Part shown: positions 1 to 27,746 of the stretch, in pieces | Layout: every line of letters starts with the position of its first letter | How positions within the stretch are numbered: position 1 is the stretch's first letter | Origin: a virus | Taxonomy: Duplodnaviria > Caudoviricetes | Strand: one strand, 5' to 3' | Length of the DNA stretch: 27,746 bases | IMG/VR virus record: IMGVR_UViG_3300043218_000107 | Location: 1 to 27,746 of that record | The notes under the pieces: model-generated | Seen by the model: only the letters and a program-made list of their open reading frames with translations | What the model was told of the DNA's origin: nothing | The model's database searches: none | Position numbers and translations under genes: made by a program

Positions 1-1392
1 GTCTTATATGTATTACCGGCGAATACGCCAGATGCTAATGATTTTAGTACTGCTCGTTTTGATCCTGCGCTTGAAATGAGCCACCATCTTACTAATCTTT
101 TTACAGATGTAAAAAATATTGGCCATAAGCGCGCGGGCAATGCGAACCTTTATATACGTGGCTCAAGGTCAAGATCACAACTTAAGTCAATTCCTGTTGC
201 TGTTGTAATCGTAGATGAAAAAGATGAAATGGTACAGGAAAATGTTGCAATGATTTTTGAACGTATGTCAGGTCAACTTGAAAAACAAGCATTTCAAATA
301 TCAACACCGACTATTGATAAATTTGGGATTAATTCTGATTTTATTCTCAGTTCTCAAAATTATTATATGTTTAAATGTCCTCGTTGTTCGAGATATACAC
401 GTTTAGAATTTCCTGATTGTTTAGTAATTACGGCTGATGATGTAACTGATCCACATTTGCAAGATAGTTATTTAGTTTGTAAAGAATGTAAAGGTAAATT
501 GATTCATGAAGCAAAAACTGAATGGCTTGGATTCGATAATGCAAAATGGATTCCATCATATACTGATAGGTACATATCCGGATATCATATTAATCAATTA
601 TACTCAATGACAGTTAAGCCTTGGGAAATTGCTAATTTATTTTTAAAAGCTCAAACTAATCCTTCGGATGAACAAGAATTTTTTAATTCGAAACTTGGAA
701 TAACCCATACTGTAGAAGGTGCAAGAGTCACTGATTCGGAAATCGAATCCTGCACCGGTGATTTTAAGAAAGCAGTAACTCCTCCACCAAATGCATTATT
801 GACTATGGGAGTTGATGTTGGCAAATGGTTGCATTATGAAATTGATCAATGGTTCTTCGATAAAGACGATTTAGCTCTTGATATAAATTTGACAGCAGTT
901 GCAAAATTAATCTATGAAGGTAAGGTTTTACATTTTGAAGAACTTGATAAATTAATGCAACGATTCGGGATAATGTTTTGTGTTATTGATGCACACCCTG
1001 AGAAAAGAAAAGCTCTTGAGTTTGCACAAAGACATTGGGGACATGCACGACTTTGTTATTATGGTAATAATATTGGAGCTTCAAAACAAATTCATCTTCA
1101 TGCTGAGGAAGAACATACAATGACAGTTGATAGAACCTCATGGCTCGATATGAGTTTCTCAAGATTCCATGGAAATAGAATTAGATTACCTATTGATTTA
1201 TCACATCAATATAAGGATCATATTAAGGCTCCAGTACGTGTGTATGAAAAAGATGGGTATGGTAATCCTATTGGTCGATATGTTACAGGGAATGAGGACG
1301 ACCATTTTGCCCATGCTCGAAATTATGCTGAACTTGCTCTGCCACTGGCAGCTCAAATAACAATGTCTTACGACATAGGGAAAGTATTATGA
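1..1392 (+). CDS. Terminase large subunit, lambda gpA-like (5'-truncated by window edge)
   Basis: Frame is open from base 1. Walker B-like VVIVDEKD, coupling motif ISTPT, Zn-binding CPRC...CKEC, RNase H-like nuclease motifs MGVDVG and DDHFAHA. Lies directly upstream of the portal. Confidence 0.88.
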   Translation, partial: VLYVLPANTPDANDFSTARFDPALEMSHHLTNLFTDVKNIGHKRAGNANLYIRGSRSRSQLKSIPVAVVIVDEKDEMVQENVAMIFERMSGQLEKQAFQISTPTIDKFGINSDFILSSQNYYMFKCPRCSRYTRLEFPDCLVITADDVTDPHLQDSYLVCKECKGKLIHEAKTEWLGFDNAKWIPSYTDRYISGYHINQLYSMTVKPWEIANLFLKAQTNPSDEQEFFNSKLGITHTVEGARVTDSEIESCTGDFKKAVTPPPNALLTMGVDVGKWLHYEIDQWFFDKDDLALDINLTAVAKLIYEGKVLHFEELDKLMQRFGIMFCVIDAHPEKRKALEFAQRHWGHARLCYYGNNIGASKQIHLHAEEEHTMTVDRTSWLDMSFSRFHGNRIRLPIDLSHQYKDHIKAPVRVYEKDGYGNPIGRYVTGNEDDHFAHARNYAELALPLAAQITMSYDIGKVL

Positions 1393-3098
1393 AAACATGG
1401 ATTCCTATTTTTGCCCGAGCAAAGACGCCCGCTGAAATTACACACCCTGACTATGCTTCTGCAACAGCGGATTGGCTCAAATTTAGAGAGACGTATGTTG
1501 GCGGAAAAGCTTTTGTCAATAAGTATCTCAGGAAATTTAGTTTGAGAGAGGATGTTACTGATTTTTCAAATCGGAAGCTAATCTCTTATTGTCCTGCTCA
1601 TGCCAAAGCTGCGTTGATTGATATTAAAAATTCAATCTACCAACGTATGTTTGATATTACCAGAAGCGAAGGTGATCAAACATATCAAGATGCAATTAAA
1701 GGTCTTATGGGTGGAGTAGATTTGGAAGGTCGGACAATGACTAATTTTATTGGGACTCTTACTCTTCCTGAATTAATTTCAATGGGAAAAGTTGGAGTAT
1801 ATGTTGATAAATTTCCTATGCCTGATCAAGCAACCAAAGCCAATATCCAAGGGATACGACCTTATATTTATTATTATCCGGCAGAGGATATTCGATCTTG
1901 GACAATTCAGAATAATATATTAGTTTCTTTGCTTCTTCGTGACTATGTTGAAGAAATTGATGAAATTACTGGATTAGTTACAGGAGTTGTTGAAAAATAT
2001 CGACATCTTCAATTAGTAGAAGCCGGTGTAACTTTTCAGATGTATGATAAAAATGGGATTAAAGAAGGTCAGCAAGCTATAATGAATCTTGGACAAATAC
2101 CTTTTGCTCTTGGACAATTATCTCAAAGCTTGTTGACAGATGTTGCCGATTATCAAATTGCATTATTAAATCTTGAAAGTTCAGACATTGCATATTCGCT
2201 CCAGTCAAATTTTCCATTTTATACAGAGCAGTTCGATCCTCGGATGAAAAATGTTAAATCGATTGTTACAACGGCAGAGGAAGATGGACAGCCTAAAAGA
2301 GAGAATGTCACTGATTCGGGAAATCCGGATATTAAAGTCGGTGTGACAAAAGGTCGTGCATACCCGAAGGGTTTCGAACGTCCAGGATTTATTCATCCTT
2401 CTGGAGAACCTCTTCGAGTGAGTATGGAGAAACAAGCCAAATTAAAACAAGATATTCGGAAGCTTGTGAACCTTTCGTTATCAAATCTTGAAAGACCTTC
2501 TGGCTCAGAACCTTCAAGAGAATTAGATGTTAAAGGTCTTGAAGCAGGGCTATCAAATATTGGTCTTGAACTTGAGAAACTTGAAAGACATATTGCTTCT
2601 ATTTGGGCTAATTATCAACACTCTGAAATTGCTGAGATTAAATATCCCAAGGACTACAGTTTGAAAACGGATGCGGATCGTCGAAAAGAAGCTTCAGAAT
2701 TAACAAAGCTCAAGGAAACTGTTCCTTCTCAAATTTATCAACGAGAACTTTCTAAAGAAATTATTACTGTGACAATGGAACAGAAAGTTTCTTCTGCTGA
2801 TTTGGAAAAGATGCATAGTGAAGTTGATTCTGCAGAGGTTCTTATAACAGATCATGAAACACTCCGTGAAGATCATAAAGAAGGCTTGGTGTCGTCTGAG
2901 ACAGCGAGCAAGGCAATGGGCTATCCTGAAAATGAAGTGGATCAAGCTAAAAAAGATCATGCTGAACGTGCTGCCGCTATTGTAGCTGCTCAGAAGTCTG
3001 TTAGTAATCGTGGCGCACCTGATCTACAACAACCTGGCGACGCTGACCTTGATAAGCAAAATAAGGACGGCCGAGGAGAAGGTAATACTGATGAGTAA
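1389..3098 (+). CDS. Portal protein
   Basis: 569 aa, ATGA overlap with terminase. N-terminal HPDY...W.KFRETY.GG...YL..F..E....F..R pattern typical of siphovirus portals, with a low-complexity charged C-terminal tail. Confidence 0.82.
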   Translation: MKTWIPIFARAKTPAEITHPDYASATADWLKFRETYVGGKAFVNKYLRKFSLREDVTDFSNRKLISYCPAHAKAALIDIKNSIYQRMFDITRSEGDQTYQDAIKGLMGGVDLEGRTMTNFIGTLTLPELISMGKVGVYVDKFPMPDQATKANIQGIRPYIYYYPAEDIRSWTIQNNILVSLLLRDYVEEIDEITGLVTGVVEKYRHLQLVEAGVTFQMYDKNGIKEGQQAIMNLGQIPFALGQLSQSLLTDVADYQIALLNLESSDIAYSLQSNFPFYTEQFDPRMKNVKSIVTTAEEDGQPKRENVTDSGNPDIKVGVTKGRAYPKGFERPGFIHPSGEPLRVSMEKQAKLKQDIRKLVNLSLSNLERPSGSEPSRELDVKGLEAGLSNIGLELEKLERHIASIWANYQHSEIAEIKYPKDYSLKTDADRRKEASELTKLKETVPSQIYQRELSKEIITVTMEQKVSSADLEKMHSEVDSAEVLITDHETLREDHKEGLVSSETASKAMGYPENEVDQAKKDHAERAAAIVAAQKSVSNRGAPDLQQPGDADLDKQNKDGRGEGNTDE

Positions 3099-3777
3099 AT
3101 TAGAATACACCCATGAGGTTGGTGGAATCCCGACCGATGCTGTATCGGTTATTTTTGATGATGCAGGACATAAATATGGAATCAAAAGAAGTGACAATGA
3201 TGCTATTGTTGTTTCTGATGGTTACGAAATGATTCATGTCGGAGTCGGGCAGTATGAGTACGAGTTTAATGATCCTGAATATGATCTGACGTATGATTAC
3301 TCTATTAACGTCGAATATCCAGCTTCTACTTTTAATTATGTCGCTGGACAACTTACAGGATCAACTCTTGCAACTGATGGCGGTTCACTTGTCACAGTTG
3401 AAGAAGGCGATGCATATTTTTCATTTCGTCTTTTTGCTGATCCATGGGAAGATGCAGATGATTTGGACAAGCAGAAAGCTCTTGTTATGTCCACTAAAGC
3501 TGTTGAAGTTTTAGCTCTTATGGATTTTGATGAAACACCACAAGATATTAAAGACGCGATTTGTGAAAATGCATATGCGTTATTAGATGGTGTAAATTCT
3601 GAGATGGAATTTGAAAATTTGTCAATGGTGCAACAAGGGTACGCTAATGTTCGGTCAACCTACAACCGTGGTATTAGCATGGAACATATTGAATCCGGCA
3701 TCGTCAGTATAACTGCATGGCGACTTATTAAGCCGTATCTCGATGTATCCAGAGTAATTCAACTTAGTAGGGTATAA
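3091..3777 (+). CDS. Putative head-tail adaptor (DnaT-like/gp15-like C-terminal domain) with an extra N-terminal beta-rich domain
   Basis: Start moved to ATG 3091 (GAGGAG/AAGG upstream). C-terminal half VTVEEGDAYF...W....DKQKALV...PQDIKDAICE.A resembles phage head-completion proteins. N-terminal half is beta/Ig-like (GVGQYEYEF). Confidence 0.55.
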   Translation: MSKLEYTHEVGGIPTDAVSVIFDDAGHKYGIKRSDNDAIVVSDGYEMIHVGVGQYEYEFNDPEYDLTYDYSINVEYPASTFNYVAGQLTGSTLATDGGSLVTVEEGDAYFSFRLFADPWEDADDLDKQKALVMSTKAVEVLALMDFDETPQDIKDAICENAYALLDGVNSEMEFENLSMVQQGYANVRSTYNRGISMEHIESGIVSITAWRLIKPYLDVSRVIQLSRV

Positions 3778-3789
3778 ATGGAGGTAATT

Positions 3790-4644
3790 ATGAAAACGTT
3801 GTTATTTGCAAAAGATTATGCCCAAGTATGGGTACCGGTATTCGATGATGATGCTGCGGTGAAAGTTGCCCAAAAATATTATGACAGCATCGAAGATAAG
3901 GAATCAGATGCAGCTAAAAACGCCAAACTTATGCTTGACGCGGCAAAGAAAGCAGCTGATTCGTCAAATCTGTTTACTCAGGATCAAGTCAACGGCTTTT
4001 TGGCCGAAGACAAAAAGAAACACCAAACTGCTCATCAGAAGACTTTAGATGAGTTGGAAGCTGTCCAAAAGAAATCGAATCTTTCGGTTGGGGAGCGTAA
4101 TGAACTTGAGAAACAGATTACAGAAACTCGGAAGCTTCTGGAAACAAAAGAAGCGACAACCGAGGAAGCGCTTAAGAAAGCTCAAAAAGCGCATGTAAAG
4201 GAAGTTGAAACTCTCACAGGCGAGAGGAATTTATGGCAAGGACGGTATACCAAGTCGACGATCAATAACAGCTTAACACAAGCTGCGGTCGCCAACAAGG
4301 CTGGCAATCCTGCTCAGGTTATTGCAATATTACAGCCCATCACCACTCTTACAGAGGAGTTAGACCCGAAAGGAAAGCCGACAGGGCAACTTGTCCCAAT
4401 GGTCGCCTGGAAAGATAAGGACGACAAAGGCAAAGATGTAGCCTTGACGCTTACACCTTCGGATGTTGTCAAGAGAATGTCAGAAATGGACGAGCACCTG
4501 AATTTATTCAGTGCTGACGGTGAGGGTGGTCAAGGCAAATTTAGAAGATCAGCTGCGGGCGATATTGATGTCCGCGAAACCGCTAAAGACCCCGCTGCTT
4601 ACCGGAAGGCACGTAAAGAAGGTGCCATACCGATTGGAAACTAA
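3790..4644 (+). CDS. Capsid scaffolding protein
   Basis: GGAGGT RBS before ATG 3790. K/E-rich coiled coil, FTQDQVN motif, LF...G.GG near the C-terminus. Lies immediately upstream of the major capsid gene. Confidence 0.75.
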   Translation: MKTLLFAKDYAQVWVPVFDDDAAVKVAQKYYDSIEDKESDAAKNAKLMLDAAKKAADSSNLFTQDQVNGFLAEDKKKHQTAHQKTLDELEAVQKKSNLSVGERNELEKQITETRKLLETKEATTEEALKKAQKAHVKEVETLTGERNLWQGRYTKSTINNSLTQAAVANKAGNPAQVIAILQPITTLTEELDPKGKPTGQLVPMVAWKDKDDKGKDVALTLTPSDVVKRMSEMDEHLNLFSADGEGGQGKFRRSAAGDIDVRETAKDPAAYRKARKEGAIPIGN

Positions 4645-4663
4645 GCAGGAGGAAAAAACAACC

Positions 4664-6064
4664 ATGAAATTTTATTTTGAAAAAATCTGGACACCCGTCT
4701 TTGACGGTAATGACATTGACGCCCTTATCCCCGAGGTATGGGCACAAGAAGCCTTGATGGTTCTCGAAGCCAATGCAGTTGCGGCTGGCCTCGTCTATCG
4801 AGACTTTGAAGACGAAATCGCGCAATTCGGCGATATCGTAAACGCGCATCGTCCGCGCAAATTCCAGGCCAAACGGAAGGGCTATGACGATGATGTTGTA
4901 ACTCAAGCGGCAGTCGCGGATAATATTCCGGTGCCATTGAACCAGCATCTGTATACTTCCTTCATCATCAAAGATGGTGAGGAATCCAAGTCCTTCAAAT
5001 CACTGCGGGATATGTATTTGATTCCGGCCTTGGAATCAATCAATCAGGCCATGGACGTGATGGTTCTCGGCCAGGTCTACAATTTCCTCGACAATGCCGT
5101 GGGTCAGTTAGGTGTGGCTCTGGATGAAGACACCGTTGTCGATGTTGAGACCAAATTCAACACGCTTCATGTGCCGCCCGGCCAACGTTTTGGACTTCTG
5201 ACCCCGCAGGCCAAAGGTCAGGCATCCAAGATTGACAAATTCACGGATGCCAACCGTATTGGTGATGATGGTACTGCCATTAGAACCGGCGCCCTGGGGT
5301 TCTTGTATGGAACCAACTGGATTATGGCGCAAAATGCTCCGTTCATCAGTTCCGAGCGTGAAGTCTATGCAACAGCTCTGACCGCCAATGAACCTATTGG
5401 TGAAACAGTTCTTGCTGTTACGGCTTTTGCCGCTGAGCATGATGCCCATGTTGGTGGGTGGTTAACTGTTGCCGGTGATATGACACCACAGAAGATTATC
5501 TCTGTGGATAATGCCGCCGAAACAATTACCATTTCCCCGGGCCTGAGAGATGCCTGTGTCAGTACAGCAGTTGTTACCATTTATGTTCCTGGTCTGATCG
5601 ACCTGTCGGCAGGTTATGCAGCCGACTGGTACAAAGAGGTTGAGATAGACACTGTCACCGTCGCTCCCGAAACCGGTCAGCTCATGAGTTTTGATGATGC
5701 GACCACTCCGGCAGCTTTTACGTCCGAAAGTGCGTATGCCGTTATGCCGGGCGCAACCACCACGTTAGTCCTGCCAGAAGTACCTGTCAGGGTAGCCGTG
5801 GATAATAATGATATCGTCGGTCTTGGGCCGTCGGGTAATTATAGCTTCTGCTTTCATCCCGAAGCGATCGCCCTTGTGACCCGTCCTCTGGCAGCCCCGG
5901 CAGCCGGAACCGGCGCGCTCGCATCCGTTGCAAGCTATAACGGATTGTCCATTCGTGTTGTTATGACATATGATGGTGTGAAGCAAGGTCATTTGGTGAC
6001 CGTCGATATGCTGTGTGGCATCAAGGTTCTGAATACCGACCTTGGTATTCCACTGCTCAGCTAA
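4664..6064 (+). CDS. Major capsid protein, HK97 fold, P22 coat-like, with internal insertion
   Basis: AGGAGG RBS before ATG 4664 (466 aa). IPEVWAQEAL..LE...V.RDFE..I...GD.V at the N-terminus and FHPEAIALVTRPL...GLSIRVVMTYD...VDMLCGIKVL at the C-terminus. Higher GC than neighbouring genes. Confidence 0.88.
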   Translation: MKFYFEKIWTPVFDGNDIDALIPEVWAQEALMVLEANAVAAGLVYRDFEDEIAQFGDIVNAHRPRKFQAKRKGYDDDVVTQAAVADNIPVPLNQHLYTSFIIKDGEESKSFKSLRDMYLIPALESINQAMDVMVLGQVYNFLDNAVGQLGVALDEDTVVDVETKFNTLHVPPGQRFGLLTPQAKGQASKIDKFTDANRIGDDGTAIRTGALGFLYGTNWIMAQNAPFISSEREVYATALTANEPIGETVLAVTAFAAEHDAHVGGWLTVAGDMTPQKIISVDNAAETITISPGLRDACVSTAVVTIYVPGLIDLSAGYAADWYKEVEIDTVTVAPETGQLMSFDDATTPAAFTSESAYAVMPGATTTLVLPEVPVRVAVDNNDIVGLGPSGNYSFCFHPEAIALVTRPLAAPAAGTGALASVASYNGLSIRVVMTYDGVKQGHLVTVDMLCGIKVLNTDLGIPLLS

Positions 6065-6093
6065 GCTGATTTTTCAAATCAGAGGTGGAATTA

Positions 6094-6525
6094 ATGAACA
6101 ACTTAAGGCAAATAAGTAATATTATCTATCGGTTGAAACGAAATTATGGCGTTCTTGTTATTTTACGCCGTCTGATCAAAGATAGAACTGATCTTGAGAC
6201 TGGTAGAGTATCTCGGGAATATACCCAAGTTAAAATCAAACGGGGAATTGTTTTACCCGAGAAGCTTATTCCAACTTTTGCTTATGATCTTGCCTATATA
6301 GCTGCGAATAAAAATTTCACCTACGGCGGACTGTTTGGTTCTTCAACACGGCTTGTTATTCTTGATGGTAAGGACGTCCCATCGACTTTCATTATTACTG
6401 AGAATGATGAATTAGTTTTTAGTGATAAAGTTCATGCTGTAAAATCTATTAACGATACAGCAGAGAAGAAGGGATACATTCTAACAGTAACAACAATCTC
6501 AAGTGTGGATAAAGTCAATGAATGA
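6094..6525 (+). CDS. Putative head closure / head-tail joining protein
   Basis: GAGGT RBS before ATG 6094. Size and position after the capsid gene; DLETG motif and beta-barrel-like pattern (D.LVF..K...VK.I). Confidence 0.55.
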   Translation: MNNLRQISNIIYRLKRNYGVLVILRRLIKDRTDLETGRVSREYTQVKIKRGIVLPEKLIPTFAYDLAYIAANKNFTYGGLFGSSTRLVILDGKDVPSTFIITENDELVFSDKVHAVKSINDTAEKKGYILTVTTISSVDKVNE

Positions 6526-6991
6526 GAACTGGCCAAGATGGATATTTGCATCGGTTACAAAGCATTTTGATGGTAACTTGAATGCCTATGAAATTTTTTA
6601 TGAGGGTCAAAAGCGTTCGGCCGAGAATTTCCAAACTGACCTTATTGAGGTTCGAATGGACGGCCCGTATTATTTGCAGCTCAGTAAGACTGAGTATAAT
6701 GCAAAGATTGAAATTAATCTTCTTGCTCAAGCCGCAATTGACGAAAAAGATTTTCATAAGATTCATAGAATGGTTGGAGTAGTCGCGACAGGATTTGCCC
6801 CAGGAATCCAAGTTTTTAAGTATGGCAATGGGGTAAGTGATGATGATTCCTTGATCGGTTGCCTTGATCTAATCCAAGACCGTCAGAATAGGGAGTTTCT
6901 GGTAATAAATCACTTTGGTCAACTCGATCCTGAAAAACAGATAATGCAAGCCACTGTTGAAGGACATTACGAAATCCAATTAACTGGTTAA
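6518..6991 (+). CDS. Putative tail terminator / tail completion protein
   Basis: ATG 6518 overlaps the previous gene. About 157 aa, directly upstream of the tail tube gene. Assignment is from synteny. Confidence 0.5.
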   Translation: MNENWPRWIFASVTKHFDGNLNAYEIFYEGQKRSAENFQTDLIEVRMDGPYYLQLSKTEYNAKIEINLLAQAAIDEKDFHKIHRMVGVVATGFAPGIQVFKYGNGVSDDDSLIGCLDLIQDRQNREFLVINHFGQLDPEKQIMQATVEGHYEIQLTG

Positions 6992-7002
6992 AGGAGACAA
7001 CC

Positions 7003-7818
7003 ATGCATAATTTTGTAAGAATTTGGACACCCGTCTTCGCGACCATTGACCTCAAATATGCAACCATCACAATTAAGGATGGATCAATTGGTGCATTAGT
7101 ATCTGTTGCCGGTGGTGCTTCGGAATGGACAGACTCTCCGACGACTCCAGGTGAAGCATATTACACTGGAGCCGCCATGACGTCCAAACCTGTGCACGTT
7201 GAGCTTGGTGGTGTTGACATTACATTGCAAGAAGGGTCACTTGGCTCTCTCGTCGAGAATGAGTGGGCGTGGGGTGACCAAGATACCCTTGGCGCAAGTA
7301 CCATGTACATCAAGCTTCCTGGTGACGGTGATCCTGACGCTCTGGCTGCTGACTATCTCAAGATTGCTTTGACAGCAGTTCAAGAGAGCATTGAGGTCAA
7401 GATCGGTGAAGGAAATTTAACTTACTCCGAGAACAAAACGATTGAATATATTCTCGATCGTGGTCTTCTCGATGATGTTCGTGAAGGGGATCAGGTACCG
7501 CTTGATCTCAACTTCGACTTCCAATGGGAATATATTGTTGGTGCAACCGGCGGTAGCGTTCCAACGGTGGAAGAAGCGTTAAAGGGAACTGGTGAGGCAG
7601 ACGATTGGGTATCAACTGACTCGGATGCTTGTCGTCCGTATGCAGTTGATATTGAAATTGAGTATCTGCCTGTACCGGACACTTGTGGCGATGGTGAAGT
7701 CATTACGTTCAATGATTTCCGCTATGAGACCCTTGACCACGATCTTCGCGAGGGAACCATCAGTTGTTCTGGACGTTGTAATGTGACAAAGGCCACGGCT
7801 GTAAGGACTGCTCAATAA
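7003..7818 (+). CDS. Major tail (tube) protein with inserted domain
   Basis: AAGGAG RBS. Acidic, beta-rich 271 aa protein located between the completion genes and the chaperone/tape measure. Confidence 0.7.
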   Translation: MHNFVRIWTPVFATIDLKYATITIKDGSIGALVSVAGGASEWTDSPTTPGEAYYTGAAMTSKPVHVELGGVDITLQEGSLGSLVENEWAWGDQDTLGASTMYIKLPGDGDPDALAADYLKIALTAVQESIEVKIGEGNLTYSENKTIEYILDRGLLDDVREGDQVPLDLNFDFQWEYIVGATGGSVPTVEEALKGTGEADDWVSTDSDACRPYAVDIEIEYLPVPDTCGDGEVITFNDFRYETLDHDLREGTISCSGRCNVTKATAVRTAQ

Positions 7819-7844
7819 GCCGTGATTTTAGGAATCATCCAAAT

Positions 7845-7870
7845 AGGGGCGGAGTTAATCCGCCCCTTCT
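7845..7870 (+). terminator. GC-rich hairpin after tail tube gene, probable (partial) intrinsic terminator
   Basis: AGGGGCGGA-GTTAA-TCCGCCCCT is a perfect 9-bp stem at 7845-7867, followed by only a weak pyrimidine tract. Confidence 0.55.
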
Positions 7871-7908
7871 ACCTTACCTATTGGGGTATAAATAGGGTTG
7901 GAGGAAAA

Positions 7909-8388
7909 ATGAAACTTAAAGGGAAAAAATTAGAAGGCCCACAGGAAAGAGTTGTTGTCCTACCAAGACAACAAGGTGAAAATTTAATTTTTAAATTTGC
8001 TGCTGTATTAGAAATGGACAATTTTGATAAATTATGTCCAATTCCTGAGCCAAAAGAAATATTAAAGCCGGGTGGCAATCGTGTTCTTGATATTGAAAGT
8101 AAAGAATATCGTGAAGCACTTGATGATTGGGCTATGAAAAAAACACACTACATGTATCTGAAATCAATTGAAGCCACAGATGATCTCGAATGGGAAACTG
8201 TGGATATGAATGATCCAGATACATGGGAAAATTATGGTGAAGAATTGCTTGAAGCAGGTTTGACAGAAGCTGAAAGACTCAAACTTCTTCAAGTGTATTC
8301 AGAAGTGCAGGGTCTTGATCAAAGTAAGATTGACGCTGCAACGAAAAGTTTTTTAGCCACTCCCCAGGAGGCTCAAGAAAGTTCATAA
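7909..8388 (+). CDS. Tail assembly chaperone (lambda gpG analogue), 159 aa
   Basis: GGAGG RBS before ATG 7909. Acidic helical protein after the tail tube gene, with slippery T TTT TTA near its 3' end. Confidence 0.78.
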   Translation: MKLKGKKLEGPQERVVVLPRQQGENLIFKFAAVLEMDNFDKLCPIPEPKEILKPGGNRVLDIESKEYREALDDWAMKKTHYMYLKSIEATDDLEWETVDMNDPDTWENYGEELLEAGLTEAERLKLLQVYSEVQGLDQSKIDAATKSFLATPQEAQESS

Positions 8389-8612
8389 TACCAAAGTATC
8401 GCACAGAGAAATACGCGATATGGCGAGCATGTGAACGATGGTTTATCCTACCGCCTGGGGTTGTAAAAGAATGGGATGAAATGCATCCTTGGTTCCAAGC
8501 GCAGGTAATTGCTTATGATCAGATTCGTCAAATCGAGAAAGCTGAACACGAAGCAATGATTCTAAAGGCAACGCATGGCACAAAAAGCAGTCATCCAGTA
8601 CGGAAACGTTGA
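8349..8612 (+). CDS. -1 frameshift extension of tail chaperone (gpGT analogue, fusion about 234 aa)
   Basis: Heptamer TTTTTTA at 8349-8355. The -1 frame is open to TGA 8610-8612 (SHSPGGSRKFIIPKYRTEKYAIWRACERWFILPPGVVKEWDEMHPWFQAQVIAYDQIRQIE...) and fills the gap in the ORF track. Confidence 0.8.
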   Translation, partial: FFSHSPGGSRKFIIPKYRTEKYAIWRACERWFILPPGVVKEWDEMHPWFQAQVIAYDQIRQIEKAEHEAMILKATHGTKSSHPVRKR

Positions 8613-9132
8613 TATTACTGGTATCAAAGCAGCTATCGGTAAATTCAATAAGACTCAACATAAGCAAATGATCTTGCTTATGAAGGGAGCAGTTCGCGTC
8701 TTTGTCAAGACTACTGTTCAATACATCGGTGTTGATACCGGTATGACTGGCGGAACACTACAGCCAGTTGCCCAACAAGTTGGCACTGGTGTATTGGCGG
8801 AAGTTAGAGCCAGAGTAAAGCGTAGTTCAAGAACTGGTTTTACTACTATGACGGGGCGTTATTATCGTTCTCGTAAAAGATCAATAGATGAAGGTATTAA
8901 AGCAGGACAAAATGCTTATGTGCTTAAATTTGGAACAGTTCAAAGACCAAGGATGATCTTTACTTTTAATACTAAAGTCTACCAGTTTGCATTGTGGGAA
9001 CCTTCATGGCAGAGTTTAAATTTTGGTTTTGAAGCTATGATTGCTTATATTAATCAAGAATTTGATAATCGATTTCCTTATGCTGAAATGGTGGATGCCC
9101 TCAATCTTAAACAGAAGGCGGGACAGAGATAA
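8575..9132 (+). CDS. Basic virion morphogenesis protein, possibly HK97 gp10-like
   Basis: 185 aa, K/R-rich. VDTG motif resembles the PVDTG motif of gp10-like neck proteins. Confidence 0.4.
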   Translation: MAQKAVIQYGNVDITGIKAAIGKFNKTQHKQMILLMKGAVRVFVKTTVQYIGVDTGMTGGTLQPVAQQVGTGVLAEVRARVKRSSRTGFTTMTGRYYRSRKRSIDEGIKAGQNAYVLKFGTVQRPRMIFTFNTKVYQFALWEPSWQSLNFGFEAMIAYINQEFDNRFPYAEMVDALNLKQKAGQR

Positions 9133-12100
9133 TGCCAACTGAAAAAAACATCAAAGCAACTGCTGATTTTACTTCAATCCTTAAAGAAATGAGTAAGATC
9201 ATTAAGGGTTGGAACCAAGTAGCCACAGCTCAGATTCAAGCAAATAAAGGAGCTGATGCTCTCACAAAGAAGATTGATGCCCAAACGAAGGCTCTTACTC
9301 GTCTTGCTACTGAAAATAAGAAACTCAATACTTCATATCGTGATTTGGTAAATCAGCAAAAAGCTGTAGCCAGACAGACCGCTCGAACAACTGCAGAAAT
9401 GAAGAAGCAGGCTGCACAGCAGTCTAAGCAAGTTAAGTTGTCTTCTGACTTTATTCAGAAGGGTCTTACTAAAAGAGAATTTCAGCGACGTGGCGCAACT
9501 TTTGGAGAGGTCTTTGATTATAAGACTTCTATCTCTCGTCTTAAAGAACTTCAAAAACAACACAGAGTATCTCATGCTCAAATTAAAAAGATGTGGGGTG
9601 AGTTGGCGCGCGGAGAGATTGTTGCATATACGGGCGCGCAACGTCGTGTTCGTGATCAATTAATAAAAATTCAAAAAGCACAGGTTGCACTCGGAACTCA
9701 AGCCAAAAAGACAGCAGCAGCTTTTAGAAAGCAAGCGGATGCAGAAGCCGCTGCTTTTGTTAAAGCTAATAAAAGAATAAGTGTTACCAGACGTGATCTG
9801 GGTCACATGAAAAGGGGTGTAGATGAATTAACGATCTCCTGGAAAAGTTTTATTCGTTTGCTTGCTGTTCAATTATTTCATCAAGCTGTTTCACTTTTTG
9901 TTAGGCAAGTTCGTGATGGTATTATGGCAACCATTGAACTTGAAAAACGAATTGCGGAAGTTCAAACAATTTCGCAGAATCAGCCTTTGATCTTTGAAGA
10001 ATGGCGCAAAGGATTGATTGCTGTTTCGGATGCTTGGGGATTACCTATACTCGATACTGTTGAAGGTGCTTATCAAGCACTTTCGAATCAAATAGCAGAA
10101 GGCACTGAAGCCTTGCAGTTTATGACAGAAGCAAGCCAGTTTGCTGTTACAACTGTTGCAAGTACTGCTGATTCTGTAAATCTACTTACTGCTACTTTGA
10201 ATGCTTTCAATCTTACTGTTGATGATACCGAAGCAGTTGCAGCATCATTCTTTAAGACAATTGAACTTGGTCGCGTTCGTGCAGCGGAAATGGCTAATAC
10301 CTTTGGCCGTATTGCTGTTCCTGCTGAAAAGCTTGGAATTGAACTTAATGAACTTCAAGCTGCAATTTCCTCTGCAACTATTCAAGGTTTGAAATACAAC
10401 GAAGCAGCTACCCTTATTAGAAATGTTCTTTTAAAACTTATTAGACCAACTGACGCCATGAAGCGGTTGTTTGCTGAATGGGGTGTGGTATCCGGTGAAG
10501 CAGCTATTCAAACTTTTACCTTTGCCGGTGTACTTGCTAAGATTGAAGAAGCATCACAGGGATCATCCACGGAACTTGGTGAATTGTTTGGACGTATTCG
10601 AGCAATCACTGGTGCTATGTTATTCGCAGGCCGAGGTCTTGTGCGTTATCAAGAAAATCTTGAAGAAATTATTAAGTCAACTGAAACTTATAATGAGAGA
10701 ACTGCTATTGTCACAGAGAATACTGGTAAACGACTTGAAATTGAACTTAATAAAATTAGTAATTTCTTTCTTGAACTTGGTGATCGTTTTCTTAGAAATA
10801 TCGATGTAATTAGTGGTGGATTTGCTGGATTAACTTCTGCTGTTAGAATTTTTACAAGGACTATGGGATCGTTGCTTATTCCTACAATTCTTCTTGCAAC
10901 TAAAGCTTTTATCACATTTATTGCAACATCTCAAAGAGCATGGTTAATCCTTTCTCGTTTTGGTGGTGTTCTTGGATTTGCTGTTGGTCTTCAAATATTT
11001 TTTGAGCTATGGCAAAAACGTATTGATCAGATAAATACAGCTACATTAGAAAATCAAGAAAATTGGCATAGAGAACGAATTAAACAAATTAATAAAGAAC
11101 GTGATGTCCAAATTAAAGCAATAAAAGATGCTAACAGAGCTGTTTTTCAACAACTTGCATCAAGAATCTCTGTTACTGAATTATCTCTTAAAGCAGAAGA
11201 AAAAGCTTATAAAAGATATACAGATTTCGTCAAATCAGTTGGTTCTGCAACAGCAAAGGCTATTGGCAAACGAATTCGTGAGATTAGAAATGAAATTAAA
11301 AGATTAGATACTCTTATAAATACAGCAGATTTTGCCAGAGGTCTTCGTAGTACGATTGATCAAGCTGTTATCGAACGTCGTATATCTGGAGCCGATACAG
11401 GAATAGAGCCAACAAAAGCTGCTAAATTTGCTTTTGTTCAAGCTGCTTTGATTACTGCTCAAGAAAAAGCAAGAATCTCAGCTATCCGAGGTCAGGAAAA
11501 AGAATTTGAATATTGGTCACAGTTTATTCAGTCTTTAACAATGCAAGCTGTTGCTATTAGTGATACAATGGAGCAAGGCCAAAAGCGTATTGCTGATGGT
11601 GGTCGTTTTATTGAAAATCAATTAAAAAAACAATTTGCATCACGTGAAGCCCTTTCAAGATTTGCTGATGAAGAAAAGAAACAAGAAGAACAAAAATTAA
11701 AAAGATTAGAGCTTCTTCGGAAAAAGGCTATTGACTTAACAACTTCTCTTGCGGAACAACAATTAGAACTTTTGGATATTGAAGATGCATCTGTTCTTGA
11801 AGCTGCATTAAGAGGACAAAAGCATGGATTAAGAGAATTACTTAAAATTGCTTCTGCTTTGGGAGCCGAAGGATTTACTGCTGAATCCTTGCAACTTGCT
11901 CAAGCAAATTTAAGATTAGCAACTGAACAAAAAATCTTACGACTTAAATCCACAGAAGAATTTAATATCCTTAAACGGAATGAAAAATTTCAGATTCGGA
12001 AAATCGAACTTGAGCAGGAATATATTAATTTGATTAGAGAGGCCATTGCATTGCAAAAAGAACTTGGGATTCAAACTGGAAGGCTTGCAAATTTATTACC

Positions 12101-12404
12101 GGCTATTGTAGGAGGCTTAGCACCGCCACCATCGAGACAAGCCGGTGGCCATGGGATAGATACACAAATTGCTCGTCTGGCTCCAAATGAAACAGTAATG
12201 AATCCAGGAGCATCAAGACGTTTTTATAGTACATTAACGGCAATGAATGCAGGGATTCAGAGATTTGCTAATGGTGGCGCGCCTGTTCAATATAGTGTCG
12301 GAGATATTCATTTACACCCACAGGATGCGAGTAAAGTTGATGTAATTTCAATCGGAAAAGGTCTGCGTCGAGAAATTCGCAGAGGAAGGTTACGGCTAAA
12401 TTGA
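9132..12404 (+). CDS. Tail tape measure protein
   Basis: 1090 aa, helical and Ala/Lys-rich. TP901-type core (FFKTIELGR...MA...GRIA...A..LGI...EL.AAI...T.QG), central hydrophobic segment and C-terminal G.DT..A.L.P.E.VMN motif. Confidence 0.92.
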   Translation: MPTEKNIKATADFTSILKEMSKIIKGWNQVATAQIQANKGADALTKKIDAQTKALTRLATENKKLNTSYRDLVNQQKAVARQTARTTAEMKKQAAQQSKQVKLSSDFIQKGLTKREFQRRGATFGEVFDYKTSISRLKELQKQHRVSHAQIKKMWGELARGEIVAYTGAQRRVRDQLIKIQKAQVALGTQAKKTAAAFRKQADAEAAAFVKANKRISVTRRDLGHMKRGVDELTISWKSFIRLLAVQLFHQAVSLFVRQVRDGIMATIELEKRIAEVQTISQNQPLIFEEWRKGLIAVSDAWGLPILDTVEGAYQALSNQIAEGTEALQFMTEASQFAVTTVASTADSVNLLTATLNAFNLTVDDTEAVAASFFKTIELGRVRAAEMANTFGRIAVPAEKLGIELNELQAAISSATIQGLKYNEAATLIRNVLLKLIRPTDAMKRLFAEWGVVSGEAAIQTFTFAGVLAKIEEASQGSSTELGELFGRIRAITGAMLFAGRGLVRYQENLEEIIKSTETYNERTAIVTENTGKRLEIELNKISNFFLELGDRFLRNIDVISGGFAGLTSAVRIFTRTMGSLLIPTILLATKAFITFIATSQRAWLILSRFGGVLGFAVGLQIFFELWQKRIDQINTATLENQENWHRERIKQINKERDVQIKAIKDANRAVFQQLASRISVTELSLKAEEKAYKRYTDFVKSVGSATAKAIGKRIREIRNEIKRLDTLINTADFARGLRSTIDQAVIERRISGADTGIEPTKAAKFAFVQAALITAQEKARISAIRGQEKEFEYWSQFIQSLTMQAVAISDTMEQGQKRIADGGRFIENQLKKQFASREALSRFADEEKKQEEQKLKRLELLRKKAIDLTTSLAEQQLELLDIEDASVLEAALRGQKHGLRELLKIASALGAEGFTAESLQLAQANLRLATEQKILRLKSTEEFNILKRNEKFQIRKIELEQEYINLIREAIALQKELGIQTGRLANLLPAIVGGLAPPPSRQAGGHGIDTQIARLAPNETVMNPGASRRFYSTLTAMNAGIQRFANGGAPVQYSVGDIHLHPQDASKVDVISIGKGLRREIRRGRLRLN

Positions 12405-12934
12405 GCTTCAATATTTCATACAGTCCTTATAGTGTTGATTTGCCAAATCCGAATCTTGAGGATACACGAAGGTTTTCTTCCCAAGGACTCAAAAGGCGAA
12501 CTCCAGGTGGCGTGGTCAAGTATTTTAAAGATTCTGATTGGCCTGTTGTTGAAACGTTCATATATGACTTTGTTCGTTTAACTCAAACAGAACGTAATGA
12601 TCTTCTTGAGCTTCTTGAAGCAGGAGCCGGTCTTGAGATATCGACGACAGATCATCATGGTGCAGCCAGGACAGGCTATATTGTTACTCCAGTTGCTGAG
12701 ATTGTAACTGTTCGTGATGATTGCTTCTATGATGCTCATTTTGAATACATGGCGAATATAATTGTAAATGTCACTGGAGATTGTCCAGAAGATGCTACAC
12801 CAGATACACCTGTTCCTGGAGATGCTGATTATCACCAGACACTCGATAACGACGACTTTTATAGGATTTATGCTGAGGATAATGATCCTATGGAAGCAGA
12901 AGATGATAGTCCAATTTATATTGAGGCTTTTTGA
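12401..12934 (+). CDS. Minor tail protein (distal-tail/gpM-like), paralog 1
   Basis: Follows the tape measure with a TTGA overlap. Similar to the next ORF (LPNPNLED vs VPNPNLGD; EISTTDHHG vs EIGYLDHES). Acidic C-terminal tail. Confidence 0.55.
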   Translation: MSFNISYSPYSVDLPNPNLEDTRRFSSQGLKRRTPGGVVKYFKDSDWPVVETFIYDFVRLTQTERNDLLELLEAGAGLEISTTDHHGAARTGYIVTPVAEIVTVRDDCFYDAHFEYMANIIVNVTGDCPEDATPDTPVPGDADYHQTLDNDDFYRIYAEDNDPMEAEDDSPIYIEAF

Positions 12935-13296
12935 TGGTAACTTTCACATATCCATATGTCACTCCGACAATCACAGTGCAAGTTCCAAATCCTAATCTTG
13001 GGGATGCACAACAAGATGAACACGATGCAAACTTTGGAATTGCTATGAGTGCGCGGGTCTACAGTTATATCAGCACCCCCACACGACGCCGGTTATTGTT
13101 AACTTTCTCAAAGCTGAATTTGACAAAAATGACTGATTTAAAAAATCTAATCTATCATTCTGCAAGTGGGGAGATTGGGTATCTTGATCATGAAAGTCGA
13201 CAATGGCGCGGGCATGTAATGAATGACCCCTTTGAGGATCAGGCTGGCAAAAACTTTCAAGTTATAACCCTCGAATTCGAAGGATCAATAGTATGA
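12934..13296 (+). CDS. Minor tail protein (distal-tail/gpM-like), paralog 2
   Basis: TGATG overlap with GAGG upstream. About 120 aa, ends in ITLEFEG. Paralog of the preceding gene. Confidence 0.55.
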   Translation: MVTFTYPYVTPTITVQVPNPNLGDAQQDEHDANFGIAMSARVYSYISTPTRRRLLLTFSKLNLTKMTDLKNLIYHSASGEIGYLDHESRQWRGHVMNDPFEDQAGKNFQVITLEFEGSIV

Positions 13297-13940
13297 AACA
13301 TTCAAATTTTACAATCGTTACACCAATACTCGGGACTGATTATGTCATTATGTTGAGAACGTCACTTGGGACTGGTGGCAATGTTCGGGCACTTGTATCG
13401 GATTTTTTGGATGATTTGGTTGCTTTAATTGGAACTGATGATGTAGCATGGACAGCTGTTGATAAGACAGGTTCTGATCTTGCTGATTTAGCAACCAGAC
13501 TCCATGATGATCTAACAGACAAAGGAACAAATAATCATGCAGCTATTGATGCTTTTATAACTGCACATGATCCGGCCAAATTTATTACAATCACCCCATT
13601 TGGTTCTGATATTGATGTGAGGATTCTTGCCGGAACTGTTGCTTTTACTGTTCCAGATAAAATGGCAGGGTTAAATCTTACCGATGCTCTTATAACGGTG
13701 CATACTCCTGGGACAGGATCAGGTACAACAAGTGTTCAAGTTCGTCGTAGGAGAGCAGGTGTTGATGAATTTATGTTATCAACGCCAATTACCCTTGCTG
13801 TTGATGATTATTTTGAAGATGATGGTGTCGTTGATACATCTTATGATGATTTGGCAAAAGGCGATCAAGTATATATTGATGTTTTAGCCTTGCCAACCAA
13901 TGTTCCAAAAGGGCTTTCGGCAGCATTAACTTTTGAATAA
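13293..13940 (+). CDS. Putative tail-associated/fibre protein
   Basis: 215 aa. HDDLTDKGTNNHAAID motif and a beta-rich C-terminal domain ending GD.V.IDV...KGL...LTF, reminiscent of phage fibre/decoration proteins. Confidence 0.45.
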   Translation: MKHSNFTIVTPILGTDYVIMLRTSLGTGGNVRALVSDFLDDLVALIGTDDVAWTAVDKTGSDLADLATRLHDDLTDKGTNNHAAIDAFITAHDPAKFITITPFGSDIDVRILAGTVAFTVPDKMAGLNLTDALITVHTPGTGSGTTSVQVRRRRAGVDEFMLSTPITLAVDDYFEDDGVVDTSYDDLAKGDQVYIDVLALPTNVPKGLSAALTFE

Positions 13941-13949
13941 GGTGCAATC

Positions 13950-14258
13950 ATGTGGATAAAAGTTGTTACAGTACTTCTTGGTATTGGTGCTATTATCAGT
14001 GGATATATTTATATTGATGGTCGGTATGCTCTTTCTATTGAATTAGCTCAAACGAATATCAGGGTAGAGCAACATACATTACAAGATCGAGCTTGGTATA
14101 TCCAGAAACAGATGCAGGAAATTGAGAAGGAATGTGGAACGAATGAAGCTTATCGTATGCCACAACACGCCAGAGATAGATACAATGATTTTAAAATCGA
14201 GTTAAAACAATTAGAACAAAAAATGAAATCACTGTCCGAAAAGGAGATTAAAAAATGA
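13950..14258 (+). CDS. Small membrane-anchored coiled-coil protein
   Basis: N-terminal hydrophobic helix (VVTVLLGIGAIISGYIYI) followed by a Q/E/K-rich coiled coil. AAGGT RBS. Confidence 0.6.
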   Translation: MWIKVVTVLLGIGAIISGYIYIDGRYALSIELAQTNIRVEQHTLQDRAWYIQKQMQEIEKECGTNEAYRMPQHARDRYNDFKIELKQLEQKMKSLSEKEIKK

Positions 14259-14992
14259 CATTAAGACTAAGTACCGGTTTACGTGATCAGTTACTTGAAG
14301 ATGCAGCAAAAGTTCATGCTGTGTTTGTTGGAACTGATATAACTTTTGTTGATGGCGGTGGGAGTAATGACTCCATGACAAGAACTGGAGGTTCATTTAT
14401 TACTGATGGTTTTGAAATTGGCGATTGGGTTTGTGTTTTCAATGCAACAACTCCGGCCAATGATATTCAAGCCAAGATTCTGTCTGTGGTGGCTTTAACC
14501 ATTGAGATTGGCACCGGTTTGATAGATACAGGTGAAGCCGGTGAAGCAGATACTGTTATTGCTGTTGCCAAAGGTGGATCAATTCAAGATTTAATGAAGC
14601 ATGGCATCATTGATATTTTTAGTGGTGTTCAACCTGGAAATGCTGATTTGACGGAATCAGGCTTTTCGAAACTTGTTAGTATTACGCTTGATGGTAATAC
14701 TCATGACACTGATACGGGTGACAATGGTCTTGAATTTCAAGATGCAGCTGTGGATGGTGTTCTTAGTAAAGTTGACGCTGACGTGTGGAAAGGTGATCCT
14801 GACTTAGCAGGAACAGCAGCATGGTTTCGATTTTATGGTCAATCAAAAACTGTAGGTGGATCGACAACTGGAATTCGTTTTGATGGTGCAATTAATACCT
14901 CAGGTGCAGAGCTTAATGTAGCTTCTGTTGATATTGCTCTTGGAACGGATTTTATTATTAATCAATTTGATATTATTATGCCGACAGCATAA
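14255..14992 (+). CDS. Putative virion structural protein
   Basis: AAGGAG RBS. Acidic and G/T/D-rich, with MTLRLSTGLR, IFSGVQP..AD and GTAAWFRF motifs. Located in the tail module. Confidence 0.55.
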   Translation: MTLRLSTGLRDQLLEDAAKVHAVFVGTDITFVDGGGSNDSMTRTGGSFITDGFEIGDWVCVFNATTPANDIQAKILSVVALTIEIGTGLIDTGEAGEADTVIAVAKGGSIQDLMKHGIIDIFSGVQPGNADLTESGFSKLVSITLDGNTHDTDTGDNGLEFQDAAVDGVLSKVDADVWKGDPDLAGTAAWFRFYGQSKTVGGSTTGIRFDGAINTSGAELNVASVDIALGTDFIINQFDIIMPTA

Positions 14993-14995
14993 ATT

Positions 14996-15877
14996 ATGAA
15001 ATCTCCATATCCAGCATCACTAAATATGTGGTTAAAGAATTTTCCTAAGTCTTTTCAATTAGTCTGTGGGAAAAAATTCAATGATCTTCCTGGGCCTTGG
15101 CAATATGGTTCTCGTATAAATTTTGCTGCGACACCTCTATCTAAGCAGGATCAAGGTGACTATGCCAGTGGGGAACAATTACCCATTAAACGAGCAATTT
15201 ATACAAACACAGGCGATGAAGATACTTGGGATATTCGTGTAAATATGTATGGGCATGGTACCTTTTACGCTTTAATAGGTGAGCCATATTATTTTATGCA
15301 AGCTGAAAAATACTTTTTAATAGAGTCTGTTTATTTTGATCCTATTCAATTTTTTCATAGTGAGGTACATACTACCGAAATATCAACAGATATTCCAATT
15401 CCAGACGTCTATGTTCCTGTAGTAGTACCACCGGTAGAGCCACCGGAAAAAGATCCTGATAAGCCACCGGCCGATCCGCCGGATGATCCTGGTGATCCTC
15501 CAGTAAGTGATCCTACACAATTAAATAATCATGGAACCTTTTTATGGTGGACAATTATGAATAATTTAACTGAATTGGATGTTGATGTTTGGTGGCTTGG
15601 AATATCAACACTTAGTGTTCCACCACTAAGAGTTGGAGTAACTGGACTTACTTTTGAGGATTTAGTTCAAGCTTTTGGTAGCCATGGATTACAGATTTGT
15701 CAATGGCAAGGTCTTCAATATGTTTTAATGAAGAATTGGCTTGGTGGTGGACTTCTTAATTGGTTTTTTAGAGAAAATCCTCCTGGTAGCGGTGCGTGGT
15801 GGGCTGAATGGCTTTTTCTTTATGGTTCTGTCATTTATAATGGTGAAGAAATTATACACAAAATTAGAAGACTCTGA
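14996..15877 (+). CDS. Hypothetical two-domain protein with Pro/Asp-rich linker
   Basis: 293 aa. Linker PPVEPPEKDPDKPPADPPDDPGDPP and a Trp-rich C-terminal domain. Confidence 0.6.
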   Translation: MKSPYPASLNMWLKNFPKSFQLVCGKKFNDLPGPWQYGSRINFAATPLSKQDQGDYASGEQLPIKRAIYTNTGDEDTWDIRVNMYGHGTFYALIGEPYYFMQAEKYFLIESVYFDPIQFFHSEVHTTEISTDIPIPDVYVPVVVPPVEPPEKDPDKPPADPPDDPGDPPVSDPTQLNNHGTFLWWTIMNNLTELDVDVWWLGISTLSVPPLRVGVTGLTFEDLVQAFGSHGLQICQWQGLQYVLMKNWLGGGLLNWFFRENPPGSGAWWAEWLFLYGSVIYNGEEIIHKIRRL

Positions 15878-16015
15878 TTTGAGGAATCAAGAATGGCCGT
15901 AATTATTATTAATGAAGATGGACAGGCTTTTTATAGTCCACCAGAACTCGATGCTTTCACATATTATCGGGACTATATACTCAAACGAACTTTTAAGGAA
16001 TTCTTTGCATTGAAT
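15873..16015 (+). repeat. Direct repeat, copy 1 (upstream region plus 5' end of adhesin A)
   Basis: TCTGATTTGAGGAATCAA...ATGGCCGTAATTATTATT...GAAGATGGACAGGCTTTTTATAGTCC...GATGCTTTCACATATTA is near-identical to 17600-17742. Confidence 0.9.
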
Positions 16016-17581
16016 CCACAAGCTAATCTTGAAGGATGGCTTGATATTTCTGGACCGGCATATTGGCATTTTCTTGAACATTTCGACGCTCATTGGGAAG
16101 GTAATACCATTGTTATGGATGATGATGAAGATAGTTTATGGCTGACGCCAAGAAGATATGATGGACTTGAATGGAACGATTTTCCTCGAAATCAGCCAAA
16201 TACACTTCAAAATATGTTACCTACTTCTATTAGAGTGGTAATTGTAGATAAAAATAATAATGAAAAAATATTAACTAATTGTACAATAGCTGTTGGTGAT
16301 AAGTTGCCTTTTATGAGGGTGGATTTCGGAGAATCAGAAAATGGTGTTGAAGTAGTTTATGATCCATATAATGTCAGAGTTAGAGAGCCTAATCTTGCTC
16401 AAATTGTAACTCTACTACTTGATCATCTTTTAGAAGGAGACCGAGTTAAAAAAATTGAATTTAATTTTAGTATTTTTCCAAGAGCTAATTTTACAGTTCT
16501 TAAACAGTTAACATCAAAAGGTTTTTGGGGTTGGTACACTGAAAGTGCTGTTAATTCAAATGGAACTCCAGTTTTAATGCTTTCAAGTGGCTCTGATAAA
16601 CTTTATCATGCTATTTGGAATGGCGTATCTTGGGATGTTTATTACTTACCTGTTGATTATCTTTGGCAAGTAACTTATGCAGGTATTTCTATTGACAATT
16701 TTAATGAAGTTCATTATTTTGATCTTGGACTTATTCAAAATGAGCATACAAGAACATCATGGAATGTAAATGATGGTTGGTATGATCAATTTGTTGTTTA
16801 TGCAGCTGAAACTTGGGCGTATAGTAAAGCTATTGCTCTTGATAATAATGGATATACCCATCTTTTTACTATTTTCAGAAGATTGTCTGACAATAGTTAT
16901 TATATAAATGATTATTATCAAGATGCTTCCGGTTGGCATAATGAAGTACTCGTTGAGTTTGGAGTGAGTCCAGCTTATGGTACTTTTCAGCAGTATTCTC
17001 GTCTTGTTTTTGATAATTATAATCGATTTCATTTTATGATTTCAACGGAAGAAATTTCATCAGGTTTAAGTGGAATTTTATATATAACGAATGCCAATGT
17101 CCCTTTGACTACAGAATTTTTATGGGGCGTGGAGGCCGGCACGTTTACGATGCCCAGGTTAGTAAATTTTTGGATTGACAAAGATAATAATAATCATATG
17201 TATTATTTGGTAGCTATTCCAAGTCAAGACACTTTGAAACTTTTCGACAAAGCTTGGAGTAGTTCCAGTTGGACAGAAACTGAAATCGGGTCGGAGTATA
17301 CAGAAGTTCAATTTGCTGAGAAGCATAATAATCTATTACATATGTTAGAAGCTCTAAGTCTTGATGGCCCTGGTATGGGATATCATCAATATGATCTTGG
17401 CACAAAAACATTCTTAAAAACAGGATTAAGAGTATATGGTGATGTCATAATTAGGGATGATTGGCCAGGAGTACGTTGCCAAAGATTTAGTTCTACTTTT
17501 TTTATGAAAGATGGAAAACCTACTTTTGCGCAGATGGATTCTGATCAAATTGGTTTTCAAACTGTGGAGATTAATGAATAA
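15893..17581 (+). CDS. Putative receptor-binding/adhesin protein, copy A (beta-propeller-like C-terminus)
   Basis: 562 aa, aromatic and beta-rich, with recurring [IL]D.....H and W-ending blades. Paralog of 17619-19385. Confidence 0.55.
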   Translation: MAVIIINEDGQAFYSPPELDAFTYYRDYILKRTFKEFFALNPQANLEGWLDISGPAYWHFLEHFDAHWEGNTIVMDDDEDSLWLTPRRYDGLEWNDFPRNQPNTLQNMLPTSIRVVIVDKNNNEKILTNCTIAVGDKLPFMRVDFGESENGVEVVYDPYNVRVREPNLAQIVTLLLDHLLEGDRVKKIEFNFSIFPRANFTVLKQLTSKGFWGWYTESAVNSNGTPVLMLSSGSDKLYHAIWNGVSWDVYYLPVDYLWQVTYAGISIDNFNEVHYFDLGLIQNEHTRTSWNVNDGWYDQFVVYAAETWAYSKAIALDNNGYTHLFTIFRRLSDNSYYINDYYQDASGWHNEVLVEFGVSPAYGTFQQYSRLVFDNYNRFHFMISTEEISSGLSGILYITNANVPLTTEFLWGVEAGTFTMPRLVNFWIDKDNNNHMYYLVAIPSQDTLKLFDKAWSSSSWTETEIGSEYTEVQFAEKHNNLLHMLEALSLDGPGMGYHQYDLGTKTFLKTGLRVYGDVIIRDDWPGVRCQRFSSTFFMKDGKPTFAQMDSDQIGFQTVEINE

Positions 17582-17599
17582 TGGCTTTTCTTATATTAT

Positions 17600-17742
17600 T
17601 CTGATTTGAGGAATCAAAATGGCCGTAATTATTATTGGCGAAGATGGACAGGCTTTTTATAGTCCGCCAGAACTTGATGCTTTCACATATTACCGGGATT
17701 ATATACTCAAGCGAACTTTTGCAGAATTCTTGCAATTAAATC
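17600..17742 (+). repeat. Direct repeat, copy 2 (upstream region plus 5' end of adhesin B)
   Basis: Near-identical to 15873-16015, with mostly synonymous differences. Confidence 0.9.
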
Positions 17743-19385
17743 CTGGTGCTGCTGAGGAAGGATGGGTTGATGTTAGTGGTCAAGCTTGGTGGGAACTTGA
17801 TGTTGGAGATTCCGAACAGGATCAAGGGAATGTTGTGTGGGATGGGACTCATGTAGTTCAAGTTAAAGCTAATGAAGCCTTTAGTCTTGATGCAAAATTA
17901 AGAAGTTGGCCGGATTCACCGCCAGAGTTACCTTGGACTCGTTATCTACGTCCATCAAGAATAAGATTTACTGTTAAAAATGCAGGTGGTGCTCTTATAA
18001 CCGTGACAGCTTCGGGTCTTACATTCGATAATGATGGTGAATTTATGCAAGCCTTTGAAGTTGGGGCTGTAAATCTTCCAGATGGACTTATTTTTGCTGT
18101 TGACCCACAACAACCAATAGTCGGTGATAGTGACCATATTCAATCCATAAGATTTTCCTATTTTACAGGGAGAATGGTACCTGGCGATAGAATTATAAAA
18201 ATTGAATTTAATTATGATCCTCTTGATCGTGTTGATTATACTAATATCTTTGTTGAAATTGATATACCAGAAGTTACAAGTCGAGTCAATTTTGTAACAA
18301 CTGGCAGCAAAAGTGATGGCACACCTGTTATTCAATGCTCACAGGATAATGGTTATAACGATTATCATGGTATCTGGAATGGGGAGTCATGGGATTATTA
18401 TTATTTACCTGTTACTTCTGGTCAATCACAACTCGATATTATTGGTTATGATGATTTTGATAATGTTCATTATATCCAATCTGGAACTCCTGGAAGCTTT
18501 AAGCGATGGTCTTGGAACCTAAGTTCTGGTTTCTATGACCAGGATATAGATTTTTCAATCCGTCCAGGAGATCAATGCTGGAATCCAGTTATAGGCCGTA
18601 TGGAAGCAGTTGATCCAGATGGATACAATCATTTTGTAACTCGTGGTCGAACAACCGAGGGTAGATATTTTATTAGCCATTATTATCAAGATGCTTCTGG
18701 TTGGCATCATGAAGAGATTTTTGATTTCGGAGATAATGATATTGAAAATTATCCTTGGTTTCATCAATATTGTTCTCATTTAGATATGGCTATCGACAGT
18801 TATGGAAAGGTTCATGTATTTGTAGAAATAGTTATGAGGGAACCCCCACTTTGGGGTCAATCACAAGCTTTAGGGTATATTACAAATTCACGAACAAGTG
18901 GATGGACTTCTCAAATATTAGAACCTTGGGGGACAGGTGTTGGGCGACTTGACTGCGCGGATATTTATGTTGATCGTGAAAATGATAATTATTTAACAGG
19001 TATAATTGGTAGTTTTCAGTTACCACTTCTTTTTATGGAAAAAGAATTTACCGCTACAGATTGGACTTATACTGAGATTTTACCTGGCACTGACCATGAT
19101 TATCTTCAATCTGTTAAAATCGGTGACATTTATCATCTTCTTGGGAATCAGCAGCAGCAGGGCTATTATTATATAAAAATGATGGATTATCTAAAATATG
19201 ATGGCCCAAATCATGAAATTATAGCTGAGAAGAGTATGTATACGCCAGGTGCACTTATAACTCAAAGACAGATGCTCTGGGAACAAGTTTCATATTATGT
19301 AAGAGATGGAAAGCCAATACTATGTACGCCTGGGGAATATTGGAATCCTCTCAATTATTTTAATGAACAGGAGATTAATGAATAA
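17619..19385 (+). CDS. Putative receptor-binding/adhesin protein, copy B
   Basis: 588 aa. First ~42 aa nearly identical to copy A; shares YYQDASGWH and C-terminal EINE. Confidence 0.55.
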   Translation: MAVIIIGEDGQAFYSPPELDAFTYYRDYILKRTFAEFLQLNPGAAEEGWVDVSGQAWWELDVGDSEQDQGNVVWDGTHVVQVKANEAFSLDAKLRSWPDSPPELPWTRYLRPSRIRFTVKNAGGALITVTASGLTFDNDGEFMQAFEVGAVNLPDGLIFAVDPQQPIVGDSDHIQSIRFSYFTGRMVPGDRIIKIEFNYDPLDRVDYTNIFVEIDIPEVTSRVNFVTTGSKSDGTPVIQCSQDNGYNDYHGIWNGESWDYYYLPVTSGQSQLDIIGYDDFDNVHYIQSGTPGSFKRWSWNLSSGFYDQDIDFSIRPGDQCWNPVIGRMEAVDPDGYNHFVTRGRTTEGRYFISHYYQDASGWHHEEIFDFGDNDIENYPWFHQYCSHLDMAIDSYGKVHVFVEIVMREPPLWGQSQALGYITNSRTSGWTSQILEPWGTGVGRLDCADIYVDRENDNYLTGIIGSFQLPLLFMEKEFTATDWTYTEILPGTDHDYLQSVKIGDIYHLLGNQQQQGYYYIKMMDYLKYDGPNHEIIAEKSMYTPGALITQRQMLWEQVSYYVRDGKPILCTPGEYWNPLNYFNEQEINE

Positions 19386-19816
19386 TGGCAAAATTTTTAG
19401 AATATGTTGAAGCAATGAATATTATTGAAGGTGATACCGAAGGCGATGGAACTATCTACCTTCAAATTCAAAGCAGAGGATATGGTATCCAAGGTAATAT
19501 TGCTATATTTGAATTTTATCCAATGACAGCAGATGCGATTGGAGCAAATTCAAATAAAGGTATAATACCAATTCCACTTGAAGTCTTTGCCACTAATCAA
19601 AATCAGGGTTACATTGAATTACCATTTCCTTCTATGGAAGCAGAAGGTGAAATTCGAACAGCCAGAGCACAAATATACTGGCCTGTTATACAAACTGATG
19701 GTTTTATGACTTTTGAACCTTGGGCATATCTAATACTTCCAACTTTTGAAGTTATTTGTTTCGGAAATCCAAATAGAATTTATGAACTTTGTTTAAACAC
19801 AAATGAAGGTTTGTAA
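19385..19816 (+). CDS. Hypothetical protein (tail module)
   Basis: 143 aa, TAATG-coupled to the genes on both sides. No recognised motif. Confidence 0.6.
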   Translation: MAKFLEYVEAMNIIEGDTEGDGTIYLQIQSRGYGIQGNIAIFEFYPMTADAIGANSNKGIIPIPLEVFATNQNQGYIELPFPSMEAEGEIRTARAQIYWPVIQTDGFMTFEPWAYLILPTFEVICFGNPNRIYELCLNTNEGL

Positions 19817-20979
19817 TGAAAGAATTTTTATCAAAAAAGAATGTTATCATTGTTAAAAAAGGAACCAAAATAATCAATGGTAAAGATACTGGACGACCTT
19901 GTCTGATTATTGGTGTTTCTAAAAAGGTTTCAAAAAAACAATTAAAATCTGAAGACCTGATTCCTCAAATCACTCGGGATGGTCAGGTAACTGATGTTAT
20001 TATCCAAAAGCCTTTTAAAGCTTTGAATCAGTGTTATGATCCTGATCCAGATGATGGTTGTCCATTACATACTGATAAAATTCGACCAATGATTGGTGGA
20101 ATCAGTATTGGGAGAGCCAGTCAAAATATTACGGGAACTGGTGGACTTCTTGTTGGAGATGCAACAGATGGTGCGCTTGTTTTTTTAACAAATAATCATG
20201 TTATTAATTTACAGTTTGATCCTAATTATGCTTTTCCTCTTGGTGGAAGTCTTGATCCAACAGTTATTAAAATGATTCAACCCTCGCTACTTGATGGTGG
20301 TTCCGAGACAGCTGAATTCTTAATTGGATGGGGTAAAAGATGTATTCCAATTCAATTTGGTTCTTTAGGCGAGAATCGTGTGGATGCTGGTATTATTGAT
20401 ATAAGTGATCTGTCAGAAACAATGACAGATGTTCTCCATAAACATGCTGGCCCATTTCCGTTTCTTGCTAATAATGAAATTAATCCTGGCGATATTCTTG
20501 AGAAAAGTGGAAGATCAACTGGAAATACATCTGGAGTCATTTCAGCTATTGATGTAGCAGCTAATGTTAATTATATTAATGACGACCCAGAGAATGTTGG
20601 ACAATTTGTTGGTCAAATTTTAATTGAAACTGCTGATCGTTATAGTATGTCAGGTGATTCCGGTTCAGTTTGTACAAGAAAAACTGGCGGAGCGCATAGA
20701 GTAGCAGGATTATTATTTGCTGGTAGCGAAGATGGTAAATCAACTCTTGTTAATCCAATGGGGTCAGTTGCTTCTGAATTGCAAATTGAATCTTGGGATG
20801 GGAATATTTCAATTGCTCCTGGGGCACTTCCTGTTCTTGCTGTTCATTATCGTTGTTATAATATTACTAATGACTTTATTCTTGGTGATGCTTCACATAT
20901 ATCTCAAACTGCTTTTGCTTCCTGTAACGAATGTTTAACATTCCAATTTAAAAGAAATATATTAGGAAACGTTATCTAA
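19816..20979 (+). CDS. Trypsin-like (S1 clan, NAL1-like) serine protease with N-terminal prodomain
   Basis: Catalytic triad motifs LTNNHV (His), VDAG (Asp) and GDSGS (Ser). Also RPMIGGISIG, TGTGG, KSGRSTG.T.G and VAGLLFAG. Prodomain-like VSKK.....L..EDLIP......TDV. Confidence 0.88.
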   Translation: MKEFLSKKNVIIVKKGTKIINGKDTGRPCLIIGVSKKVSKKQLKSEDLIPQITRDGQVTDVIIQKPFKALNQCYDPDPDDGCPLHTDKIRPMIGGISIGRASQNITGTGGLLVGDATDGALVFLTNNHVINLQFDPNYAFPLGGSLDPTVIKMIQPSLLDGGSETAEFLIGWGKRCIPIQFGSLGENRVDAGIIDISDLSETMTDVLHKHAGPFPFLANNEINPGDILEKSGRSTGNTSGVISAIDVAANVNYINDDPENVGQFVGQILIETADRYSMSGDSGSVCTRKTGGAHRVAGLLFAGSEDGKSTLVNPMGSVASELQIESWDGNISIAPGALPVLAVHYRCYNITNDFILGDASHISQTAFASCNECLTFQFKRNILGNVI

Positions 20980-23435
20980 TGGCTAAATCACTTACCGGTC
21001 CGGCAGAAACAAAGGTTCAGACACCGTTAGGAACTGAACCTTTACTGATTTTGAAAATCGAATGGTCTTCTGGAACAAAGTACTATGCTACCAAAGAATA
21101 TACCTTTGATGGTAATACTTGTGTTGCAGGTATCCTTGACCATGTATCAATAAATACTGACGGTAAACAAGGGTCTATTGGTGAAATAGGGTCAATTGAT
21201 ATATTACTCGATGATACAGACGGTGATTTGAAAAATCGGGTTAATACTGACGTTATTGAAGGAACACGCGCAACCGCATACCATCATTATGATGATCTTG
21301 CAGCAGCTAATGCAATAGTTCAACTTGCAGGCAGAATTGCCGGTCCAATTAACTGGAGTGAAGGAGAAAGAACTTTAGGATTTAGCATTGAGTCTTTAAG
21401 TGGGACAGGAACAGGTGAAGTCGGCTTTGCTCCAGAAGAAGATTCAATTAACAATATGCTTGAAGAAGCAGAGAATGTTCCTTGGCCAATTTGTTTTGGT
21501 AGTCCTCGGATGGTTCCGCCTGTGTTAGTCCAAGAACGTGAACATGATCAGGATTGGATTGATGATTATCCTGATGAACCAATAAATTATGATCTAATTT
21601 ATATTGTAAATCTTAAAACATCAAGTGCTGTTCAAAGTGTTTATGCGCGTCGTAATTGCTATGGGGTTCCTGGGTTCTTTAAAGTTCCAACAGAATATTA
21701 TGATGTGGATACAAGTTACAGTTATGGTGGCAAAACTGTAACTGCAATTACGATGCCAGTTCCATTATCAACTGTCGATGATAGTGGTTGGGATAATGAA
21801 ATTTATGTTAATTTAACTTCATCAATATCAAAAAACCCAATCACCCAAATCAAATGGATTATTGATAATTACTCCACAAATTTAACAGCTGATTCTACAA
21901 GTTTCACATCTGTGGCAAGTAAAATTTCTCCGCTATGGGCGCATTGGACTTTATTTGATCAACCTGATGCTTTGAAACTCGCAGAGGAAATGGCATGGAT
22001 GGCAAGGTGTGCGTTATTTGTAAAAGATGATATTGTTTATATTACATTTCTTGCTGAAACTCCTGCAACAGTTGCCGATATAAACCGTGATATTGTTGAA
22101 TTAAAAACAATGGAACTCGGATTTACTGAAACCGAAGATATTTATACCAAGTTAAAAGGAACATATGTTACTGATTATTCTGGTGTAAAAGAATCTCAAA
22201 AAGAATTTACTTACACTCTTAATACAGATAAGTTTGGAACAGAAGAAGATGAATTTGATTTTTATATGTATTGTAATAAGGAATGTGTCCAAGTGGCTAC
22301 AACCTTTTGGGGATACCGATATGCAAACAGTTGGCGTCAGATACAAGTGACAGCTTTTTTGCCTGGAATTGTCTTAGAATCTTATGACTGGATGAATATT
22401 GATATTCCACAGTTTAGTATCAATGCTTTACCAGGACTTGTTAGATCAACAAAACATGATACGGGAAATCATCGAATTGATATTGCTGCTGAAATTGCTT
22501 CCAGTGCTGGACAAAGTGCAAGTGGTGAACCTACTTTAGATGCTGGATATTATCAAGCAGGAAATAATCATATACCTGGATCAGTTGGAACACCCTCAGT
22601 CTCTGCTGATATTATAGATACGTGTGAACCTATAATTGACGGAGATACAATTACAAATATTATTAATGAAGCTGATACTGAATGTCGAAATGCCAGAATC
22701 GTTGGTGGTCAATCATCTGGTTGGTTATGCCATGAAATTGTAGGAATGGAACGTGACTACCACGATGATCAAAATAATATTTTATTACTCGATACTCCAT
22801 CAAAAAATAGTTTATCACCTGATAAAGTAGCCTTTACAACACCCGACAGTATTTTTGGGAGTCAAGTAGGTTGTTGCTATGTAGCGAGTAGTCCACAATG
22901 GGTTGACTATGACCTTAATCCGCATACCCATCCTGGTTGGAGTGATGATCAAAGAACCCATGTTGACGATAAAGTTGGAACAGTTAAAGGTGTAAAAGAA
23001 TTATCAAAAATATCAACAGGTTTCAAGGTTGTTGGAGTTGATGGTGGCGAAATTGCAGTAGTTAATGATTCTGTTGATCCAAAACTTGAATTAATTAAAG
23101 CCACCGAACATATTGATCCTTGGAAACCAGTAGAAATAAATGGTCAATATAGTGGTGATGCTAAAGAAGTTAAAAAACCTTCTGAGAATAGTCTTCCTCC
23201 AGGTCGAATAATGTTTCCTGTTCAGGAATTAAATGCTGGTGAAGAAGGTTTGGCATATAATGCTTTTGATGCAGGTGGTTGGCCAGACGGAGGGCAACCT
23301 TCGGCACTTGGCGTTGAATTAGGAACTATTGCCGGTAGTTTTGAAATGGCAGAAGAAGATGGTGATGGAAATCCACTAACAGGATTCATATATACTGGAA
23401 GGAAAGGGGGTAAAAATCAAGTCCGCCCTTTCTAA
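20979..23435 (+). CDS. Large tail-tip/baseplate hub-like protein
   Basis: 818 aa, beta-rich. PWPICFG.P..VP and NPI..I motifs are reminiscent of tail-tip (gpJ-like) proteins. Position at the end of the tail module. Confidence 0.6.
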   Translation: MAKSLTGPAETKVQTPLGTEPLLILKIEWSSGTKYYATKEYTFDGNTCVAGILDHVSINTDGKQGSIGEIGSIDILLDDTDGDLKNRVNTDVIEGTRATAYHHYDDLAAANAIVQLAGRIAGPINWSEGERTLGFSIESLSGTGTGEVGFAPEEDSINNMLEEAENVPWPICFGSPRMVPPVLVQEREHDQDWIDDYPDEPINYDLIYIVNLKTSSAVQSVYARRNCYGVPGFFKVPTEYYDVDTSYSYGGKTVTAITMPVPLSTVDDSGWDNEIYVNLTSSISKNPITQIKWIIDNYSTNLTADSTSFTSVASKISPLWAHWTLFDQPDALKLAEEMAWMARCALFVKDDIVYITFLAETPATVADINRDIVELKTMELGFTETEDIYTKLKGTYVTDYSGVKESQKEFTYTLNTDKFGTEEDEFDFYMYCNKECVQVATTFWGYRYANSWRQIQVTAFLPGIVLESYDWMNIDIPQFSINALPGLVRSTKHDTGNHRIDIAAEIASSAGQSASGEPTLDAGYYQAGNNHIPGSVGTPSVSADIIDTCEPIIDGDTITNIINEADTECRNARIVGGQSSGWLCHEIVGMERDYHDDQNNILLLDTPSKNSLSPDKVAFTTPDSIFGSQVGCCYVASSPQWVDYDLNPHTHPGWSDDQRTHVDDKVGTVKGVKELSKISTGFKVVGVDGGEIAVVNDSVDPKLELIKATEHIDPWKPVEINGQYSGDAKEVKKPSENSLPPGRIMFPVQELNAGEEGLAYNAFDAGGWPDGGQPSALGVELGTIAGSFEMAEEDGDGNPLTGFIYTGRKGGKNQVRPF

Positions 23436-24763
23436 GGAGACAGATATCTTATTGGGTCTGTCTCCTTGCCACAGAAATATTTCACAATTGGAATGGTAAT
23501 ATTTGGGCTTCAAAAGCATTTCAATGGCCATATGAATGTTGGAATAATGGTGCTTGTTTTGGTGAACCTGACGATTTATTTAAGTATGTCTACATCAAAA
23601 TAGCAAATGGATGGCCTGTTCAAATACCTGAGGAAGAGATTTCGCAAATCAGGAATCTTCAATTCTCACATAATATAAATTTACACCGATTATGGTGGAG
23701 AAAACATGCTTGGACACCACAACCGCGTAGAGAATTTTTTCCTCCATATGGGGGAGATTGTACAAGTTCTGCTAATATTACTCCACATACTCGGATTGAT
23801 CCAATTGAAAGTGTATATTTACAATTACCAAATACCCAAGAACTTAGAACTTTTATTACAGCCATTTCGATAAATGCTGTATCAAGTAATGATGCCATTG
23901 GTCATTATTTTAATATTGCAGATTCATGGATTGATGTTTTACTTCAAAAAAGAGTATGGATATCAAATCCTCTTATTCCAGAAGGGGGATATTGGGGGCC
24001 GTGGGAGTATGATACTCAATGGAGAGCTTATGGACAATTGGGTGGTACTGTTGATATTTGGGATGTTTCTCAATTTATGCAAAATCAATATAGTACATGG
24101 CCGCCTCAAGATACTGATACCAGAGAATATAGAACGTTTCTTTGTGATCATGAAACAACTAATTCTCCAGGATTAGTGAATTATCATAATATAAACAATG
24201 TTAATGATGTTTATAGCACAAATTCAGCAAATGAAGATGAAACAGCATCATATCCATTCAAGGATGTTTGGTCTGGATTTGCATATGAAGAAGATGAACT
24301 AAATGAAACCGTAATGGATATGGTTGGCCCACGGCTAAGAAAATTTAGGATTGAACAAAGAAATAATTATCATCGTTTTTGGTTGGGGTTTGGTGACGGT
24401 GATCCTGATGTTAGTGGTGGTCTTGCAGATATTGTTGGAGATAATTGGGATTCGAGAGCATATACATTTGTTTTTGATTTGAAAGCTGATAGAACATTAG
24501 AAGAAATTTCCTATGGAACAGGTATTTCTTGGCCAACTTTTGATAATGATGATGTTCTTTATGATAGTACATTAAGGACAAATAAAGGGGTACAATTCAA
24601 TCCTATTTCACCTTTTGACGTTATGGGAGAAGAAGGAACAACAGAGATTTTCAGAATCATTGATGATGAACGACAATCTTTTAGAAATAGAGGATTTTCT
24701 GATCAGTATATAAATTGGGAATCTGTTGAAGCATTGGTTAAGAAACCACCGGTGATAACATAA
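23426..24763 (+). CDS. -1 frameshift extension of the tail-tip protein (about 443 extra aa)
   Basis: Frame is open from 23414 to TAA 24761-24763 with no ATG/GTG/TTG until 24038. Slippery C CCT TTC at 23426-23432 sits directly before the stop of the upstream gene, and an 11-bp hairpin follows. Confidence 0.72.
   Translation, partial: PFLRRQISYWVCLLATEIFHNWNGNIWASKAFQWPYECWNNGACFGEPDDLFKYVYIKIANGWPVQIPEEEISQIRNLQFSHNINLHRLWWRKHAWTPQPRREFFPPYGGDCTSSANITPHTRIDPIESVYLQLPNTQELRTFITAISINAVSSNDAIGHYFNIADSWIDVLLQKRVWISNPLIPEGGYWGPWEYDTQWRAYGQLGGTVDIWDVSQFMQNQYSTWPPQDTDTREYRTFLCDHETTNSPGLVNYHNINNVNDVYSTNSANEDETASYPFKDVWSGFAYEEDELNETVMDMVGPRLRKFRIEQRNNYHRFWLGFGDGDPDVSGGLADIVGDNWDSRAYTFVFDLKADRTLEEISYGTGISWPTFDNDDVLYDSTLRTNKGVQFNPISPFDVMGEEGTTEIFRIIDDERQSFRNRGFSDQYINWESVEALVKKPPVIT
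23434..23467 (+). promoter_or_regulatory. Stem-loop, probable frameshift stimulator
   Basis: AAGGAGACAGA (23434-23444) and TCTGTCTCCTT (23457-23467) form a perfect inverted repeat with a 12-nt loop and no U-tract. Confidence 0.65.
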
Positions 24764-24972
24764 TGACACCTGATTGGGCGACTATATTGGATGCTTTTAA
24801 ATTCTCACCGGCTATTATTGCTCTATTAATAGTAATTTATCTGCTTTACAAACTTTTAGTCAAAAAGGAGGAGTCGATTCATAAGATTATTAAATTAGAT
24901 GAAGATTCTGAAAAACGTAATGAGAAAATTATAACTTTACTCGAAGTGCTTGTGAATCGAAGAGGACAATGA
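24763..24972 (+). CDS. Small membrane protein, holin/antiholin-like
   Basis: One TM helix (AIIALLIVIYLLYKLLV) plus a charged coiled-coil C-terminus. Confidence 0.5.
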   Translation: MTPDWATILDAFKFSPAIIALLIVIYLLYKLLVKKEESIHKIIKLDEDSEKRNEKIITLLEVLVNRRGQ

Positions 24973-25190
24973 TTAAAACAATTAAGAAAATAATTGCGTC
25001 TATTCAGATGGTTGACGACTATCTTGCATTAAAGAAAACTAATGGGGAAATGATGGATCGTCGATTAGCTCAAATTTTTCATGCGACTATGAACGGAGAA
25101 CAGGGATGGTTTCTTGATCTGGTCAGGAAAAATCCTGAATGTGCAATAGAGATAATACATGAGTGTGATACAAATGATAAATCTGATTAA
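24969..25190 (+). CDS. Hypothetical protein
   Basis: 73 aa, GAGGA RBS, ATGA overlap. Confidence 0.55.
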   Translation: MIKTIKKIIASIQMVDDYLALKKTNGEMMDRRLAQIFHATMNGEQGWFLDLVRKNPECAIEIIHECDTNDKSD

Positions 25191-25590
25191 TTTTATTTGG
25201 GATTTTGGAACTCTTTCTCTAATTATTCCAACAATAATTTGCCTATATGGATTTATTCTATTTGCATGGTGGTGGCGTAGAATTGGTTCAGCTACTGAAG
25301 TCTATGCTTATATGACATTTTTATATCTAACAGCAACAATACCACTTGGTGTAGGTGTCTGGCAACGATGGTTATATCATAATCAACCTGAATTTCATGA
25401 TTATTATATTCATTCAAATTGGTATGGTATTAGAACTATTCCATTAATTATTGCTTTAATTTTAATTACTGGAAGAATGACTCAACGAGTAATAAGAACA
25501 AGACAATATGAAAAAGGTAAAAAGAAAGATCGTCGCGAAGCTCCCTATACTGTTTGTAATGATTCCTCAAATCAGCCCAATAATAATTAA
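25159..25590 (+). CDS. Multi-pass membrane protein
   Basis: About three hydrophobic helices and a basic C-terminus. The start may instead be ATG 25174. Confidence 0.6.
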   Translation: MSVIQMINLINFIWDFGTLSLIIPTIICLYGFILFAWWWRRIGSATEVYAYMTFLYLTATIPLGVGVWQRWLYHNQPEFHDYYIHSNWYGIRTIPLIIALILITGRMTQRVIRTRQYEKGKKKDRREAPYTVCNDSSNQPNNN

Positions 25591-25604
25591 ATAGGAGGTA
25601 AAAA

Positions 25605-25955
25605 ATGGTCGAAGCATTAATTAAAGCTATGGTGGTGAAGTTTGAACCATCAAGTAGTCTTGGTGTGGTTGGGTATGTGATGTACTTGGAAATGATGCCG
25701 AATTTAGTGACAAGAGGTTCCATAAAGATTTTCCTTGGTATACCGCCTATTGATCCAGCCGATGGTAAAATGTATGTTAATCTTGCAGAACTTGAAAACA
25801 TTCCAACAACTGACGGGCATTATAATATCGGTATTTCAGCTTTTGATGATTCGAGTAATGAATCAGCTTTCTCGAAGGCAGATAATGTCCCTTTAAGTTT
25901 TGATGCTCCTGATGCTCCGGGCGATCTGACGTTCGGGAATATAGCACCGGCTTAA
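25605..25955 (+). CDS. Fibronectin type III-like/Ig-like small protein
   Basis: AGGAGGT RBS. Pattern F.PS.S..VVGY..Y...G.Y.I.ISAFD...NES..S...AP.AP is typical of stand-alone Fn3 domains. Confidence 0.6.
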   Translation: MVEALIKAMVVKFEPSSSLGVVGYVMYLEMMPNLVTRGSIKIFLGIPPIDPADGKMYVNLAELENIPTTDGHYNIGISAFDDSSNESAFSKADNVPLSFDAPDAPGDLTFGNIAPA

Positions 25956-25987
25956 ATTCGGATAGCCATAGAAAGGAGGTGAACTAA

Positions 25988-26290
25988 ATGGAAGAAGTAA
26001 CTTTTGGACAGTATGCTGTTCCTGTGATATTGACTGTTATTTTGGGATTGGTTTATAAAATGGTAACGACAATTCCTGACAAATGGAAATCTTTGATCGC
26101 TGTTGGTTGCGGCATTGGTTTGGGTATGATCGCAATACCTTATAATTCATTGCCGTTTACAGTAGTCAATATCGTAGACCATGCAATTTATGGTCTGATG
26201 ACAGGGGCGTCCGCGGTTGGCTTGTGGGAATTATCGCGGACAGTAATAAAACCGCGCAACGGCGGAACACCGCCACCTAAAATCCCGTAG
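25988..26290 (+). CDS. Putative holin
   Basis: AAGGAGGT RBS. Three short TM segments, IPDKWK.LI and G...GASAVGL.E motifs, and a basic C-terminus. Confidence 0.68.
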   Translation: MEEVTFGQYAVPVILTVILGLVYKMVTTIPDKWKSLIAVGCGIGLGMIAIPYNSLPFTVVNIVDHAIYGLMTGASAVGLWELSRTVIKPRNGGTPPPKIP

Positions 26291-26317
26291 ATAAAGGGAT
26301 CACGTTAAGGAGGAAAG

Positions 26318-26668
26318 ATGATTAAGCGCTCGATTGTATTGGTTATTGCAATTTTTCTGCTTGTAGGTATAGGTTGCGCCACTTATGAAGACCCTGTTAT
26401 GCAGCAGAAAGATATTTATCTGCAAGCGCGTAAGCATTTCAATGACTCGCTTATTCAGCTGAACACCATGATCAAGATGCAGCCTGTCGAACAAAAGGAT
26501 GCACTCAAAGCTGAGTTTGCACCTTATGTTGACGCAATGAGTACAACCCTAAATACTTGGGGTCTTGTGGTCAAACAAGGAAATATTAATGATACCGAAG
26601 AAAGGAGGGCCTTTCAAGAAGCGAAAGCACAACTGTTGGCAGAATTAAGTAAATACCTTACTAAATAG
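26318..26668 (+). CDS. Lipoprotein (possible spanin-like component)
   Basis: AAGGAGG RBS. Signal peptide MIKRSIVLVIAIFLLVGIG-C (lipobox-like) and a helical mature part. Directly follows the holin. Confidence 0.6.
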   Translation: MIKRSIVLVIAIFLLVGIGCATYEDPVMQQKDIYLQARKHFNDSLIQLNTMIKMQPVEQKDALKAEFAPYVDAMSTTLNTWGLVVKQGNINDTEERRAFQEAKAQLLAELSKYLTK

Positions 26669-26679
26669 GAGGTGAAAAC

Positions 26680-26856
26680 ATGTTAACTGGAGCCGAAGCT
26701 ACGCTGCTTTCTTTAATTATAAGTAAAGCAGTGGACGTTGGAATGGAACTCTACAACAAGAAGGCCAAAACCTTGACTCCTGAGGAGATGGATACAGCAA
26801 TCGCTGACGAGGAAGGTTTGACCAAAGACCTTGTTGACGAGTTTCACGCTCTGTAA
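26680..26856 (+). CDS. Small protein (58 aa, not in ORF track)
   Basis: AGGAGGTG RBS. Translates as MLTGAEATLLSLIISKAVDVGMELYNKKAKTLTPEEMDTAIADEEGLTKDLVDEFHAL and fills the gap after the lipoprotein. Confidence 0.75.
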   Translation: MLTGAEATLLSLIISKAVDVGMELYNKKAKTLTPEEMDTAIADEEGLTKDLVDEFHAL

Positions 26857-26869
26857 AGAGAAACAATTA

Positions 26870-27136
26870 ATGACTGATTTTCGAAATCTTCCGAACGGGG
26901 ATAAATATGCACCACAAAGAGGACGACCACCGGAAGAGCCTAATGGATATTGCAGGGATGGAAGAGACCCGTTCCTCTTCCACCCTATTCTTTACGCTTG
27001 CATATATCGTGTTCCTTACACTGAACACTTCGATTGCGGTCGGATTATTGGTCATACATTTTGTGATCACTTTGAAAAAGATATTACTGGAGGAGATTGT
27101 CACAAATGTCTAATCCCGAATTTACAATCCCGATAA
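26870..27136 (+). CDS. Small Cys/His-rich protein, possibly metal-binding
   Basis: ATG 26870, 88 aa with six Cys including a C-terminal CHKC. Confidence 0.55.
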   Translation: MTDFRNLPNGDKYAPQRGRPPEEPNGYCRDGRDPFLFHPILYACIYRVPYTEHFDCGRIIGHTFCDHFEKDITGGDCHKCLIPNLQSR

Positions 27137-27154
27137 GGGAAAAGGATTATATAG

Positions 27155-27352
27155 ATGCCACAACGAAAAAGAAAAAGCGGTGGAAAGAAATGGATTCAAG
27201 GTGCAATCAAAAACCCAGGTTCCTTGACCCGCACGGCAAAAGGGAAAGGGATGTCAATAGCAGCGTTTTGCGCCCAGCCAAAAAGTAAGCTGAGCGCAAC
27301 AAGTAAACGTCGCTGAAATTTACGAAAAACCCTGGTAGGGTTTAAGAAATAA
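27155..27352 (+). CDS. Small highly basic protein with in-frame TGA at codon 54 (candidate selenoprotein, 65 aa; 53 aa if TGA is a stop)
   Basis: AAGGA RBS. Translates as MPQRKRKSGGKKWIQGAIKNPGSLTRTAKGKGMSIAAFCAQPKSKLSATSKRR-TGA-NLRKTLVGFKK-TAA, with a hairpin whose loop begins 17 nt after the TGA. Confidence 0.65.
27325..27343. promoter_or_regulatory. Hairpin: SECIS-like on + strand and/or intrinsic terminator on - strand
   Basis: AAACCCT-GGT-AGGGTTT at 27327-27343. On the - strand it ends in TTTTT right at the exonuclease stop. Confidence 0.55.
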
Positions 27353-27746
27353 GACCACCTGAGATTAGATGCTTGTAGACTTTAGCGGTAGCAATACAAT
27401 CGCTTAAAGCATCATGCGCTCGTTCTGTTTTAATTTTTAATGTGGAGCAAAGATATTGAAGTCCTGTTTTTGAAAATGGGACTTTTTCTGCGTGCATAGC
27501 AGCTTTATCATTTAAACAGTTAGCATAGATCATTGTGTCGCGGTAATGATAATAAAACCACTGGTCATATAATTCTCGTCCCAACCATCCCATTATAAAA
27601 CCTCGATCAAAAGTATAGTTATGGCCAAGTGGGACAATATTTTTTGAACGACCATAAGTTGTTACTGGAAGCCCTAATTTATTAATCCAATCATCAAGCA
27701 TATCAATAGCTTTGATTCTATCAAATCCGCTTTTCATAAGTTCCGG
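27342..27746 (-). CDS. DEDDh 3'-5' exonuclease (DnaQ/Pol III epsilon-like), N-terminus outside window
   Basis: ExoII motif GHNYTFDRGF, RDT and ExoIII motif AHDALSDC. The frame stays open to the window edge and the ExoI motif is missing. Confidence 0.88.
   Translation of the reverse strand, partial: PELMKSGFDRIKAIDMLDDWINKLGLPVTTYGRSKNIVPLGHNYTFDRGFIMGWLGRELYDQWFYYHYRDTMIYANCLNDKAAMHAEKVPFSKTGLQYLCSTLKIKTERAHDALSDCIATAKVYKHLISGGLIS

Follow-up and report, generated by a model that had tools for sequence, protein, structure and literature searches.

A shared N-terminal leader on unrelated head and tail proteins of a large uncultured tailed-phage group, and a small phage-encoded predicted cysteine protease that likely removes it

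The window, that is, the whole 27,746-nucleotide stretch of tailed-virus DNA analysed here, encodes portal, scaffolding, major capsid and tail tube proteins, each beginning with a short leader that ends in the motif W-x-P-[VI]-F (Table 1). The scaffold, for which no Pfam or PHROG family match was found, is putatively assigned from its position before the capsid gene and its charged composition. In the capsid protein, the phrog_283 match begins at residue 15, which corresponds to profile position 2. The tail tube protein has no Pfam or PHROG match, and its profile found 0 matches among PDB sequences; its assignment comes from the feature match between a homolog and Phi812_tail_tube in the ESM Atlas (0.96) and from Foldseek matches (E 3e-3 to 3e-2) to proteins of the tail tube and major tail types. 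In its AF2 model, residues 1-7 have pLDDT <50 and the first strand starts from residue 12.

Table 1. Leaders, motifs and genes discussed in the text (an arrow marks the predicted cut)
Feature	Position	Strand	Details
Portal leader, 8 aa (MKTWIPIF)	1389..1412	+	predicted cut F8↓A9; weak SD-like AGGGA upstream
Portal motif WIPIF↓AR	1398		W is residue 4
Portal protein gene, 569 aa	1389..3098	+	phrog_145, E 6.8e-34
Scaffold leader, 18 aa, ends WVPVF	3790..3843	+	predicted cut F18↓D19; GGAGGT 5 nt before ATG at 3790
Scaffold motif WVPVF↓DD	3829		W is residue 14
Scaffolding protein gene (putative), 284 aa	3790..4644	+	just upstream of capsid, conserved there across relatives
Major capsid leader, 13 aa, ends WTPVF	4664..4702	+	predicted cut F13↓D14; AGGAGG upstream of ATG at 4664
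Capsid motif WTPVF↓DG	4688		W is residue 9
P22-like major capsid protein gene, 466 aa	4664..6064	+	P22-coat PF11651, E 8e-17; phrog_283, E 5e-48
Tail tube leader, 12 aa, ends WTPVF	7003..7038	+	predicted cut F12↓A13; AAGGAG upstream
Tail tube motif WTPVF↓AT	7024		W is residue 8
Tail tube protein gene, 271 aa	7003..7818	+	homolog feature match, AF2 model, Foldseek
NAL1-like trypsin-type protease	19816-20979		tail region of the window
Candidate peptidase	G001:39433-39918		outside the window
Gp80-like fibre, fifth leader substrate	L003:3816-4637		outside the window

All four motifs lie where the earlier note placed them, within residues 4-18 of their proteins, and are written in the codons it gave. 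Across the whole window (55,488 six-frame positions), W-x-P-[VI]-F matches only in these four leaders, and its chance expectation in the first 25 residues of the 32 genes is 0.003. In a control that allows for post-hoc choice of the motif, accepting any 4-of-5 spaced word common to at least four segments, the observed sharing was matched in one of 2000 draws of internal segments.

Alignments with leaderless homologs show the leader to be an add-on whose last residue occupies the position of their initiator Met. In the tail tube alignment, 8 of the 21 rows lack a leader, and their initiator Met falls at Phe12 (F↓ATIDL against M-AAIDL); the same register holds in the capsid (F↓ANSL against M-ANAL, leaderless homologs beginning M-AND or M-ANA), the portal (F↓ARAK against M-ARKSK in the leaderless homolog L013), and the tape measure (F↓DDDT against M-SDDT). 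This register, together with a P1' residue of A, D or E in 159 of 193 leaders, agrees with the earlier proposal of cleavage at F↓A or F↓D. The possibility that the true starts lie downstream of the motif is contradicted by Shine-Dalgarno-led starts upstream of the leaders: an SD-like site with ATG or GTG precedes 183/193, and an in-frame start occurs at P1'-P3' in 3/193.

Differing codons had also been taken as a sign of selection mainly at the protein level. Family-wide this stands, as the wobble positions are free (0.05–0.10 bit at P4-P2 over 193 leaders), but within the window the motif codons of capsid and tube agree at 14 of 15 nt and both genes have ACAACC before the ATG, so copying of a 5' cassette is possible for that pair. 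Four-fold codons are likewise identical between capsid and scaffold somewhat more often (41/99) than the background of about 0.31 (p 0.018). That the signal is a DNA or RNA element, such as an operator or translational control, or a by-product of 5'-end copying, with the peptide incidental, is nevertheless extremely improbable, given the nearly uniform third codon positions and the lack of excess codon identity in tube pairs (20/56 and 17/51); copying may spread leaders, but it does not maintain them.

The capsid leader is present across the phage family, in 88 of 93 intact capsid representatives, so the conservation in relatives on which the earlier note depended is observed. The strict W-x-P-[VI]-F form is found in only 12/82 capsid leaders; the family profile is W/F at P5, P/T/A at P3, V/A at P2 and Y/F at P1, and the leader as a whole is hydrophobic and mildly basic (+1.2). 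P1 may be F, Y, G, H or C (Gly in 6/82 capsid leaders) and covaries within a genome. In close relatives, the upstream part of the scaffold leader has changed and W-x-P-[VI]-F is kept. The leader sequence differs between genomes, and the virion proteins within a genome resemble one another in it: capsid and scaffold of the same genome share 3.34 of 5 residues at P5-P1, compared with 1.14 after shuffling (0/10,000 shuffles reach the own-genome value) and 2.14 with the nearest relative, own genome being better in 48 cases and worse in 5 (n=71). Tube pairs show the same within-genome likeness. The earlier claim that portal and tail tube are included holds in the window, but family-wide the portal carries a leader only occasionally (8/56 rows, judged by eye) and the tail tube in about half of cases; a Gp80-like fibre and certain tape measures have leaders as well. 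Leader matches in 11 genomes fall on virion proteins, except for 3 weak 3-of-5 matches. One genome (G088) has lost the capsid leader and retains that of the scaffold, and a scan with the leaderless capsid L021 as query found no additional leaderless relatives.

A candidate enzyme is encoded beyond the window on contig G001, which is 99.9% identical to window positions 4551-27746. It is a stand-alone protein of 162 aa with a predicted papain/C39-like fold (AF2 pLDDT 94.7). The best structural matches are the C39 leader peptidases LahT, PCAT1 and ComA (Z 9.7-10.7), headed by LahT bound to its leader (6mpz; Z 10.7, rmsd 2.6, 117 aligned in VIA-align), a top match that ties with other papain-like peptidases. 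Cys is conserved in 44/44 members, His in 43/44 and Asp/Asn in 42/44, and the oxyanion Gln in only 23/44. Pfam C39 models (PF03412) matched 0/27 members at E<=1, ESM Atlas structure rows aligned to C39 fell below the naming threshold, and a BFVD Foldseek search gave no match at E<=0.001. At all loci read, the ORF is stand-alone, without fusion to an ABC transporter, and the gene lies in the replication/middle module adjoining a sigma-70-region-4-like gene, outside the morphogenesis cluster. A permuted papain-like-looking ORF of G002 and G004 (L027:3748) was rejected as a candidate; neither the window nor the G001 pieces contain a homolog of it, and it has no Pfam match.

Co-occurrence with a particular protease, which the earlier note had suggested looking for, is borne out by this phage-encoded peptidase, which tracks the leader. 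It is present in 44/44 leader-bearing contigs that reach its locus, in 9/9 records at least 90% complete (a set chosen by DNA polymerase), and in 0/2 contigs with leaderless capsids, one of them ambiguous. G084, which has no peptidase, has a scaffold with an SD-led extension ending in Phe; with this genome left out, the comparison is 44/44 against 0/1 (p 0.02). The only clean negative is G012, which also lacks the ligase-like, Rho_N and methyltransferase genes and two small families by BLAST, the same absence pattern as that of the peptidase. G088 retains a divergent peptidase. The NAL1-like protease of the tail region is a very improbable remover of the leaders: it lies in the window, matches phrog_20754 'protease' and keeps its H, D and GDSG motif, but it occurs in only 2/13 fetched genomes (G001 and G002), plus G004, and is absent from the leader-bearing terminal-repeat genomes G009, G013 and G034.

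The shared leader of 8-18 residues is likely a propeptide, which the small phage-encoded predicted papain/C39-like peptidase would cut after the final Phe. We infer cleavage from the features above. The peptidase would read about five residues (W/F at P5, a hydrophobic residue at P2, mostly F/Y at P1) and cut before A/D/E, so that the resulting N-terminus would be the same as Met removal yields in leaderless relatives. Being encoded in the replication/middle module, it would already be there when the late proteins are made and, in contrast to a prohead protease, would process components of both head and tail in the cytoplasm. Before its removal, the leader probably serves folding or the timing of assembly. 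A more speculative extension, which we hold only tentatively, is a private licensing system: head and tail proteins would be unable to assemble, or would be masked from host sensors that recognise capsid, portal and tail tube, until the phage's own C39-like peptidase frees them, and the five-residue password would drift by lineage, barring co-infecting relatives and satellites from each other's parts.

It is doubtful that the leader is instead a binding tag, retained or incidentally removed, which addresses structural proteins to a shared chaperone, a membrane site or each other. Its hydrophobic, mildly basic character would suit such a role, the 80alpha scaffold leader is required where its cleavage is dispensable, a common chaperone having been proposed by those authors (PMC5744158), and the capsid-targeting sequences of T4 are addresses of 10-20 residues (PMC5694885). 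Against this, conservation ends sharply at the ancestral Met position, P1' is restricted as at a cut site, a peptidase with intact catalytic residues co-occurs, and the tail tube, tape measure and fibre have no common head address.

It is unlikely that the cleaving enzyme comes from the host (Prp-like or of another kind), as it does in 80alpha, with the phage peptidase in another role. With F/Y at P1 and A/D/E at P1', the site is similar to the F↓A site of Prp (PMC9405229). Leaders diverge in step with the polymerase, whose distances may stand in for host lineage (partial Mantel r 0.34, p 0.0005, n=34); with capsid and polymerase held, the partial Mantel test of leader against peptidase distance was negative for co-evolution (r 0.065, p 0.25, n=34). 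This pattern also fits a host-linked factor. However, the LQ(F/L)F motif is absent, the covariation of P1 within a genome suits a fast-evolving phage partner, and peptidase presence follows the leader. The link to host ribosomal protein L27 put forward in the earlier note found no support, as a JGI metagenome scan gave 0 L27 proteins with a [WF]xx[VIM][FY]-A-x-KK start, where the L27 pattern control was positive in only 1/4 incomplete MAGs. Five MAG matches of unrelated taxa seem to be phage contigs placed in the wrong bins, and a gene with an N-methyl (prepilin) motif in G003 falls short of the Pfam cut-off. Read mapping yielded contigs alone, and an RNA run covering 11/30 bins is uninformative on expression.

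The reason for removable leaders on phage structural proteins is an open question even for 80alpha, which depends on a host protease that is essential and cannot be knocked out. In the present case, across a widespread uncultured group, the small enzyme seems to be the phage's own, which makes tests with recombinant proteins feasible, and nature provides dozens of enzyme-leader pairs, near-complete losses and one partial loss. A literature search, mostly of non-subscription texts, found no description of this leader and peptidase system. If the propeptide reading is correct, phage maturation proteases would gain a papain-like class, distinct from the prohead proteases, that serves both head and tail. 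An unannotated core gene would receive a function, predicted N-termini would be corrected throughout the family, and site-specific proteases differing in P1 preference would become available; if the licensing reading also is correct, they would form a natural library of orthogonal tag-removal proteases leaving a native N-terminus.

Among known systems, Prp is a host cysteine protease (MEROPS C108, clan CR). In 80alpha, the non-homologous capsid and scaffold have a common N-terminal leader of 12-14 residues, cut after Phe before a small residue, and a motif of this type is also described on the major tail protein of phi13 (PMC5744158); the Prp/L27-type leader consensus resembles MLxx(D/N)LQ(F/L)F'A(S/H)KK (PMC9405229). 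In its way of working the present leader system resembles the 80alpha/Prp leader, but it does not belong to that system, in keeping with the earlier view of an analogous but distinct system. Alike are the short leader common to capsid and scaffold, the aromatic P1 and the small or acidic P1'. Unlike 80alpha, these leaders have W/F at P5 and no LQ (Gln is outside the six commonest residues at P3), occur in genome-specific variants, and are also found on portal, tape measure and fibre; the candidate enzyme is phage-encoded and papain-like, rather than of clan CR, and a search at E<=1 found the Prp protease (PF04327) in 0/5 phage records, one of them the terminal-repeat genome G002.

The prohead proteases T4 gp21 and SPN3US gp245 cut after Glu and process head proteins. 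In T4 and the giant phage SPN3US, many virion proteins that are unrelated to one another lose their N-terminal propeptides to one such phage protease, and in giant phages the portal is among its substrates (PMC5694885). Here, in contrast, the leader is found on tail proteins, aromatic residues predominate at P1 (F/Y/G/H/C), and the candidate has a predicted papain-like fold and a gene in the replication module; among the head-cluster genes of the window, none matched a prohead protease family. Leader removal is the known job of the C39 double-glycine peptidases (PMC10318531), with which the candidate shares the predicted papain-like fold and the arrangement of an N-terminal Gln/Cys plus His-Asp. 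It differs from them in standing alone, with no Pfam C39 match and no ABC transporter fusion, and in its presumed substrates, which are virion proteins with leaders ending mostly in F/Y, not Gly-Gly.

The motif W-x-P-[VI]-F matches at exactly four of the 55,488 six-frame positions of the window, and these are the N-termini of portal, scaffold, capsid, and tail tube (Trp at residues 4, 14, 9, and 8, respectively), as the earlier note had described. The observation is real: four-way sharing arose in one of 2000 control draws, in which any shared 4-of-5 word was permitted. The window's structural genes are a GpA-type terminase, portal, adaptor, scaffold (named from gene position), P22-like capsid, tail tube (identified from fold matches and a homolog's feature match in the Atlas), and tape measure. 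The runs best matching the window are marine sediment metagenomes, seven of which contain at least half of its words, four of these being possible sources.

Based on alignment of homologs, the motif is the end of an appended leader. It is constant among the closest relatives, with the residues preceding it varying freely, and leaderless homologs of tube, capsid, portal, and tape measure have their initiator Met at the final-Phe position (8 of 21 aligned rows for the tube). The capsid profile phrog_283 starts at residue 15 of the window capsid; in the AF2 model of the tube, residues 1–7 are of low confidence and the first strand begins at residue 12. A Shine-Dalgarno-like site precedes the leader ATG in all four window genes, weakly for portal. 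Across the family, such a site with an ATG or GTG lies upstream in 183/193 leaders (median length 13), an in-frame start occurs at P1'–P3' (the first residues past the predicted cut) in only 3/193, and 159/193 have A, D, or E at P1'. The true starts are thus not downstream of the motif. The closest relatives keep the motif; family-wide, the strict W-x-P-[VI]-F form is found in 12 of 82 capsid leaders. Neither downstream starts nor a lack of conservation, which the earlier note gave as grounds for refutation, is thus borne out.

Scans of viral and genome contigs yielded 153 capsid loci, with 94 representatives. A parser called 82 capsid leaders; the 12 rows set aside comprise five leaderless, one truncated, and six mis-anchored with a leader present by eye, which puts a leader on 88 of the 93 intact capsids. 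The final residue (P1) of the 82 is Y (38), F (32), G (6), H (4), or C (2). The scaffold has 75 leader calls, with 11 rows removed because they were wrong or had no leader; for the tube, 76 representatives show a match and 36 a leader call (three dropped); portal leaders are clear by eye in 8/56 rows. Contigs 99.2–99.97% identical to the window also have a leader on a Gp80-like fibre encoded upstream of the terminase, and the tape measures of two relatives, G009 and G010, bear one as well. A scan of 11 genomes for non-virion substrates returned none convincing (three weak 3-of-5 matches). In unrooted capsid trees, the capsids without a leader occupy six distinct positions, and starred branches force six changes; repeated loss is the simplest reading.

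Capsid and scaffold leaders of the same genome share 3.34 of their last five residues (P5–P1), compared with 1.14 when shuffled (0/10,000 shuffles reach 3.34) and 2.14 between a capsid leader and the nearest relative's scaffold (own genome better in 48, worse in 5, n=71). Capsid–tube and scaffold–tube pairs follow a like pattern (n=32 each). Third codon positions carry 0.05–0.10 bit at P4–P2, which indicates constraint on the peptide, as the earlier note had proposed, and makes a nucleic-acid element hardly credible as the signal. Identical synonymous codons are in mild excess between capsid and scaffold (41/99 versus a 0.31 background, p 0.018), which suggests occasional copying. Separately, G072 (L320) has a basic P1 (K or R) on capsid and scaffold leaders alike, G064 (L326) has an aliphatic P1, and the L316/L317/L322/L325 clade has leaders ending W-x-G; these are good pairs for comparing specificity.

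Contig G001, 99.9% identical to window positions 4551–27746, encodes a candidate peptidase singled out by a Q..C..H..D pattern and without a Pfam match. Among structural matches to its model (pLDDT 94.7), the leader-bound LahT C39 peptidase comes first (Z 10.7, rmsd 2.6, 117 residues), tied with staphopain, PeiR, PCAT1, and ComA; the top of the list is mostly papain-like. Cys is conserved in 44/44 copies, His in 43/44, Asp/Asn in 42/44, and Gln in 23/44. The gene usually follows VRR-NUC and NYN genes and precedes a sigma-70-region-4-like gene, which lies at most three genes away in 6/10 genomes.

Peptidase matches occur in 15/31 and 5/16 capsid-selected records and in 29/33 polymerase-selected records (9/9 where at least 90% complete), and all three peptidase-selected contigs reaching a capsid have leaders. 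The association set omits 23 contigs under 48 kb from capsid-selected records (no match, locus coverage unchecked), two MAGs, five contigs without a capsid start, and four ending before the locus (G011, G078, and G089 with leaders, G035 leaderless). The earlier note had proposed checking whether the leader co-occurs with a particular protease; of the remaining contigs, all 44 whose capsid or scaffold bears a leader also encode the candidate peptidase, counting near-duplicates G036/G037, a weak G019 match, and G088. The other two genomes lack it: G012, which has no leader at all, and G084, with a leaderless capsid and an odd Phe-ended extension on its scaffold; in both, the flanking genes adjoin. 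Fisher p is 0.001 (0.02 without G084), with a tiny negative class of two genomes, one of which, G012, likewise lacks several other gene families.

With capsid and polymerase held, leader distance did not follow peptidase distance across 34 genomes (r 0.065, p 0.25); five were dropped for doubtful site calls and others for want of a polymerase locus. It follows DNA polymerase distance (r 0.34, p 0.0005) and not capsid distance, even though leaders are encoded within the capsid and scaffold genes. Polymerase tracking agrees with either a replication-module determinant (the peptidase gene lies in that module) or a host-linked one. The latter is consistent with removal by a host protease, which we consider distinctly unlikely. 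A search of metagenome contigs, with a control that performed weakly, returned no L27 bearing a leader of this kind.

We regard cleavage by the phage peptidase, after Phe, as the probable fate of leaders on late virion proteins. These are encoded with the leader, which, until removed, probably helps folding or holds back assembly, as extrapolated from phage 80alpha. The cytoplasmic enzyme would bind P5–P1, and its cut would restore the ancestral N-terminus, in register with leaderless homologs. That the leader is an uncut tag is unlikely. Removal by the window's NAL1-like protease is very improbable: the gene recurs in the same place in G002 and G004 and is absent from 11 other fetched genomes, a distribution too patchy for a general enzyme.

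Features of the window and its relatives
Feature	Position	Remarks
Capsid	window 4664-6064	inserted domain resembles inserts of two tube paralogs in certain relatives
Tail tube	window 7003-7818	~95-aa insertion following first strands, in 4-5/21 aligned homologs
Tandem paralogous ORFs	window 15893-19385	560-590 aa; near-identical N-termini (5'-end DNA repeat); Trp/Tyr-rich bodies; no family match; possibly receptor-binding variants
NAL1-like trypsin-type serine protease	window 19816-20979	tail region, directly before conserved 818-aa tail gene
Very basic ORF (phrog_20603)	window 27155-27316	53 aa; past lysis genes, opposite exonuclease
Candidate peptidase	G001 39433-39918	162 aa
Capsid, tube, scaffold	G088 L342; L379:6868, 7662	no leader on capsid or tube; leader retained on scaffold
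Peptidase	G088 L381:2383-2760	highly divergent; Cys and His kept
Prepilin-type N-methyl-motif gene	G003 L029:13590-14114	match below cut-off
TROVE/Ro60 gene	G003 L030:7603-9159	

The literature searched yielded no published account of this leader system. It is, as supposed earlier, analogous to but different from that of 80alpha, whose leader serves a like function and is noted also on a phi13 tail protein (PMC5744158). The window family does not match the Prp leader motif (consensus from PMC9405229), and no phage-encoded Prp was found in five records. PMC5744158 also reports that the 80alpha scaffold leader is required and its cleavage is not, which the partial loss in G088 echoes. T4 and giant-phage propeptide processing (PMC5694885) similarly relies on a single phage enzyme to act on many substrates; the differences lie in P1, tail substrates, and enzyme fold. 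Compared with the C39 peptidases in PMC10318531, the candidate is C39-like by fold and lies outside Pfam C39.

Follow-up and report, generated by a model that had tools for sequence, protein, structure and literature searches.

In bacteria the SECIS element directly follows the UGA on its 3′ side, and homologs carrying Cys or TGA at the same position form the standard second criterion for a selenoprotein gene (PMC9312934). Two described elements bear directly on the present case. The SECIS of the SaoC gene has a 10-nt spacer, a 7-bp stem and a GGU loop, which is the geometry of the hairpin presented below (10.1101/2022.07.06.499078), and a SelD example from the BSepDB paper has a GGC loop at +18 to +20, as does the related phage gene L271 (PMC13326102). 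Among viruses, a 2019 review names two poxvirus peroxidases as the only proven selenoproteins (PMC6769590; likewise PMC8310308). For phages, one predicted tRNA-Sec has been reported according to PMC6145125, and in a laboratory evolution of phage T7 selenocysteine was offered for a structural bond and was not taken up (PMC8923235). Our search of mainly open-access literature found no report of a phage selenoprotein, and there is none in the available portions of three selenium surveys and of the BSepDB paper.

A second system concerns the protein itself. VP2 of the virus SSV1 is a DNA-binding protein which was purified from particles and is dispensable in culture (PMC3367457). Homologs of VP2 occur in unrelated archaeal and bacterial viruses, according to a review (PMC9608457).

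The window analysed here is the whole stretch of 27,746 nucleotides of an uncultured marine-sediment tailed phage, and it carries terminase, portal, P22-like capsid, tape measure and holin genes. The last gene of its plus-strand structural and lysis block is a small ORF with an in-frame TGA, which a preliminary description had proposed as a selenoprotein gene. The features required for the analysis are as follows.

25988–26290, plus strand: holin-like gene (PHROG holin, E 6.4e-10)
26870–27136, plus strand: Cys-rich 88-aa ORF, upstream neighbour of the UGA gene
27142–27146, plus strand: ribosome-binding site AAGGA, read from the sequence, 8 nt upstream of the ATG
27155–27352, plus strand: candidate selenoprotein gene, ATG at 27155, TAA at 27350–27352; PHROG 20603 family, VP2-like
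27191–27220, plus strand: family signature W-I-Q-G-A-I-K-N-P-G, residues 13–22, also present at the N-terminus of SSV1 VP2
27269–27271, plus strand: TGC codon of Cys39, the residue predicted to bond with position 54 from co-occurrence across the family
27314–27316, plus strand: in-frame UGA, codon 54, predicted selenocysteine from alignment to Cys, conservation and hairpin
27317–27349, plus strand: conserved tail of 11 codons, NLRKTLVGFKK, forming most of predicted helix 4 (residues 48–64)
27327–27343, plus strand: SECIS-like hairpin, 7-bp stem, GGU loop at +18 to +20 from the UGA, from folding and family comparison
27342–27746, minus strand: 3′ portion of a DnaQ-like exonuclease gene in convergent orientation (222 aa in a longer assembly)

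The ORF, its ribosome-binding site and its in-frame TGA read as had been described, and so does the stem AAACCCT-GGT-AGGGTTT, which starts 10 nt past the TGA. The product comprises 65 residues if UGA54 is read and 53 if it is not; the 65-residue form contains 19 K/R and no D/E. At its 3′ end the read-through ORF overlaps the exonuclease gene by 11 nt.

Several other features of this phage deserve mention. In three related UGA phages (the window, G002 and L271) the 88-aa ORF stands directly 5′ of the UGA gene, and it has five invariant cysteines (C44, C56, C65 and C77-x2-C80). Family searches with it gave no match; it is possibly a metal-binding protein or a partner. Two adjacent tail-region genes, encoding 562 and 588 aa, are paralogs whose starts have 175 nt in common at 81% identity (15892–16066 and 17618–17792), with further blocks at 16596/18355 and 16894/18662; the pair resembles a duplication of a receptor-binding gene in which the anchor is shared. 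Within the tail module, 19816–20979 on the plus strand is a protease-like gene (PHROG 20754, E 8e-39), and G002 has a similar ORF at the matching position. Beyond the window, assembly G001 contains two ParB-like genes (28508–29716 and 33547–34509), a Dam-type methylase, a PolA-type polymerase and a DNA ligase, and no integrase was recognised by eye within its assembled 52%.

Taken as a whole, the locus is best read as encoding a 65-residue phage selenoprotein, recoded by SelB and the hairpin, in which a Cys39–Sec54 staple holds a DNA-binding core protein; we regard this combination, drawn from sequence comparison, as highly likely. The hairpin 10 nt past UGA54 would recruit host SelB and Sec-tRNA. 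The inserted selenocysteine would bond with Cys39 and thereby staple a protein which is small, highly basic and predicted to have four helices, and which would bind DNA within the phage particle. The likely reason for using selenium is that such a selenium-containing bridge may form or persist in reducing, anoxic conditions where a Cys/Cys disulfide of the relatives would not. A mixed Se–S bond partly resembles a diselenide in its behaviour. Diselenides have redox potentials below those of disulfides and form in the reducing cytoplasm (PMC8923235). When read-through fails, a 53-aa product devoid of most of helix 4 would result, so that host selenium would govern how much intact protein is made. 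This by-product is to be expected because Sec recoding in E. coli is 30–40% efficient (PMC4513850).

The family provides the first line of evidence. A search with the read-through protein found 14 proteins, 12 with Cys39 and Cys54 and two which stop exactly at residue 53. The wider family is large, with 7707 of 8000 scored candidates passing the profile, and the Atlas clusters closest to a Cys homolog consist mostly of viral sequences. Cultured phages gave one weak match to the protein, and no close relative when compared by major capsid or cell-wall hydrolase; plasmids gave no match. The motif KKWIQ.AIK.PG ... KR..L..TL, named in the preliminary description, proved to be real in the family. 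W13, I14, A17, P21 and G22 are invariant in 84 members, several of these residues having been part of the search pattern itself.

Positions 39 and 54 vary together. Among 165 distinct proteins from the collected loci, Cys39 is present in 10/10 UGA forms, in 77/78 Cys54 forms and in 0/77 others, the last group including one non-family row (L333). This joint gain and loss suggests a bond between the two positions, the pair being optional for the family. In the first 80 viral loci, position 54 is Cys in four and an in-frame stop in two, one of which is the same phage as the window; the bond would be dispensable for the family since the other 74 have A, I or V there, without Cys or UGA. The proposed pairing of UGA54 with Cys39 thus holds in the Cys39-bearing subfamily and does not extend to the family at large, in which A, I or V at 54 together with the absence of Cys39 is common; the pair is accordingly not needed for the fold. 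On this co-occurrence, an intramolecular Cys39–Sec54 bond is probable. Elsewhere in the family, a separate branch carries another Cys pair (..WC..x..EC..) in L102, in L361:4843-5070 (P0016) and at residues ~375–424 of gp45 (L362). The Cys/Cys members L145, L183 and P0010–P0013 have a C-terminal extension, GGQVQGCGCPYGMEMGP, with two extra cysteines.

The predicted model is all-helical (pLDDT 77; helices 12–18, 21–31, 35–39 and 48–64). Residue 54 is situated inside the last helix, with L56, T59 and L60 beyond it. Solved structures gave no clear match by sequence or fold (best Z 3.8). The window protein matches phrog_20603 over residues 12–65 (E 4.9e-6) and has no match at E<=0.1 to PF25632 or other Pfam models. 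In the family, PF25632 (Fusello_VP2) gives weak matches in 52/84 members (best E 2.6e-4), and the relative P0107 bears a precomputed annotation of this VP2 domain. The hhalign comparison of the family with SSV1 VP2 reaches 92.7% over 18 columns, mainly the N-terminal 18 residues, and a profile built from the Cys-free members can be aligned to VP2 over residues 2–74 (E 3.8e-6 in 472 sequences). Like the window protein, VP2 is small and very basic, with a KW[IV]Q.AIK.PG start and a basic C-terminal helix; in contrast, SSV1 VP2 lacks Cys, is longer in its middle region and infects, as part of its virus, an archaeon. Residues ~375–424 of the crAss001 cargo protein C1 (gp45) form a related module, which a family member detects by tblastn at E 1e-3 and which directly precedes the domain bound to the portal within the capsid (PMC10172136). 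This module is, however, embedded in an 842-aa ejected protein and has a different Cys pair. Foldseek rows to crAss cargo protein 1 are weak (rmsd 1.3–1.8 A over 43–45 columns, E 2–4), as is the direct profile comparison of the family with gp45 (probability 3.4%).

The UGA gene occupies a late or head-module position in 7/8 cases. Together with the charge and the VP2 link, this position points to a core protein that binds DNA in an accessory role and whose covalent staple is optional. A DNA-binding role in the virion is on balance favoured by these sequence comparisons, and the stapled core-protein role as a whole is, in our reasoning, about evenly poised. More tentatively, and with slightly less than even confidence, we suggest from the alignments that in a virus-only family of VP2-like DNA-binding core proteins one Cys of a structural disulfide has been exchanged for selenocysteine more than once, in phages of anoxic sediments.

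Within the selenocysteine reading, other functions have to be weighed. Cys39 and Sec54 could form a redox switch, for example for DNA release on entry into the reducing cytoplasm, or act as metal ligands, for example at a Zn site that spans a dimer. A transcriptional regulator which does not reside in the particle is another option. As a group these options are unlikely. Most bacterial selenoproteins are redox-active (PMC9312934), but the phage protein has no CxxC or CxxU motif and no known redox fold, and other members have a different Cys pair (L102, P0016, crAss gp45) or none, as befits an optional staple. The regulator variant draws on weak matches of 35/84 members to NikA-like ribbon-helix-helix models and on the UGA gene of L318, which sits before a helicase; in its ribbon-helix-helix form it disagrees, despite the weak matches, with the all-helical predicted model, which has no N-terminal β strand ahead of two helices, as such a protein requires. 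Of the redox switch between Cys39 and residue 54 envisaged in the preliminary description, the pairing is supported through co-occurrence; as to its function, a structural staple suits the pair at least as readily as a switch.

The second line of evidence is the codon itself. Pattern scans gave 9 viral and 71 metagenome matches, mostly off-frame or unrelated, and off-frame and non-family pattern matches were removed before counting. Codon 54 specifies Cys in 78 distinct proteins and is an in-frame TGA in 10 distinct genes, which dereplicate to 8 at pairwise identities of 49–81%. All 10 retain Cys39 and the conserved tail past the UGA. At codon 54 no TAA, TAG or TGG was found, and at codon 39 no stop. 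On viral contigs, TRR codons at 54 in the presence of Cys39 are TGA in 4/4 cases, and at position 39 no TRR codon was found. Without a downstream requirement, a stop at codon 54 occurs in 4/23 matches, all four being TGA and all four followed by the conserved tail. The nine codons past the UGA score 13–23 bits against the profile of Cys members, compared with −1 to −19 in the other frames, and synonymous codons vary within them. The check proposed for homologs, namely Cys or a conserved TGA at 54 with conserved downstream residues, gave that result in the Cys39-bearing subfamily. Database annotation reflects the same position: among the best 120 database proteins, 17 terminate precisely at residue 53, each of them carrying Cys39, and no other internal end point occurs; 5 of the 17 match collected loci and 12 do not. 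As the query was built from such sequences, 17/120 is not a frequency. Entries cut at residue 53 imply that phage selenoproteins are probably being missed.

The strict pairing with Cys39 and the absence of TGG at 54 in Cys39 members indicate that the residue must be a thiol or a selenol. The Cys/TGA column, the conserved tail and the UGA-specific hairpin support the original assignment, and we conclude that the residue inserted at UGA54 is very probably selenocysteine. Cysteine is the alternative: some deltaproteobacteria carry a selC* tRNA-Cys with a UCA anticodon together with selB* and cysS*, and suppress opal codons with Cys (PMC5389517). Recoding of UGA54 as Cys by selC* tRNA-Cys(UCA) and a second, hairpin-guided SelB, as in Desulfobacterales, would suit a phage found in marine sediment, the aligned Cys and the existence of such a described system. 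The same genomes, however, carry the full Sec apparatus (PMC5389517), for which reason selenocysteine would be expected as the main product even there, and a costly UGA with hairpin brings no clear gain over a TGY codon. Insertion of Cys is highly improbable.

The hairpin is the third line of evidence. In the window it folds at −7.3 kcal/mol, at z −0.6 to −1.5 relative to dinucleotide shuffles, and by itself it is not above chance, 16 to 52 of 200 shuffles folding equally well. Across genes the difference between UGA and Cys codons is pronounced. Ahead of this comparison a tail filter removed 9 rows (5 genuine Cys members, 4 non-family). The median MFE of +9 to +36 is −8.25 kcal/mol in the 8 UGA genes vs −2.05 in 54 Cys genes (p=2e-5), and relative to synonymous recodings that leave the peptide unchanged the median z is −3.2 vs +0.08 (p=1e-6); these p-values are optimistic, since the 54 Cys-codon genes were taken among the matches listed, from at least 120 loci, and related genes are not independent. 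A SECIS-like rule (<= −5.5 kcal/mol, loop <=4 nt with G in the first two places, start at +17 to +26), whose thresholds were chosen after the UGA sequences had been seen, is passed by 7/8 UGA genes and 1/54 Cys genes, L318 missing it narrowly. The threshold-free MFE and shuffle tests agree with this result. As background, 68/4631 TGA trinucleotides and 1/37 TGA ORF stops in three of these phages pass the rule. That single ORF end, G001:25248-25487 on the minus strand beyond the window, is followed by LCPCL; its homolog in G002 ends nearby at TAA, and it is probably an ordinary overlap stop.

The apical loops of the 8 UGA genes are GGU, GGC, AGGU, GGC, GUG, GGA, GGA and AGUU, at +18 to +23. Covariation in a single fixed register is not above shuffles, because the loop register shifts between lineages. 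In L259, one added loop base moves the 3′ arm, which changes the peptide from LVGF to LGRV with the stem retained. The plus strand folds better in 8/10 genes, mostly by a small margin. Rfam has no family at gathering score in the window.

The position of the hairpin next to the convergent exonuclease raises the question of whether UGA54 is a true stop, leaving a 53-aa truncation or pseudogene, with the hairpin as the exonuclease terminator. A change from TGC to TGA needs a single substitution, and on the minus strand the stem begins at the stop codon of the exonuclease, with a U-run behind it (5 in the window, 5 in L123, 4 in L271). Against the stop itself, the tail is in frame and conserved in 8/8 dereplicated genes; TGA as the sole stop at 54, none at 39 and the kept tail argue against decay, and TGG is likewise missing at 54. 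The terminator role cannot explain the hairpins of L127, L273 and L129, where a convergent exonuclease is absent; in L259 that gene is present and no U-run follows the stem, and a terminator scan did not list the window hairpin. The recurrence in phages without that neighbour also speaks against the concern that the hairpin might be conserved only as a terminator. As a full account, this alternative is very improbable. It is possible, from the sequence, that the hairpin also serves as a terminator in the window's own phage group, in addition to the selenocysteine recoding which we favour.

Leaky read-through at UGA54 by near-cognate tRNAs (Trp, Cys, Arg), non-specific, stimulated by the hairpin and giving a minor share of full-length protein, finds a parallel in other viruses, where 3′ hairpins can stimulate read-through. 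Position 54 nevertheless shows only UGA, never UAG or UAA, and we give this explanation even less credit than the true stop.

The TGA letters are genuine. They are identical in two other assemblies of the same phage (L001/G001, 99.97%; L255, 99.94%), and four further runs show no alternative letter at 27314–27316, these being contigs and not raw reads, all from 2020 marine sediment and possibly from one campaign. These assemblies and contigs rule out a sequencing error, and the check on these letters suggested earlier came out in favour of the TGA. Relatives covering the site in the small-share runs X8–X11 show no TGA change among the matches listed, an observation not counted as evidence here. 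In contigs of runs X3–X5, window:27209-27497, which includes the UGA and the hairpin, has zero differences, and window:27498-27708 shows exonuclease alleles ~10% divergent. Reassignment of UGA throughout the phage or host genome (code 4 or 25) has a negligible probability and was rejected, as had been anticipated: nothing was found in favour, TGA ends 12/50 long ORFs in the longer assembly (table 11 coverage 89%) and Trp is encoded there by TGG 292 times, G002 and G003 use stop and Trp codons in the same way, and Trp or Gly would mismatch the Cys column.

The UGA genes come from several phages. In the window's phage group (window, L123, L259 and L271) the UGA gene is found at the end of the late block facing the exonuclease. 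In L273 it lies between terminase and portal, in L127 after the terminase, in L129 after a lysozyme and in L318 before a helicase, which amounts to at least three unrelated phage contexts. The tree requires 4 changes of the UGA label (3–5 in bootstraps) and is poorly resolved, so that the UGA form may have a single origin followed by gene transfer; the UGA genes thus do not count as fully independent cases.

The holin and the NlpC/P60 hydrolase, the latter in the longer assembly with matches below curated cut-offs, point to a bacterial host, and a SECIS inside the ORF fits such a host. Four partial phage records yielded no tRNA-Sec, nor did ARAGORN detect one in the window. A GTDB scan gave no UGA-form prophage among 29 matches; 2 of the 29 are family members, both with Cys codons, and lie in MAG bins, possibly as stray phage contigs.

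If this reading is correct, the gene would be among the first phage selenoproteins and would encode a probable DNA-binding particle protein. It would define a selenoprotein family of viral origin which is not an enzyme and in which selenium probably serves a structural bond. On the more tentative suggestion of repeated exchanges of Cys for selenocysteine in core proteins, natural phage particles would carry a selenium–sulfur staple made through host Sec machinery, tying particle quality to host selenium, and the UGA-plus-SECIS gene would mark Sec-using hosts. Such genes could also help host assignment. Because this very small gene has numerous natural relatives of the Cys/Cys and Cys-free kinds, the advantage of Sec over Cys is directly testable.

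Compared with the bacterial in-ORF SECIS genes of the E. coli fdhF type, the phage genes share an in-frame UGA aligned with a homolog Cys and a stem-loop immediately 3′ of it, with a 3–4 nt loop containing G. They differ in being phage genes of a family known from viral sequence only. Their product is, moreover, predicted to be non-enzymatic and has no redox fold, its partner Cys lying 15 residues upstream instead of in a CxxU or CU motif. The poxvirus glutathione peroxidases (GPx) of molluscum contagiosum and fowlpox likewise represent virus-encoded selenocysteine made with host machinery, whereas they depend on a eukaryotic SECIS and are host-derived peroxidases. The recoding mechanism is thus a known one, and the new part would be its use in a virus-only, non-enzymatic phage protein.
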